Shown: positions 1 to 64,000 of the stretch, piece after piece
Layout: the number at the start of each line of letters is the position of its first letter
Numbering within the stretch: position 1 is the stretch's first letter
Assembly: GCA_045643285.1 (NCBI GenBank)
Contig: JAZUKN010000041.1
Coordinates: 666 to 64,665, forward strand
Source: Eubacteriales bacterium
GTDB taxonomy: Bacteria > Bacillota > Clostridia > Oscillospirales > CAG-272
DNA: 64,000 bases
Reading direction: 5' to 3'
Made by a program: the position numbers and the translations under genes
The notes under the pieces: model-generated
Seen by the model: only the letters and a program-made list of their open reading frames with translations
Told to the model about the DNA's origin: nothing
Databases searched by the model: none

Positions 1-1063
1 ATTTCTGCGTCTCGCTGATTGCGAACTGTCTTATCTTCATATCTGCGAGGTATTCGCCCATTGTGTTCGTGATCTCCGGCGGAGAAACGAGGTACTTGTG
101 CGGAATGTGGAGGTCGCCGTCATATTCGAGCATGCCGGCGTATACCACATCGGGCTTCTTCACTCTGTCGAATTTGTCAAATTCTGCGCCGCCGTCGAAC
201 GCCTTGGAGATCTCAATGGATCTGTCGCCGCGGAAGTTGTAGAATATCACCGAGTCGCCGTCTTCGACCGTGCCGACGGGCTTGCCGTTCTCTGCAATAA
301 CGAACGGCGGAAGATCCTGGTCGATTGCGTGTGTTTCGGCGCGGTATGTCTCTATTGCTTCGTGAGCGGAGGAGAACTGTCTGCCCTCGCCGAGAACGTG
401 CGTCTTCCAGCCTTTTTCAACCATAGCCCAGTTGGCTTCGTATCTGTCCATGGTGATCTGCATTCTGCCGCCGCCGGATGCAATCTTTATATTGCAGTTT
501 TCGTCGGACAGCTCTGCGATGAACGCTTCAAACGAGTCAACATAATCGAGCGCGGACGTTTCGCCTACGTCACGTCCGTCGAGCAGGATGTGGATGCGGA
601 TATTCTTCACGCCCTCTTTTTTAGCTTCAATGAGCATCGCCTTGAGGTGGTCGATGTGGCTGTGAACGTTGCCGTCGGAGAACAGACCGAGGAAGTGGAG
701 AGTGCCGCCTGTTTTCTTCACATTCGAGATAAGCTCGCACCATGTATCGGACGCGAACATTTTGCCGGTTTCTATCGAGAGAGAGACGAGCTTTGCACCC
801 TGTGCGAACACCTGACCGGAGCCGAGAGCGTTGTGACCGACTTCGGAGTTGCCCATGTCGTCGTCCGTCGGAAGACCTACTGCCGTGCCGTGCGCTTTGA
901 GCTTTACCCACGGGCAGGTCTCAAAGAGTTTGTCGAGATTCGGTGTGCGTGCGAGACGTACTGCGTTTGCCTCAGATTCGGGAGCGATGCCCACGCCGTC
1001 CATTACGACTGTGAGAACGGGGCGAACTCCGCCGAAATTCTTGAGTTTTTCGAGTTGTTTCAT
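1..1063 (-). CDS. gpmI: 2,3-bisphosphoglycerate-independent phosphoglycerate mutase (3' end runs off the window)
   Basis: Not in the ORF track. Manual minus-strand translation from ATG at 1063 gives [25 protein letters not shown]...[27 protein letters not shown] and later HILLDGRDV, which are iPGM motifs. Confidence 0.93.
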
Positions 1064-1098
1064 TTCTTTTTCCTCGTTTATATATAGATTTTTTGTAT

Positions 1099-1653
1099 TC
1101 AGTTTTCGTGAGCGGTGTCCGTAAGGCCGTAGATGTTGTATGTCTTCAGTCCGGCTTTTTGTGCCATGCGGAACGTCTGTCCCGCGCCGCTTCTGAACGA
1201 GCCGTTATAGTATGCCACACAGAATGATGAATTGTCAACCATAAATTGGTTTCTTTCTTTCATACATCCGTCAAAATAGAAGTCGTGCAGGTATATGACC
1301 GATTCAGCCGCCGCCTTGAGCCGCATATATTCGCGTATAGCGGACGTGCCGTTTTTGCCTGCCTTGAGCCAGTTCTCGGTCTGATTCCTGCACGGTATCG
1401 CAAGAACGAGCGAAACAGAGTTGTTTTTCGCGGCTTCTTCGGCGATGACGTCCTCGGCGAGCATATCGAATCCAATCGCACCGCCGCAAAGAAAAAATCT
1501 GAATCCGCAGGAAGAGAGCAGGCGCACGGCGTGGACGGTCTTCTCGCGCACAAAAGCCAGGTCGCGCTCCGGTATTGTTCTGTGCCCCGTAAAACAGCAC
1601 GTATTATCGCGCGTCATTCCGGCAGGGAGGATTATTTCGTTCGTGTTATCCAT
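1099..1653 (-). CDS. SLOG-superfamily protein (YpsA/DUF1273-like)
   Basis: [27 protein letters not shown] and SGAGQT motifs. Confidence 0.8.
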
Positions 1654-1716
1654 CTACAGTGTTTTCTCCGTTGACTTTTTTCTGGCGGTGTGTTATAAAA
1701 TAAGCATAAACGATCA

Positions 1717-2271
1717 ATGAAAGCGGAAAGCGATATGGAAATCAGAATAAAGGACAAAGTCACCTCGGATGCCGTAAAAGCGTGGGTGTTTCTCGACGGA
1801 CTTGACGCATACGACTGCGTGATAACGGATTCTCCGGAAAGCTCACCGGACAACAGCCGCCCGACGGTTTATCTTTCATCCTTCGGCACACCGCCGGAAC
1901 TTAGAAAGCTGTCGGAAGCGGTAAGAGCCTGTGCTACGATACAGTCGCAGAAATGCACGGGATCGGTGAAAAAGCCGTCGGCGCCGGTGTTTTCGTTCGG
2001 CGAAAGAACCGTATCATACTGTGGGCAGTCCGTGCGTCTTACAGGGAGAGAATATGCGCTTCTCGGCTGTCTTGCAAGCCGTGCCGGATCTGTCGTCAGC
2101 CGCGACGAGATACGTGAAAAAGTATTCGACGGAGAGACAGACAGTGACTCGAACGCCGCAGACGTTTATGTAAGTTATCTTCGCCGCAAAACGGAACCGT
2201 TATTCGGCAAAGGTGCGATAATATCGGTTCGAGGGAAAGGATATATGTTAAAACTTCCGCCCGCGGAATAA
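1717..2271 (+). CDS. OmpR/PhoB-type winged-helix DNA-binding protein without a canonical receiver domain
   Basis: C-terminal LTGREYALL...VVSRDEI...DVYVSYLRRK...IISVRGKGY; the N-terminus is short and atypical. Confidence 0.75.
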   Translation: MKAESDMEIRIKDKVTSDAVKAWVFLDGLDAYDCVITDSPESSPDNSRPTVYLSSFGTPPELRKLSEAVRACATIQSQKCTGSVKKPSAPVFSFGERTVSYCGQSVRLTGREYALLGCLASRAGSVVSRDEIREKVFDGETDSDSNAADVYVSYLRRKTEPLFGKGAIISVRGKGYMLKLPPAE

Positions 2272-2607
2272 AGAGTCAGTCGCGCAAAAGTTGCACATAT
2301 ATAGTATACCACAAAATCCGCGCAAACGCACGGAAAAGAGAAAAATTTCTTTTTCGTGAAAAAGAAGGTTTTTTGAAGTCTCACGGCCACGCGCAAAAAC
2401 ACCTATATACACCGTAGGGGAGACCATCGGTCTCACGTCCGACGGGTTGCACTTTCTTCACAGCGGAAGAAAGGAAGAAAACACTTCGTGTTTTCAAATA
2501 ATTATATTCCACTGCGCGTGAGAAAAACTTTTTTCCGAAAAGTGGTTTACTTTTCGCCGCCTTTCGTATATAATGTATTGTATGTAATATAATACTTTCC
2601 TCAAAAG

Positions 2608-2810
2608 ACCGTGATCGGGAAGAACCGGACTTTCCTGCGGCTTCAGAGAGCACTGCCACCGGCTGAAAACAGTGCGCCGCCTGTCCGAATGTGCGCCCGT
2701 GAGTCTGCTCACAGAGCCGCCGCGCCGCGTTACAGCGAAAGTGATAAATCAGAGTGGAACCGCGATCATTCGCCTCTGCCGGCTTTTTCGCCGTGCGGGC
2801 GTTTTTTGTT
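2608..2810 (+). promoter_or_regulatory. T-box riboswitch leader (Cys)
   Basis: CAGAGAG and GGCTGAAA stem-I motifs, TGC specifier in GAATGTGCGCCC, T-box AATCAGAGTGGAACCGCG at ~2747-2764, then a hairpin plus T-run, directly upstream of cysE and cysS. Confidence 0.85.
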
Positions 2811-2840
2811 TCCGCGGACGCTATATATCGGAGGACTCCA

Positions 2841-3557
2841 ATGAATTCACCCGACAACAGAACGGAAATCACCATAACCCTTGAGACCGCCTTCGGAAAG
2901 GCGCTCTACCGCGAGATCACCGGAATAAAAGCCGACATCGACGCAATAGTCGAGCGCGACCCTGCCGCACGCGGAAAAGCCGAAGTCGTCCTGCTTTATT
3001 CCGGACTTCACGCGCTTATCCTGCACCGCATTGCGTATTCTTTACACACACATAAACTCAGATTCACCGCGCGCGCCGTATCCCAGCTCGCAAAATTTCT
3101 TACGGGAATCGAGATCCACCCCGGCGCAAAGATCGGAAAAGGCGTGTTCATTGACCACGGCGCAGGCGTTGTCATCGGCGAAACTGCCGAAGTCGGAGAC
3201 AATTGCACCATATATCAGGGCGTCACCCTCGGCGGCACCGGCAAAGAGACCGGAAAACGCCATCCTACGCTTGAAGACGGCGTTATGGTCGGCGCAGGTG
3301 CAAAGCTCCTCGGCGGCTTCACGGTAGGAAAAGGCTCGAAAATCGCCGCAGGTGCAGTCGTTCTCGGTGACGTTCCCGAAAACTGCACTGCAGTCGGCAT
3401 ACCTGCTCACATCGTCCGCAGAGACGGCATAAAAGTCACGGACGACCTCGACCAGGTCCACATCCCCGACCCTGTCGAGAACGAACTGAATGCGCTGAGA
3501 GAACGGATCGCCGCTCTCGAAGAAAAGATAAGGGAAAAGGAGAAAGAAATCAGATGA
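2841..3557 (+). CDS. cysE: Serine O-acetyltransferase
   Basis: RDPAAR, TGIEIHPGAKIGKGVFIDHG and GVTLGGTGKETGKRHPTL; start moved to ATG 2841 after GGAGG. Confidence 0.95.
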   Translation: MNSPDNRTEITITLETAFGKALYREITGIKADIDAIVERDPAARGKAEVVLLYSGLHALILHRIAYSLHTHKLRFTARAVSQLAKFLTGIEIHPGAKIGKGVFIDHGAGVVIGETAEVGDNCTIYQGVTLGGTGKETGKRHPTLEDGVMVGAGAKLLGGFTVGKGSKIAAGAVVLGDVPENCTAVGIPAHIVRRDGIKVTDDLDQVHIPDPVENELNALRERIAALEEKIREKEKEIR

Positions 3558-4783
3558 AATGCCTGAATTGCGGTACAGAATCGAGAGACGGAGAAAAATT
3601 CTGCCCCGAATGCGGTCAGAAGCTGCCACGAAAAACGTTCGGCGGAGTTATCTCCGTTTTAGTCAAAGTCCTGCTCTGTACGCTTATAATGCTCATCTGT
3701 CAGGGCTGTGTCGCATCGTTCTATGAAACCTCGGTAATGCTAAAAGACCCGGCTTACGTCGCGGCGGTGACCTCTGCGGCGGCTGAAATGCAATCGGGTG
3801 CAAGTGCTGAAGAGGTAGCCGAAAGCCTGACAAACGACATCCAATCACTCACCGCGAGAGCAGCCGAAAAGACATTGGAGCGTTTGTCTTCCGTAACGAT
3901 AGTCGGAAATCTCGTAGCATTGCTCGTACTGTTGCTCGTCCTCCGCCTGCGTAAGCATGAGCCGCTGAAATACCTGCGCGTGAAGCTCGTCAATCCGGCG
4001 CGGATACTGTCGTTTCTGCTGTTCGGCGCGGCTCTTTCTTTAGTCGTCGGAGCCGTGATGTCGCTCATTCCCTTCTCTGATAAGATAATCAAAGAATACA
4101 ACGATATGTCTCTTACCGCGCTCTGCAAGGACTCCCTCACAGTACAGATAATCTGCACGGTATTCATCGCACCCGTCATTGAAGAGCTGATCTTCCGCGG
4201 ATTTGCGGTGCCGCATCTTAAGCAGGTCATCGGAAAAGCCGGTGCGGTCGTCGTCTCGTCGCTGTTCTTCGCCTCAGTCCACTTTGCACTCACCACCGCG
4301 TCGCTGATTTCCGTCGGATATGCGTTCGTTGTCGGCATAGTGTTCGCGCTGGCGTTCATCAGGTACGATTCCGTCATCCCGTCGCTTCTCTTCCATATCG
4401 GATTCAACGCCATGAACTTCGTAAAGTTCAACGAGAACGGCACTGTCCCATACGCCGTTGTGATGCTCGGTTTTCTCATCTCCGCACTGCTCGAGTACAG
4501 GATATTCTTCCGTTATCCGACCTTCTCCGACGTTGTGTTCGCGCCGTCGTCGATAGAACCGAAAGACGAAGAAGAAGCGCGCATCATATCGAGAATAGCC
4601 GAAATTCGTTCGGGAGACGACGACTACTACACCGAAGAAATAGAAGAACTGAGCCGCGACTGGGACGAACACTTCCGCGCTCTGCACGGTACAGTATCTC
4701 TGCACGCTACAGTCATTGTCAAAGCCGATCAAACGGATGACGAAAGCAACAACGAAAACGACACCACTCCAAAGGAGCAATAA
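3554..4783 (+). CDS. CPBP/Abi (CAAX protease-like) membrane protein with an N-terminal zinc ribbon
   Basis: CxxC...CxxC N-terminus, APVIEELIFRG, FASVH and HIGFN motifs, several hydrophobic segments. Confidence 0.85.
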   Translation: MKCLNCGTESRDGEKFCPECGQKLPRKTFGGVISVLVKVLLCTLIMLICQGCVASFYETSVMLKDPAYVAAVTSAAAEMQSGASAEEVAESLTNDIQSLTARAAEKTLERLSSVTIVGNLVALLVLLLVLRLRKHEPLKYLRVKLVNPARILSFLLFGAALSLVVGAVMSLIPFSDKIIKEYNDMSLTALCKDSLTVQIICTVFIAPVIEELIFRGFAVPHLKQVIGKAGAVVVSSLFFASVHFALTTASLISVGYAFVVGIVFALAFIRYDSVIPSLLFHIGFNAMNFVKFNENGTVPYAVVMLGFLISALLEYRIFFRYPTFSDVVFAPSSIEPKDEEEARIISRIAEIRSGDDDYYTEEIEELSRDWDEHFRALHGTVSLHATVIVKADQTDDESNNENDTTPKEQ

Positions 4784-4784
4784 A

Positions 4785-6260
4785 ATGAAACTATACAATA
4801 CACTCACAAGGACAAGAGACGAATTTGTCACACACGAGCCGGGCAAGTGCAAAATGTACACCTGCGGACCTACCGTATATCACTTCGCGCACATCGGAAA
4901 CCTCCGCTCGTACATAATGGAGGACGTGCTCGAAAAGTACCTCCGCTATACGGGACTTGACGTTACAAGATGTATGAACATCACCGACGTCGGACATCTT
5001 TCAAGCGACGCAGACACAGGCGAAGACAAAATGCTCAAGGGCGCAAAGCGTGAACACAAGACCGTTATGGAAATCGCGCAATTTTACACGGATGCGTTCT
5101 TCTCTGACTGCGCGAAGCTCAACATAAAGAAGCCGGAGATCGTTGTGCCGGCGACAAGCTATATTGATGAGTTCATCAATATGGTGTCGGGACTTATCGA
5201 CAAGGGCTACGCCTACATCTCGGGCGGAAACGTGTATTTTGATACGTCAAAGCTCGACGACTACTACGTTTTCGGCAATCAGGAAGCCGAAGACCTCGCA
5301 GTCGGAGTGAGAGAGGGAGTAGAGGAAGACTCGTCGAAGCGGAACAAGACAGACTTCGTTCTGTGGTTCACGAAATCGAAATTTGAGGATCAGGAACTGA
5401 AATGGGACAGCCCGTGGGGAGTTGGGTACCCCGGCTGGCACATAGAATGCTCCGCGATCTCGCTCAAAAACCTCGGAGAATACCTTGATCTCCACTGCGG
5501 CGGCATCGACAACGCATTCCCTCATCACACGAACGAGATAGCGCAGAGCGAAGCGTACCTCGGTCACAAGTGGTGCACGCACTGGTTCCATGTTCTCCAC
5601 CTCAACACCGCGTCCGGCAAGATGTCGAAGTCGACTGGCGAGTTCCTCACCGTTTCTCTTCTCGAAGAAAAGGGATACTCTCCGCTCGTTTACCGTCTCT
5701 TCTGCCTCCAGTCGCACTACAGAAAGATGCTTATGTTCTCGTGGGACGGACTTGATTCAACGAAGACCGCATACCAGAAGCTGATCTCGAAAATCGCCGC
5801 AGTACGCGAAGAGGGTGACGTCGACAGCGCGGTATTCGCCGAATACAAACAGAAATTCACCGACGCTATGGACAACGACCTCAACACCGCGCTTGCAGTC
5901 ACAGCCGTATACGACGTTCTGAAAGCGCAGACGAACGGCGCGACAAAGCTCGCTCTGATAAAGGATTTTGATACCGTTCTTTCCCTCTCGCTGATCGAAG
6001 AGGCCGCAAAGGTGCGCGCCGCAAACGACGAAGCCGCACGCGCGAAAGCCGCAGCCGCCGCGTCGAACGAAATGCACATAATTTGCTCGTCCGACGGAGT
6101 TGACGGCGAAATGAAGTCGAAAGTCGAAGCGCTCATCCGCGAGCGTGCCGATGCAAAGAAAGCGAAAAACTACGCACGCGCCGACGAGATCCGCGCTGAA
6201 CTTACCGGAATGGGCGTAACGCTCGTCGACGCAAAAGACGGCGTTACATGGTCTATATAA
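4785..6260 (+). CDS. cysS: Cysteine--tRNA ligase
   Basis: MKLYNTLTR start after AAGGAG; [18 protein letters not shown] and KMSKS motifs. Confidence 0.97.
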
Positions 6261-6284
6261 AATCTCACTGAAACGGAAAGAAAA

Positions 6285-6977
6285 ATGGCAAAAGAACTTC
6301 TGCGGGTAAACGGTGTGACGGTATACACCGACGAGGGCGTGCGGCTCTGCTCCGATATATCGTTTTCGCTCAGCGAGGGCGAATATATGTGCATAGTCGG
6401 TCCGGGGGGATGCGGAAAAAGCCTGCTCACCGATATGATACTCGGCATTCGCAAGCCGCTCACCGGCGAGATCGTCTACGAAAACGGACTGACGCGCGCC
6501 GACATCGGCTGTATGCCGCAATCCGCCGACTACATGGGGCAGTCTCTCGTGAGGGACATTGTAATAGGCGGATGCCTTGTGAATATGAACAAACTGTTCG
6601 TCGGACGGCGTGAAAAAGAGACGGCTATGGCAAATCTCGAACGGCTCGGAGTCGCTGACCTCGCAAAACGGCGCTTTGGCGACCTCTCGGGCGGACAGAA
6701 ACAGCGTGTACTTCTCGCGCGTGCGATGTGCTCGGCGAAAAAACTGCTCATTCTCGACGATCCGATGCACGGGCTTGACATCGTCGCAAAGGACGAGCTG
6801 TTCGCTCACATTGTCGAGATCAACCGCGACGACGGGATCGCAGTGGTGATGATCGACCACGACGCGCTCGACGGCACTGTGCTCCACCTCTCCGACCGTA
6901 TGCTCTACTGCGGTCCCGTCGAAGAATACGCAAGCTCCGTCGCAGGAAAATTCTACTTTGCCGGAAGAATAATATGA
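6285..6977 (+). CDS. ABC transporter ATP-binding protein (ZnuC-like)
   Basis: Walker A GPGGCGKS, signature LSGGQKQR, Walker B LILDDP. Confidence 0.85.
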   Translation: MAKELLRVNGVTVYTDEGVRLCSDISFSLSEGEYMCIVGPGGCGKSLLTDMILGIRKPLTGEIVYENGLTRADIGCMPQSADYMGQSLVRDIVIGGCLVNMNKLFVGRREKETAMANLERLGVADLAKRRFGDLSGGQKQRVLLARAMCSAKKLLILDDPMHGLDIVAKDELFAHIVEINRDDGIAVVMIDHDALDGTVLHLSDRMLYCGPVEEYASSVAGKFYFAGRII

Positions 6978-8158
6978 CATCAAAAACAAACTACAAACCC
7001 ACGATAATAGCGGCGTACGTCGGTTACATCGTTCAGGCGATAGTCAACAACTACGTCACGCTTCTGTTCGTAAATTTCCATACGGAATTTGATATTCCGT
7101 TCTCGAAAATCACACTGCTTATCACGCTCAACTTCGTTTCTCAGCTATTGTTCGATTTTCTCGCGGCGTTTTTCGTCGACAGGATCGGCTACCGCGTGAC
7201 AGTCGTTGCGGCGCACCTCTTCTCGGCGGCTGGACTTATCGGAATGGCGTTTCTGCCGTCCGTTATGCCGCCGTTCTACGGACTGCTCGTCTCGTCGGTG
7301 ATCTACGCAATGGGCGGAGGACTTATCGAAGTCGTCGTCAGCCCGATAATCGAGGCATGTCCGAGTGATGACAAGGCAGGCTCAATGAGTCTTCTTCACT
7401 CGTTCTACTGCTGGGGAGTCGTCGGAGTCATTCTCCTCTCAACGGCATTCTTCGCGCTGTTCGGGATCGAAAACTGGCGTATTCTCGCGTGCATCTGGGC
7501 GGCAGTACCGCTCGTCAATGCCGTAGCGTTCATGTTCGTTCCGATCCGCACGCTCACCGAAAAGGGAGAAAGTATGTCGCTCGGAGAACTCGGCAAAACG
7601 GGAATCTTCTGGGTGTTCATCATGCTGATGCTTGCCTCGGGCGCGTCGGAGCTGTCTATGAGCCAGTGGGCGTCCGCGCTTACGGAATCGTCTCTCGGTG
7701 TATCGAAAACCGTAGGAGATCTGCTCGGCGCGTGTATGTTCTCGGTATTCATGGGAGCCACCCGTGTGTTCTACTCAAAGATGAGCGAAAAGATCAAGCT
7801 CGAAAACTTTCTTATGTTCTCGGGCATCCTCTGTGCCGCAACGTACATAATCACGGCGTTCTCACCGCTTCCGTGGCTTTCGCTCGTCGGATGTGCGCTG
7901 TGCGGTATCGCGGTAGGACTTATGTGGCCCGGCGTATACAGTATGGCGTCGGCTCGCTTCCCGAAAGGCGGCACGGCGATGTTTGCGATCCTTGCGCTTG
8001 CAGGGGATCTCGGTTGTTCTACCGGTCCCACATCGGTCGGATTCCTTTCCGGACTGTTCGGCGACGATCTGAAAAAAGGACTATCGTTCGGGCTGATATT
8101 CCCACTGCTTATGATATTCGGACTGTTTTTACTCAAAAAAGAAAAAAAGAAAAGATGA
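6974..8158 (+). CDS. MFS transporter (sugar permease-like)
   Basis: About 12 hydrophobic segments and a VDRIGYR motif-A-like loop. Confidence 0.85.
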   Translation: MTSKTNYKPTIIAAYVGYIVQAIVNNYVTLLFVNFHTEFDIPFSKITLLITLNFVSQLLFDFLAAFFVDRIGYRVTVVAAHLFSAAGLIGMAFLPSVMPPFYGLLVSSVIYAMGGGLIEVVVSPIIEACPSDDKAGSMSLLHSFYCWGVVGVILLSTAFFALFGIENWRILACIWAAVPLVNAVAFMFVPIRTLTEKGESMSLGELGKTGIFWVFIMLMLASGASELSMSQWASALTESSLGVSKTVGDLLGACMFSVFMGATRVFYSKMSEKIKLENFLMFSGILCAATYIITAFSPLPWLSLVGCALCGIAVGLMWPGVYSMASARFPKGGTAMFAILALAGDLGCSTGPTSVGFLSGLFGDDLKKGLSFGLIFPLLMIFGLFLLKKEKKKR

Positions 8159-8161
8159 AAC

Positions 8162-8192
8162 AATCCCGTACTGTGAACAGTACGGGATTTTT
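8162..8192 (+). terminator. Rho-independent terminator
   Basis: AATCCCGTACTG-tgaa-CAGTACGGGATT followed by Ts, just after the MFS stop. Confidence 0.8.
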
Positions 8193-8234
8193 CGTCTTAT
8201 TATCCGCTCCATTTTCCGCATAATTCCGTTTTTA

Positions 8235-8264
8235 TTGACAAGAATATTATAAATATGGTATAAT
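8235..8264 (+). promoter_or_regulatory. Sigma-A promoter
   Basis: TTGACA-N18-TATAAT with a TGn extension, upstream of the 8311 gene. Confidence 0.7.
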
Positions 8265-8310
8265 ATATCCGTTCAACAACTGACCGAAATACAAAAACGA
8301 GGACTTATAA

Positions 8311-9579
8311 ATGATACCTGCAATAATACTGTTCGTGCTCACATATGTGCTGATGATCGTGCTTCCGAAATACCGGCACTTCGTCGCGCTCGGCTCGGCT
8401 GTGCTGACTGTCGTGCTCGGTTTTCTTCCGATAGGAGACGTGCCGTCCGCCGTCGACTGGAACATTCTTATGATGCTCTCCGGCACAATGATAACGGTGT
8501 CGTTCTTCATTGAATCGAAGATGCCGAACCGTATCGCCGACGTTATCATGAAGAAATGCCCGAACATAATGTGGGTAACGATCACAATGTCGCTGTTCGC
8601 AGGTATCGTTTCGGCGTTCATCGACAACGTTGCAACGGTTCTGATGATAGCTCCCGTCGCGCTGGCAGTCTGCAAAAAACTCGGACGCTCTCCCGTACCG
8701 ATGATAATTGCGATAGCCGTTTCGTCGAACTTACAGGGCGCGGCTACCCTCGTCGGCGATACAACGTCAATAATGCTCGGTTCTGCCGCAAATATGAACT
8801 TCACCGACTTCTTCTTCATGAACGGACGCTTCGGCATCTTCTGGGCAGTCGAGATCGGTGCAGTCATGACAGTGCCGATTCTCATGATCATTTTCAGAAA
8901 AGAAAAAGACAAGATCGAGATCACCGAAACCACCGAAGTCGACGGAATATTCCCGTCCGTTGCAATGCTCCTCACCGTCGGACTGCTTATCGCCGCGTCG
9001 TTCATCCCGAACAAGCCGGCGATGACGAACGGATACATCTGCATCGCAATAGCGGCAGTCAGCATTATAGCCTCGGTCATAAAAAAGAAAAACGCCGACT
9101 CCGTAAAAAATGCGTTCTCTGAATTTGACTGGCAGACGGTACTGCTTCTCGCAGGGCTGTTTATAGTCATCGCCGGGATCGAAAACCGCGGCGTTATCGA
9201 CAGGATAAGCGAGATAATGGCTCGTCTCGGCGGCGGAAATATGTTCCTTATGTACACGATAATCGTGTGGGGCTCGGTGCTCGTCTCGGCGTTCGTCGAC
9301 AATATCCCATACGTTGCGACGATGCTCCCCGTTGTTGCATCCATAGCGTCTTCTCTCGGCAAAGAGCCGTATGTGCTGTTCTTCGGTCTGCTCGTCGGTG
9401 CAACTCTCGGCGGCAATCTGACGCCGATCGGCGCGAGCGCAAACATCGCAGGCATCGGCATCCTCCGCAAAAACGGTTACGAGGTAAAGAACGGCGACTT
9501 CTTCCGCATCGGTATCCCGTTCACGCTCGCGGCTGTCATTTCGGGCTACGTCTACTGCTGGCTCGTATGGGGTGTGTAA
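8311..9579 (+). CDS. ArsB/NhaD/CitMHS-family anion permease
   Basis: SAFIDNVATVL, GAATLVGD, SAFVDNIP and LGGNLTPIGASAN motifs. Confidence 0.85.
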   Translation: MIPAIILFVLTYVLMIVLPKYRHFVALGSAVLTVVLGFLPIGDVPSAVDWNILMMLSGTMITVSFFIESKMPNRIADVIMKKCPNIMWVTITMSLFAGIVSAFIDNVATVLMIAPVALAVCKKLGRSPVPMIIAIAVSSNLQGAATLVGDTTSIMLGSAANMNFTDFFFMNGRFGIFWAVEIGAVMTVPILMIIFRKEKDKIEITETTEVDGIFPSVAMLLTVGLLIAASFIPNKPAMTNGYICIAIAAVSIIASVIKKKNADSVKNAFSEFDWQTVLLLAGLFIVIAGIENRGVIDRISEIMARLGGGNMFLMYTIIVWGSVLVSAFVDNIPYVATMLPVVASIASSLGKEPYVLFFGLLVGATLGGNLTPIGASANIAGIGILRKNGYEVKNGDFFRIGIPFTLAAVISGYVYCWLVWGV

Positions 9580-10224
9580 ATGATTGACGAAAAAATCATC
9601 CGCCGCTCCTCACCGACGCTTGACGGACATCTCGACGGTGCGTACCTTTCGTCATATCGGCTTACCGAGCCGCCGCTCGAGCATATACAGTATTCGCCGT
9701 CTCCTATGGAAGTCGCGCGCGAGAAGATGAAAAACACCGGCGGCACGGTCTACGCACTGCACGACGGAGAATATCTGTATCTTTGCGCGGTCATCCGCGA
9801 CGACACGATCTGCACGCGCGGCAAAGAATGGCGTGAAAACGAACGCTGGCCGTGGAACGACGACGGTGCGGAGTTTTACGTCTGGTTCTCGGACGAGGAC
9901 TGCTTTGCGATCCACGCCGACGCGCACAACTACCGCGCGGTAATGGACACGCACGTCTCCGGCGCAACACACGTCTCGTCGTTCGTGTTTGTCGAATATC
10001 CGCACGAAAACTGGGTATCAACTATCGACAGAGAAAAGAACGAATACACGGTCGAAATGCGCGTAAAACTGCCGCCATACGTCAAAAGCGGCTCGAAGGT
10101 CGGTATCCTGCTTGAAATAGATGACAGGTGGGCAGTCGGAGAAGGGACTGACGACATGGTCGGCGCAGTCTACTCCCGTCAGGGGTTTGAGGGTACTGAC
10201 GAATACTTCGCAGTAATAGAATAG
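9580..10224 (+). CDS. CBM9/DOMON-like sugar-binding domain protein
   Basis: PTLDGHLD, HDGEYLYLCAVIRDD, WNDDGAEFY and YTVEMRV pattern. Confidence 0.6.
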   Translation: MIDEKIIRRSSPTLDGHLDGAYLSSYRLTEPPLEHIQYSPSPMEVAREKMKNTGGTVYALHDGEYLYLCAVIRDDTICTRGKEWRENERWPWNDDGAEFYVWFSDEDCFAIHADAHNYRAVMDTHVSGATHVSSFVFVEYPHENWVSTIDREKNEYTVEMRVKLPPYVKSGSKVGILLEIDDRWAVGEGTDDMVGAVYSRQGFEGTDEYFAVIE

Positions 10225-10342
10225 AAAAACGTCCTGTAAAGGACGTTTTTTGATATGTCCTGTTCGTTTGCGTTGACGTATTTCTACGTCGGCGGACAGC
10301 GGGCAAGAAGTACAATCTGCACGTTTGGATGAATTTGCGGCA

Positions 10343-10510
10343 GGAGCAAGCCCCTGCCCTACGGATAATATGGGGTGCCTCGCGCCGCCGTGCAGTTCGA
10401 TGAAATCCGCGGGACGTCGTTGGCGCCGTCCCCTACCGAATGCGGTGGGGTTTTCTGCGACGCTGTGGAGTTTGTCGAAATCCGCGGGAGGGGAAACCCC
10501 TCCTCTACAG
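10343..10510. repeat. Cluster of GTAG-type REP-like palindromes
   Basis: GGAGCAAGCCCCTGCCCTAC (10343-10362) is the exact reverse complement of 40084-40103; further ...CCCCTAC/...CCTCTAC hairpins follow. Confidence 0.7.
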
Positions 10511-10595
10511 CATAAAAAGTGAAGTATCTCGCGTAGCCGTGGATATTTCAAAAAGCTCCCATGCTTTTTCTGCATGAGAGCTTTTTGCTTCGTTG

Positions 10596-12506
10596 TTATT
10601 TTACCAGCTCATCTACGCTCTTTTTCCGTTTTTCCGGCGTTGCGGCAGGGAAATATCTCTCCGTGTCGCCGAGCAGGATATATTCGCCGTCTGTGTCCTC
10701 CTTTATCGGGAACAGCGAGTACGCGCGGACTTCGTTCTTTCCGAGCGAGAGTGATATTTTCGTTTCAGCCGATACGCGGGCGTATGTTTTCGTGAAGTAT
10801 TCGTAAGCGACATACTCTTTTTCACCGTCGATCTCGGGGATCACGGAAAGAGCAAATGTTTCGTCGGCTTTTTCATAGTTCGGATTGAACACAGCGAGCG
10901 CGAGGCAGTCGTTATATCTGTTATAGACCTTGAACGGCACGTTTTCGGTCTTCACGTCGCGGTATATTTCATCAGCGGTCGGCAGTCCTGCGTGATCAAA
11001 CATCTCGAGCTGTCCGTTCTTGCCGCAGATCGGGTAAATATTCTCGGCATTCGTCACACCGAGCGCATCGCTGACGTATACAGGTCCACCCGATATCGCG
11101 CGCAAAAGTCCGCTTTCGACTGGATTTGAGCGTCCCGACCACCACATATCGTAGTCGCAGTGGTATAATTCCGAATGCCACAGCGCGTTGTATGCGTTCT
11201 GCGTGAGGTGCTTGAAGAATCCGTTAGGATTGTTCGGATAGAAGTCGTCCGACGAGCGTGTGACTGCCGTATACGGACGGGACAGGGCGTTCGCCATATC
11301 CATACCCATACAGTCGATAGCGACGCCGCCGAAATGCTTGTCGATCGAGCGTTCTATCGCTTCGTGCAGGTGGCGCGTACCGGAAGACGAAGACACAGCT
11401 CCGCCGAGATAATAGAACGCGCTCGACTGGTTGTCGACCTTTACGAAGTCCACTCCACAGCTTTCGAGGTATCCGTGCCAGTCGTCCCAGAAGCGGAACG
11501 CCTTCTCGCTGTCGTCCGACGGAATGAGCATCTTCTTAAGCTCTTCTCTCCCGGGAACACAGCTCGACCACTGGAAGCAGTCGGCGTAATCCTTTGCGAG
11601 CTTGCTGTCGGGATCGATTCCGAACCACCAATAGTTCAGAGTATGCCAGATACCGACGTACTTCACGCCGTATTCTTCCTTGATGCGGCGGATGCACTCC
11701 TTCAGCCCCTCGGGGAACTTTTTCCTGTCCTCAGTCATTGAGACGAGCTGTTCTTTTTCGGTGACATTCGCCCAGCCGTCGTCAATGATCATCCACGTCA
11801 CGGGGACGTTCTTTTTCTTGAACTCATCGAGCTTTTCGTAAAGCCCGGCGGATGACACATCGTGGTAGAACGTGTTCCATGAGCAGTAGCCGAAGCCGCG
11901 GAACATACGCGGAAGCGGTCTTGACTCTACAAGCGGTACTCTGATCCCTCCGAGAGACGACGCACCGCGATAGCATTTCTTGATCGCCGTATACGGATCG
12001 TCAGCCGACGTAACAGCGAGGAAAGAGCCGTTAAGATCGCATGACGGTACTCTGTTGCCGAAGTGGAGACCGTTCATATCCCATTCCGTGCGGATGCCGT
12101 CGCCGAGGAGCATAGTGAAGTTGTAGTGCTTCTCTCCGCGGTGGACGAGCATATTCGACACAGTGTACGGGAATTCAGCCGCGCTCTTCGGGAACGACGG
12201 ATAGAGCCAATACACCGTGCCGTAGTCAAGCGCGGAGGCTATTATTTCGTCCTTTTCGTCAAACGACGGCGCAAATGTGATCGAAAACCGCTCGTCAAGC
12301 GTGTTTTCCGAATGAAAATCGGCGAAGAACACGGCAGTCTCGCCGTCCGTCCGCACAGTGACCGAACCGGTGACGCCCTCTCCGGTGTATGTCCAGCCGT
12401 CTGCCTTTTCGGATTTCGTGAGCATTATTATTCTGCCGTCTGCAAGGTTAATTTCTGCGTCCATTCCCGAAAGGAACGACGCGGCTTTTTTAATGATTTC
12501 GTTCAT
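10596..12506 (-). CDS. Raffinose synthase/Sip1-like alpha-galactosidase (GH36 clan)
   Basis: FGYCSWNTFY, IIDDGW, GVDFVKVDNQ, RSSDDFYP, DYDMW and AISGGPVYVSD motifs. Confidence 0.88.
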   Translation of the reverse strand: MNEIIKKAASFLSGMDAEINLADGRIIMLTKSEKADGWTYTGEGVTGSVTVRTDGETAVFFADFHSENTLDERFSITFAPSFDEKDEIIASALDYGTVYWLYPSFPKSAAEFPYTVSNMLVHRGEKHYNFTMLLGDGIRTEWDMNGLHFGNRVPSCDLNGSFLAVTSADDPYTAIKKCYRGASSLGGIRVPLVESRPLPRMFRGFGYCSWNTFYHDVSSAGLYEKLDEFKKKNVPVTWMIIDDGWANVTEKEQLVSMTEDRKKFPEGLKECIRRIKEEYGVKYVGIWHTLNYWWFGIDPDSKLAKDYADCFQWSSCVPGREELKKMLIPSDDSEKAFRFWDDWHGYLESCGVDFVKVDNQSSAFYYLGGAVSSSSGTRHLHEAIERSIDKHFGGVAIDCMGMDMANALSRPYTAVTRSSDDFYPNNPNGFFKHLTQNAYNALWHSELYHCDYDMWWSGRSNPVESGLLRAISGGPVYVSDALGVTNAENIYPICGKNGQLEMFDHAGLPTADEIYRDVKTENVPFKVYNRYNDCLALAVFNPNYEKADETFALSVIPEIDGEKEYVAYEYFTKTYARVSAETKISLSLGKNEVRAYSLFPIKEDTDGEYILLGDTERYFPAATPEKRKKSVDELVK

Positions 12507-12521
12507 TTTTTCTCTTCTTTC

Positions 12522-14399
12522 TCAGTCGAATTTCACTGTGACCGTATCGCCCTTTTTAATGTGTATTGATTTAACTCCGCAAAGATTCTTGTGCGGTATG
12601 TACTCGAATTTCAGTACGGAATAATCGGTGTCGTATTCTCCGGCGTTCGTGACAACGACCGTGTTTTCGTCTGTCCACTCCTCGCGGATGTCGGAATACG
12701 TCAATCCGTAACCGAATTCATAAACGAACTCGCCTTTATAGAATTTATACGTCCTGTTCTCCATTGAGTAGTCGTCAAACGGCGGCAAGTCGTCAGCGGA
12801 TGCGTAAAAGCTGACCGGAAGACGTCCGCTCGGACTGACTTCTCCGTAGAGGATATCGGCAAGAGCGTGTCCTCCCTCGGCACCCGGATAGAAGCACTGG
12901 ATGACTGCGCCGCAATGTTCTTTCGGGTAGGTGAGATCGAGACAGCTTCCGCTGATGTTCACAAGCACTGTCGGTTTACCGAGTTCAGTGATCGTGCGGA
13001 TGAGATCCTCCTGCGGTTTCGGGAACGCGAGAGACTTTTTGTCTCCGCTGAACGTGCCGTTGTATGCGTCCATCTGTTCGCCCTCTATCTCCGGCGTCAG
13101 ACCGACACACAGTACAACAACATCCGCCTGTTTTGCGGCGATTATCGCGTCCTTTCGCGGATCCTCAGCCCACGACGGGAAGCCCTCGCGGAACAGGTGC
13201 GAACCCTCTGCGTAGAATACTTCTCCCTCTGCCGCGTCCTGTATGCCGCGGAGGAATGTCGAATATCTCGACGGCGTGCCGTTGTAGTTACCGAGAAGCA
13301 CGCATTTTGCGTCGGCGTTCGGACCGATGACCGCGATCTTCTTCTTTTTATCAAGCGGAAGTACGCCGTCGTTTTTGAGCAGAACCATGCTCTTCTGCGC
13401 CATTCTGCGGTTCAGCGCACGGTGCTTTTCGCACTCGACTACGGAATACGGGATACTGTCGTATTCGCAGTCGTCGTCGAACATTCCGAGGCGGAAACGC
13501 GCGGTAAACAACAGCTCAACTGCGTGAGTGATAGTTTCTTCCGATACAAGCCCTTTTTCGACTGCTTCGCCGAGGTCGCGGTATACGTAGCCGCAGTTGA
13601 GGTCGCATCCGCTGTTCACGGCAAGTGCGGCAGACTCAAACTGCTCGTAAGTTGCGTGGTGCGCGGAATGGATGTCGGCAAGTGCGCCGCAGTCGGAGAC
13701 GACGTAGCCGTCGAACCCCAGCTCTCCGCGCAGAATATCGCCGAGCAGCTTCCGGCTCGCACAGCAGATCTCACCGTTTACGCTGTTGTACGCGCCCATG
13801 ACAGCCGACGGATGCGCGTGCTCGATAACATAGCGGAACGCTTCGAGATAGGTTTCGTAAAAGTCCTTTTCGCTCATTTTCGAGTCGAAGCCATGGCGTG
13901 TGGCTTCCGGTCCGCTGTGCGCGACAAAATGCTTGACAGTCGCGTCGACCTTGCGGTATTTCCCGTCTCCCTGGAGTCCCTTGACAAACGCCGTACCCAT
14001 TATCGACGTGAGATACGGGTCTTCGCCGTAAGTTTCCTGTCCGCGTCCCCAGCGAGGATCACGGAAAATATTGATATTCGGCGACCAGAACGTCAGTCCC
14101 TCGTACTGCGCCGTCGCGCCGATCTTTCTGTATTCGTTGTATTTCGCTCTCGCTTCGTCCGATATAGCTGTCGCAACTTCATAAATCGCATCCGTGTCAA
14201 ACGTTGCCGCCATGCCTATAGCCTGTGGAAATACCGTCGCAGGGCCGGAGCGCGCAACACCGTGGAGGCACTCGTTCCACCAGTCGTACGCAGGCACGCC
14301 GAGCCGCTCTATTGCAGGTGCTTCGTAGCACATCTGCGCGATTTTTTCGTCAAGCGTCATTTTCGAGACAAGTTCTTTTGCTCTTTCTGCAAATGTCAT
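12522..14399 (-). CDS. GH3 beta-xylosidase/beta-glucosidase
   Basis: WWNECLHG, WSPNINIFRDPRWGRGQETYGEDP, KHF and YVVSDC motifs. Confidence 0.92.
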   Translation of the reverse strand: MTFAERAKELVSKMTLDEKIAQMCYEAPAIERLGVPAYDWWNECLHGVARSGPATVFPQAIGMAATFDTDAIYEVATAISDEARAKYNEYRKIGATAQYEGLTFWSPNINIFRDPRWGRGQETYGEDPYLTSIMGTAFVKGLQGDGKYRKVDATVKHFVAHSGPEATRHGFDSKMSEKDFYETYLEAFRYVIEHAHPSAVMGAYNSVNGEICCASRKLLGDILRGELGFDGYVVSDCGALADIHSAHHATYEQFESAALAVNSGCDLNCGYVYRDLGEAVEKGLVSEETITHAVELLFTARFRLGMFDDDCEYDSIPYSVVECEKHRALNRRMAQKSMVLLKNDGVLPLDKKKKIAVIGPNADAKCVLLGNYNGTPSRYSTFLRGIQDAAEGEVFYAEGSHLFREGFPSWAEDPRKDAIIAAKQADVVVLCVGLTPEIEGEQMDAYNGTFSGDKKSLAFPKPQEDLIRTITELGKPTVLVNISGSCLDLTYPKEHCGAVIQCFYPGAEGGHALADILYGEVSPSGRLPVSFYASADDLPPFDDYSMENRTYKFYKGEFVYEFGYGLTYSDIREEWTDENTVVVTNAGEYDTDYSVLKFEYIPHKNLCGVKSIHIKKGDTVTVKFD

Positions 14400-14401
14400 A
14401 A

Positions 14402-15271
14402 TTATGTCCTTTCCGGCTCGCAGACGTATGCCCGATAGCCGTGTTTTTTTATCATTTCAGCCGCGTTTTCGCATTCTTCACGGCTTTCGTACAGCCCGAA
14501 CACCGTGGGACCGCTTCCGCTCATCTGTACCGCCGACGCTCCGAACGACGAAAGAAGTCGTTTTACCTCAGCCGCGCGTTCGTTTATCGGCAGGATGACG
14601 GATTCAAAATCGTTGTGCAGTTTTTCGGGGAGTGAGCCGTTCTGTAATGCTTCAACGACCTCCCCGACAGCACATCCGCACGGGATAGTGCCTGCTTCGT
14701 CGATCAGTCGGTATGCCTCGGGTGTCGATACTCCTCCGCCCGGTGAAACGAGCAGAACGCTGTATTCTGCCGCAGAGTCAATCCGCGTCAGCTTTTCGCC
14801 GATCCCCTCGCAAAGCGCGCTTCCCCCGACAAGGCAGAACGGAATATCCGCACCGACTGACGCGCCGAGCGAGATCATCGTTTCTTCATCAGCATTTGTC
14901 TCGAGAAGTTCGTCAAGCAGTCTCAAAACAGCCGCACCGTCCGTAGAGCCGCCTGCAAGACCGCCGGAAACGGGGATTTTCTTTTCAATATGTATCTCTG
15001 CCGCGCAGTTTTCTATCCCGAATCGCTCGAAGAACGCATACGCGCACTTCACGGCTATGTTTCGCCCGTCAGTCGGGATGCTTTCGTCTGTACAGGTGAG
15101 GACAACGGACAGACCGCGCACGCCTGTGTCTACCGAGACTGTCACCTCGTCGGCAAGCGTGACCGACTGCATAACGGACTTTATGAGGTGGTAGCCGTCG
15201 TCTCGCCGTCCGGTGACGCGCAGGTAAAGATTTATTTTCGCGTTTGCTTTTCGTGTGAGTGTTTTTATCAT
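14402..15271 (-). CDS. ispE: 4-diphosphocytidyl-2-C-methyl-D-erythritol kinase
   Basis: AKINLYL, KKIPVSGGLAGGSTD, GADIPF and MSGSGPT motifs. Confidence 0.95.
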   Translation of the reverse strand: MIKTLTRKANAKINLYLRVTGRRDDGYHLIKSVMQSVTLADEVTVSVDTGVRGLSVVLTCTDESIPTDGRNIAVKCAYAFFERFGIENCAAEIHIEKKIPVSGGLAGGSTDGAAVLRLLDELLETNADEETMISLGASVGADIPFCLVGGSALCEGIGEKLTRIDSAAEYSVLLVSPGGGVSTPEAYRLIDEAGTIPCGCAVGEVVEALQNGSLPEKLHNDFESVILPINERAAEVKRLLSSFGASAVQMSGSGPTVFGLYESREECENAAEMIKKHGYRAYVCEPERT

Positions 15272-15272
15272 A

Positions 15273-16421
15273 TCAGCGTATTATTTTTATGAAAATGTTT
15301 TGTTTTACTCCGACCGCGCCTATCGGGCAAAGCTCCTGACAGCAGTAACATTTTATACAGCTGTCGCGGTGGATGACTGCACGTTTCTTTTTACCGCGCT
15401 TCTCAACGGTGATCGTGTGCTTCGGGCAGGATTCGGCGCACTTGCCGCATCCGATGCACTTGTCGGTTATCATCGGCTTTGCTTCAAACAGTCCGGCAAG
15501 CCTTCCTCCGGCAATATTCGGCAGTTTTTTCAGTATAAATCCTGCTGACGCATCCGGTTTTTTGAAGTCAAACGTCGGATAGTCGGTCAGTCCGACAACG
15601 TTTATCTTATCGGCAGAGCGCTCGACGAGTCCTCTTTCAGCCGCCGCATTGAGGTGTATCGTCTCTCCCTCGACTCCGATCATTCTTTCCGCGACAACGT
15701 CCAGTGCGAAAGTCGAGCGCGAGATGAGAACGATGTCGGTTTTTTTCGGCGTGCCGTGCGTCGGTCCGTTGCCCTCCATTGACAAAATGCCGTCGCAGAT
15801 CGCTATGAGCTTTTTCTCAGCCATAACGTAAGACGCGAGATCGACGAGCATTTCGGAAAAGTCCTCGATATTCGGAAAATTCGAGTGCATCTCAAACTTC
15901 TCAACACCGGGGATAAGTCCGAAGAGATTCTTCGTTGCGGCGGAAAGCCCCGTCAACGAATGGGATTTGAGCTTACAAAGGTCGATTATCACGTCCGCGT
16001 CGAAAAACGGCTTTATGATGTGCAGATTTTTGAGCCGCCGCCCGTCCATGTGCACGCTCTCGAACGTGAAATCGTCGTTGAGCTTAAGTTTATCGGACGC
16101 AAGCGGCGCCATTTCGCAAACGCGGTACGTGTTTCCGAGGTTCAGCGCATTGTACTGCGCGCCCGGAGATTCCGCAAGCACGATTCTCTCCGCGCCCATT
16201 TCGTCGAGCAGGCGCACGACGGCAGAAACGAACGCCGGATGTGTGGTCGCCGCAAATTCGGGCTTTTTCGCAAGCACGAGATTCGGCTTTAGCATTATTT
16301 TCTTTCCGCGGATGTCTTCGTCCGTCACGCCGATCGAGACAAAGCTCTCTTTGAGAACGGCATATATCCGGTCGACGTCGTATGTGTCGCACCGCGCTGT
16401 GAATACGGGATAATCGTTCAT
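15273..16421 (-). CDS. DUF362-domain protein with a C-terminal 2x[4Fe-4S] ferredoxin domain
   Basis: LKPNL, KLKSH, KNLFG, MEGNGP and two CxxCxxCxxxCP motifs. Confidence 0.85.
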   Translation of the reverse strand: MNDYPVFTARCDTYDVDRIYAVLKESFVSIGVTDEDIRGKKIMLKPNLVLAKKPEFAATTHPAFVSAVVRLLDEMGAERIVLAESPGAQYNALNLGNTYRVCEMAPLASDKLKLNDDFTFESVHMDGRRLKNLHIIKPFFDADVIIDLCKLKSHSLTGLSAATKNLFGLIPGVEKFEMHSNFPNIEDFSEMLVDLASYVMAEKKLIAICDGILSMEGNGPTHGTPKKTDIVLISRSTFALDVVAERMIGVEGETIHLNAAAERGLVERSADKINVVGLTDYPTFDFKKPDASAGFILKKLPNIAGGRLAGLFEAKPMITDKCIGCGKCAESCPKHTITVEKRGKKKRAVIHRDSCIKCYCCQELCPIGAVGVKQNIFIKIIR

Positions 16422-16447
16422 GTGTACCTCGGATTGGTTCTTTTTTG

Positions 16448-16612
16448 TTGGGGTTTCACCCCAAACCCTGACTTAAGGGACTTTTTGTAAAAAGTCCATT
16501 AAGAATCCTCAAAAACTAATGTGACTTCGTTTTTATAAAGCTTTTTGAAAGTCCTTAGAAAACTTTTTCACGAAAAAGTTTTCTAAGCAGGGTTTGGGAC
16601 AGCGTCCCAACT
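16448..16612. repeat. Intergenic palindrome cluster (second REP-like family)
   Basis: TTGGGGTTTCACCCCAA, GGACTTTTTGTAAAAAGTCC, CTTAGAAAACTTTTTCACGAAAAAGTTTTCTAAG and TTGGGACAGCGTCCCAA hairpins; relatives at ~43105-43225 and 49468-49525. Confidence 0.65.
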
Positions 16613-16692
16613 GAACTGCGTCCATTATACCACATAATCGCGCCGCGTGCAACAAAAAATCCCACGGCTTAGTACCGTGGGATTTGTTTTGC

Positions 16693-18477
16693 TTATTTCG
16701 AGAGACGGGATTCGAGTCCTTCAAGCTCTTCTTTGAGTTCAGCCGGTACTCTGTCGCCGATCATCGCGTAGAATTCCTTGATGTTTTCAACATCGGCGAG
16801 CCAGCTTTCGCGGTCTACCGTGAGAAGCGTGCGGATCGTGTCGGTGTTTACGCCGTCGAGACCTTCAACATTGATGTCTTCCGGCTTCGGAACGTATCCG
16901 ATAGGTGTGAGGTCTGCGTCGACCTTGCCTTCGCAACGAGCGAGGATCCAGAGAAGAACACGGAGGTTTTCGCCGTAGCCGGGCCAGATGAATTCGCCTT
17001 CGTCATCGGTGCGGAACCAGTTGACGTGGAAGATCTTCGGTGCGTGCGGGATCTTCTTGCCCATGTCGAGCCAGTGTGCGAAGTAGTCGCCCATGTCGTA
17101 GCCTGCGAACGGACGCATAGCCATCGGGTCGCGGCGAACAACGCCTACAGCACCGGAAGCGGCTGCCGTTGTCTCGGACGCCATGATAGAGCCGACGAAC
17201 GTACCGTTCTGCCACGATGTGGACTGGTAAACCAGCGGAGCGGTCTTCGCGCGTCTGCCGCCGAATACGATAGCGGAGATCGGAACACCTGCCGGATTAT
17301 TGAATTCTTTCGAGAGGCACGGGCAGTTGATCGCTTTGGCTGTAAATCTGGAGTTCGGGTGTGCGCCGGACGTGCCGACCTTGTCGTTCTTGTCGTACTT
17401 TGTGTAATCCCACTTTTCGCCGCGCCAGTTTTCGGCGTTCTTCGGCGGATCGTTGTCGAGTCTTTCCCACCATACGGTGTTGTCGTCGAGATTGTGGCAT
17501 ACGTTTGTGAAGATAGCGTCTCTCATGCAGGTTGCGAGAGCGTTCGGGTTCGATTTGTCGTTCGTGCCGGGTGCAACGCCGAAGAAGCCGTTTTCGGGGT
17601 TGACTGCGTAAAGTCTGCCGTCTTCTCCCACTCTGAGCCATGCGATGTCGTCGCCGACCGTCCAGACCTTGTAGCCCTGCTTCTTGTATACTTCCGGCGG
17701 AATGAGCATTGCGAGGTTCGTCTTACCGCAGGCAGACGGGAATGCAGCCGAAACGTACTTCACGTCGCCGTTCGGATATTCTACGCCGAGGATGAGCATG
17801 TGCTCTGCCATCCAGCCTTCTTTTCTGCCGAGGTACGATGCGATACGGAGAGCAAAGCACTTCTTGCCGAGCAGAACGTTTCCGCCGTAACCGGAGTTGA
17901 CGGACCAGATCGTGTTGTCTTCGGGGAAGTGGCAGATATATCTGTTGTTTTCGTCGAGAGTTGCCTTGGAGTGCAGACCCTTGATGAAGTTGTCGCTGTC
18001 GCCGAGTGCTTCGAGAACGTTGTTGCCCACTCTTGTCATGATGAGCATATTGAGTACAACGTAAATGGAGTCGGTAAGCTCGATGCCGTACTTTGCAAAG
18101 TCGGAGCCGACTATACCCATGGAGTACGGGATAACGTACATCGTTCTGCCCTTCATAGAGCCGCGATAGAGCTTTTTCAGTCTGTCGTAGCATTCGCCGG
18201 GCTCTATCCAGTTGTTGATGTTGCCGGCGTCTTCTTTCTTTCTTGTGCAGATGAACGTGCGTCCCTCAACACGTGCAACGTCGTTTACAGCCGTGCGGTG
18301 GAGGTAGCAGCCCGGGAGTTTTTCTTCGTTCAGCTTGATCATCTCGCCTGTGGAGCAAGCCTCTTTGCGGAGTGCGTCCGCTTGTTCTTCGCTTCCGTCG
18401 ATCCAAACGATCTTATCGGGGCAGGTCATTTCCGCCATTTCGTTGATCCACGAAAGAATGTGTTTGTTGTTTGTCAT
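16693..18477 (-). CDS. pckG: Phosphoenolpyruvate carboxykinase (GTP)
   Basis: SGYGGNVLLGKKCFALR, AFPSACGKTNLAM, VGDDIAW and NPENGFFGVAPG motifs. Confidence 0.96.
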   Translation of the reverse strand: MTNNKHILSWINEMAEMTCPDKIVWIDGSEEQADALRKEACSTGEMIKLNEEKLPGCYLHRTAVNDVARVEGRTFICTRKKEDAGNINNWIEPGECYDRLKKLYRGSMKGRTMYVIPYSMGIVGSDFAKYGIELTDSIYVVLNMLIMTRVGNNVLEALGDSDNFIKGLHSKATLDENNRYICHFPEDNTIWSVNSGYGGNVLLGKKCFALRIASYLGRKEGWMAEHMLILGVEYPNGDVKYVSAAFPSACGKTNLAMLIPPEVYKKQGYKVWTVGDDIAWLRVGEDGRLYAVNPENGFFGVAPGTNDKSNPNALATCMRDAIFTNVCHNLDDNTVWWERLDNDPPKNAENWRGEKWDYTKYDKNDKVGTSGAHPNSRFTAKAINCPCLSKEFNNPAGVPISAIVFGGRRAKTAPLVYQSTSWQNGTFVGSIMASETTAAASGAVGVVRRDPMAMRPFAGYDMGDYFAHWLDMGKKIPHAPKIFHVNWFRTDDEGEFIWPGYGENLRVLLWILARCEGKVDADLTPIGYVPKPEDINVEGLDGVNTDTIRTLLTVDRESWLADVENIKEFYAMIGDRVPAELKEELEGLESRLSK

Positions 18478-18720
18478 ATTTCTTTTCTCCGTTCTACCTG
18501 AATCGGTGATATTTTATCATACTGTTCCGGAGAAGCTGTTTTGCTTGCCAACTTCTCCCCTATATTACATTATATACATTCGGGCAAGTTTTTTCAATAG
18601 TTTTTGAGAGATTTCCCGATTTTCGTCGATTCTGAGAAAAATCCCTGTTTTCCGCCGTCGTTTTTTCTCGAAAAATAACGAAAAAATGCAAAAATGTATG
18701 ATTTTTTTCACTTTATTTCC

Positions 18721-18759
18721 CGAACAGGTGTTTACAAGCACGCACAAATGTGCTATAAT
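18721..18759 (+). promoter_or_regulatory. lexA promoter with an overlapping SOS box
   Basis: CGAAC-AGGT-GTTT (Firmicute GAAC-N4-GTTY box) overlaps -35 TTTACA (18731-36); N17 spacer to TGc-TATAAT (18754-59). Confidence 0.75.
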
Positions 18760-18790
18760 AATTGCAAATCAATGTATATGGGGGTACATT

Positions 18791-19414
18791 ATGATAGAGC
18801 TTGAACCGAAAGAACAGCTTATATTCAATTATATAAAGGAAAACATCGTAAAGAACGGATACGCGCCGTCGATACGCGATATATGCTCCGCACTGAACAT
18901 CAAGAGCACGTCCACCGTCCACGTCGTGCTTGACCGACTCGAAAAGAAGGGCTACATCCGCAAAGAAAACGGCAAGAGCCGCACTCTCCGCATCGAAGGG
19001 CTGAGTCCCGAAGACGCAGGCGACGAAAACGACTTCATGCACGTGCCGGTCCTCGGACGTGTCACAGCCGGTCAGCCGATACTCGCAGTCGAGAACTTCG
19101 AGGGATACGTCTGCTTCCCGAAATCGAACAGACCGATGCCGGCAGGGGAGCTGTTCGCGCTCCGTGTCAAGGGTACGTCAATGATCGAAGCGGGCATCAT
19201 GGACGGCGACACGGTCATAGTCGAGCGCACGTCTGCCGCCGAGAACGGTGACATCGTGGTCGCGCTGATCGACGACGAAGCAACGGTCAAGACGTTCTAC
19301 AAGGAAAACGGTCACTTCCGTCTCCAGCCCGAAAACAAAACGATGCTCCCGATAATCGTCACCAGTCTGATGATTCTCGGCAAAGTCGTCGCAAGCGTAA
19401 GATATTATTCGTAA
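18791..19414 (+). CDS. lexA: SOS repressor LexA
   Basis: GYAPSIRDIC wHTH, VTAGQP cleavage site, GTSM catalytic Ser and ATVK catalytic Lys; start set at ATG 18791. Confidence 0.96.
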   Translation: MIELEPKEQLIFNYIKENIVKNGYAPSIRDICSALNIKSTSTVHVVLDRLEKKGYIRKENGKSRTLRIEGLSPEDAGDENDFMHVPVLGRVTAGQPILAVENFEGYVCFPKSNRPMPAGELFALRVKGTSMIEAGIMDGDTVIVERTSAAENGDIVVALIDDEATVKTFYKENGHFRLQPENKTMLPIIVTSLMILGKVVASVRYYS

Positions 19415-19618
19415 GAATATTCTTTCCCCGAGCGGAAAATAATAAACATGAAAGACCGGAAACGGTCTTTTTGTTTTGAGTTTGCCTCATTTTGAAAGCA
19501 TCGGCAAACCCTTTTCCGAAGTTCGACAGGATAAACAAATAAATGGTGAAAAGTTGTATAAAATGCTTAATATTTTACCATTCTATATAAAAAAATTATA
19601 GGAAATATCAAGAAACTC

Positions 19619-19647
19619 TTGAAAAAACAGTGCCGAAGTTATATAAT
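19619..19647 (+). promoter_or_regulatory. Sigma-A promoter of the glg operon
   Basis: TTGAAA-N17-TATAAT, 46 nt upstream of glgB. Confidence 0.6.
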
Positions 19648-19692
19648 CGTTATACAAGATAACCCAAAAATCAGTGAACGGAGTGACAGCAG

Positions 19693-21681
19693 ATGAACAC
19701 AGAAGAATTATCCCCCGAAAAGCAGTATGAGGCGGACGACAAATCCCTGCCCGAATATCTCTTTCACCAGGGGACAAACTTCACAGCATACGACTACCTC
19801 GGAGTACATTCACAGAAAACAGACAGCGGATACAGATACACTTTCCGCGTATGGGCGCCGAACGCCAAAGCGGTATACCTCAATTCTGATTTTACTTCAT
19901 GGGAATGGGGCGCACCGCTCAGCCGTACAACAGACGGCGGAGTATGGGAAATAACGCTCGACACAGCGGACAGGCTCGACGGAAAGTTCTATAAATATGC
20001 GATAACAGGACGGGACGGCGTGACGCGGCTCAAGTCCGACCCGTACGCATTCGAGAGCGAAACGCTCATAAAAACCGCGTCGGTTGTGCGCGACATTACT
20101 CGCCACCGCTGGGACGACGGCGACTGGCTGAAAAAACGCTCGTCAACGGTCTGCCCGAAGGCAAGGGGATTCAAGCCGAAGTTCAACCACTTCTATTCCG
20201 CACCGCTCAACATCTACGAGGTACATCTCGGCTCGTGGAAAACGCGCGACGGCAAATCGAACGCCGACGGCGAGCATTATCTCGGTTACAGAGAGATCGC
20301 TGACCGTCTTTCGGCTTATGTCAAGGATATGGGCTACACGCACATCGAGTTGCTTCCCGTAATGGAGCATCCGTTCGACGGCTCGTGGGGGTACCAGGTG
20401 TGCGGATATTACGCACCGACCTCCCGTTACGGCACACCGGAAGATTTCAGATACTTCGTCGAAAAGATGCACAAGAACGGCATCGGCGTCATCCTCGACT
20501 GGGTGCCGGCTCACTTCCCGAAGGACGCGCACGGACTGTACGAATTCGACGGTCAGCCGCTTTACGAATACCAGGGCAAGGACAGAATGGAGAACGAGGG
20601 CTGGGGCACGCGCTACTTTGACGTAGGGCGTCCGGAAGTGCAGTCGTTCCTCATCTCGAACGCGCTGTTCTGGTTCAGAGAATATCACATCGACGGACTG
20701 AGGATCGACGCAGTTGCCGCGATGCTCTATCTCGACTACGACAGGAAGCCCGGCGAGTGGATCCCGAACGTCGAAGGCAACAACCACAATCTTGAAGCGA
20801 TAGCGTTCTTCAGAAAGCTCAATTCGGCAGTGTTCGGCGAGTTCCCGGACGTTCTCATGATAGCGGAAGAATCGACGGCATGGCCCATGGTGACCGGCCC
20901 CGTATACGACGGCGGACTCGGCTTCAACTTCAAATGGAACATGGGTTGGGCGAACGACGTTTTCGACTACATCGCCACCGATCCCGTCGCACGAAACAGG
21001 ATACACAACAAGCTGACGTTCCCGATGATGTATGCGTTCAGCGAAAACTATATTCTGCCGATCTCGCACGACGAAGTCGTACACGGTAAAAAGTCGCTCG
21101 TCGACAAGTGCTTCGGCGAGTACGACGACAAGTTTGCGAACATGAGAACGCTCCTCATGTATATGATGACGCTCCCGGGCAAAAAGCTGACGTTCATGGG
21201 CACTGAATTCGCGCAGTTCAGAGAATGGGACTACGAGAACCAGCTTGAGTGGTTCATGACCGACTACCCGCGCCACATCGAGATGCAGAGATTCGTCCGC
21301 GCGATGAACCACTTCTACCTCGAAACTCCGGAGCTTTGGGAAATCGACGACACATGGGACGGCTTTGAGTGGATATTCGCCGACCGCGCAGACGACAACA
21401 TTCTCGCGTACAGGCGCAAGGACAAGCGCGGAAACGAGATCATAGTCGTGCTCAACTTCGCGCCTGTCGAAAAGCGCGGATATACTCTTCCCGTGCCGAA
21501 GCTCGGCAGATACGAAGAAGTAATGACGACAGACAGATACGAGTTCGGAGGAAAGAACAAGCTCAACGATGTTCCCGTCCGCTCACGCCTCGTCAGCGAC
21601 GACGGAAAGACAAAATACAACGTGATCGACGTAAACATCCCACCTCTCGGAGGATTTATTCTGAAAAAACAGCAAGGGTAA
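19693..21681 (+). CDS. glgB: 1,4-alpha-glucan branching enzyme
   Basis: YEVHLGSW, DGSWGYQ, LDWVPAHF, DGLRIDAV, IAEEST and SHDEVVHGK motifs. Confidence 0.97.
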   Translation: MNTEELSPEKQYEADDKSLPEYLFHQGTNFTAYDYLGVHSQKTDSGYRYTFRVWAPNAKAVYLNSDFTSWEWGAPLSRTTDGGVWEITLDTADRLDGKFYKYAITGRDGVTRLKSDPYAFESETLIKTASVVRDITRHRWDDGDWLKKRSSTVCPKARGFKPKFNHFYSAPLNIYEVHLGSWKTRDGKSNADGEHYLGYREIADRLSAYVKDMGYTHIELLPVMEHPFDGSWGYQVCGYYAPTSRYGTPEDFRYFVEKMHKNGIGVILDWVPAHFPKDAHGLYEFDGQPLYEYQGKDRMENEGWGTRYFDVGRPEVQSFLISNALFWFREYHIDGLRIDAVAAMLYLDYDRKPGEWIPNVEGNNHNLEAIAFFRKLNSAVFGEFPDVLMIAEESTAWPMVTGPVYDGGLGFNFKWNMGWANDVFDYIATDPVARNRIHNKLTFPMMYAFSENYILPISHDEVVHGKKSLVDKCFGEYDDKFANMRTLLMYMMTLPGKKLTFMGTEFAQFREWDYENQLEWFMTDYPRHIEMQRFVRAMNHFYLETPELWEIDDTWDGFEWIFADRADDNILAYRRKDKRGNEIIVVLNFAPVEKRGYTLPVPKLGRYEEVMTTDRYEFGGKNKLNDVPVRSRLVSDDGKTKYNVIDVNIPPLGGFILKKQQG

Positions 21682-21914
21682 AAGCAGATTTAATGAATAA
21701 TGAATGATGAAGAATGAATAATGAATAATCAGACAGAGAACTCAAAAGTCTTTCATCCACTTTGCAACAAAGGGGCAAGTGGAAAATTATGACAAAGCCC
21801 AAATTCACTGCACTATAGCCTTGTATACACAAACGTATGAGCGGCAGCGCGCTGTACCTTCACGGGTTAAATCCTCGAAAACGTCGCACAAACTTTGTAA
21901 CAAAGGGGAGTCCA

Positions 21915-22232
21915 ACCGAGATGCGGAGCATCTCGAGGACTTCGTTCACGAAGTCGGTAGGCGTGAATGCGAAGCCCTTCCCCCTTTGGCGGGTAGATTG
22001 ACAAGGAGGCGACGTTCTGCATCACCGAGATGCGGAGCGTCGCGTCGGTTTCGACGAAGTCGAATACCGGCTTGTCCGCCCCCACGCGTAGGACAGAGAA
22101 ACAAATCGAAAACATCGAAGACGTTTTCTACCTTTTGCCGATATAAAGAAAGTGCAAATCCTTTCGACGGCGGGAGCAAGCCCCTACAGAATAGAAATGA
22201 TATATCGTGCGAAGCCGTGAGGTTTGTGCAAG
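21915..22232. repeat. Composite repeat cluster inside the glg operon
   Basis: ACCGAGATGCGGAGC occurs twice. TCGGTTTCGAC..AGTCGAATACCGG.TTGTCCG and AATGATRTATCGTGCGAARCCGT..RTTTGTGCAA are shared with 40187-40280. Confidence 0.65.
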
Positions 22233-22310
22233 TTAAAGAAAAATCCCCGTCGGCAGACAAAACAAAAATCCAAAAACACTACATCGAAAAATATTTTTCG
22301 GAGGTCTATT

Positions 22311-23522
22311 ATGTACAAAAAACAGGAGTGCATCGCAATGCTTCTCGCCGGAGGACAGGGAAGCCGTCTTTACACGCTGACGGAGAAAACCGCTAAACCG
22401 GCAGTCCGTTTCGGCGGAAAATACCGTATCATCGACTTTCCGCTCTCGAACTGCGTCAATTCCGGTATCTACACAGTCGGCGTGCTGACGCAGTATCAGC
22501 CGCTCCAGCTCAACGAATACATCGGAAACGGTCAGCCGTGGGACCTTGACAGAGGGCAGTCGGGCGTTATGGTCCTGCCGCCTTATCAGGGTAAGAACGG
22601 CGCGGACTGGTACAAAGGCACGGCCAACGCTATCTATCAGAACCTCGCGTTCATCGACAGATACGACCCCGATTACGTTCTCATCCTCTCCGGCGACCAC
22701 ATCTACAAAATGGACTACGAAAAAATGCTCCGCGCACACAAGGAAACAGGCGCAGACTGCACTATCGCCGTTCTCGAAGTAACGCTTGAAGAAGCCTCCC
22801 GTTTCGGCATCCTGAACACCGACGAAAACCTCAAGATATACGAATTTGAAGAAAAACCGAAGCACCCGAAGAGCACAAAAGCGTCAATGGGCATCTACAT
22901 CTTCTCGGCAAAGGTACTGAAGAAATACCTCATAGACGACGAAGCCGATCCTGAGTCTTCAAAAGACTTCGGCAAGAACATCATTCCGAAAATGCTCGCG
23001 GACGGCATGAAAATGTACGCATATCCTTTCTCCGGATACTGGAAAGACGTCGGAACGATACAGTCCCTCTGGGAAGCGAACATGGATCTGCTCGGCGAAA
23101 AACCCGAATTTGACCTGCGCGACCGCTCGTGGAGGATCTATTCGCGCAACTACTCAGATCCGCCGCAGTTTGTCGGAGAATACGCCAAAATATCGAACTC
23201 GTTCATTACCGAGGGATGCGTCGTCGAGGGCGTAGTCGAGAACTCAGTTCTCGCGTCCGGCGTAACGGTCGAGAGAGGCGCGTACGTCAAAGATTCCGTC
23301 ATCATGCGCGGCGTTACGGTAGGCGAGGGCGCGACAGTCAACTACTCGATAATCGACAGCGACACGGTGATCGGCAAGAACTCAGTCGTCGGACGGACGA
23401 AAAGCTCGGGGGAGGCTATAACGGTCGTCGGCTCCGACCTCAAAGTGGCGGACGGCTCAGACATTCCCGGCGGCGAAATGGTAAACGCAAAGTGGCTCTC
23501 GGAGCACGGCGAAGAGAACTGA
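22311..23522 (+). CDS. glgC: Glucose-1-phosphate adenylyltransferase
   Basis: [34 protein letters not shown] and [11 protein letters not shown]; ATG 22311 follows GGAGG. Confidence 0.96.
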
Positions 23523-23541
23523 GAAAGGAACGTGAAATAAT

Positions 23542-24672
23542 ATGTCAGCATCAGGAATCATTTTTACAAACATTCACGACAACAATATCCCCGAGCTTAC
23601 AAGACTCCGCACTATCGGCTCAGTCCCGTTCGCGTGCAGATACCGTTTCATCGACTTCACGCTCTCGAACATGGTCAACTCGAACATATACAACATCGAT
23701 GTAATAACCCACTACAACTACCGCTCGCTTATGGACCATATAGGCTCGGGCAAGGACTGGGATCTTGCTCGCCGTTCGGGAGGACTTAAGATACTTCCGC
23801 CTCACATGACGGCAGGAAGCGGAGGAAACGAAGAATATCAGACGCGGCTCGAATCGCTTAAGTCCGTCAGCGCGGCTATCGGTCATATATCGGACGAATA
23901 CGTCGTTCTCTCCGACTGCGATGTTATCTGCAACGTCGACTTCAGCGACATGATCGAATATCACAGAAAAACCGGCGCGGACATTACCCTTGCCGTAAAG
24001 CGCGTTTCTCTCACCCGCGAGACTGCAAAATACAACACGATTTACCGCTCCGACGACGACGGAAAGATCACCGACATCGAGCTTTATCCCACCGATTTCA
24101 AGGGAGAAGCGGACATCGCACTCAATATGCTCGTTATGAAGACCTCGTACCTCCAGCAGATCGTCGCCGACTCGATAGCGCACAACTATTCAAGCATGAC
24201 AAAGGACATCATCGCGCGCAACATCGGACGAATGGATTACCGCGTATACAAGTACGACGGATACTTCGCCTGCATAACATCTCTTGAAGACTACTTCAAG
24301 TATTCAATGGAGCTTATCTCAGACAAAAATATGCGTGAATCCCTGTTCAATGTAAAGAACAGACCTGTTTACACGAAAGTACGCAACTCCACCCCTGCAT
24401 ACTATGCACCGTCGTCGTCAGTCAAGAATTCGCTTGTAGCCGACGGCTGCGTCATCGAAGGCACGGTAGAAAATTCGATAATCTTCCGCGGCGCGAAGGT
24501 CGGCAAGAACGCAACTGTCCGCAACTCGATCATCATGCAGGATTCGATAATCTCAGACGGCGCGTTCCTCAACTACGTCATCACCGACAAGAACACCGTC
24601 ATCCGTGACGGACGTATGCTCGCAGGCGCAGAAGTTCAGCCGTTCTATGTATCAAAAGGAAAAATGATCTGA
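23542..24672 (+). CDS. glgD: Glucose-1-phosphate adenylyltransferase GlgD subunit
   Basis: GlgC paralogue (PFACRYRFIDFTLSN, GSGKDWDL) lacking the catalytic N-terminal motif; lies directly after glgC. Confidence 0.93.
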   Translation: MSASGIIFTNIHDNNIPELTRLRTIGSVPFACRYRFIDFTLSNMVNSNIYNIDVITHYNYRSLMDHIGSGKDWDLARRSGGLKILPPHMTAGSGGNEEYQTRLESLKSVSAAIGHISDEYVVLSDCDVICNVDFSDMIEYHRKTGADITLAVKRVSLTRETAKYNTIYRSDDDGKITDIELYPTDFKGEADIALNMLVMKTSYLQQIVADSIAHNYSSMTKDIIARNIGRMDYRVYKYDGYFACITSLEDYFKYSMELISDKNMRESLFNVKNRPVYTKVRNSTPAYYAPSSSVKNSLVADGCVIEGTVENSIIFRGAKVGKNATVRNSIIMQDSIISDGAFLNYVITDKNTVIRDGRMLAGAEVQPFYVSKGKMI

Positions 24673-24693
24673 CAGCCCGAAAGGAGTAAAACC

Positions 24694-26133
24694 GTGAAAC
24701 TGCTTTACGTTGCATCGGAAGCGCTTCCGTACGCATCCACCGGCGGACTTGCCGACGTTGTAGGCTCTCTTCCGAAATCCGTCAAAAAGATCCTCGGTGA
24801 CGGCGGAGACGTGCGCGTCGTGATACCGCTCTATCCGTCGATCAGAGACAAATTTGCCGAACAGCTTGAGCTGATATACGAAACGAACGTCTGGCTCGCG
24901 TGGCGCAGCCAATACTGCGGTATCTGGAAAACCGTATCTGACGGCGTGACCTTCTATTTCATCGACAACTTATACTATTTTGACCGAAAAATGCTCTACG
25001 GCAACTACGACGACGCGGAGAGATTCGCGTTCTTCTCGAAAGCCGTCATGGAAATGATGTCGATGCTCAGATTCTATCCCGACATCCTCCACGCGAACGA
25101 CTGGCAGACCGCGCTGACCGTCATCTATCTGAAGAAAAAGTACGGTCACATTGCCGAATACCGCAACATCCGTTCGGTGTTCACGATACACAACATCGAC
25201 TACCAGGGAGTGTTCGACTTCAAGATACTCGGAGACGTTTTCGAGCTTCCCGAATGGGAGAAAAACACAGTCGAATACAACGGCTGTATCAACCTCTTGA
25301 AAGGTGCCGTCACCTGCGCCGACAAGGTCACGACAGTAAGCGAAACGTACTCGCGCGAGATACTGACCGAGTTCTATTCGAGCGGACTTCACTTCATCCT
25401 CCGCCAGGCAAACGACGAAGGACGGCTCACGGGCATAGTGAACGGCATCGACGTCGACTACTACAACCCCACAAAGGACAACGAGATCGCCGCAAAGTTC
25501 TCACCGAAAGACCTCAGTGGAAAAGCGGCTGACAAAGCGGACTTACAGCGCACCTGCGGACTCGTCGAGAATCCGAATTTCCCGATCATCGCCATGGTAT
25601 CGCGTCTTGCGTCACACAAGGGCTTTGACCTCGTCAAGCGTGTGATCGAAGAGATCGTGAATTACGGAAACGTGCAGTTCGTTCTTCTCGGCACGGGAGA
25701 GAGCGAGCTTGAAGAATTCTTCCGCGGACTCGAATACCGCCACCCGGGCATGGTCTGCGCGTGGATAGAGTACAACAAGTCCGTATCAAAGAAGATCTAC
25801 GCCGGCGCCGATCTTTTCCTGATGCCGTCGAAATCCGAGCCGTGCGGACTCGCGCAGATGATCGCGTCGCGCTACGGAACAGTGCCGATCGTGCGTGCGT
25901 GCGGCGGACTTGCGGATACAATAAAACCGTTCAACGAATACGAAGGCACGGGCAATGGCTTCACGTTCGACAACTACAACGCGCACGACATGAAAAATGT
26001 CATAAACTATGCGCTCAGTGTATATTTTGACGCGCCGAAGTGGGAGAAATTAGTCAAAAATGTCATTTCCGTCGACTTTTCGTGGAATGTTTCGGCAAAA
26101 AAATACATTGAAATCTATTCGTCTTTGGTGTAA
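24694..26133 (+). CDS. glgA: Glycogen synthase
   Basis: TGGLADV, HANDWQT, FTIHN and MPSKSEPCGL motifs; GTG start after AAGGAG. Confidence 0.96.
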   Translation: MKLLYVASEALPYASTGGLADVVGSLPKSVKKILGDGGDVRVVIPLYPSIRDKFAEQLELIYETNVWLAWRSQYCGIWKTVSDGVTFYFIDNLYYFDRKMLYGNYDDAERFAFFSKAVMEMMSMLRFYPDILHANDWQTALTVIYLKKKYGHIAEYRNIRSVFTIHNIDYQGVFDFKILGDVFELPEWEKNTVEYNGCINLLKGAVTCADKVTTVSETYSREILTEFYSSGLHFILRQANDEGRLTGIVNGIDVDYYNPTKDNEIAAKFSPKDLSGKAADKADLQRTCGLVENPNFPIIAMVSRLASHKGFDLVKRVIEEIVNYGNVQFVLLGTGESELEEFFRGLEYRHPGMVCAWIEYNKSVSKKIYAGADLFLMPSKSEPCGLAQMIASRYGTVPIVRACGGLADTIKPFNEYEGTGNGFTFDNYNAHDMKNVINYALSVYFDAPKWEKLVKNVISVDFSWNVSAKKYIEIYSSLV

Positions 26134-26227
26134 AATATAATTAAACGGACTATATTCCGAATGGCGGCGTTTTGTGCATTGTCACTATGCCGTCATTTAT
26201 CAATATTTCATATTGGGACGGTATACT

Positions 26228-28660
26228 ATGGACAGAAACCAGAAGCTCACCGATGCGGCGGTAAAGAACAATATCGAATCAAAGCTGATGAACTATTTCG
26301 GCGTTACGCCGGACGAAGCGACCGAAGAACAGATCTTCTCGGCGACACTGCTCAGCGTCAAGGAAGTCCTTGCGATGAAAAAAGCGGCTTTCCACGAAAC
26401 CGTAAAGAAAGCGGCTTCCAAAAAGGCGTACTATATGTGTATGGAGTTCCTCGTCGGACGGCAGCTCAAGAACAATATAATGAATCTCGGACTTGAGAAG
26501 CAGTACAGAAACGCGCTCTCTAAGCTCGGCTTCTCGCTCGACGAGATATATGAAAAAGAACCCGACCCGGGACTCGGCAACGGCGGTCTCGGACGGCTCG
26601 CGGCGTGCTTCATGGACTCGCTGACCGCGCTTGACTACTACACGACCGGATTTTCGATCTGCTACGAATACGGTCTTTTCAAACAGCGCATCATCGACGG
26701 CAACCAGGTCGAACTCCCCGACGAATGGATAAAAGAGGGAGGGCTGTGGCTCGTTCCGAGAACTGACAAGGCGTACAACATACGTCTCGGCGGCGAAGTC
26801 AAGGAAAGCTGGGAAAACGGCAAGTGCAACATCGTTTACGAAAACTACGAGGAAGTACGCGCCGTTCCGTACGACTTGATGATCTCGGGTGCAGACAGCG
26901 AAGCCGTGAACACTCTCCGTCTCTGGAAAGCCGTTGACACGAAGAACTTCAACATGAATCTGTTCTCGCAGGGGCAGTATGTCAAGGCGATACAGGAATC
27001 GTCGAACGCAGAAGTCATCTCGAAGGTGCTTTATCCGTCCGACAACCACGAAGAAGGCAAGCTCCTCCGTCTCACCCAACAGTATTTCCTCGTTTCCGCG
27101 TCACTCCAGAGCATCATCGCCGACCACCTCGCACGTTACGGCACTCTCTCGAACTTCGCCGACAAGGTGGCTATCCACATCAACGACACGCACCCTGCGC
27201 TTTGCGTGCCGGAGCTTATGCGTATCCTGCTCGACGTTTACTCCTACTCATGGGAGGACGCATGGAACGTCGTCACGAGAGTAATTTCCTATACGAACCA
27301 CACTGTTATGCCCGAGGCTCTTGAGACGTGGAACGAATCGCTGTTCCGCCTCAAGCTGCCGAGAATTTATATGATAGTCTGCGAGATCAACAGACGCATG
27401 ACGGCGGATCTCTGGAATATGTACCCCGGCGACTGGGACAGGATTTCGACGATGTCGGTAATCGCGTACAACCAGATCAGAATGGCAAACCTGAGCGTTC
27501 ACGCATCCCACACAGTAAACGGCGTGTCTGCGCTCCACTCGAATATTCTGAAAGATACTGTATTCCACGAATTCTACAAAGCAACGCCGTATAAATTCAC
27601 GAACGTCACTAACGGTATCGCAATGCGCCGTTGGCTCTGCTACTCGAACCCGGGACTTACTTCCCTGCTCGACGACACGATAGGTCCGGACTACAGAAAG
27701 GATTTTTCAAGGCTCAAGGACTTTGAGAAATACGCGGACGACAAAGCGGTGCTTTCCCGTCTCGCATCTATCAAGAAAGAGAACAAAGAACGATTTGCAA
27801 AGTATTACTCCGACAAAACGGGCAAGGCGCTTGATCCGTCTTCCGTATTCGACGTACAGGCGAAGAGAATGCACGAATACAAGCGTCAGCTTCTTAACGT
27901 TCTGAAGATCGTCTCGCTTTACAATGAAATAAAGACAAATCCGAACGGAAACTACACGCCGACGACATTCATCTTCAGCGGAAAAGCCGCGCCCGGATAC
28001 TATATGGCGAAAGAGATCATAAAGCTGATATGGAATCTCGGTGAAGAGATCGAACGCGATCCCGTGGCACGCGACATCATCCGCATCGTTTACGCAGAGG
28101 ACTACAACGTATCCCTCGCCGAAGTGCTGATCCCGTCTGCCGACATAAGCGAACAGATCTCCCTCGCCGGCAAGGAAGCAAGCGGCACGGGATGTATGAA
28201 GTTCATGGTCAACGGTGCGCTTACGCTCGGCACGCTCGACGGCGCAAACGTTGAAATGAAAGACGCTGTCGGAGACGACAACATCTATATCTTCGGTCTT
28301 CGTGCGAAAGAAGTCGACGAGCTGTGGAAATCCGGTTACAACGCGCGCTCGTACTATATGCAGTCGCGCAGACTCAAGGATACCATCGACTTCCTCGGCG
28401 GACGTTTCGGCGGCAACGATCACACCGTCATGGTGAACTACCTCCTCGCAGGTGAGAGAGGCATCGCGGACCCGTATATGTGCCTCGCGGACTTTGACGC
28501 ATATCTCGGAACGTACGACAAGATGATAGAAACCTACCACGACGAACCCACGTGGCTCAGAAAATCCCTCATGAACATCGCAAACGCCGGATTCTTCTCG
28601 TCCGACAGAGCGATACGCGAATACGCAGACAAGATCTGGCACATCAAACCTCTGAAATAA
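26228..28660 (+). CDS. glgP: Glycogen/starch phosphorylase
   Basis: GLGNGGLGRLAAC, INDTHP, KRMHEYKRQ and EASGTGCMK (PLP lysine) motifs. Confidence 0.96.
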   Translation: MDRNQKLTDAAVKNNIESKLMNYFGVTPDEATEEQIFSATLLSVKEVLAMKKAAFHETVKKAASKKAYYMCMEFLVGRQLKNNIMNLGLEKQYRNALSKLGFSLDEIYEKEPDPGLGNGGLGRLAACFMDSLTALDYYTTGFSICYEYGLFKQRIIDGNQVELPDEWIKEGGLWLVPRTDKAYNIRLGGEVKESWENGKCNIVYENYEEVRAVPYDLMISGADSEAVNTLRLWKAVDTKNFNMNLFSQGQYVKAIQESSNAEVISKVLYPSDNHEEGKLLRLTQQYFLVSASLQSIIADHLARYGTLSNFADKVAIHINDTHPALCVPELMRILLDVYSYSWEDAWNVVTRVISYTNHTVMPEALETWNESLFRLKLPRIYMIVCEINRRMTADLWNMYPGDWDRISTMSVIAYNQIRMANLSVHASHTVNGVSALHSNILKDTVFHEFYKATPYKFTNVTNGIAMRRWLCYSNPGLTSLLDDTIGPDYRKDFSRLKDFEKYADDKAVLSRLASIKKENKERFAKYYSDKTGKALDPSSVFDVQAKRMHEYKRQLLNVLKIVSLYNEIKTNPNGNYTPTTFIFSGKAAPGYYMAKEIIKLIWNLGEEIERDPVARDIIRIVYAEDYNVSLAEVLIPSADISEQISLAGKEASGTGCMKFMVNGALTLGTLDGANVEMKDAVGDDNIYIFGLRAKEVDELWKSGYNARSYYMQSRRLKDTIDFLGGRFGGNDHTVMVNYLLAGERGIADPYMCLADFDAYLGTYDKMIETYHDEPTWLRKSLMNIANAGFFSSDRAIREYADKIWHIKPLK

Positions 28661-28681
28661 AAAACGGAAAAGGGCGAAAAA

Positions 28682-30562
28682 GTGCTTTTCACAGAACGAA
28701 AATTCGACAAAACAGGACGGGAATGCTCTCTCTTCGGGGCGTTTCCGTCCGACCTTACTGTACGGTTTGTCCTTGAAGCCGACAGCGAAATATCCGACGT
28801 CCGACTCGTGATACATAACGACGGTATGACGGCGTCCTCGGCGTTCCTCACGTATGAAATGAAGCGTGAGAGCGGCGCGGTTTTTTCGTGCGAGATCGAC
28901 TTTTCTTCCCTGCTCGCAGACTGTCATCTGAGGGGCGAAGGGCTGTTCTACTACCACTACAACGCGGACGGCGTCATCCTCGGCGGCGAGAAACCGACGG
29001 AGCTTGAAGTGCTTGAGAATTATCAGGGGGAAAGACAGCTTTTTCTCCATGAGCCGGACTACAGAACATCCCTCGCTTTCCGCGACGGGATAGTGTATCA
29101 CATTTTCGTTGACAGATTCTGCCGCAGCGGAAAATCTCCCGTGAAATCGTACGCCGTGCTTGATGAAAACTGGGACGGCGGCTGTCCTCCGTTTGCCGAA
29201 AAACCGGGCGACGCGCTCGACAACAACACGTTTTTCGGCGGAGATTTATGGGGAATCGTCGAAAAACTCGACTACATCGCCTCTCTCGGCACGAAAACGA
29301 TATACTTATCCCCGATTTTCGACGCGCACACGAATCACAAATACGACACCGGCGACTACACGAAGGTCGACACGATGTTCGGCAGCGACGCGGCTCTGAT
29401 TGAGCTTTGCAAGACGGCAAAATCGCGCGGGATCGACGTTATTCTCGACGGCGTATTCAATCACACGGGCGACGACAGTGTGTATTTCAACCGCCGCGGA
29501 CGCTATCCGACGCTCGGCGCGTATCAGTCGCAGTCGTCGCCGTTCTACGAATGGTACAAGTTCCGCGAATACCCCGACAGCTACGAATGCTGGTGGGGAG
29601 TCGACATTCTTCCGCGCGTCGACAGCACAAACGAAAGCTACCGCTCGTTCATCTGCGACGGCGTTGTCCGCAAATGGATGGACGCAGGCGTATCGGGCTG
29701 GCGGCTCGACGTGGTGGACGAAATATCCGACGAGTTTCTCGACGACTTCCGCGCGTCCGTCAAAGAAGCGAATCCCGACGGAGTCATTATCGGCGAAGTG
29801 TGGGAGGATGCGACAAACAAGATAAGCTACCGTGCGCGCAGGCGGTATCTCGGCGGCAGGCAGACCGATTCCGTGATGAATTATCCCCTGCGAAACGGCG
29901 TGATCTCGTTCATCCGTGACGGCGAATGCGACATTCTGCGGCTTGCGACGGAAACACTCTACCGCCGCTATCCGAAGCAGTCGTCCGACAATTTGCTGAA
30001 CTTTCTCGGCACGCACGACACCGAGAGGATAATCACAGTCCTCGGCGGAGAGAGCGGCGACGGCAAATCGAACGCCGAGCTTGCTGCGGCGAAGATGACG
30101 GCAGACGAGAAAAGCGCGGCTGTTCGCAAATTAAAGCTCGCGTATTCGCTGATCTGCGGTCTGCCGGGTGTGCCGTGCGTCTTCTATGGGGACGAAGTCG
30201 GGCTTGAGGGGTACGGAGACCCGTTCTGCCGCCGTCCTTTCCCGTGGAACGACATGAACGGTGAGCTACTCGAACATTACCGTAAGCTCGGCAATATAAG
30301 AAAAAACAACGCCGTTTTCCGCGACGGCACATTCCGCATACTTGAGCTGACGCCTGAGCATTTCATATATGAGCGGCTGCCGTGGAATAACGGGGGCGAG
30401 AGAACAGTAGTTGCCGTCGTGCGCGAGGGGACGCTGAACGTCCGGTTTTCGTCATCCGTGACGGAGCTTATCACGGGCGTATGCGGCGTGGAATTTGAGC
30501 TGTCGGTAGGAGAGAGCGCGTACCTGAGATGCGAGAAAGAAACGGAGATATACTTTGACTGA
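28682..30562 (+). CDS. GH13 neopullulanase/amylopullulanase-like debranching enzyme
   Basis: FVDRF, NHKYDT, LDGVFNH, GWRLDV, GEVWED and LGTHDT motifs. Confidence 0.9.
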   Translation: MLFTERKFDKTGRECSLFGAFPSDLTVRFVLEADSEISDVRLVIHNDGMTASSAFLTYEMKRESGAVFSCEIDFSSLLADCHLRGEGLFYYHYNADGVILGGEKPTELEVLENYQGERQLFLHEPDYRTSLAFRDGIVYHIFVDRFCRSGKSPVKSYAVLDENWDGGCPPFAEKPGDALDNNTFFGGDLWGIVEKLDYIASLGTKTIYLSPIFDAHTNHKYDTGDYTKVDTMFGSDAALIELCKTAKSRGIDVILDGVFNHTGDDSVYFNRRGRYPTLGAYQSQSSPFYEWYKFREYPDSYECWWGVDILPRVDSTNESYRSFICDGVVRKWMDAGVSGWRLDVVDEISDEFLDDFRASVKEANPDGVIIGEVWEDATNKISYRARRRYLGGRQTDSVMNYPLRNGVISFIRDGECDILRLATETLYRRYPKQSSDNLLNFLGTHDTERIITVLGGESGDGKSNAELAAAKMTADEKSAAVRKLKLAYSLICGLPGVPCVFYGDEVGLEGYGDPFCRRPFPWNDMNGELLEHYRKLGNIRKNNAVFRDGTFRILELTPEHFIYERLPWNNGGERTVVAVVREGTLNVRFSSSVTELITGVCGVEFELSVGESAYLRCEKETEIYFD

Positions 30563-30589
30563 GACGAGTATGCGGTTTTTGTGATTTTG

Positions 30590-30940
30590 TCTTAGCCTTA
30601 TGTAACGCACTCTCCCTCAGTCAACTTCGTTGACAGCTCCCTCCCCGAGGGAGCCTTGCATATACCGAAGTTTTTATTTGATTTATACGAATTTCGCACC
30701 GATACTCTTGAAAGATTTGATCTGAAAATGATACGTTTCACAAACCGTCAAATCGACACATAATTCAAGGCTGTATGCGAATATTTCGACTCCGTCGCAA
30801 ATGCCTCCCTCCGGGAGGGAGGTGGCACGGTTTACCGTGACGGAGGGAGAGAGCGGTTTTTCTGATTTTGTCATAACCTTATGTACGCATTCTCCCTCAG
30901 TCAACTTCGTTGACAGCTCCCTCCCGGAGGGAGCCTTTAT
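30590..30940. repeat. Palindromic repeat unit in two direct copies with a related inverted copy between them
   Basis: TCTCCCTCAGTCAACTTCGTTGACAGCTCCCTCCC(C/G)GAGGGAGCCTT at ~30611-30657 and ~30891-30937; related inverted unit at ~30803-30852. Confidence 0.8.
30683..30800 (+). pseudogene. C-terminal remnant of a DUF559/Vsr-like endonuclease
   Basis: Reads LYEFRTDTLERFDLKMIRFTNRQIDT*FKAVCEYFD with in-frame TAA at 30761 and no start codon. Confidence 0.55.
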
Positions 30941-31020
30941 GAGTTAATCACAATAATATATAGATTTTTATGAATACAAAAATGCCGCACCTTTTCGGGT
31001 ACGGCATTTAATATTTCCTT

Positions 31021-31434
31021 TTATTCTTTTCCGTAGTGGCACGGGGAACGGTAGAATTTTCCGAGATCGACCGACCAGCGTCCGCCGTCGTTTCTGCGGA
31101 AGCTGAAAGAGCGTATGAGTTCTTCGTCAGCCGCGCCGTCGTCGAACTCTATCTGCGGCACTTCCGCTTTGTTCACCCAGCTCATGACCGCGCGAACGAG
31201 CACCGTCACAGCCTCGTCTTTTTCGTTTCCCTCGCGGATGCCGAGCGTTTTTATCACGGCTTTTTCGGAGGACAGCGCAAATTCGAGAACAGCTATCGGG
31301 TATTTCACCGTCGTCAGGTCGTCCTCCATTTCGGCGGCATAATAAGCGAACGTGCCGTCGGCGTGCGTCGCTCCGAGCGTTTCGCACAGCTCTTTCTGCA
31401 GCTCCGGTGAACGCACCGGCATTACTTCAAACAT
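31021..31434 (-). CDS. Hypothetical protein (possibly GNAT-like fold)
   Basis: ATG 31434 after AAGGA; last gene of the scp/rluB run. Confidence 0.6.
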   Translation of the reverse strand: MFEVMPVRSPELQKELCETLGATHADGTFAYYAAEMEDDLTTVKYPIAVLEFALSSEKAVIKTLGIREGNEKDEAVTVLVRAVMSWVNKAEVPQIEFDDGAADEELIRSFSFRRNDGGRWSVDLGKFYRSPCHYGKE

Positions 31435-31436
31435 AC

Positions 31437-32168
31437 TTATATTCCTTTCAGATATTCGATCTCGTCGTCCGTCAGCGCGCGCCATTTGCCCATCGGAAGC
31501 AAGCCGAGTCGTATCTCTCCTATCTCAAACCGCGTCAGCCGCGCTATTTTCAGCCCGTGATGCTCGCAGATACGCCGTATCTCGCGGTTTCGCCCCTCGT
31601 GGAGCGTGAAGATCAGAACTGTTGCGTCCGCCTCTCCGCATTTAGTAAATCCGTCGATCTCCACTTCAAACGGGCGGAGCATATATCCGTCAAGTTCGAA
31701 TGGCTCGCGCAGTTTTTCAAGCATTTCTTCAGTAACGTGCGCGGTGACTGTCGCGCGGTACTTTTTCGGGATGTTGTGAGACGGGTGAGTCAGTCGATTT
31801 GCAAGCTCACCGTCGTCGGTCAGAAGAAGAAGACCGTCCGAATACATATCGAGCCGCCCGACGGGATAGACGCGCCCTTTTACGTCTCCGACGAGATCGG
31901 CGACCGTCCGTCTCCCCTGTTCGTCCGACATTGTTGTGACGTATCCGACAGGCTTGTTCAGTGCGATATATGTACGCCCGGCTGTCCCGCGCGGACGGAT
32001 GACTTTGCCGCCGTACTCGACTGTATCGCAGTCGGGATCGACTCTGTCACCGAGAGACGCCACAAGCCCGTTTACCTTGACCTTGCCTGCCGCTATCTCT
32101 TTTTCCGCCGCACGACGGGACATCACGCCCGCGTCCCCGAAAAATTTCTGTAATTTAATCTTTTCCAT
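31437..32168 (-). CDS. rluB: RluB-family pseudouridine synthase
   Basis: S4 domain (KLQKF..SRRAAE), NKPVG, GRLD catalytic motif and EGRNREIRR. Confidence 0.88.
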   Translation of the reverse strand: MEKIKLQKFFGDAGVMSRRAAEKEIAAGKVKVNGLVASLGDRVDPDCDTVEYGGKVIRPRGTAGRTYIALNKPVGYVTTMSDEQGRRTVADLVGDVKGRVYPVGRLDMYSDGLLLLTDDGELANRLTHPSHNIPKKYRATVTAHVTEEMLEKLREPFELDGYMLRPFEVEIDGFTKCGEADATVLIFTLHEGRNREIRRICEHHGLKIARLTRFEIGEIRLGLLPMGKWRALTDDEIEYLKGI

Positions 32169-33285
32169 TGTGTTCCTGCCGGAAAAGTCCGGCAATTTTT
32201 TCAAATAGACTTTTCTTTCGCGGTCTTTCCGTCGTCTCGCAAGAAACGAGCGGAACGGACGCGATCTCTTTTCCGTTTGCCGAGAAAACGACTCTGCCGA
32301 CTTCGTCCCCTGCACATACTTCTGTGAGAATGATATGCGGCGCTTCGACGGTCGCTTCGACCTTTGTGCCGGTTTTCATCGTCTTCGTGAGCGGAGCGGC
32401 GTTCTTTACGGTCAAAAATCCGTCATCCGAATACACGGCAGGTATCTCTATAGAATACTGCCCGTCCTCGGCAAGTGTGAACGACTCGTAAGCCGACAGC
32501 CCTTCGTTTAACAATGCGAGATGATCGTTCCAGTCGTCGGGCGCGTTCAGCGTAACGGCAACGACTCTCACGCCGTCCCTTTCCGCCGCCGAGACAAGAC
32601 AACGCCCGCTTTTTTTCGTGAAGCCGGTCTTTATGCCGATCACTTCATCCGACATACGGAGCAGTCGGTTGTGGTTGACGAGTACCCTCGTTCCCTCGCC
32701 GTTTTTGAGCGGGATTTTGTATTTATAAGTCGACACGATCTCAGAGAACTTCGGGTTTCGGAGCGCATACGCCGCGATCTTCGCAAGCTCTTTTGCGGTG
32801 GTGTAGTGCGCTTCGTCGTAAAGCCCGTGGGGATTAGTGAAATGCGTATCCTTCAGACCGAGCGACGCCGCTTTTTCGTTCATCATATCGGCGAACGCTT
32901 CTACCGAGCTTGCTGTTTCAATGGCGATAGCCGTAGCCGCGTCGTTTGCGCTTTCAAGGAGCATCGCGTAAAGCAATTCCCCGACAGTCAGCCGCTCGCC
33001 TGCCGTAAGATACACGCTGGAGCCTTCTACTCCGCACGCCTCAGCCGGAACGGTGACGGTTTTCTCGCAGTCGCAGTGCTCAAGCGCGACTACAGCCGTC
33101 ATTATCTTCGTCGTGCTTGCCATGGGAAGACGCACGTCGGCGTTTTTTTCATATATCACGTCTCCGCTCTCCGCTTCGATAAGGACTGCCGAATACGCCG
33201 ACACATCAGCGGCCTTTACGGCTGATATGAGCGGAAGAACCGTCAGTACGGCGAGCAGAAGCGCGATCATTCTGTTTTTCTTCAT
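32155..33285 (-). CDS. dacB: D-alanyl-D-alanine carboxypeptidase (S11)
   Basis: Signal peptide; STTK, SAN and KTG motifs; next to ytfJ and rluB. Confidence 0.85.
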   Translation of the reverse strand: MKKNRMIALLLAVLTVLPLISAVKAADVSAYSAVLIEAESGDVIYEKNADVRLPMASTTKIMTAVVALEHCDCEKTVTVPAEACGVEGSSVYLTAGERLTVGELLYAMLLESANDAATAIAIETASSVEAFADMMNEKAASLGLKDTHFTNPHGLYDEAHYTTAKELAKIAAYALRNPKFSEIVSTYKYKIPLKNGEGTRVLVNHNRLLRMSDEVIGIKTGFTKKSGRCLVSAAERDGVRVVAVTLNAPDDWNDHLALLNEGLSAYESFTLAEDGQYSIEIPAVYSDDGFLTVKNAAPLTKTMKTGTKVEATVEAPHIILTEVCAGDEVGRVVFSANGKEIASVPLVSCETTERPRKKSLFEKIAGLFRQEHNGKD

Positions 33286-33370
33286 CTTTTTTCTCCCGTT
33301 GTTTTTTCTCACACTTTAATATGTGTCGCACGGAAGAAAATAAACGAAGAAAATTCAGACAGATTTTCGC

Positions 33371-33805
33371 TTAAAAATCGACTTTGGATTCCGACGGTTT
33401 GTCTTTTGCGAACGTGCCTTTGATCTTTTCGATAAGCTCGGGAGAACGTTCGATGAATCCGACGACCTGAGAAACGGTGTCAGCCGATGTTCCCGTAGAG
33501 GACGAATTGACGTTCAGAACGTTGACGTTGCCGTCAGACGAGATGACGAGCAGTGCAACAGGTGTTACGGAAACGCCGGTACCGCCGCCACCGCCGAATG
33601 TGTTCGGTTTGGCGTCCGCATTCTTGTGCGGATAATCGAGTCCGCCGGACGCATAACCGACAGAAATCTTCGAGATCGGAATGATAGTCACGCCCTGCGC
33701 CGTTGTGATCGGTGTACCTATCACTGTATTTGCGTCAAGGATAGAGCGGACGGAATCAAGTGTGGACTTCGCAAAATCGCCGAGTTTGTTTGTGTTTTCA
33801 GCCAT
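33371..33805 (-). CDS. ytfJ: Sporulation/germination protein YtfJ (GerW family)
   Basis: DANTVIGTPI, IIPISKISVGYASGG and FGGGGGTGVSVTP motifs. Confidence 0.9.
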   Translation of the reverse strand: MAENTNKLGDFAKSTLDSVRSILDANTVIGTPITTAQGVTIIPISKISVGYASGGLDYPHKNADAKPNTFGGGGGTGVSVTPVALLVISSDGNVNVLNVNSSSTGTSADTVSQVVGFIERSPELIEKIKGTFAKDKPSESKVDF

Positions 33806-33831
33806 AACGAACCTCCATGTATGATATGTTT

Positions 33832-34545
33832 TTATTTTCGTACTTGTTTTGCGGCTTCTCCGAGCTTTTTGCGGATGAACCACGCAAGTGTGTGACATCC
33901 TACGCGCAGGACGGAGAAGAGCGTTATTTTCAGGGAAATATCGAGACGCGCGTCCGTTTTTTCTCCGAGAAAATCGGGGGAGACGGAAACGGCGCCGCTT
34001 TTTATTTTTTTAAGCTGCGTTCTTTTGTCGAGCAGTTCGATGAGCAGAGACAGCGCCGCCGAGATACCGCCGTAAAGCTCGGCTGTTTTTGCGGCGTCAC
34101 CTGTGCCGACCGTGATGTGCGCGGCTTTTATCTCCGTCCGGATATACGACGCGAGCCGCGGAAATTCGCCGAGAACGTATTTTACAAAGTCGAAGACTGA
34201 CGTGACTTTCTCGCCGAGCGATTTTTTTGCCTTGCCTGCTGTCTCTTCCGCTTTGTCTTTGATCTTATCGGATTTAGACTTCTTTTTTGCCTTTTTCGCG
34301 GCTTTCTTTTCGGCTTTCAGCCGTTCTTTTTCGAGCCGCTTTTTGTGCTTCTCATACGAAAAGGCGGACAGGCGCGGTTTTTTTCTCTTTTTTTCTTTTT
34401 TAGGAAGCGAAAATACCTTTATTCCGCCGACTGTGACCGCGAGCGAAAAATCACTGCCGTCGAGCTTTACGCGGAGTTTTATTCTCAGCGAGAGGATGAG
34501 CGCAAAAACGAGCAAAATCGCCGCTATGACGATAAGCGCAGTCAT
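33832..34545 (-). CDS. DUF2953 (YtfI-like) membrane-anchored protein
   Basis: N-terminal TM segment, Lys-rich linker, GTGDAAKTAELYG and PDF motifs; upstream of ytfJ. Confidence 0.75.
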   Translation of the reverse strand: MTALIVIAAILLVFALILSLRIKLRVKLDGSDFSLAVTVGGIKVFSLPKKEKKRKKPRLSAFSYEKHKKRLEKERLKAEKKAAKKAKKKSKSDKIKDKAEETAGKAKKSLGEKVTSVFDFVKYVLGEFPRLASYIRTEIKAAHITVGTGDAAKTAELYGGISAALSLLIELLDKRTQLKKIKSGAVSVSPDFLGEKTDARLDISLKITLFSVLRVGCHTLAWFIRKKLGEAAKQVRK

Positions 34546-34575
34546 TCCCTCTCACTTCCTTTTCGGTATGTTTTT

Positions 34576-35250
34576 TCAGTCGCTATTCTCTTCGGTCGGG
34601 ATGTTCTCCGGATGCTCTTCGCCGTCTATCGAAAGCTGCTCAAATTCCGACTCTCCCGGGTGAAGCTCGACCGTTTCGCCGCTGTCCGTTCTCAGTGTGA
34701 CCGACGGCAGTTCGTCGAGCGCGGATATGCCGAACACGCGGAGAAAATCGTTCGTCGTGCGGTACAGCGACGGTCTGCCGGGTGCGTCAAGCCGTCCGCA
34801 CTGCTCGATGAGATTCTTCTCGGACAGCGAGGACATGGCGTAGCTTGAATCGACTCCGCGAACGGTGTCGACAAACGCACGCGTCGTCGGCTGGTTGTAC
34901 GCAATGATCGCAAGCACTTCGAGAAGCGACTGCGAAAGCGTGCCGCTGCGACGGATGCCGAGAGCTTCTTTTATCTCCGCGCCGTAGCACTCCTTTGTGC
35001 AGAGCTGGCACGAATCGGGGAAGCGCACGAGTATCACTCCGCGCGGAAATGCGTCATCGCTGTTATATATCGCCGCGAGCTTTTCGACGGTGTCCTCCGT
35101 CTCCGCGAGAGAAAGACCGAGCACGTCGCCGAGCCGCGAGTACGTCAGCGGATGACCGGCGGCGAAAAGGCACGCTTCGATTATCGCAAAGCGTTCTTCG
35201 AGCGAATACTGTTTTTCGTTCTGTACGTTGTTTTCAGAATTGTTGTCCAT
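34576..35250 (-). CDS. scpB: Segregation and condensation protein B
   Basis: IEACLFAAG, LEVLAIIAYNQP and GRLDAPGRPSLYRTT motifs. Confidence 0.95.
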   Translation of the reverse strand: MDNNSENNVQNEKQYSLEERFAIIEACLFAAGHPLTYSRLGDVLGLSLAETEDTVEKLAAIYNSDDAFPRGVILVRFPDSCQLCTKECYGAEIKEALGIRRSGTLSQSLLEVLAIIAYNQPTTRAFVDTVRGVDSSYAMSSLSEKNLIEQCGRLDAPGRPSLYRTTNDFLRVFGISALDELPSVTLRTDSGETVELHPGESEFEQLSIDGEEHPENIPTEENSD

Positions 35251-35281
35251 TTATCCGTTTTCCATTCGTTTTTTCTTCTTT

Positions 35282-36064
35282 TTATGTATACGAAGTCTCA
35301 AGCTGTGCGGCTTTTATCTCGTCGTCAGTCGCTATAAGCGAAAGCCGCAGGTGCGAAAGCATATCGGTGACGCCGCTCTCGCTTGCTTCATCGGTTTCTT
35401 CGAGGGAAATTATATGGGATTTGAGCAGTTCAAGTATGCCGATGAATTTTGCGATCAGTTCACCTCTGCCGGACGAGCCTGCGAAGAATGCATCGAGATA
35501 CACGGGTGCGGCTCGAAGAGAATCAATGAGCTTTACGATAACTTCTTCGACAGGCACGCGCGGCGCATTCACGATATTCGAGAACGTCTCACGCGCGGCT
35601 TTTTCTGTTATCTTCGTCTCCGAGAAGACGTGGGCGAGCGCCGCCTGCAACAGCTCTACCGAGTGATCGGCGACGTACGTTTTGTCTTTCGTTATCTCGT
35701 CCGTCTCCTTTATCATCCGCGTGCCGAAGACTGCGAACATATCGGACAGCGACGACGCGGCGAGCTTTGCTTTCTGATATTCAAGGATCGCGTCGACGAG
35801 CGGCTTGCGTGGGTCTTCGTCTTTTTCTTCGTCGCGCGGCAGGAGCATACGGCTTTTGATGAGCATAAGCTCGCTTGCCATATAGAGAAATTCACACGCG
35901 AGGTCGATGTTGTTCTCCCGCGCCTCGTTGATATACGCCATATACTGCTCGCAAAGGAGGTCTATGCGTATATCTTCGATCTTCATTTTGTTCTTCTCAA
36001 CGAGAGACAGCAGGAGGTCGAGCGGACCTTCAAATAGTTCGATTTTGTAATTTATCGTTTCCAT
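35282..36064 (-). CDS. scpA: Segregation and condensation protein A
   Basis: FEGPLDLLL, IKSRMLLP and FIGILEL motifs. Confidence 0.95.
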   Translation of the reverse strand: METINYKIELFEGPLDLLLSLVEKNKMKIEDIRIDLLCEQYMAYINEARENNIDLACEFLYMASELMLIKSRMLLPRDEEKDEDPRKPLVDAILEYQKAKLAASSLSDMFAVFGTRMIKETDEITKDKTYVADHSVELLQAALAHVFSETKITEKAARETFSNIVNAPRVPVEEVIVKLIDSLRAAPVYLDAFFAGSSGRGELIAKFIGILELLKSHIISLEETDEASESGVTDMLSHLRLSLIATDDEIKAAQLETSYT

Positions 36065-36091
36065 AGTCCGCCTCCTTTCGTCAGTTTTTGT

Positions 36092-36778
36092 TTATGCGAT
36101 GCCGAACACCGCGCCCGCGAGCCTGAACATCAGACTTGACAGTCCGCTAACAGCCCAGGACAGCGGAAGTGTGATTATTCCCGTCCACAGAAGCACGAGA
36201 AAACCTATCATTATATATCTTTCGTATTTCATTATCCCGAAATACCATTTCGGCGGCAGGAAAATGAACAGAATCCTCGATCCGTCGAGCGGCGGAAGCG
36301 GAATGAGGTTGAATATCGCCAGCGCGAGATTGAGCCGGTGGAACGTGTAAAAGAGCCTGAATGCCATTATCAACACGTTCGAGGCAGCGTTGCTCTGAGG
36401 GAGGGTCGTTCCGGCGAGCCACACGACAAACTCCGTCACGAACGCGGCGACGAACGCCAGAAGCAGGTTCATGATCGGTCCTGCGGCGGCACTTATCGCC
36501 ATACCCTTGCGCGGATTCTTGAAGTACCGCGTGTTTATCGGAACGGGTTTTGCCCATCCGAAGCCAAACAGCACCATACAGATCGTTCCTATCGGATCGA
36601 GGTGCTTCAAAGGATTTAGCGTGAGCCGTCCGAAATTTCGTGCAGTCGGGTCGCCGAGCCGCATTGCAACATATCCGTGAGCAAACTCGTGAAACGTCAG
36701 CGCAACGAGCACGCACGGGATAGTGATGAGAAGCTCTATGATCCCTTCTCGTGTGAATAATGATTGCAGGATTCCCAC
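36092..36778 (-). CDS. Site-2 protease (M50 family)
   Basis: HEFAH and FNLIPLPPLDG motifs. Confidence 0.92.
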   Translation of the reverse strand: MGILQSLFTREGIIELLITIPCVLVALTFHEFAHGYVAMRLGDPTARNFGRLTLNPLKHLDPIGTICMVLFGFGWAKPVPINTRYFKNPRKGMAISAAAGPIMNLLLAFVAAFVTEFVVWLAGTTLPQSNAASNVLIMAFRLFYTFHRLNLALAIFNLIPLPPLDGSRILFIFLPPKWYFGIMKYERYIMIGFLVLLWTGIITLPLSWAVSGLSSLMFRLAGAVFGIA

Positions 36779-36804
36779 TGTTCTTCCTCCTTTTCGTCAG
36801 CCTG

Positions 36805-37404
36805 TCATATACCGCACGACGATAAGATGTGCTTCCACACCTCGTCCCGTCCGGCGTTCGTTTTCGATGAATACAGCACGAGCGGCACGTCCTTTGTGAG
36901 CGGCTCGGCGGCTATATCTTCGAGAAATTTCTTTTTTTCGGTTGCGTTCAGCTTGTCTGTCTTCGTTGCAACGATAATGTGCGGCAAACCGCATTCGCTC
37001 ATGTACGCGAGCATATCGAGGTCGTCGTTCGTCGGTCCTGTTCGGCTGTCGACGAGCTGGCAGACGAGCTTCAAAGAATCAATATTCGGGTTTTTCGTGA
37101 AATAACCGTCAGTCAGGGAAGACCAGCTTTGCTTGCTGTCAAACGAGCGTTTCGCATAACCGTAGCCCGGCAGGTCGACGAGATAGAGCCGCCTGTCGAT
37201 GTCGAAAAAGTTTATGACTATCGTTTTTCCGGGAGTGCCGCTGACTCTGGCAAGTCCGTTTCTGTTCACGAGAGAATTGATAAGCGAGCTTTTCCCGACG
37301 TTCGAGCGTCCGGAAAACGCCACCTGCGGTATTCTGTCGGACGGGAACTGACGCGGCTGTCCTGCGGATATTTTCAGTGAAACGTTGTTTGTGTTGAGCT
37401 TCAT
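36805..37404 (-). CDS. engB: Ribosome biogenesis GTPase YihA/YsxC
   Basis: GRSNVGKS, DLPGYG and TKTDK motifs; downstream of lon. Confidence 0.95.
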   Translation of the reverse strand: MKLNTNNVSLKISAGQPRQFPSDRIPQVAFSGRSNVGKSSLINSLVNRNGLARVSGTPGKTIVINFFDIDRRLYLVDLPGYGYAKRSFDSKQSWSSLTDGYFTKNPNIDSLKLVCQLVDSRTGPTNDDLDMLAYMSECGLPHIIVATKTDKLNATEKKKFLEDIAAEPLTKDVPLVLYSSKTNAGRDEVWKHILSSCGI

Positions 37405-37444
37405 TTTACGAATATGCCTTTCTGATAATCGGGTTGTTAAGCCG

Positions 37445-39898
37445 TCAATCCTTCGGGGATGTAGTGTACGGGCGTTTGTTCTTCGGTGTGCGGACGTTGC
37501 GGCGTGTCTTCGGCATCTCTTCCGTATCTCCTATCGGTTCGGGGAAGACCGGCTCGCTTTCCGTCTTCACGGGACGGATGAGCGCGCGGGACAGGACATC
37601 GTCGAGCGTGTCGCACGGGATGAACGTCACGTTTTCCCGCACTTCGCCGTCAAGCTCCGGTATGTCTCTCATATTGTCGTGCGGGATGAGGATCGTGCGG
37701 ATACCGAGCGAATAAGCGGCTGTGGATTTTTCTCTAAGTCCGCCTATGGCTATCACTCTGCCGGTCAGCGTTATCTCGCCCGTCATCGCAATATCGCGGC
37801 GTACGGGATAGCCCGACAGCGCGGACACAAGTGAGGTCGTCATCGTGACGCCTGCGCTCGGGCCGTCCTTCGGAGTTGCGCCTTCGGGAACGTGGATGTG
37901 AATATCCTTTGTCTTATAAAAATCGGATGCGATGCCGTATTCATCGGCGTGCGCTCTTGTGTAAGATACTGCAATTCTCGCCGATTCCTTCATAACGTCG
38001 CCGAGAGTGCCGGTCAGCTCTATCTTGCCCGTACCGTCGAGCGGCAGAACTTCGACTTTCAAAACGTCTCCACCGACTTCGGTGTAAGCAAGTCCGTTCG
38101 TCACGCCGACGAGATTGGTTTTCTCAAGCGTGGAATCTATGATCTTTCTCGGACCGAGATATTTTTCTATGTTGGTTTTGTCAACCGTAACGCATTTTAC
38201 GCCGCTTTCGATGATTTCCTTTGCGCCCTTGCGGCAGAGGGATGCGATCTCTCTTTCAAGATTACGCACGCCGGACTCGCGTGTAAATCCTGCGATGATC
38301 TCGTTCACCGCGTCGTCGGTGATCTTCAGCGAACGCTTTGTGAGTCCGTGCCGCTTCATCTGCTTCGGGATGAGGTGATTTTTTGCGATAGACAGCTTTT
38401 CCGACGGCGTGTAAGTGTTCAGCTCGATGACTTCCATACGGTCGAGCAGGGGACGCGGGATAGTGTCTGTCGTGTTTGCCGTTGCGATGAACAGGCACTC
38501 CGACAGATCGACGGGAAGCTCGACGAAGTGGTCACGGAACGCCTTGTTCTGCTCGCCGTCGAGGACTTCGAGAAGCGCCGACGCCGGATCGCCGTGGAGG
38601 TCTGAGCATAGCTTGTCAACTTCGTCAAGAAGCATCACGGGATTGACCGATCCGCATTCCGTAAGTGCGGCGATTATTCTGCCGGGCATAGAGCCGATGT
38701 ACGTTTTTCTGTGGCCGCGGATATCGCTCTCATCTCTGATGCCGCCGAGCGAAACGCGGACGTATTTACGCTTCATCGCACGGGCAACAGACGCGCCGAG
38801 AGAGGTTTTGCCGACTCCGGGAGGTCCGACGAGGCAGATTATTTGGCTTTTTATATCGGGGTTGAGCTGTTTTACGGCGAGATATTCGAGAATTCTTTCC
38901 TTGACCTTCGTGAGTCCGTCGTGGTCGTCGTCGAGTATCTTGCGCGCGGCTTTTATGTCAACTCTGTCTTTCGTGCGCTTGTTCCACGGAATGTCAAGCA
39001 CCGTTTCGATGTATCCGCGGATGACTGCGGCTTCGGGAGAACCTTGCGGAGTTCTGTCGAACTTCATAAGCTCTTTTTCGAGCCGTTCTTTTACTTCCTC
39101 CGGAAGATCGGCTTTCGCCATTTTTTTCCTGAGTTCTTCGGTTTCTTCGTCGATGCCGAGTTCGTCTTCGATCGCTTTGAGCTGTTCGCGGAGGTAATAG
39201 TCGCGCTGATTGTCGTCCATCGCTTTTTTGACCTTGCGCTGGATGTCAAGCTCGGTCCTGAGCAAGCGCATCTCGCTTGCCATAAGGGTTATGGTCTTTT
39301 CTGCGCGGAACAGGGGATCGTAGATACCGAGGACTGTCGCTTTGTCTTCAAATCTTACGAAAAGGCTTGACGCGATGAGGTCGGAGAGCAGTCCGGGGTT
39401 ATGTATCGAGCCGGCTGTGCGGAGAAAATCGTCGGAGAACGACGGCAGATAACGGAGCATTTCGTCAAGGGACGAAAGAAGCTCATTCGTCAGTGCCTCG
39501 GCGCGGAGATCATTCGCGGACGAATCGGCGGTGACGGTCTTCGACATTACTTCCGCATAGAAGCAACCGCCCTCACGTCTCATTTCGATGACGGTGCCGC
39601 GGCAGTAGCCCTCTGCGACGACACGGATGTTGCCACCGTCGGACTTGCGGAGCGTTTGTTTTATTTTTGCGACGCATCCGACGGAATACATATCGCTCTC
39701 TGTCGGGTCGTCAATGTTTGAGTCTTTCTGTGTGAGCAGGAACACTGCCATATCTCCGTCCGTTGCGGCTTTGAGTGCATTTTTCGATATTTCTCTTTCA
39801 AGCTCGAAGTTGAGCGGTATCGACGGGAACGCCACAATTCCGCGGAGCGGTATGACGGGCAGGGTAAGCAGTTCTGCTTTTTCGGTGTATCTTGGCAT
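37445..39898 (-). CDS. lon: Lon protease
   Basis: GPPGVGKTS, LLDEVDK, PKDGPSAG and IGGLREK motifs. Confidence 0.97.
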   Translation of the reverse strand: MPRYTEKAELLTLPVIPLRGIVAFPSIPLNFELEREISKNALKAATDGDMAVFLLTQKDSNIDDPTESDMYSVGCVAKIKQTLRKSDGGNIRVVAEGYCRGTVIEMRREGGCFYAEVMSKTVTADSSANDLRAEALTNELLSSLDEMLRYLPSFSDDFLRTAGSIHNPGLLSDLIASSLFVRFEDKATVLGIYDPLFRAEKTITLMASEMRLLRTELDIQRKVKKAMDDNQRDYYLREQLKAIEDELGIDEETEELRKKMAKADLPEEVKERLEKELMKFDRTPQGSPEAAVIRGYIETVLDIPWNKRTKDRVDIKAARKILDDDHDGLTKVKERILEYLAVKQLNPDIKSQIICLVGPPGVGKTSLGASVARAMKRKYVRVSLGGIRDESDIRGHRKTYIGSMPGRIIAALTECGSVNPVMLLDEVDKLCSDLHGDPASALLEVLDGEQNKAFRDHFVELPVDLSECLFIATANTTDTIPRPLLDRMEVIELNTYTPSEKLSIAKNHLIPKQMKRHGLTKRSLKITDDAVNEIIAGFTRESGVRNLEREIASLCRKGAKEIIESGVKCVTVDKTNIEKYLGPRKIIDSTLEKTNLVGVTNGLAYTEVGGDVLKVEVLPLDGTGKIELTGTLGDVMKESARIAVSYTRAHADEYGIASDFYKTKDIHIHVPEGATPKDGPSAGVTMTTSLVSALSGYPVRRDIAMTGEITLTGRVIAIGGLREKSTAAYSLGIRTILIPHDNMRDIPELDGEVRENVTFIPCDTLDDVLSRALIRPVKTESEPVFPEPIGDTEEMPKTRRNVRTPKNKRPYTTSPKD

Positions 39899-40083
39899 TT
39901 ATTTTATCCTTTCATTTGCGAAGGCATACTTTTTCATTATAGATAGAATATATTATACCATATCCGCCGCGATATTTCCATAGTAAGAATTAAATAATTG
40001 TAACTTTTTCTGCACGGGGATGCAAATTTTGTTACGAGAAGCACCATGGATATGCGCCGCGCCAAAACACATTCTTTAATACT

Positions 40084-40282
40084 GTAGGGCAGGGGCTTGC
40101 TCCCGCCGCCGGATTTGCACGGACTCCAGCTTTTATCCGTAGGGGAGACCATCGTGTCAAGAGAAACCCCTCCCCTACTGATAAAGAATGATGTATCGTG
40201 CGAAACCGTAGAATTTGTGCAAATCCGCGGTACGCTCGGTTTCGACACAGTCGAATACCGGTTGTCCGTCCCGCGCGTAGCG
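40084..40282. repeat. GTAG-type REP-like cluster
   Basis: GTAGGGCAGGGGCTTGCTCC; CCGTAGGGGAGACCATCG identical to 2412-2429; segments shared with 22040-22232. Confidence 0.7.
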
Positions 40283-40382
40283 AAAAAACCAATCCCAAAC
40301 GTCAGGTTTGGATGAATGTGCGCCTACGCAGGGCAGAAAAACGCCGTACCTTTTCGGGTACGACGTTTTGTGTTCTGGTTTC

Positions 40383-42314
40383 TTATCTCTTTTTTGTGTT
40401 GATCTCGTCGAGTGCAAGTGCGATGAAGTCGTCAAGCGGCATAGCGCCCTTGTCTTCTCCGCCGCGTGTTCTGACGGAAACTGTACCGTTCGTGCGGTCA
40501 CGTTCGCCGAGAACGAGCATATACGGTGTCTTCTGGAGCTGTGCTTCGCGGATCTTGTAGCGCATCGTTTCGTTTCTGTCGTCGAAGTGGACTTTGATTC
40601 CTGCCGCGTTCAGTTTGTCTGTAACGGACTGCGCGTATTCATTGAACGCCGCGTCGATCGGGATGACCTCGACCTGGAGAGGAGACAGCCACATCGGAAG
40701 TGCGCCTGCGTACTTCTCGATGAGGTATGCGAGCGTTCTTTCGTAGCAGCCGAGAGAAGTACGGTGGATGATATACGGCAGCTTCTGCTGGTTGTCGCTG
40801 TCGGTGTAGTACATACCGAATCTTTCGGCGAGAAGCATATCTATCTGAATAGTAACGATAGTGTCTTCCTTGCCGAATACGTTCTTGTACTGTACGTCGA
40901 GCTTCGGTCCGTAGAATGCGGCTTCGTCGATACCGACGGTGTATTCTACTCCGAGGTCGTCAAGGATCTCTTTCATAATACGCTGTGCTTCTTCCCACTG
41001 TTCGGGAGTGCCTTCGTACTTGTTCTTCGGGTTAGCCGGATCCCACTGCGAGAAGCGGAACGTACAGTCGTCGAGAAGTCCTACTGTGCCGAGACAGTAT
41101 TTTGCAAGCTCAAGGCATCCGCGGAACTCGTCTTCAAGCTGATCGGGACGGAGAACGAGGTGACCTTCTGAGATCGTGAACTGGCGGACGCGGATAAGGC
41201 CGTGCATCTCGCCGGAATCTTCGTTGCGGAACAGTGTAGACGACTCGTTGAATCTCATCGGAAGATCGCGGTACGAGCGCTTCTTGTTGAGATACACCTG
41301 ATACTGGAACGGGCAGGTCATCGGACGGAGTGCGAAGCATTCCTTTGTTTCGTCGTCAGGATCGCCGAGGACGAACATACCGTCAAGGTAGTGATCCCAG
41401 TGACCGGAGATCTTATAAAGCTCGCGCTTTGCCATGTACGGCGTCTTTGTGAGGAGATATCCGCGCTTGTATTCTTCGTCTTCGACCCATCTCTGGAGCG
41501 TCTGGATGACCTTTGCGCCCTTCGGAAGGATGATCGGAAGTCCCTGACCGATGCAGTCGACTGTCGTGAAGTATTCAAGCTCTCTGCCGAGCTTGTTGTG
41601 GTCGCGCTTGAGAGCTTCTTCCTGTGCGGTGAGGTATTCGTTCATCGCGTCCTTTGACGTGAACGCCGTACCGTAGATACGCTGGAGCATTTTCTTTTTT
41701 GAGTCGCCTCTCCAGTACGCACCGGTGCAGGACGTGAGCTTGAACGCCTTTATCGCGCCCGTCGAGAAGAGGTGAGGACCTGCACAGAGGTCGGTGAAGT
41801 CGTTCATCTTATAGAACGACAGCTCTGCGTCTGCCGGAAGATCGTTGATAAGCTCGACCTTGTACGGTTCGTCCTTCATCAGCTCAAGAGCTTCGTCTCT
41901 CGGCAGTGTGAAGCGTTCCATTTTTGCGTTTTCCTTGATGATCTTCTTCATCTCGGCTTCGAGCTTATCGAGGATGTCGCGTGTGAACGGAACGTCGGAA
42001 TCGAAGTCGTAGTAGAAGCCGTTGTCGATAGCCGGACCGATCGTGAGCTTTGTTTCGGGATAGAGTCTCTTTACGGCTGCGGCAAGAACGTGCGACGCCG
42101 TGTGACGGAACACCTTTGCGCCGTCTTCGTCTGCGAATGTGAGAAGCTCAACGTCCGCGTCTGCGTCAAGTGCTGACGTAAGCTCTGCGACCTTGCCGTT
42201 AACTTTTGCGGCGATGACTTCGCGCGAGATGAGCTCTGCTTCTCTGGCGGCGTCGTACACCGTTACGGGAGAAGCAAATTCGAGGGATTTGTCTCTGAAA
42301 TTGACCTTGAACAT
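40383..42314 (-). CDS. thrS: Threonine--tRNA ligase
   Basis: TGS domain, HTASH, DLCAGPH, RDHNKLG, LRPMTCP and FYGPKLD; ATG 42314 after GGAGG. Confidence 0.97.
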   Translation of the reverse strand: MFKVNFRDKSLEFASPVTVYDAAREAELISREVIAAKVNGKVAELTSALDADADVELLTFADEDGAKVFRHTASHVLAAAVKRLYPETKLTIGPAIDNGFYYDFDSDVPFTRDILDKLEAEMKKIIKENAKMERFTLPRDEALELMKDEPYKVELINDLPADAELSFYKMNDFTDLCAGPHLFSTGAIKAFKLTSCTGAYWRGDSKKKMLQRIYGTAFTSKDAMNEYLTAQEEALKRDHNKLGRELEYFTTVDCIGQGLPIILPKGAKVIQTLQRWVEDEEYKRGYLLTKTPYMAKRELYKISGHWDHYLDGMFVLGDPDDETKECFALRPMTCPFQYQVYLNKKRSYRDLPMRFNESSTLFRNEDSGEMHGLIRVRQFTISEGHLVLRPDQLEDEFRGCLELAKYCLGTVGLLDDCTFRFSQWDPANPKNKYEGTPEQWEEAQRIMKEILDDLGVEYTVGIDEAAFYGPKLDVQYKNVFGKEDTIVTIQIDMLLAERFGMYYTDSDNQQKLPYIIHRTSLGCYERTLAYLIEKYAGALPMWLSPLQVEVIPIDAAFNEYAQSVTDKLNAAGIKVHFDDRNETMRYKIREAQLQKTPYMLVLGERDRTNGTVSVRTRGGEDKGAMPLDDFIALALDEINTKKR

Positions 42315-42349
42315 GAGAGGATACCTCCGTTCGTATTTTTGAGTCCCGG

Positions 42350-42555
42350 GAAAACAAAAAAGCCGCGGGACAGAAGAAATCTGTTCGGGGTGCGGGACGA
42401 GTCCCACACGGTTCCACCCGAGCTTTAACTCAATTTGTATTATATTATGAAGCCGTTTTATTCGGCAGGGTGGTACCCATACGGATGCGCGGAAACTTCT
42501 CACCGACCGTTTCTCTCTGGGCGCGCAAAAATCGCACGGACTTGTCCCGTAAAAA
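42350..42555 (-). promoter_or_regulatory. T-box riboswitch leader (Thr)
   Basis: Minus strand: CAGAGAG...GGTGAGA stem I, ACC specifier in GGGTACCACCC, T-box GGGTGGAACCGTG, then a T-run before thrS. Confidence 0.82.
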
Positions 42556-42665
42556 GAATTGTACACCATTTTCGCCCGTTTGTCAAGCCGTTTTGCGTGC
42601 TTTGTGCGCGGTTTTATCCCCCTTTTTACAATATGTTAAAAAAATGTAAACAATCCCCAAATCTA

Positions 42666-42733
42666 TTGATTTTTCGCCGCCGCAGAGATACAATACCATA
42701 GTGAGGTTAGCACTTGAACACGGTGAGTGCTAA
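42666..42733 (+). promoter_or_regulatory. groE promoter and CIRCE element (HrcA operator)
   Basis: TTGATT-N17-TACAAT, then TTAGCACTT-N9-GAGTGCTAA (42707-42733), one mismatch from the CIRCE consensus. Confidence 0.92.
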
Positions 42734-43069
<336 letters not shown>

Positions 43070-43191
43070 ATAATATATCTTTTCCGTCCGGTGCAAGGGG
43101 AACGCGGCTTTTTCGAGAAAAAGCCTGGCAAAAAGCTTTATTGATTTTTCGTCGAATGGGACAGCGTCCCATATCGACGAAAAATAGATAA

Positions 43192-44919
<1,728 letters not shown>

Positions 44920-44937
44920 TAAGTGATAGTTAAAGGA

Positions 44938-44978
44938 AAAAGTCCTGCATCTTCTCGGAAAGGTGCAGGATTTTTTGT
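44938..44978 (+). terminator. Rho-independent terminator after groEL
   Basis: TCCTGCA...TGCAGGA followed by TTTTTT. Confidence 0.8.
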
Positions 44979-45104
44979 GTTTTTATATTCTGTTTTTTCT
45001 TTCACGTTTTGTGATATTTTGTGATATAATTTAAGAAAAAATGCAACCTTTTCGGTTTTTGCCGCACTGTATATGTGAAAACGGAAGAAAGGAGAACACG
45101 CGAA

Positions 45105-46685
45105 ATGGAAAAATCGGAAGAGCTTGTCGACGAATATATACAAAACTACATGGGCAAAGTCTATTATTTCTGCCTCAGAAAGACGAATGCAAGTGAAGCC
45201 GAAGACCTGTCGGCGGATATTGCACTTGCCGTGCTGACGGAACTCAAACGCGGTACCGTACCAGACAACTTCCCTGCGTGGGCGTGGAAGATTGCAAAAA
45301 ATCGTTACAGCCGTTGGGCAGAGTCAAAGCACCGCAAAAATGAGACGACCGTCAACGCCGATCTTTCCGATATCGACATAGCCGACGATTTTTCCGTCGA
45401 CGGTGAACTGATACGCAAAGAGGATATTACTTTGCTCCGGCGAGAGCTGGCGTTCATCACGCGGGAATACAGGGAAATCGTCGTGCCGTTCTATATCGAA
45501 GACAAAAGCATCCGCGATATTTCATCTTCGCTCGGACTCCCCGTCGGAACGGTGAAATCAAAACTGTTCCGCGCCCGTAACATATTGAAAGAAGGTATGG
45601 ATATGGCAAGAACATTCGGAAAAAGAAGCTACAACCCTGAAAACATCGTTTTTTATGCAAGCGGACGGCAGCCGAGCGGACTCCCGTGGACGGCGGTCGG
45701 AAGACAGATCCCAAAAAACATCCTGCTCGAAGCAAGCAACAACCCGTCGACTGTTGAAGAACTCGCGCTTGAGCTTGGCATCGCAGTCCCGTATATGGAA
45801 GAAGAAGTCGCACTGCTCGAAAAAGCCACGCTTCTCGCAAAGCAGGGTAACAAATACGTCACGAACTTTTTCATCTTCGACAAAGAAAGCATCCTTGATA
45901 TTTACAACACGATGAGAGACTCGTCAAAGGAACGGAGTAAGCTGATTTCGGAACTGATCGACGAAAAGATCGGCAAGATACGCTCTCTCGGCATCTGCGG
46001 TGAACATATCGACGACAATATCCTTCGCTGGTGGCTGATACCGCTTCTCATTGACCGTCTCATCCTCCTCGTGACGGACAAAAATTATTTCGCACCTCCG
46101 AAGCGTGCGAACGGCGAAAGCTGGGGATTTATAGGTCACGAAGACGTGGAGCTCCCGGAGAACGTCAACATGGGGCATAACGGATCAGGCATCAAAGACT
46201 GCGATATGTGGAAATATGATTTCGTCGATGTCTATTTCGGCAATCATCCATACCGTCTCATAGAGCAGGATGAGCTTGCACTGCTCTGCGACTGCATCCG
46301 TGGCGGCAGAAAAGTCAATTCTTTCACCGATATTGAGAAAAAGTTGTGGGAGAAGATCGACGGACGTTACGCGCACGCATCGGAGAACGGCAAAATCATC
46401 CCCGATATTATCGTGATGACGGAAGAAAAAAAGAAAAGAATTGAGAAGATATTTGAGTCGGGCGAACAGTTTGGCGCACTGCTCGAAAAATTCACGGAGG
46501 TATATGACAAGATCAATATGATTTTATCGTGCAATTCAAACAAACTGCTTCATGACTCCATTGCATATCACATCGGCATGGAAATGTTCAAAATCAGAAT
46601 GATGACAATTCACGACCTCATGGACAGCGGATACATCAAGGTTGTCGACAGCGCGACCGTCGGCGAATATATGGTAATGAAATAA
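45105..46685 (+). CDS. ECF sigma-70 factor with a long C-terminal extension
   Basis: Region 2 (AEDLSADI..AWAWKIAKNRY) and region 4 (GLPVGTVKSKLFRAR) followed by ~350 extra residues; AAGGAG before ATG 45105. Confidence 0.85.
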   Translation: MEKSEELVDEYIQNYMGKVYYFCLRKTNASEAEDLSADIALAVLTELKRGTVPDNFPAWAWKIAKNRYSRWAESKHRKNETTVNADLSDIDIADDFSVDGELIRKEDITLLRRELAFITREYREIVVPFYIEDKSIRDISSSLGLPVGTVKSKLFRARNILKEGMDMARTFGKRSYNPENIVFYASGRQPSGLPWTAVGRQIPKNILLEASNNPSTVEELALELGIAVPYMEEEVALLEKATLLAKQGNKYVTNFFIFDKESILDIYNTMRDSSKERSKLISELIDEKIGKIRSLGICGEHIDDNILRWWLIPLLIDRLILLVTDKNYFAPPKRANGESWGFIGHEDVELPENVNMGHNGSGIKDCDMWKYDFVDVYFGNHPYRLIEQDELALLCDCIRGGRKVNSFTDIEKKLWEKIDGRYAHASENGKIIPDIIVMTEEKKKRIEKIFESGEQFGALLEKFTEVYDKINMILSCNSNKLLHDSIAYHIGMEMFKIRMMTIHDLMDSGYIKVVDSATVGEYMVMK

Positions 46686-46715
46686 AACGTTTTTTCGCTT
46701 CGCAAAAATATTATC

Positions 46716-47058
46716 ATACGCCGAAGGCGTATATCATCGCACGAAGTGCGACATCATACCGCTGGTATATCATAAATCCCGCTGGGGATTTATCTCATTA
46801 AAAAAGACACCGCGCAGGTGTCTTTTTTTATGGAGACGGTGTGATAAAAAATGATATATCGCTACCGCGATATGATATACGGCTACCGCCGTATGATATA
46901 CTTGCTTACGCAAGTATGATATATTTTCGCTTCGCTCACATATTAATACGCCGAAGGCGTATATCATCGCACGAAGTACGACATCATACCGCTGGTATAT
47001 CATAAATCCCGTGAGGGATTTATCTCATTAAAAAAGACACCGCGCAGGTGTCTTTTTT
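46716..47058. repeat. 113-bp direct repeat (46716-46828 / 46946-47058) made of short hairpins, with an inverted hairpin array between the copies
   Basis: The copies are offset by 230 nt and differ at only a few positions; stems are joined by ATC or GAT linkers. Confidence 0.9.
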
Positions 47059-47061
47059 ACA

Positions 47062-47082
47062 TTATGCCGGTGGCGGGGGTCG
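47062..47082 (-). repeat. 21-bp duplicate of the tRNA-Leu 3' end
   Basis: TTATGCCGGTGGCGGGGGTCG is identical at 47062-47082 and 47219-47239. Confidence 0.85.
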
Positions 47083-47221
47083 CCACGACAGCTCCCGCTG
47101 TCTACACGCCCTCGGAGGCACGAACAGTCCACCGGACTGTTCTAAGGCTTCGCCTTACCTCCTTTTCGACCCCCTGACCGAAAAAAGAAAAGCACCGATT
47201 CCATCGGTACTTCCCTTTTTA

Positions 47222-47306
47222 TGCCGGTGGCGGGGGTCGAACCCGCACGGGGTATTAGCCCAACGGATTTTGAGTCCGTCACGTCTGCCAATTCCATCAC
47301 ACCGGC
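47222..47306 (-). tRNA. tRNA-Leu (CAA)
   Basis: GCCGGTG/CACCGGC acceptor stem, ACGGA-CTCAAAA-TCCGT anticodon arm, long variable arm, GGTTCGA T-loop, no encoded CCA; promoter TTGCAA-N17-TATAAT at 47315-47343. Confidence 0.95.
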
Positions 47307-47358
47307 GTGGCATTATTATAGCATACCGTCCGACGGATTGCAAGACTTCGCCGCGATT

Positions 47359-48150
47359 TTATTTTACCTCTGCGATTATTTCGATCGGGCAGTGATCGCT
47401 CACCTTTCTCGCGCGCTCGTCCGTCACTACCTCGTACCTCTCTATCCGTGCGCCGCGGAACACTATATGATCGAGCGAGCGATCGTTTGCTTCCGTCGAC
47501 ACGTCCGCCGCGACATACTCTCCGCGCTCTTTATCATACACGGGATCGCGGTGCCACGAGCAGATACAGTTCACTTTTTCCACCGCACATTCCGACGCGG
47601 AAACGATACCGTGCTCACGCAAAACGCCAAAAGGCGCATCGTGTACGTTGCAGTTGAAGTCTCCTCCGCAGAAGACCGCCGCACAGTCGTCAAGCCCGTC
47701 GATCCCCTCGACAAGCTCTCGTGCGTTCTGTATCCGCGCCGCCTGTCCGGCTTCGTCCCACATGAACCAGAAATGCGTTGCCAGTGCGCCGATGCGGATA
47801 CCGCTTGATTTTTCTTCAAGCACGGTGAGCGAATACGATTTCGACGAGCAGTCGTTCGGTCCGGTGTACAGGTGAAACGCCGAGCGAATTTCGTTGAATC
47901 TGTCGTCGTTGTAGAACACGGGAGTATAGTTCAGCGTACATTCGCCGAGATCGGGGCGGGATTCGCGGTAGCCTTTATCGAAAAGGCGCGGTTTCAGCTC
48001 GCTTTTGTGCCAGTTCGGGTGCATTTCCTGAAATGACAGCACGTCCGGCATCCGCTCGGTTATTATATCGGCGAGCAGCGTATCTCGCGGCGGAACGGGA
48101 TTGCCGAACACGTCCGCCCACACGTTTGAATCAAACAGTTTCAGTTTCAT
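47359..48150 (-). CDS. Endonuclease/exonuclease/phosphatase family protein
   Basis: SNV, FQE, THF, GGDFN, LDHI and SDHCP motifs. Confidence 0.88.
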   Translation of the reverse strand: MKLKLFDSNVWADVFGNPVPPRDTLLADIITERMPDVLSFQEMHPNWHKSELKPRLFDKGYRESRPDLGECTLNYTPVFYNDDRFNEIRSAFHLYTGPNDCSSKSYSLTVLEEKSSGIRIGALATHFWFMWDEAGQAARIQNARELVEGIDGLDDCAAVFCGGDFNCNVHDAPFGVLREHGIVSASECAVEKVNCICSWHRDPVYDKERGEYVAADVSTEANDRSLDHIVFRGARIERYEVVTDERARKVSDHCPIEIIAEVK

Positions 48151-48204
48151 ATCGTTCCCTTTCGGCAAACAAAAAGCAGGAGATGATCCTGCTTTTATGT
48201 TATA

Positions 48205-49404
48205 TCAGTTTGTGTAGTTGTCGAAATATCCCTGAACGAGTACAACAGGTGTTCCCTTGTCGCCGGAGCCGGAAGTGAGGTCGCAGAGAGAGCCGATGAG
48301 GTCGGTGAGCTGACGCGGAGTCGTGCCCTCGGACGCCATCTGACCTTTGAGGTTCGCGTCTTTCGCCTTGATGCTCTCGGAAATGGCTTTTTTCAGCTCA
48401 TCTCCGGAAAGGTTTGCGAAGTCGTTATCTGCGAGATATTTGAGCTTCAGTTCGTTCGGTGTGCCGACGAGTCCGCTCGTATGGAACGGGGAAACGATCG
48501 GGTCTGCAAGCTCCCAAATCTTGCCTTTCGGATCCTTGAACGCGCCGTCGCCGTACACCATGACTTCGACTTTCTTGCCTGTACGTGCAAGCACGCGCGC
48601 CTGGATCTCTTCGACAAGTCCCTCAGCCGCACGCGGGAAGAGCTTTACGGTGTCTTCCGTTGCCTTATTGGAGCCGAGAAGACCGTATTTTTCATTGCAG
48701 CCGCTTCCGTCAACGGGAGATGTGAGAATGTCGTCGAGACCGAGGACGGTCTTTGCGCCTGCGGCCTTTAAGATGCGTTTTGTTCTCGCTCTTGTGTGTA
48801 TGTCGCAGGTGAGAACGGTGTCCGTATATTTAAGGATTGCTCTCGGCTGATTTGCGAAGATTATCTCGCATTCCGCACCGCATTCGCGGATGAGATCGCC
48901 GTAATAGTCAACGTAGTCGACACCCGTGAATTCGTGCTTGTTCACGCCGAACAGCTCGCGGTACTTTTCAAGTGTGAGAACGTCGGAATACGGATTCACG
49001 CCTGCTTCGTCGAGCTTATCGAGGGAAACAAGCTCGTTGCCCACTTCGTCCGACGGATAGGAAAGCATAAGGATTATCTTTTTCGCGCCTTTTGCGATTC
49101 CGCGGAGGCAGACGGCAAAGCGGTTACGGGAGAGGATAGGCAGAATAACGCCGATCGTCTCACCGCCGAGCTTCGCGCGCACATCCTTTGCGATAGCGTC
49201 GACGGTCGCGTAGTTGCCCTGCGCTCTTGCGACTACGGATTCGGTAATGCTTATAACGTCTCTGTCACGGAGTTCAAAGCCCTCGCTCTCGGCGGCAGCG
49301 ATAACGCTGTCCGTAACGATAGCGGCAAGATCGTCTCCCTGACGTATGATAGGGCAGCGGATGCCGCGTGACACCGTGCCGACAAGTCTTTCTTTATTTT
49401 CCAT
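48205..49404 (-). CDS. Coenzyme F420-0:L-glutamate ligase (CofE)-like protein
   Basis: PIIRQGDDLA, ITESVVARAQG and a C-terminal DLTSGSGDKGTPVVLVQGY. Confidence 0.7.
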   Translation of the reverse strand: MENKERLVGTVSRGIRCPIIRQGDDLAAIVTDSVIAAAESEGFELRDRDVISITESVVARAQGNYATVDAIAKDVRAKLGGETIGVILPILSRNRFAVCLRGIAKGAKKIILMLSYPSDEVGNELVSLDKLDEAGVNPYSDVLTLEKYRELFGVNKHEFTGVDYVDYYGDLIRECGAECEIIFANQPRAILKYTDTVLTCDIHTRARTKRILKAAGAKTVLGLDDILTSPVDGSGCNEKYGLLGSNKATEDTVKLFPRAAEGLVEEIQARVLARTGKKVEVMVYGDGAFKDPKGKIWELADPIVSPFHTSGLVGTPNELKLKYLADNDFANLSGDELKKAISESIKAKDANLKGQMASEGTTPRQLTDLIGSLCDLTSGSGDKGTPVVLVQGYFDNYTN

Positions 49405-49593
49405 AGTATTACGCACCTTTCGGGTTGGATTAAGCAAATATTTGTTGTATACATCTTTTTGAAGATCCATAAGGAACTTTTTCTCGAAAAAGTTCCTTAT
49501 GCGGAGTTTGAGGCAGAGCCTCAACAAAACAGAATCTTATTCGTATTCTTTCGTAGTGGTTTATCATCGTGTTTGTTGAGGTGCTTTTTCGGG

Positions 49594-49875
49594 CTATTTC
49601 GTGCCTGTATTATCCTCGTTGTCTCGTGTGGTTTTGTCTTCGGATTTTTTTGTTACGCTATTGTTACGCTTCGGGAGGTCTTCGACCTCAATGCCTCGGC
49701 TCCGAAGGAGAGCCAGCGCGGCTTCGTTGTAAAAGTCCGACCGGCTGTACGCGATTTCGTTGTCGGCGGCGTACTGCTCCACGTGTTCGTCGATGATGTC
49801 TATAATTCCTGCGGGTGCGTGGATGGTGATGGGTGTTCTCCGGCTCCCGCCCTTCAAGGGTCTTCCGTATGCCAT
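49594..49875 (-). CDS. Small DNA-binding protein (ribbon-helix-helix-like)
   Basis: GRP..G..RTPITIH..IID...SRSDFYNEA pattern; AAGGAGG RBS. Confidence 0.55.
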   Translation of the reverse strand: MAYGRPLKGGSRRTPITIHAPAGIIDIIDEHVEQYAADNEIAYSRSDFYNEAALALLRSRGIEVEDLPKRNNSVTKKSEDKTTRDNEDNTGTK

Positions 49876-49938
49876 CGGGCATTCCTCCTTGTCTGTCTTT
49901 TCGCCGTCGGTTTATTATAGCACGGCGGCTGTTCTTTT

Positions 49939-50325
49939 TCAATGGGTTTCTTGAATATCGAGTGTTTCACGTGGAACATCTCGGTTTTCGGGATTTCCTT
50001 CGCTCTGGGCGATCCGTGCCGGTACGACGACCGTCATGTTGCAGCTGTCGCAGCACCGTCCGTCCTTGACGGGTCGTGCGTCGTTTCCGTGTCCTTCGAT
50101 CTCGGCTCCGCAAATGACGCACTTCGGCTTTTCTGCGAGGCTCACTCTGTCAGTGCTTGCCTGCGTGACGCTGTGTCCGCACTTGTCGAGGAGCGTCACA
50201 AAAGGGGAGCGCATTCCTTTTTCGTTGTATTTGTATCCGGCTTCGACGATCCGGCTGTATGTGATTCCTTCGTGGACGACCGGCAGGCATCTCTGCGCGG
50301 CTTCGTCTGCTTCTCTGGGTGTCAT
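49939..50325 (-). CDS. Phage hypothetical protein with a Cys-rich C-terminus
   Basis: CVICG...GRCCDSCN; ATGA overlap with the upstream gene. Confidence 0.65.
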   Translation of the reverse strand: MTPREADEAAQRCLPVVHEGITYSRIVEAGYKYNEKGMRSPFVTLLDKCGHSVTQASTDRVSLAEKPKCVICGAEIEGHGNDARPVKDGRCCDSCNMTVVVPARIAQSEGNPENRDVPRETLDIQETH

Positions 50326-50651
50326 TCGTTACCACTCCAATCCAAAGCCTGACCGCAGTCTTGGCAGTATTTGCATCCCCAGTCGTTTATTCCGTACTCG
50401 AATTCGTGATGGCACTTCGGGCAGTACGCTGTGTCGTAGCAGAGAACGCCGTCCGCGTATCCGTCTGCTTCGTAGTCCGGCTGCATCGGCTCATCCTTGC
50501 TTCTCTCACTCTTCAGGCGCGTGATTTCCTTTTCCTGCCGTTCTATCTTCCTGAACAGCTTCTGGTACTTTGCAGAATGGGCGCAGCCTTCGCAGCACCC
50601 TGCCTTGTAGTCCCAGCAGTTCGGTGCGGCAGGGCATTTCCTGTATTTCAT
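50322..50651 (-). CDS. Phage Zn-finger hypothetical protein
   Basis: CPKC...YCQDCGQALDW C-terminus; ATGA-coupled start. Confidence 0.65.
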   Translation of the reverse strand: MKYRKCPAAPNCWDYKAGCCEGCAHSAKYQKLFRKIERQEKEITRLKSERSKDEPMQPDYEADGYADGVLCYDTAYCPKCHHEFEYGINDWGCKYCQDCGQALDWSGNE

Positions 50652-51130
50652 CTGATCTCCTCCTTCGGCTTGACCGGCAGCGGCATCCAATGTGTGACCT
50701 CTGCGGTTCCTCTGTGGACGAAGCGGTCAATGCTCCAGTATCCTTTGTCGATGTTCCGGCATCCGTTCTTTGAGCGTGTGCATACGAGGACTTCTTCCTG
50801 ATCCTCCGGCACTCTGTCTCTCGCGCTGATCCAGCCATCCTCGGCTTCCTCGTACTGTGCGAGGGCTTTGCATACCTCTGTCATGAAGTCGCAGTCTGTG
50901 TCTTCGCACCCGCCTCCGAAGCACGGGTCTTTGAAGCATTCGGGAAAGTAGGGCAGACCCTCCTCGGTTCTTGCGGTGAGACGTCCTGTTGTTTTTCTCT
51001 GCTGAAGCAGGAGCGTGTCGCGGATCGTCTTCCATGCTATGGCGATTTCCTTGTGTTCGCCGTCCACCATCTTATTGTCTGGGGAAGGGATCACCTCGTC
51101 GAGTGTTCTGATTGCATCTTTGATTTTCAT
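50648..51130 (-). CDS. DUF551-containing phage protein
   Basis: WISARDRVPE...VTHWMPLP motif. Confidence 0.75.
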   Translation of the reverse strand: MKIKDAIRTLDEVIPSPDNKMVDGEHKEIAIAWKTIRDTLLLQQRKTTGRLTARTEEGLPYFPECFKDPCFGGGCEDTDCDFMTEVCKALAQYEEAEDGWISARDRVPEDQEEVLVCTRSKNGCRNIDKGYWSIDRFVHRGTAEVTHWMPLPVKPKEEIR

Positions 51131-52092
51131 TTCATTTCCTCCGTTTCGTTAAGTATAATTTTTCTGAATATGCTTTCAAAAATCGGCACGGCTATGCTGT
51201 TTCCGGCTTGTTTATAAAGAGCCATATAAAAGCGACCATTCCTGTGCTGTGCGGCTTTGGCTCGCTCGAAGTCGTCATCTGTGTACCCTTGCAGTCGCCA
51301 GCACTCGCGTTCCGTGAGGTATCTATATCTCCCGTTTCCGCAGTCGATGACCTGCGCCGGTGTCCTGTCTTGGCGTGTTGTGATGGTGTATGCGTAGTCC
51401 TCTATGACGGTCGCCCGCCTGATGCCTTTTTCTCCGATGACGTTGTAAACCGACGGCTGTGTTACCGTGTACTCTTCCGGCACCGCGTCGTTGTCTTCGA
51501 GAAAGTCCCGGATGTTCCGCATCTCCGTTTTGATGAGGTCGTCAAAGCTGAACGCTTCGGTTCCATAAACCGAAACCGTGAACACTCGCTCTCTGGCTTG
51601 CGGAAGTCCAAAGTCCCGCGCATCGAGTACCGCGCTGCTGCTTGTGTATCCCAGCTTTTGCAGTTCGTTCTGGTACCTGACGAAGTTGGCGATCATGTGC
51701 TTGCTCTTCAGGTTCTTCACGTTTTCCCAGATGATGTACTTCGGTTTCCATTCGCCCATCTGCTCTACGATGTGAATGGTTTCCCACATGAGAGAGGAGC
51801 GTGTCTCGCTTCCTTCGTCAGCTCCTTTTTGGTGTCCGGCAATGGAGAAGTCTTGGCACGGGCTGCCGTGGATCAGTATGTCTGGCTTCAGGTTCCATCC
51901 GACGACGCTCTGCGTCTGGTATTGGAGGCTGTCTTTGAATATGCTATTGTATGACCGCACCGCTTTTTCGTCTATCTCCACGTAGTCGATTGCCTTTGTC
52001 GGAATGTTGAGGTTTCGCAAAGCGCAGCGCGGGCTTCCGATCCCTCCGAATAGTTCCAAAATCTGAACGGGTCGTTGCTCTGTGTATGTCAT
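51127..52092 (-). CDS. dcm: DNA cytosine-C5 methyltransferase
   Basis: LELFGGIG, GSPCQ, ENV, QARERVF and AGNSI motifs. Confidence 0.93.
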   Translation of the reverse strand: MTYTEQRPVQILELFGGIGSPRCALRNLNIPTKAIDYVEIDEKAVRSYNSIFKDSLQYQTQSVVGWNLKPDILIHGSPCQDFSIAGHQKGADEGSETRSSLMWETIHIVEQMGEWKPKYIIWENVKNLKSKHMIANFVRYQNELQKLGYTSSSAVLDARDFGLPQARERVFTVSVYGTEAFSFDDLIKTEMRNIRDFLEDNDAVPEEYTVTQPSVYNVIGEKGIRRATVIEDYAYTITTRQDRTPAQVIDCGNGRYRYLTERECWRLQGYTDDDFERAKAAQHRNGRFYMALYKQAGNSIAVPIFESIFRKIILNETEEMK

Positions 52093-52910
52093 TGTTTCAC
52101 CTCCTCGAATAAATCAAAAAGTGTTAATTGCTGGTATCTGCTTTCTTCCTCCGCCTTCATCCGTGCGATCCATTGGTCTGTTTTTTGCTCGACCTCTTGA
52201 AAGGAAAGGCTGTATCTGAAGCACTGTGACACAAGGTTTTCCGTCTGGCTTAACCGTTTCAGTTCTTCCCATAATTCTGGGTAGTGGGTTTTCGTATATG
52301 CGAATTCTCTGAATGGCTGTTGCCCGCAGAACCAGCACCCACCCCGGTTCGATATTTCGTAAACAGGGGATATGAGATTGTACGGCTTGCATTTCTGAAA
52401 CGCAGCCGCTTCTGTGACTTCAAACATCGCAAGAAGCGACTGCTGGTTCGTTCCTTTCAAGCTCTGGAGCCGGTCTTGCTCGTCGAATGCTATACCGAGG
52501 TACTGCGTTATGTCTTGCTCGTCGAATTGCTTATAAAAACGCTCTATCGCCCTCGTCTTGAGGTCTCGTTTTACAGAACACATCTTCTTGTTGCAAATTG
52601 GGAAACCAGCTCTTTTTCCGATCCTTTCCGGGTACCGCGATGTCTCGATGACGTGCATGAAGAGGTCTATGTAGTCTTTGTCTGCTCGCACAATCTCAAA
52701 TTTGTGTCCCCAGCTTTCAAAGAGTGGCTTTGCCACTGTTCTTACCCAGTCCATGTGTTCTGGTCTCTCTCCGCTGATTCCTCTCTTTTTGTCAAACATC
52801 ACCTCTGCCATGACGATGGTTGAAGGCTCGTGTCCGAGGTCGTTTTCGTGTTCAAGGATAATAGAACACCCGCTGTCTTTTCCTCCGCTGAATGACTGAA
52901 AATAAAGCAT
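52089..52910 (-). CDS. PAPS-reductase-family (PP-loop) protein
   Basis: SFSGGKDS PP-loop, YLGIAFDEQDR and RGGCWFC motifs. Confidence 0.82.
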   Translation of the reverse strand: MLYFQSFSGGKDSGCSIILEHENDLGHEPSTIVMAEVMFDKKRGISGERPEHMDWVRTVAKPLFESWGHKFEIVRADKDYIDLFMHVIETSRYPERIGKRAGFPICNKKMCSVKRDLKTRAIERFYKQFDEQDITQYLGIAFDEQDRLQSLKGTNQQSLLAMFEVTEAAAFQKCKPYNLISPVYEISNRGGCWFCGQQPFREFAYTKTHYPELWEELKRLSQTENLVSQCFRYSLSFQEVEQKTDQWIARMKAEEESRYQQLTLFDLFEEVKQ

Positions 52911-52988
52911 AATTCACGACCTTTCTTGCCCTGCCATCGTCAGGCTGGGTGGGGCGGTTCCCAGCGACCGGCGTTCGCCGGTTTCGGC

Positions 52989-53225
52989 TTATTGCGCGTT
53001 CGGTATCGGGTTCCCGATAAAAATGAAGGCTTTCGAGTTGTTGAACATCATCCTGTGTATGACCTCTCTGTTCTCGATGTCCTTCTTGTAGAGGATCATG
53101 TCGACGTCTGTGAAGTTCCATTGTGCCGGTGACCCGCTGAATACGATCCGTTCGTCTCCGATTATGGTGACCTCCTGCAGGTCGTATTCCTGCAGGAGAC
53201 CTTTGATCACGTTCTTGACCTTCAT
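52989..53225 (-). CDS. Phage hypothetical protein
   Basis: 78-aa ORF with an AAGGAG RBS. Confidence 0.6.
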   Translation of the reverse strand: MKVKNVIKGLLQEYDLQEVTIIGDERIVFSGSPAQWNFTDVDMILYKKDIENREVIHRMMFNNSKAFIFIGNPIPNAQ

Positions 53226-53238
53226 TGTGCTGCTCCTT

Positions 53239-53694
53239 TCAAATTCCGAGTTCCGCTTTGAGTTCCAGAAGTTCTTTGCCTACGCGCTCTGCGTCTTCTT
53301 CCGTTCCGTCCACCTCTGGGACGCTGTCTTCGAGCAGTTTTGCGAGGTAGTAAAAGGTTACCGTCTGCAGGAATTTCTTTCCGCAGAAGCGAATGTCTTT
53401 GAGGTAGGATTCTGCTCCACCTCCGAAGCCGCAGAAGCCTTCGACGTAGACGTTTGTCATGCTCTCGTTGTAGATCGTGTTGAAGAGTTCCTTCGGGTTC
53501 ATCATGAAGCTGCGGGCATCTTCGCTTCTTTCGTCGTACCATGAGTTTACGAATTGCCACTGGTCGTTGGCACAGTATTTGATGTTCTTGACCGCTTTCT
53601 TCTGCTTCATGTTGAGGTCGGTCTTCGTGCTGGTGATTCCGAGTGCTGCGGTGAGCTTGGGCATTCCTGTGAGTTCTCTGTAATTGTTTTTCAT
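53239..53694 (-). CDS. Phage hypothetical protein
   Basis: MKNNYREL start after AAGGAGG. Confidence 0.65.
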   Translation of the reverse strand: MKNNYRELTGMPKLTAALGITSTKTDLNMKQKKAVKNIKYCANDQWQFVNSWYDERSEDARSFMMNPKELFNTIYNESMTNVYVEGFCGFGGGAESYLKDIRFCGKKFLQTVTFYYLAKLLEDSVPEVDGTEEDAERVGKELLELKAELGI

Positions 53695-53735
53695 TGTTGT
53701 TCCTCCTTTTATGCTTTGCTGGGCTTTCGTCCAGC

Positions 53736-53999
53736 TTAAAGTGTAGCCATAATCTGTTTTGTTTCGTTGTATGTGGGGAAGGTGATCTTGACGAGATATC
53801 CTTTTCTGTCGCCTACGATGCGCTTGCCTTTGATGTGCTGAAATCTTCCGCCGTGGTTTTCTACCCAAGCCTTTATCTTTTCCTCTACCGTGTCCATGTA
53901 GAAGTTCTTGTTGTTCTTGGCGATGCTGCAGAAGTATGTGTCTGCGTATTCTGTCATCGGCTTGAGGTGGCTTAAAAGGTTTTTCTCTGTCTTTGTCAT
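53736..53999 (-). CDS. Phage hypothetical protein
   Basis: MTKTEKN start after GGAGG; first gene downstream of the consensus promoter. Confidence 0.6.
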   Translation of the reverse strand: MTKTEKNLLSHLKPMTEYADTYFCSIAKNNKNFYMDTVEEKIKAWVENHGGRFQHIKGKRIVGDRKGYLVKITFPTYNETKQIMATL

Positions 54000-54168
54000 G
54001 TCCGTTCCTCCGTTTTTTGTTTTCCCGTTCGAGGCGGTGCCGAGGTTGCCGTTCGTTCTCGCCGTCCGTGCCTCGCCGCGATCCCCAGCCTGTTGGCTGC
54101 TTCCCGCCGGTCTCTGCTGCCGCTTTCCTGTTTTATCCTCGGCTCTGCCTCTCTCGGTTTGTGAGAAC

Positions 54169-54197
54169 ATTATAAACCACCATCGGTTTATTGTCAA
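54169..54197 (-). promoter_or_regulatory. Perfect-consensus sigma-A promoter with an operator-like palindrome
   Basis: TTGACA-N17-TATAAT; ATAAACC-N6-GGTTTAT spans 54172-54191. Confidence 0.85.
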
Positions 54198-54252
54198 GAG
54201 AAAAGCCCCAGAAATACTACACAAATTTTCGTGCGTATTTCTGGGGACTTTT
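54198..54252 (-). terminator. Rho-independent terminator downstream of the lysis module
   Basis: CCCCAGAAATAC...GTATTTCTGGGG stem followed by CTTTTCTCTT on the minus strand. Confidence 0.75.
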
Positions 54253-54370
54253 GACAAATGGAGAGCATCGGGGAGGGGTTCCGTTACTCCCCCTTAGACC
54301 CCCTCCCCTCCGCCATCATATCACAGGTCTTTGATTCTGTCAATGGGTTTCTCTCAATTTCCGAGAAAAA

Positions 54371-54790
54371 TTATTCAGAAATCAATTCGCCGGTGAGGAT
54401 CGTGTCGTTTTTCTGGACTTTGACCTGTTCCTCAATCTTCGACGTGAGCCATTCTGTCAGGCTGCCGTAGGCGGAGGCGATGAAGTCCTTCGCTTCCTGC
54501 GTCATGATCTTCGTGGCGGTGTCGTAGCTCTTCTGGAATGCCTCGCGCTGGTTCTCCGGCGTGAAGGTGCCGGACTTCTTCAGCGTATCGACGTAGGTCT
54601 GGTTCGTCACCGTTACCGCCGTGATGACGGCATCTCCGGCTTCGTTCAGGAGCCTCTTTGCGGTCCCGTCGGTTACCTTCGCGGTCGCTTCCTCTTTCTT
54701 GGCTTTGAGAAGGTCGCAGAGGTATTTCGTGACGATGGGTACCGCTGCTATGATGACCGCCTGCAGGAGGTCAAAAAGTAAATCTTTCAT
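54371..54790 (-). CDS. Holin-like protein (LL-H-type)
   Basis: N-terminal TM segment, AVTVTNQTYVD..KK and KIEEQV pattern; downstream of the endolysin. Confidence 0.65.
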   Translation of the reverse strand: MKDLLFDLLQAVIIAAVPIVTKYLCDLLKAKKEEATAKVTDGTAKRLLNEAGDAVITAVTVTNQTYVDTLKKSGTFTPENQREAFQKSYDTATKIMTQEAKDFIASAYGSLTEWLTSKIEEQVKVQKNDTILTGELISE

Positions 54791-54836
54791 GGTATGAATT
54801 CCTTTCTTTGTTGGTCTTATTTTTCGACCGTGACGG

Positions 54837-55025
54837 TTAGGTTTTCTGACCGTCCGTGTCTTCTGGTTTGCACCCTGACCCTTCGTAGAAGCAATTCTCG
54901 CAGTCCTCCGGCTTGCATCTGCAGTCTTTGCCGTCGCTCTTGGCGAGGCTGACGATCCAGATTGTCCAGAGGGCTACCTCCAGAACGAACGGCAGAAGGT
55001 TCAGGATGGCTTCTATCGTCTTCAT
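54837..55025 (-). CDS. Small membrane protein
   Basis: One TM segment and a Cys-rich tail. Confidence 0.5.
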   Translation of the reverse strand: MKTIEAILNLLPFVLEVALWTIWIVSLAKSDGKDCRCKPEDCENCFYEGSGCKPEDTDGQKT

Positions 55026-55028
55026 GGC

Positions 55029-56777
55029 TTACGCCTTTGTGAAGGAGCCGTTGTCTACCCAGCCGTAAACGGTCGCGCCGCTGCCGGATTCTCTCACGAG
55101 GTGGTAGGGGTGCCTGCTCTTGCCGAGCTGGTAGATCTGCGTGATCTTCGCCTTGCCACCCTTGCAGCTCTTCGCGTTCGTGGAGTTCGCGCTGGTATAG
55201 TGAACGGTGCCGGTGTAGTTGACGATGTCTCCCACCTTCGGTGTCCACGCGGGTGCTGCGGGCTTCGCGGTACCGGCGCAGAGTTCGTTCACGCGGTTCT
55301 GGACTGCGCTGTAATCGTAACCGGCGGCGGTGAGTTTCTGCTTTCTTGTGTCTCCGTTGCCCCACTTGCCGTCGAGGACTTCCTTCGCCAGCTCGTCCAC
55401 GGTCTTCTTTGCGGTCGTGGGAGCCGCAGGCGCGGCGGCCGCAGAAGTGCCGGGGATTTTGATTTTCTGCCCGACGCTGATGATGTTCGGGTTGGCGATG
55501 CCGTTGTATTCGGCGAGCTTCTGGTACGTGGTTCCGTACTTCTTGGCGATGCCGGAGAGCGTGTCGCCCTTCTGGACGGTGTAGACGGTCTCCGAGCCGG
55601 TGCTGGGAGTAGTGGTCGTGCCGGTTGTCGTTCCGCCGGTCGCGGTTCCTGCGGTCTTCACGTTCTCGCTCTTGCCGGTGTAGGTGACGTAGGGAAGTTT
55701 ACCGTGCTTCGTCCAGTTGCGGGTGTTGTAGCCGCTTCTGGTGTTGTTGCAGGCGGTAATCTGCACTTTGTTCGCCCACTTCGGTGTGCATTCCACGGCG
55801 AGACCGCCGCCGACGTAGATGCCGATGTGTCCTTCCATCCACACGGCTTCGCCGACTTCAATGCTGGAGAAGTCAGAGGAGACGTTCTTGCAGACGTTGA
55901 TCATGCTGTCGGCTCCGATGTCCGGCACTCCGTTGCAGGCGTAACCTGCGCCGCCGTATGTCTTTGACGTGTCGCCACACCAGCCCCAGAGCAGTCCCTT
56001 GATGAGGCAGACGCAGTCGAAGCCGAAGGTGTCCGCGCTGGCCGCGTTGATCATCTTGGTTCTGTCCGCTGCCTTGTTGTAGGAGTGGTTGCTGGTGTAT
56101 CTCTTCTTGTTCGCCTCGTTCATGGGTGCGCCGAAGCAGCCCATGATGTAGAGGGTCTTGTAGTTCTTCGCTACGCTGATCGCCTTCTCTGCGAGCTGCG
56201 CGGCGGTTGTGATTTTGGTTGACATTGAGGTTGCCTCCTTCTTTGTTTCTGTATTGGTCGTCGTGGCGTATTTGTCGTAGTACTTCTGACCGTAAGAGGC
56301 GCGGGTGTTCTGGACGCTCTCGCTCTGGTTCGCCGGTCTTTCGTACTGCAACAGCACGGCGGTGGATGCCGCTTTGACGGTCGTCGCGGTTTTCAATGTC
56401 TGAAGCAGTCCGCTGTATCCTTCGGACAGTTCCTTCCAAAGGAAGCCGAGCTGCATTTCGAGGTCTCCGATGCTCTTGCCGACGCTCTTCGCGTAGTTCA
56501 GAAGGTTCTGCTTGCGCGACCAGTACGTCCACTGTGCCAGACCGTAACCGGCGGCATCTTTCACGAAGTTGCCGTAGGCTCCGCTGTCAACGGCTGCGGT
56601 GTACCCGTCGTCGGTGTAGCCGAGTTTCGTCTCGTAGGTGTTCTGCAGGTTGTTCGGGCGCAGTCCGCTTTCGGCATAAAGGTTGCCCATCAGCCCTGCG
56701 GTCCCGTTTGCGTTCAGTCCTTTTCCGATGAGGAAGTTCCAGATTTTCTCCTCATTGGTCGTTCCTTTCAGTGCCAT
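55029..56777 (-). CDS. Multi-domain endolysin: phage tail-lysozyme-like domain, Cys/His peptidase-like domain, LysM, Cpl-7 and an SH3-like C-terminus
   Basis: [20 protein letters not shown]; FDCVCLIKG...GHIGIY; [13 protein letters not shown]; [12 protein letters not shown]...[11 protein letters not shown]. Confidence 0.9.
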
Positions 56778-57141
56778 CGTTTGTACCTCCGTTATTTTGG
56801 TTCATCGCGTCCTCGCGCTCCTCCATGTGCTTCTGGTCTTCCAGCTGGTTCACACGGTCTCTGAAGCGTTCCTTCGCGGTCTTGATCCACGCCATCGCTC
56901 CGCACTCTCCGCCGAGGGCGGCAAATACGCAAGTGACGAGCGTGTCTGGTATCATTCCCGTTTCTTTGTAAAGATGTATCATCTCCACCGTGAACGCCAG
57001 AAGGGCGACGGCAATGATGACGAGAATGATGTCCATCTTGTTGAATGTCTTCTGTGGTTTTGCAGCTTTCGCTTTCGCTCTGGCTCGCTTTTTACGGCGG
57101 AGCCAGAGTTCCAACTTGCTGCGCTTCTTCTTCGCAGCCAT
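56752..57141 (-). CDS. Two-TM phage membrane protein (holin-like)
   Basis: Basic N-terminus and two hydrophobic segments; overlaps the endolysin start. Confidence 0.6.
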
Positions 57142-57145
57142 TGTT

Positions 57146-57547
57146 TCACCTCTTTTTCAGACGGAGGTTGTTGACCTCGCGCATCAGGACGTCGAGGTCT
57201 CCGTTTCCGCCCAGCCCGCTGTGGTAGCTGCGGTGCATATCATTCAGGATGCGCCGGTCATCGAAGTCGATTTCTCCTTCGTCTATGTACGCCTGTCCGA
57301 GGTATCGGATTCGGTCATACAAGATGTATTTGATTGCCTCGCTTTGTGCGTCGGTCTTCGCTTCGATAGCCAGCAGGCGTTCCTCTGTTCGGAGGCTCGC
57401 TTGCTTCTCGGCATCTTCCTTCTTCTGCTCCGCTTTGTCTTCCTTCACGGCTTTTCGGTTTCTGCGCCATGCGAGGGCTTCTTTGATGCCCTCGATGACG
57501 GCGACTGCTACGCCGCCGGAAAGGATGGCGGCAAGTAAATTATCCAT
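57146..57547 (-). CDS. Phage lysis-region membrane protein (holin-like)
   Basis: N-terminal TM segment and YDRIRYL...YHSGLGGNG motif; start MDNLLAA after a GGAGG RBS. Confidence 0.65.
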   Translation of the reverse strand: MDNLLAAILSGGVAVAVIEGIKEALAWRRNRKAVKEDKAEQKKEDAEKQASLRTEERLLAIEAKTDAQSEAIKYILYDRIRYLGQAYIDEGEIDFDDRRILNDMHRSYHSGLGGNGDLDVLMREVNNLRLKKR

Positions 57548-57773
57548 TGGTGCCTTCCTCCTTTCCGCACGTTCCGGTGTTGTGGATCGGACGCATACCG
57601 TATTCCAGTATGTCGAGTTCGTCCTCAATTGGTTTTCGCTTGGCTGCAAATTTCTTTTTGCACTCTTCATCAACAGTCAGCTGCTCCTCGATAAAAAGTG
57701 CCTGTTCGCGGATGATCTCCGCCTGTGCTTCCGTGACCGCGCAGAGGCGGTCGATGAGTTCAAGTGTTGTCAT
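57540..57773 (-). CDS. Phage hypothetical coiled-coil protein
   Basis: 77-aa ORF overlapping the next gene. Confidence 0.55.
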   Translation of the reverse strand: MTTLELIDRLCAVTEAQAEIIREQALFIEEQLTVDEECKKKFAAKRKPIEDELDILEYGMRPIHNTGTCGKEEGTNG

Positions 57774-57804
57774 TGTGCCTCATGCGCTCCTTTCTTCGCG
57801 TTCC

Positions 57805-57936
57805 TTACTCTGCCGCCAGTTCAGCCAGTCCACTCTCTTCGAGAATTTCTCTGACCTGATCCTTCAGCAATTTCGGAACCTGCGCGAAGGTCTTCTTGCC
57901 GAGGATGATTTTCTGCGCCCATAACATAGCCATCAT
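57805..57936 (-). CDS. CD1375/XkdX-like small phage protein
   Basis: MMAMLWAQKIILGKKTFAQVPKLLKDQVREIL with an AAGGAGG RBS. Confidence 0.75.
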   Translation of the reverse strand: MMAMLWAQKIILGKKTFAQVPKLLKDQVREILEESGLAELAAE

Positions 57937-57979
57937 CGTTTCGCCCTCCTTTCCGTATAAAAGTCTGGAAATCAAGCCC

Positions 57980-58453
57980 TTAACCGTCATAGACGATTTC
58001 GGACATTTCAAGGAGGCAGCCTTCGAGGAAGTCGTTCCTCTCTGCCTGCTCCTGCAGCTGCTCTTCGAGCGACGCGATCCTGCGTCGCATCTCCGCCACC
58101 GACATGACGGTTTCCTGCGGTTCTTCATCCGGGTTGTCCTCCTCTTCGGTTGGTTCCTCCGGCACGGGTTCGGGATCGTCCGGGATTTCCTCGCCGTCGT
58201 CCAGCTGCTGCCGGATGGTGAGGTATTCCTCTTCGGTAATTTCGACCGCTTCAACGGTTTCAAATGTACCGGCTTCGGTCGGTGCGGGGTTCAGCCAGCC
58301 GACGCGCCAGATCTGCGCTTGGTCGCTCGACTGGATGAATTGTGCCTCCGAAGCGTCGCAGGCGAACATACAGCGGTGCTTCTGGCTCCATTTCAGGAAC
58401 ATGAAGCCCGCGTCGATAACCGTGCCGCCTCTGGTTACTTTGTAATAATTCAT
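57980..58453 (-). CDS. Phage tail-associated hypothetical protein
   Basis: ATG overlaps the RT stop (ATGA); ends in a coiled coil NDFLEGCLLEMSEIVY of the kind seen upstream of CD1375-like genes. Confidence 0.65.
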   Translation of the reverse strand: MNYYKVTRGGTVIDAGFMFLKWSQKHRCMFACDASEAQFIQSSDQAQIWRVGWLNPAPTEAGTFETVEAVEITEEEYLTIRQQLDDGEEIPDDPEPVPEEPTEEEDNPDEEPQETVMSVAEMRRRIASLEEQLQEQAERNDFLEGCLLEMSEIVYDG

Positions 58454-59664
58454 GCGATCATTCCTCCTGTTCTGTATTGGTGGAAAAGTCTGTTGTAAAG
58501 GTTGAGCATTGCTTTTCTGGTGCGGTATGTGTGCGCGATCTTCCTTGCGTTTCCGAACCACGACTTGAAGGACGTGTATGCGTCGTCAAGGCGCATCTTT
58601 CCGAGGTCTACCAGTCTGCGGAATTTCTTCAGCTTCTGGCGCATTCGGACGATGCCGGATTTCGCCATCTTCTTTACGATCCTGTTCGTGTCTGTTACGA
58701 TGTACAGCACTTTCAGGAAGGTGAAGCCTCGGCTTGCCTTGACGATCCGCGTCTTCTTCTCGTTCAGTTCAAGCCCCAGCCGGTCGCAAACCTCCCGTAT
58801 GGTGCCGAGGAGTGCCGTCAGGCGTTCCTTCGTGCCTGACGTGTATCCGTCGTCCATGTATCGGATGTGGTGCTTCATGCACTCCTTGTCCTTGACTGTG
58901 TGGTCGAGTTCGTTTGGTATTACGAGTGCCATGTCCTGCGATATCTGGCTTCCGAGTGTGGCTCCTATTGCTTCGTCGTTCTCCAGCTCGGCGATCCGGC
59001 GTTCTCGTTCTTCTGGGTCTGTTATGGTCGAGATGTCTTGCTTCTGGTACATTTTGATGAAGTACATCGTGAGTGCCTGAAGCCTATCGTCCTGTCCTGC
59101 CTTTCCGAGTTCGTACCGGCACCGGCTGTGCCTTATGCTGTCAAAGAAGCCGTGGAAATCATAAAGCAGCACGTGGAAGTCGTTTCCGTGTTCTCTGATT
59201 TCCTTCTGCAGGTGGCAGTCCACCCGCCGACGTGCAAAGCTCACGCCTTTGCCTTTGGTGCTTGCGGGGTTGTCGTAAATGAGGGACGGCTGCGTGAGTG
59301 GGGTTATGCTGCTGTCGCAGAGGCTCCCTTGTATCACTCGGCTGTCTATCATGATTGCGTGGCAGTCCCGCCGCTTTCCTCGTTCGTTTACGACGAGGTG
59401 CCGGATGGTCTGGTTCACGTTCAGCACTCCGTCGTTGAGGTCGTGCTTTGCCCGGTAAATCTTCACGGGCGCGTGTTGGATGTAGCTCTGAACGCTGCCT
59501 TTCCATTCCGTGTCTTTCCTGCGCTTCTGTAGGGAGTGCAGGTGGTTCTGAATTGTGTTGACGTTCTCAAAGGTCCCGTATTTCTCGATGCGCGGTTTTC
59601 GCTTCTCGGCTTTGCGGTCTTTGGATCGTCTGATTCGTAGCTGTTTTCTTTCTTGATTGTTCAT
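58450..59664 (-). CDS. DGR-type reverse transcriptase
   Basis: 404 aa; ERGKRR, NPASTKGKG, DFHGFFDSI, LGSQISQ, RYMDD and FTFLK motifs; no obvious maturase or endonuclease extension. Confidence 0.93.
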   Translation of the reverse strand: MNNQERKQLRIRRSKDRKAEKRKPRIEKYGTFENVNTIQNHLHSLQKRRKDTEWKGSVQSYIQHAPVKIYRAKHDLNDGVLNVNQTIRHLVVNERGKRRDCHAIMIDSRVIQGSLCDSSITPLTQPSLIYDNPASTKGKGVSFARRRVDCHLQKEIREHGNDFHVLLYDFHGFFDSIRHSRCRYELGKAGQDDRLQALTMYFIKMYQKQDISTITDPEERERRIAELENDEAIGATLGSQISQDMALVIPNELDHTVKDKECMKHHIRYMDDGYTSGTKERLTALLGTIREVCDRLGLELNEKKTRIVKASRGFTFLKVLYIVTDTNRIVKKMAKSGIVRMRQKLKKFRRLVDLGKMRLDDAYTSFKSWFGNARKIAHTYRTRKAMLNLYNRLFHQYRTGGMIA

Positions 59665-59975
59665 AGTGATGAAGTCTCGGCTTCGCCTGTCCCGACGGTC
59701 TTATCGTCGCCGCCAGCCGTTGCTTTCGCTCCGGCTCTTGGTTGTGCGCCTGTTCTGCCGGGTAAATGGTACCGGGAATGAAACGGTGCGGGGCGTTCGC
59801 CGCGCCGCCATGCAAGAAGCGTCCTCCCGACCATAGCAGGACACCGCCGTGGTGTATCGTCCTTGCGGCAGGACGGTCATGTATTTACCGTGGTGATGCC
59901 CACGGAGGGCTGTGTTCTCCTTCTCATGATTTGAATTGTTTCACCCTTATACATGGTTACTTTAATCATGAAAAT

Positions 59976-60110
59976 CGCACGCAGACGCCATTGCTGTTGG
60001 ACGCGTTGTTGCCGTTCGTGTTCACGTTGCCGTTGTTGTTCACATTGCAGAAGTTCGTCGCGTTGGTGACGGACGCACCGCGAAGCCAGAAGTTGTTCGC
60101 TGCAAACCAT
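59976..60110 (-). repeat. DGR template repeat (TR)
   Basis: 135-nt gapless match to 61031-61165; contains 15 AAY codons in the target reading frame. Confidence 0.95.
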
Positions 60111-60136
60111 TATCAGAACACCGCCCATGTCTCCTT

Positions 60137-60934
60137 TCATTTCAGATTTTTATAACGCTCCCTGTCGGCTGTTTTCAGCCCGTCCAGAAGCCGTAGCTCT
60201 TTGTCGAGGAGACCCGCCCACTCGTCCATCGTCGCCTCGCTGTATTCCATGATGAGCCAGAGGGAGAGGAGGGGTCGCTGCATACCGTTCAGGCTGTTGA
60301 TGGCAGCCTGCAGGTGGTTCTCGCGCTCCTGCGCCTCCGCTTTGGTCGTCGGGATGTGGTGGTTGGCGAGGATGACCTCGTATAATGCGGTGTCTATGAA
60401 GTCCGCGATCCTGTTACTCAGGGTGTCCTTGCAGTAATCCGGCGCGTGACCGATTTTGGTGTAGGTGTATTTGTGAAGCTCCGCCAGCGTTTCAAGGAAG
60501 GCGAGCCGCTTCATCTTTGCTTTCGGAAGTGCTATAAACATCGGCTGTTCCTCCTTTGGTCTTTTTGTTACTCCCCAGATGAGAGCGATTTCTCGGTTTA
60601 TCTTGTCCGTCCAGTCCTTCGCGCTCTCTTCCTTGATGTCCATCAAGTTCCAGACCGCGAGGAGTGGCTTTTGCAGGCTCATGATCTGCCGGATCGCTGC
60701 GTCGAGCGTCTTCACCCGGATTCGCTTTCCCGCTTCCGTCCTCGCGCTCTGTTCGTTTGCGAGAATGACTGCGGTGTATGCCCGATTGGTCGGCTCGTAC
60801 ACTCTGGGGTTGACGAATTTCTTATAGCGCACCGGCACGGAGTTCAGACGTTCGGTCGTGTACTTGTGCAGGGCTGCCATTTGTCGCTCGTATTCCGAAA
60901 ATGCCAGCTGTCGTTTTGATAGGTGTACCGACAT
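60137..60934 (-). CDS. avd: Avd-like DGR accessory protein with two tandem Avd-like domains (265 aa)
   Basis: True start MSVHLSKR at 60934 after AAAGGAGG; lies between VR and TR; internal repeat LHKYT..VILAN..AAI..Q(K/R)PLL..W..W. Confidence 0.75.
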   Translation of the reverse strand: MSVHLSKRQLAFSEYERQMAALHKYTTERLNSVPVRYKKFVNPRVYEPTNRAYTAVILANEQSARTEAGKRIRVKTLDAAIRQIMSLQKPLLAVWNLMDIKEESAKDWTDKINREIALIWGVTKRPKEEQPMFIALPKAKMKRLAFLETLAELHKYTYTKIGHAPDYCKDTLSNRIADFIDTALYEVILANHHIPTTKAEAQERENHLQAAINSLNGMQRPLLSLWLIMEYSEATMDEWAGLLDKELRLLDGLKTADRERYKNLK

Positions 60935-60967
60935 TCTTTCTTTGTTCCTCCTTTCTGCCGTCCCCGT

Positions 60968-61014
60968 TCTGCCCCGACTTACGCGGGGCAGATATTGGGG
61001 AGTGCGGCTTCGCC
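60968..61014 (-). promoter_or_regulatory. Hairpins downstream of VR (candidate retrohoming cis element)
   Basis: GGC-GAA-GCC mini-hairpin just after the target stop, then TCTGCCCCG-CGTAAGT-CGGGGCAGA. Confidence 0.65.
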
Positions 61015-61017
61015 TTT

Positions 61018-64000
61018 TTAGATTGAGAAGCGCACGCAGACGCCAATGCTGTCGGACGCGTAGTTGCCGCCCGCGTACACGCCGCCGTTGGCGTTCACAT
61101 AGCCGAAGTACGACGCGTAGGTGACGGACGCACCGCGAAGCCAGAAGTCGTTCGCTGCAAACCATGTGCCATTCTTGCGTACTCTGCCGATGGAGCTGTT
61201 TGCCGTGTCAATCCAGACATCGCCTTCCTGCACGTTGTTTGCCGAGTTCGTTGCCGGGTCTGTGCCGGAAACGAAACGCTGATAGCCGACAGGGAGGGTG
61301 TAGCCTCTGAATTTGATCCTCTCGTAGTTGCTGGTGAAGAAGGTCACGTAGCCGCCGTCGCATTCGTACACCCACGGTTCGCTCGTTCCGCCCTGCATCT
61401 CGATGTAGCACGGGAGCCATACCTTTGTGTCGAGGTCTTGCCCGATTTCGCCCACGCCGTCGTTGCTGACGTTCTTCATGTACTTGACCTTGCACTTCTT
61501 CATCATCTGCTGCCACTCGACCGGGAAGGCAGGCTCGACGCGGGCTTCCATCCACGTGTGCATTGCCGATGCCTTGTATCCTCCTGCGTTCGTGTTGCTG
61601 CTGTTCATAGTGTGTGTGCGCTCCAGCAGGCTGGCGCAGATGAAGTCGATGCTCGTCGGCGTTACGCTGCTCGCCGAGAGTTTGTATTTGCCGAAGGTTC
61701 CGACCTCGAATGTGTAGGTCTCACGCGGCCAGCTGACGATCTGACGGCAGACGCTGTCGCCGAGGTCGCCGTGCCAGAGGCGGCAGGAGTGAAGGATGCC
61801 CTTTGCGAAGTTGCCGACCTGTCCCGCGTCCGTAACGGTCGCGCCGAGGTAAAGGTGAACGTCGCTCTGGGTGTCTATGGTCTTGGTCAGTTCCTGATAG
61901 CCGATTGCGTTGGTGTACTGCTTCGAGGAGTAAACCTTGACATCTCTGCTTCCTGCTTCGTGGCGGATGACGAGGATTTCTCGGTATGTGGTCGCGCCGC
62001 TGTTGTAGGAGTTCGTGCTGTACTGAACGGAGGGACCGCCGGAATACTTGACTTTGAAGCCCATGTATCCTTCTTCCTGCATACAGCAGACCATTGTCGC
62101 GTCCGCTGTCTGTTCATCGAATTGGCAGTCAACGACAAGCGTCCACGCTTCTCCGATGCCGTTCTTCAGGGGCTGTGCGCCTGTGTCTCGGTATGTCGCT
62201 CCGTCAAGAACCAGCTCGTCTGCCAGATCGTCGAACGGGACATTCTGGTACTGTGGCTGGAAGCCGAATGTGATCTTTGTTCTGTCTTTGAACGAGGCGA
62301 AGCTCTGATAGTTGCCGGACTTGACGATGGCGCAGATTTCTGCGGGTGTCATGTCCTCCAGCTGCTTTCCTGCGTTCGGAAGTTCGCCGCGCATCCATTC
62401 CGCCATTACGTCGATGTCGCCGGTGATGAAGCCGGTACTCTTGTTCCATCCCGTGAACAGGTAGTAGACGTACTGTGCTTCCTCGTCGGTTCTTTCCGGC
62501 ATCGTTCCGGCGTATACCGCTTCGTCGCCGTAGTCCACGGTCTGGGTGTCCATTACGACGCCCTGTGAAATCCAGCGCACGGTGTACTGTCTGACGCTCT
62601 CCGAAAAGACGACGTTGACGGTTCTGTTGGCGATGATCGTTGAGAGGTCGTCGTCCCATCCGTTGTATGAATAGTTCGTCGATATGCTGCTCGGTCTCGT
62701 CGGCGTTTGGATGTCTCCGTTGGTTACCGGGTCGGTGGCGTTTTCGCCTCTGTCCACGTATTCCGTCCAGAGTGTCTCGCCGTTCCAGTTTTTGAAGGTG
62801 ACGAGGTACTGCTGGATGAGCGTCTCGTAGGTCACGTTCAGGTCGCTCCATGCGGCGTTGTATGCTGCGAGCTTCGCCTGCCTCATGATCGGGACGTAAA
62901 CGGAGCCGGTCAGGACTGACTGTTCGAGGTTGTGGTCGCTCTCGTCAAGACCTTTCAGGGCTACCAATCTGTCCAGAAGCGTGGTTGCGAGCAGTTCCCA
63001 GTTGATTCCGAGGATTCGGATTCTCGTCAGTCCTGTCGCTTCCGTTACGAAGTCCAGCGTGTCGATTGTCGGGCAGTCCTCAATGCGGGCGGTGCGGAGT
63101 GCGGTGTAGCCTTCAAATGTCAGGTCGGTCAGTGCTTTCAGCGCGATTGCCGAGAAGCTGGCGACTGCGGGAAGGTGCGCCGTTTCGACGTTGCCGCCTC
63201 TCGCAAATGCCACGCCGGTCAGACCGCTTCCTTCTGCTTCGAGCGTTGTCAGCGCAGGGCAGCCGGTAAGGTCGAGACCTTGTGCGATGTTCGGGCAGTT
63301 CCGAATGTCCAGCGTTTCCAGAAGGTTGTTGTTGCCTACGCCGATGGTTTCGACGTTGGTGTTCTGGTAGCCGGTGGTTCCGTCGCCGAGTTTCAGGTGG
63401 CGGAGCTTCTTTGCGGCCGCGATGTTGAAATAGCCGACATAAAGCGGGGCAAGGTCGCCGACGCTGGAAATGTTCGACGCGCTGCAGATGTATATCTCGG
63501 TGTCGTTCAGGGTGTCGATGGGGCATTCCATCGTGTACTCGGTGCCTCTCTTTGCACGGAGCCTCGAAATGCCGGAGCCTGAAACGAGGTTGATGTACAT
63601 ATCCGCGTAGGTCGTGATGGTCATCTCTGTGCCGGGTTCCACGCCGTCCCAGACGGTCGGTGTGTACGCTCTGAATGTGATCTTCTCGCTTTCGGCGACG
63701 GGTGCGCGGTATTTCGACGAGCAGTATTTTTCCTGATACGTCTCAAACTGCCGACGCTGGTCTTCCTTTGTGCCGAGCATCATCTTCAGGTAAGCGTCCG
63801 CGCCTCCGAGCGTGAACGGGTCGATGTACTTCTGCCACATATCCTCAATGACGAGGGCTTCGGGTCTTGCACTCTGGTGGGCTTTGTATCGGGCGAGGAT
63901 TCGTTCTGCATTCCACGCTCCTGCGTTCTCCAGTGTGATGAAAAGCTCGCGCAGGTCGTCGTACAGGAGGTCTCTGACATTGTTCCAGAGGACGCTCGTC
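61018..64000 (-). CDS. Large DGR target protein (putative receptor-binding/adhesin) with LRR, InlB-B-like repeats and a C-terminal DUF6273/C-lectin-like domain; 5' end is outside the window
   Basis: The frame stays open from 63840 to the window edge (TSVLWNNVRDLLYDDL...). The C-terminus WLRGAS..F..VN..G....AS.S.GVC contains VR. Confidence 0.85.
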   Translation of the reverse strand, partial: TSVLWNNVRDLLYDDLRELFITLENAGAWNAERILARYKAHQSARPEALVIEDMWQKYIDPFTLGGADAYLKMMLGTKEDQRRQFETYQEKYCSSKYRAPVAESEKITFRAYTPTVWDGVEPGTEMTITTYADMYINLVSGSGISRLRAKRGTEYTMECPIDTLNDTEIYICSASNISSVGDLAPLYVGYFNIAAAKKLRHLKLGDGTTGYQNTNVETIGVGNNNLLETLDIRNCPNIAQGLDLTGCPALTTLEAEGSGLTGVAFARGGNVETAHLPAVASFSAIALKALTDLTFEGYTALRTARIEDCPTIDTLDFVTEATGLTRIRILGINWELLATTLLDRLVALKGLDESDHNLEQSVLTGSVYVPIMRQAKLAAYNAAWSDLNVTYETLIQQYLVTFKNWNGETLWTEYVDRGENATDPVTNGDIQTPTRPSSISTNYSYNGWDDDLSTIIANRTVNVVFSESVRQYTVRWISQGVVMDTQTVDYGDEAVYAGTMPERTDEEAQYVYYLFTGWNKSTGFITGDIDVMAEWMRGELPNAGKQLEDMTPAEICAIVKSGNYQSFASFKDRTKITFGFQPQYQNVPFDDLADELVLDGATYRDTGAQPLKNGIGEAWTLVVDCQFDEQTADATMVCCMQEEGYMGFKVKYSGGPSVQYSTNSYNSGATTYREILVIRHEAGSRDVKVYSSKQYTNAIGYQELTKTIDTQSDVHLYLGATVTDAGQVGNFAKGILHSCRLWHGDLGDSVCRQIVSWPRETYTFEVGTFGKYKLSASSVTPTSIDFICASLLERTHTMNSSNTNAGGYKASAMHTWMEARVEPAFPVEWQQMMKKCKVKYMKNVSNDGVGEIGQDLDTKVWLPCYIEMQGGTSEPWVYECDGGYVTFFTSNYERIKFRGYTLPVGYQRFVSGTDPATNSANNVQEGDVWIDTANSSIGRVRKNGTWFAANDFWLRGASVTYASYFGYVNANGGVYAGGNYASDSIGVCVRFSI
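61031..61165 (-). repeat. DGR variable repeat (VR) at the 3' end of the target gene
   Basis: 17 mismatches against TR, 16 of them at TR adenines. Confidence 0.95.

Follow-up and report, generated by a model that had tools for sequence, protein, structure and literature searches.

A conserved tandem of two Avd-like four-helix bundles encoded in a DGR cassette of gut Clostridia phages

Avd is, to our knowledge, the least understood of the essential DGR proteins, and the only Avd structures that we know of show a five-fold ring in which two protomers engage a single reverse transcriptase (RT) and all five engage the spacer RNA. The best described Avd, bAvd of the BPP-1 DGR (PDB 4DWL, free; PDB 8UB7, RT-Avd-RNA complex), is a single bundle of 128 aa. 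In the available text on this system, the N-terminal extension of the BPP-1 RT (bRT) contacts two of the five Avd protomers and the stem-loop of the spacer RNA (Sp RNA) contacts all five, the Sp RNA both primes cDNA synthesis and binds Avd, and the pentameric barrel of Avd is described as similar to S23 ribosomal proteins (10.1101/2023.10.23.563531). The accessible part of Wu et al. 2018 gives Avd proteins a mean pI of 9.5 ± 0.7, calls avd genes "of similar length" with no mention there of a fusion, and records one DGR that has two avd genes (PMC5758913). Here, we describe a DGR cassette that likewise appears to possess two Avd units; these are two bundles within one 265-aa chain, whereas the two units described by Wu et al. 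are encoded by separate genes.

The window, a stretch of 64,000 nucleotides from a Eubacteriales bacterium (GenBank assembly GCA_045643285.1, contig JAZUKN010000041.1), contains a complete DGR cassette: a TR/VR pair, an RT, and a target gene with the variable repeat (VR) at its 3′ end. All features are on the minus strand, in the order VR, hairpin, avd, TR, spacer, RT. The target gene (61018..63999 in the ORF list) looks like one for a tail-fibre or receptor-binding protein, and since its frame is open at the window end, the length of its product, at least 993 aa (940 aa from the first ATG), is a lower bound. Its C-terminal domain is DUF6273 (Pfam E 2.6e-09, residues 745-932), which the available text of one study likens to a C-type lectin domain (PMC10743442), and this region contains the VR (61024..61165), ending 6 nt short of the target stop codon. 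Directly downstream of the VR and the stop codon is a GC-rich hairpin (60957..61008), with a folding energy as DNA of -19 kcal/mol (z -4.07) that was equalled by 0 of 200 shuffles; in the BPP-1 DGR, the IMH is followed by a GC-rich inverted repeat, according to the accessible part of the same paper that records two avd genes (PMC5758913). The avd gene (60137..60934; 265 aa plus stop, without internal stop) is followed by the template repeat (TR, 59969..60110), which starts 27 nt past the avd stop codon and forms with the VR a direct repeat of 142 nt that is 87% identical; TR adenines account for 17 of the 19 mismatched positions. A non-coding spacer of about 300 nt (59665..59968), called from its position and presumed by analogy to correspond to the Sp RNA of BPP-1, separates the TR from the RT gene (58450..59664; 404 aa, Pfam RVT_1 E 1.4e-12). 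The avd gene is located between the target/VR and the TR-RT, as is the bAvd gene.

Contigs from four public runs belonging to four studies were compared, two of which span the whole avd gene and two the junction. The DGR of the window looks active because 22 of the 24 listed VR differences between samples (61046-61152) are at TR adenine places, and its diversification is adenine-specific like that of the BPP-1 DGR. None of the listed between-run differences is inside the TR (48 further differences exist). The avd gene is under purifying selection; all nine substitutions listed for its ORF are synonymous, and no indel was found across the gene in the contigs of the four runs. Contigs from an RNA library (run X16) also cover avd, although such coverage does not show transcription.

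A preliminary description, made from this DNA alone, had noted that the 265-aa protein consists of two similar halves. In a BLASTP comparison, residues 1-133 and 134-265 align over 121 residues with 31% identity and 55% positives (E 5e-20), and the motifs quoted in that description coincide with the aligned blocks (LAF..LHKYT, VILAN, AAI, Q.PLL..W, and W...E). Profiles of the two halves, each derived from 39 family members, match each other over 120 columns with an hhalign probability of 99.7% (E 5.9e-26), which places the homology of the halves far beyond chance and confirms the internal repeat. Domain 1 (residues 1-131; 60542..60934) is the more diverged and strongly basic bundle, and domain 2 (residues 132-265; 60140..60541) is the bundle closest to single-domain Avds.

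Structural models of high confidence were obtained with AF2 (pLDDT 91 and 87, the latter for residues 1-133, with a pTM of 0.78) and compared with 48,161 PDB chains by VIA-align. The top four matches were identical for both halves: 2gsc, 2rld, 4dwl, and 8ub7_B. With the caveat that helical bundles give inflated Z scores, and that a Z below about 13 may mean just a common arrangement, domain 1 matched 2gsc (Z 14.6), 2rld (Z 13.4), 8ub7_B (Z 12.1), and 4dwl_A (Z 12.0, rmsd 2.1, 103 aa), and domain 2, taken from the whole model (residues 139-260), matched 2gsc (Z 16.1), 2rld (Z 14.9), 4dwl_A (Z 13.1, rmsd 2.2, 106 aa), and 8ub7_B (Z 12.9). The bAvd rows (Z 12.0-13.1) exceed those of unrelated pectin methylesterase inhibitor and talin bundles (Z 10.4-12.2) by only 1-2 units. 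Each half of the tandem protein is therefore predicted by the models to have the same fold as bAvd (rmsd 2.1-2.2 over 103-106 of 109 residues), as the preliminary description had proposed. The Foldseek comparison suggested there gave no match at E<=0.001 against PDB or BFVD; its Avd-family and "Avd-like" rows had a probability of ~1.00 and a target TM of up to ~0.88, with weak E-values (>0.001). The best structural matches of both halves were S23 ribosomal/23S rRNA intervening-sequence proteins (2GSC, Xcc0516; 2RLD, BT_0352; Z 13.4-16.1, rmsd 1.8-2.2). We know of no link between S23-family proteins and DGRs. The S23-family proteins differ from the tandem protein in being single-domain, and no Pfam family of that kind was matched by any of the 39 family members.

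At the sequence level, the tandem halves are only 13-15% identical to bAvd and without a match to it: a search of PDB sequences found neither bAvd nor any other chain (best E 1.5 with phmmer and 0.56 with a profile). Searches of the GenBank phage collection with blastn and tblastn gave no match, an Avd-type Pfam family was found in 0 of the 39 family members, and NCBIfam gave none. Pfam/NCBIfam rows for DUF2096_N and sigma-70, which were sub-threshold and unrelated, were set aside. The missing Pfam and PDB sequence matches, together with structural scores that are inflated for helical bundles, would be compatible with two generic four-helix bundles that have no relation to Avd and are present in the DGR by chance. 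We consider this highly improbable, given that PHROG 3206, "Avd protein of DGR", is matched by 38 of the 39 family members (best E 2.8e-11). The window protein itself matches PHROG 3206 at E 0.0017 through its C-half only (domain 2 alone, E 7.6e-4), and domain 1 has no PHROG match at E<=0.01. Also against a chance association, single-domain DGR Avds, among which two of those tested match PHROG 3206 at about 1e-10, match the N-half and C-half profiles with hhalign probabilities of 99.5% and 99.9%; the avd position is kept in 49 of 49 cassettes; and the top four structural matches of both halves all belong to the Avd/S23 family. Taken with the place of the gene in the DGR, the PHROG matches and the presence of bAvd among the top four structures for each half support the interpretation, already made in the preliminary description, that the 265-aa ORF encodes two Avd-like four-helix bundles joined covalently in tandem.

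Single-domain Avds of a sister lineage, which include that of a second DGR in the same genome (G000 contig 28; locus L051), are clear homologues of the tandem protein by hhalign. Their cassettes, of which four loci were compared, have the same gene order and a related target and RT, the RT being 33-40% identical to that of the window. These Avds are single bundles of 132-146 aa that carry both the N-terminal and the C-terminal signatures, whereas the tandem form splits the signatures between its two domains.

The tandem gene is widely conserved. Related loci contain one open frame of ~265 aa in 49 of 49 cases, without a stop or frameshift between the halves, down to 29% identity. RT homologues (45-70% identity) are found downstream of the tandem avd in all 49 loci and target homologues upstream in 40, the remaining nine having <300 nt of upstream sequence. 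Two domains are present in 97 of the best 150 cluster representatives (50% identity; median 267 aa), and the tandem proteins are therefore a sizeable unnamed family rather than a one-off. The few N-only and C-only relatives among the representatives, and the record by Wu et al. of two separate avd genes in one DGR, could be taken to suggest that two adjacent avd genes have been merged here by an assembly or sequencing error, or that the gene is a pseudogene. The chance of such an artefact is practically negligible: the frame is unbroken in 49 independent loci and in 97 representatives, the contigs of four runs from four studies are free of indels, the listed avd substitutions are all synonymous, and each of the N-only and C-only relatives stands alone in its cluster, most of them on contigs <2 kb. 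The preliminary description depended on the absence of a stop or frameshift between the halves, and none is present in these loci and contigs. Its suggestion that the architecture is undescribed is supported by a text search of the literature, with supplementary DGR lists outside its reach, which found no description of a tandem Avd. Double Avds are, however, not rare. Among 401 genomes of the same order, the tandem Avd was found in one, that of the window, and not in the others searched, which makes it a prophage gene of sporadic occurrence rather than a trait of the lineage.

In a phylogenetic tree of the individual domains, 98 of 98 first domains form one group (support 98) and 98 of 98 second domains another (support 93). 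The 17 true single-domain Avds included are apart from both groups. In a quick RT tree, with groups picked via the Avd itself, one branch with a support of 100 separates 36 RTs of tandem loci from those of single-Avd loci (only five RTs from four loci), so that the double avd appears to track one RT clade in the kind of survey that the preliminary description had called for. The separate clades of first and second domains argue for one old duplication-fusion, kept in one RT clade. A single ancestral avd gene would have been duplicated and the two copies then fused; Met132, in the linker, is no more than three residues from the position homologous to Met1. It is plausible that a DGR with two separate avd genes, such as that of Wu et al., represents the forerunner of the fusion. 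The fusion was probably a single event and would date back to the ancestor of one RT clade, whose members reside in phages of gut Clostridia; the gut origin is taken from MAG titles, the run labels (gut, feces, bioreactor sludge) having been left aside as habitat evidence. Both bundles would have been retained since then, diverging asymmetrically.

The asymmetry is evident in charge and in conserved residues. Domain 1 has a pI of 9.9 and a net charge of +9, and domain 2 a pI of 6.5 and a net charge of -1; the C-half is near neutral, unlike the basic Avds, although the whole tandem protein is basic (pI 9.35). The family medians are pI 9.4 for the N-half and 9.0 for the C-half, with the N-half more basic in 68 of 97 members. 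Domain 1 shares with single-domain Avds an N-terminal signature (M1, S2, V3, R8, and R36), and domain 2 shares with them a central and C-terminal signature (N191, P195, R204, A211, D257, R260, and L264). This asymmetry gives indirect support, from sequence, to the idea of specialised halves raised in the preliminary description.

The N/R/A signature kept by domain 2 and by single-domain Avds has been lost from domain 1 in most of the wider family, and for this reason domain 1 may no longer act as an Avd. Domain 2 would then be the only working Avd, forming for example the usual five-fold ring, and domain 1 would be a diverged appendage that does something else, such as additional binding of nucleic acid, binding of target DNA or of a host factor, or regulation. 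Several observations fit such an arrangement besides the lost signature and the missing PHROG match of domain 1. Domain 1 is the faster-evolving one (mean pairwise identity 0.237 versus 0.263, with domain 2 the more conserved in 65% of 4,753 pairs), and single-domain Avds fit the C-half profile better (hhalign E 1.9e-31) than the N-half profile (E 2.6e-22), aligning to profile positions ~134-264 in the search of representatives. We nevertheless think it unlikely that domain 1 is a mere appendage. None of the 97 two-domain representatives or the 49 loci lacks it, its predicted fold is still that of Avd, with top four PDB matches identical to those of domain 2, and it is the more basic half of a protein whose relatives, the Avds, are basic. 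It also retains the N-terminal motif of single-domain Avds that domain 2 has lost, which points to complementary rather than one-sided loss.

A covalent tandem places constraints on assembly, as the preliminary description had pointed out. If only the full-length product is made, the assembly has an even number of bundles, and a five-bundle C5 homopentamer is arithmetically impossible from the full-length chain alone. A three-chain, six-bundle ring could form instead, or a five-chain assembly in which one domain makes the ring. The number could also be changed by an internal start. An SD-like AAGGAGG and the ATG of Met132 (60539..60556) were read from the sequence inside the interdomain linker, with the AAGGAGG 8 nt ahead of the ATG. 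Its SD duplex energy is -11.8 kcal/mol, compared with -9.8 at the annotated start, and ranks second of 257 codon positions and first of 13 in-frame start codons. Two products could thus be made, the full-length tandem and a free second domain of 134 aa, and a 2+2+1 combination would rebuild a five-bundle, Avd-like ring. Conservation is partly in agreement with this: of 41 unique related ORFs, 36 have a start codon at the aligned column and 28 (many of them near-copies) have an internal SD that outranks those of all other in-frame start codons, and the purine-rich motif persists while linker residues vary.

Other results make the production of two proteins very doubtful. When linkers were recoded synonymously, between 2% and 76% of the recodings (median ~25%) had an SD at least as strong as the observed one, and the fraction was <=5% in only two of 20 distinct linkers; selection on the internal SD at the codon level is therefore not supported, and the residues alone largely explain the motif. 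The internal SD is much weaker than the true start in the largest subgroup (-7.2 versus -13), and the four members of lowest identity (29-33%) lack it. Gene calls of 134 aa beginning at this Met are probably truncation artefacts, since they are single-member clusters on contigs of 517-1,968 bp, and a 2+2+1 ring would require one non-cognate interface between two second domains. The internal SD and ATG may be either a relic of the start of the second gene or a live internal start.

On the whole, in the best explanation, of which we are confident, the ORF encodes a genuine tandem-duplicated Avd that is conserved, arose by one duplication-fusion, has asymmetric bundles, and serves an active prophage DGR as its accessory protein. 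This DGR would rewrite the lectin-like tip at the C terminus of a large protein of the tail-fibre type. By analogy with bAvd, the tandem Avd would bind the N-terminal extension of the RT and the spacer RNA, and such binding would position the template-primer duplex for adenine-mutagenic cDNA synthesis. In BPP-1, two adjacent Avd protomers are in contact with the RT, so the fusion may hard-wire a two-bundle surface of the same kind. A tentative extension, which we consider possible without favouring it, is an asymmetric scaffold in which the bundles have split the ancestral jobs, one half mainly binding nucleic acid and the pair providing a fixed surface gripped by the RT, with a stoichiometry unlike that of any described DGR (for example, a three-chain, six-bundle ring, or five bundles from two tandem chains and a free second domain).

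Domain-based pipelines will score tandem-Avd cassettes as lacking Avd, since no Pfam Avd family matches the tandem proteins, and such miscounting inflates the "Avd-independent" class of DGRs in gut phages. A natural and long-conserved lineage with covalently joined, diverged Avd bundles breaks the five-fold symmetry of the only known Avd assemblies, and shows which Avd contacts can be separated. For structural studies and engineered DGR mutagenesis, the tandem Avd could also provide an RT-Avd-RNA particle that is smaller or better defined.

A complete DGR lies on the minus strand of the window. Its target gene (61018 to beyond 63999, minus) encodes at least 993 aa, or 940 aa from the first ATG, and the ORF ends with a DUF6273 domain (Pfam E 2.6e-09). 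The last 142 nt of this ORF (61024-61165, minus) are directly repeated, with 87% identity, at 59969-60110 (minus). Seventeen of the 19 mismatches are at adenines of the downstream copy, which has 38 adenines in total, and the other two are at T; this bias identifies 59969-60110 as the TR and 61024-61165 as the VR. The VR is followed by a GC-rich hairpin (60957-61008, minus; -19 kcal/mol, z -4.07, 0/200 shuffles as good), and between hairpin and TR is the gene for the 265-aa accessory protein, the tandem Avd (60137-60934, minus). A spacer of approximately 300 nt separates the TR from the reverse transcriptase (RT) gene (58450-59664, minus; 404 aa, RVT_1 E 1.4e-12). Translation of the region directly downstream of the RT reveals small, apparently membrane-spanning ORFs, and a 582-aa ORF (55029-56777, minus) contains, as judged by eye, cell-wall-hydrolase and LysM-like repeat sequence. 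The 54371-58561 neighborhood would fit a prophage lysis module beside the DGR.

The preliminary description had read the accessory protein as a tandem fusion of two Avd-like domains. Similarity between the halves was confirmed by direct alignment of residues 1-133 with 134-265 (121 residues aligned, 31% identity, E 5e-20), and by the match between half-profiles built from 39 relatives (hhalign probability 99.7%, E 5.9e-26). Pfam gave no Avd-type match for the window protein or any of the 39 relatives, NCBIfam returned only sub-threshold sigma-factor noise for the window protein, and PDB sequence searches with the tandem Avd produced no match. PHROG 3206, "Avd protein of DGR", matches residues 138-265 of the window protein (E 0.0017) and 38 of the 39 relatives (best E 2.8e-11). 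Single-domain DGR Avds are homologous to both halves: hhalign gave a probability of 99.5% against the N-half profile and 99.9% against that of the C-half.

The AlphaFold2 model of the whole protein, made with the 39-sequence alignment, consists of two helical bundles (pLDDT 91, pTM 0.87), and the N-half modeled alone reached a pLDDT of 87. The models were compared by VIA-align with 48,161 PDB representatives. The top four matches of the C-half (residues 139-260) were 2gsc_A (Z 16.1), 2rld_A (Z 14.9), the free single-domain Avd of Bordetella phage BPP-1 (bAvd; 4dwl_A, Z 13.1, rmsd 2.2, 106 aa) and bAvd in the DGR RNP (8ub7_B, Z 12.9), and those of the N-half were the same four chains (Z 14.6, 13.4, 12.0 with rmsd 2.1 over 103 aa, and 12.1, respectively). 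Unrelated four-helix bundles come next at Z 10-12, and for proteins of this shape a Z under about 13 counts as weak. With Foldseek, no E-value for the tandem Avd models reached 0.001. Because the fold ranking, the PHROG 3206 matches, the homology to single-domain Avds and the conserved position of the avd gene agree, the reading as two Avd-like domains in one chain is supported.

With a word-indexed protein search, 66 relatives were detected; most are 263-267 aa long with 41-99% identity, and none is informatively named or carries a precomputed Pfam domain. When 1.84 billion representatives were searched exhaustively with the profile, 464 proteins matched at E<=0.001, of which 182 reached E<=1e-10 and 79 reached E<=1e-30. 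An HMM of the N-half and another of the C-half were used to classify the best 150 of the 464. Two domains were assigned to 97 (94 N-C, 2 C-C and 1 N-N; 235-358 aa, median 267) and a single domain to 28, which are 110-160 aa long. Apparent single forms that group with particular tandem proteins are probably fragments, since each is a cluster with one member and most come from contigs of 517-1,968 bp.

Forty-nine related loci were compared, 8 from Clostridia, Ruminococcus, Acutalibacteraceae and Eubacteriales MAGs and 41 from IMG/VR viral contigs. Each of the 49 keeps the tandem avd as a single open frame that covers residues 1-265 (in one locus, only from residue 10 on), at identities as low as 29%, with an RT downstream of it; a target homolog is found upstream in 40, and the remaining 9 have less than 300 nt of upstream sequence. 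Across 58400-61300, contigs from four public runs of four studies are free of insertions and deletions; one contig covers that interval entirely, another the complete avd gene, and two more the junction. The best-matching run may derive from the sample that yielded the window assembly. A stop codon or frameshift between the halves, raised in the preliminary description as an argument against a fusion, is thus absent from the 49 loci and from the four-run contigs, and an assembly artifact was rejected on the same grounds. On one IMG/VR contig (L052, approximately 3363-8006), two RT genes adjoin two Avd-like ORFs, an arrangement that looks like a tandem pair of DGR cassettes.

To place the duplication, a tree was constructed of 98 first domains, 98 second domains and 27 single-domain proteins of 110-160 aa (223 sequences, without 26 partial or odd-length representatives; midpoint root for drawing only). 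All 98 first domains form one group (SH-aLRT 98), all 98 second domains another (93), and the 17 true single-domain Avds a third (89). This domain-wise grouping indicates one duplication older than the entire two-domain family. Divergence of the halves has also been asymmetric. The window protein has an N-half of pI 9.9 (net +9) and a C-half of pI 6.5 (net -1); across 97 representatives the medians are 9.4 and 9.0, the N-half being more basic in 68. Domain 2 is conserved slightly better, with a mean pairwise identity of 0.263 versus 0.237 for domain 1 and the higher value in 65% of 4,753 pairs. Within one protein the two domains have a median identity of only 13% in the broad alignment, and the subfamily of the window (29-31%) is one of those that have diverged least. 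Single-domain Avds have M1, S2, V3, R8 and R36 in common with domain 1, and N191, P195, R204, A211, D257, R260 and L264 in common with domain 2. Their consensus N-terminus (MSV..KR, P.RY) resembles domain 1 and their C-terminus (W...D.E..L..G..K.DRERYK.L) domain 2. Together with the position of Met132, at most 3 residues from that aligned with Met1, this pattern fits a tandem duplication of the avd gene after which the stop codon of the first copy was lost.

In the interdomain linker, an SD-like AAGGAGG lies 8 nt upstream of the ATG of Met132 (60556-60539, minus). If this were a live internal start, a free second domain would be made and 2+2+1 = 5 bundles would be possible. The linker SD is stronger than that of the annotated start (-11.8 versus -9.8 kcal/mol), ranking second among 257 codon positions and first among 13 in-frame start codons, and 36 of 41 unique related ORFs have a start codon in the column aligned with Met132. 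In 28 of the 41, many of them near-copies, the SD of this codon outranks those of all other in-frame starts. However, synonymous recoding reaches such SD strength in 2-76% of trials (median about 25%; 5% or less in only 2 of 20 linkers), the internal SD is weak in the largest subgroup, and the most distant members have none. We therefore consider a live start improbable; the motif is more simply explained as a relic of the start of the second gene.

In a quick RT tree, one branch (support 100) splits 36 unique tandem-Avd RTs from 5 single-Avd RTs of 4 loci, a small and partly circular test, the groups having been chosen via Avd itself. Within that limit, double-length avd genes appear to follow one RT lineage; they are not rare. 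The element is sporadic, being present in 1 of 401 genomes sampled from the host order, the window's own. Contig 28 of that genome, a 2.3-Mb MAG, carries one of the single-Avd cassettes, a second DGR (RT 1-1176, avd 1468-1878, target 1954 to beyond 3378, all minus) with a single-domain Avd of 136 aa, so that one host genome carries both Avd architectures. Its RT is 37% identical to the window RT, and the targets are related.

Among the between-run differences listed, to which 48 others are additional, 24 fall in the VR (61046-61152), 22 of them at TR-adenine places on the coding strand; none falls in the TR, and all nine in the avd ORF are synonymous. The VR pattern suggests that the DGR, with the tandem Avd as its only accessory protein, is actively diversifying its target, and the synonymous changes indicate purifying selection on the avd gene. 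In one public run, a high-depth contig (32.9 kb, depth 136.8) matches only in short pieces of 59807-60055 near the TR, with 119 nt passed over, and probably belongs to another phage of that sample whose TR/VR sequence is related.

In full-text searches of the openly accessible literature, no DGR paper was found to describe a fused or two-domain Avd; long Avds may stand unremarked in subscription-only papers and supplements. The only "Avd fusion" match is an engineered Avd-Fae fusion. The accessible parts of PMC6642488, PMC8934634, PMC8632793, PMC10743442 and 10.64898/2026.07.21.739853 present Avd in its standard form only, and the words "Avd" and "accessory" are absent from PMC8144416. By analogy, the tandem Avd would do the same job as bAvd, and its two joined domains may be the counterpart of the RT-binding surface formed by two protomers. 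Five bundles are logically impossible from the full-length chain alone; the simplest options would be a three-chain, six-bundle ring or a five-chain particle with a ring made by one of the two domains. The tandem Avd is a member of a sizeable family that has no name and is linked to a single DGR lineage in phages of gut Clostridia, and annotation pipelines based on Avd domains would label its cassettes Avd-less, since no Pfam Avd family is found in the 39 members.
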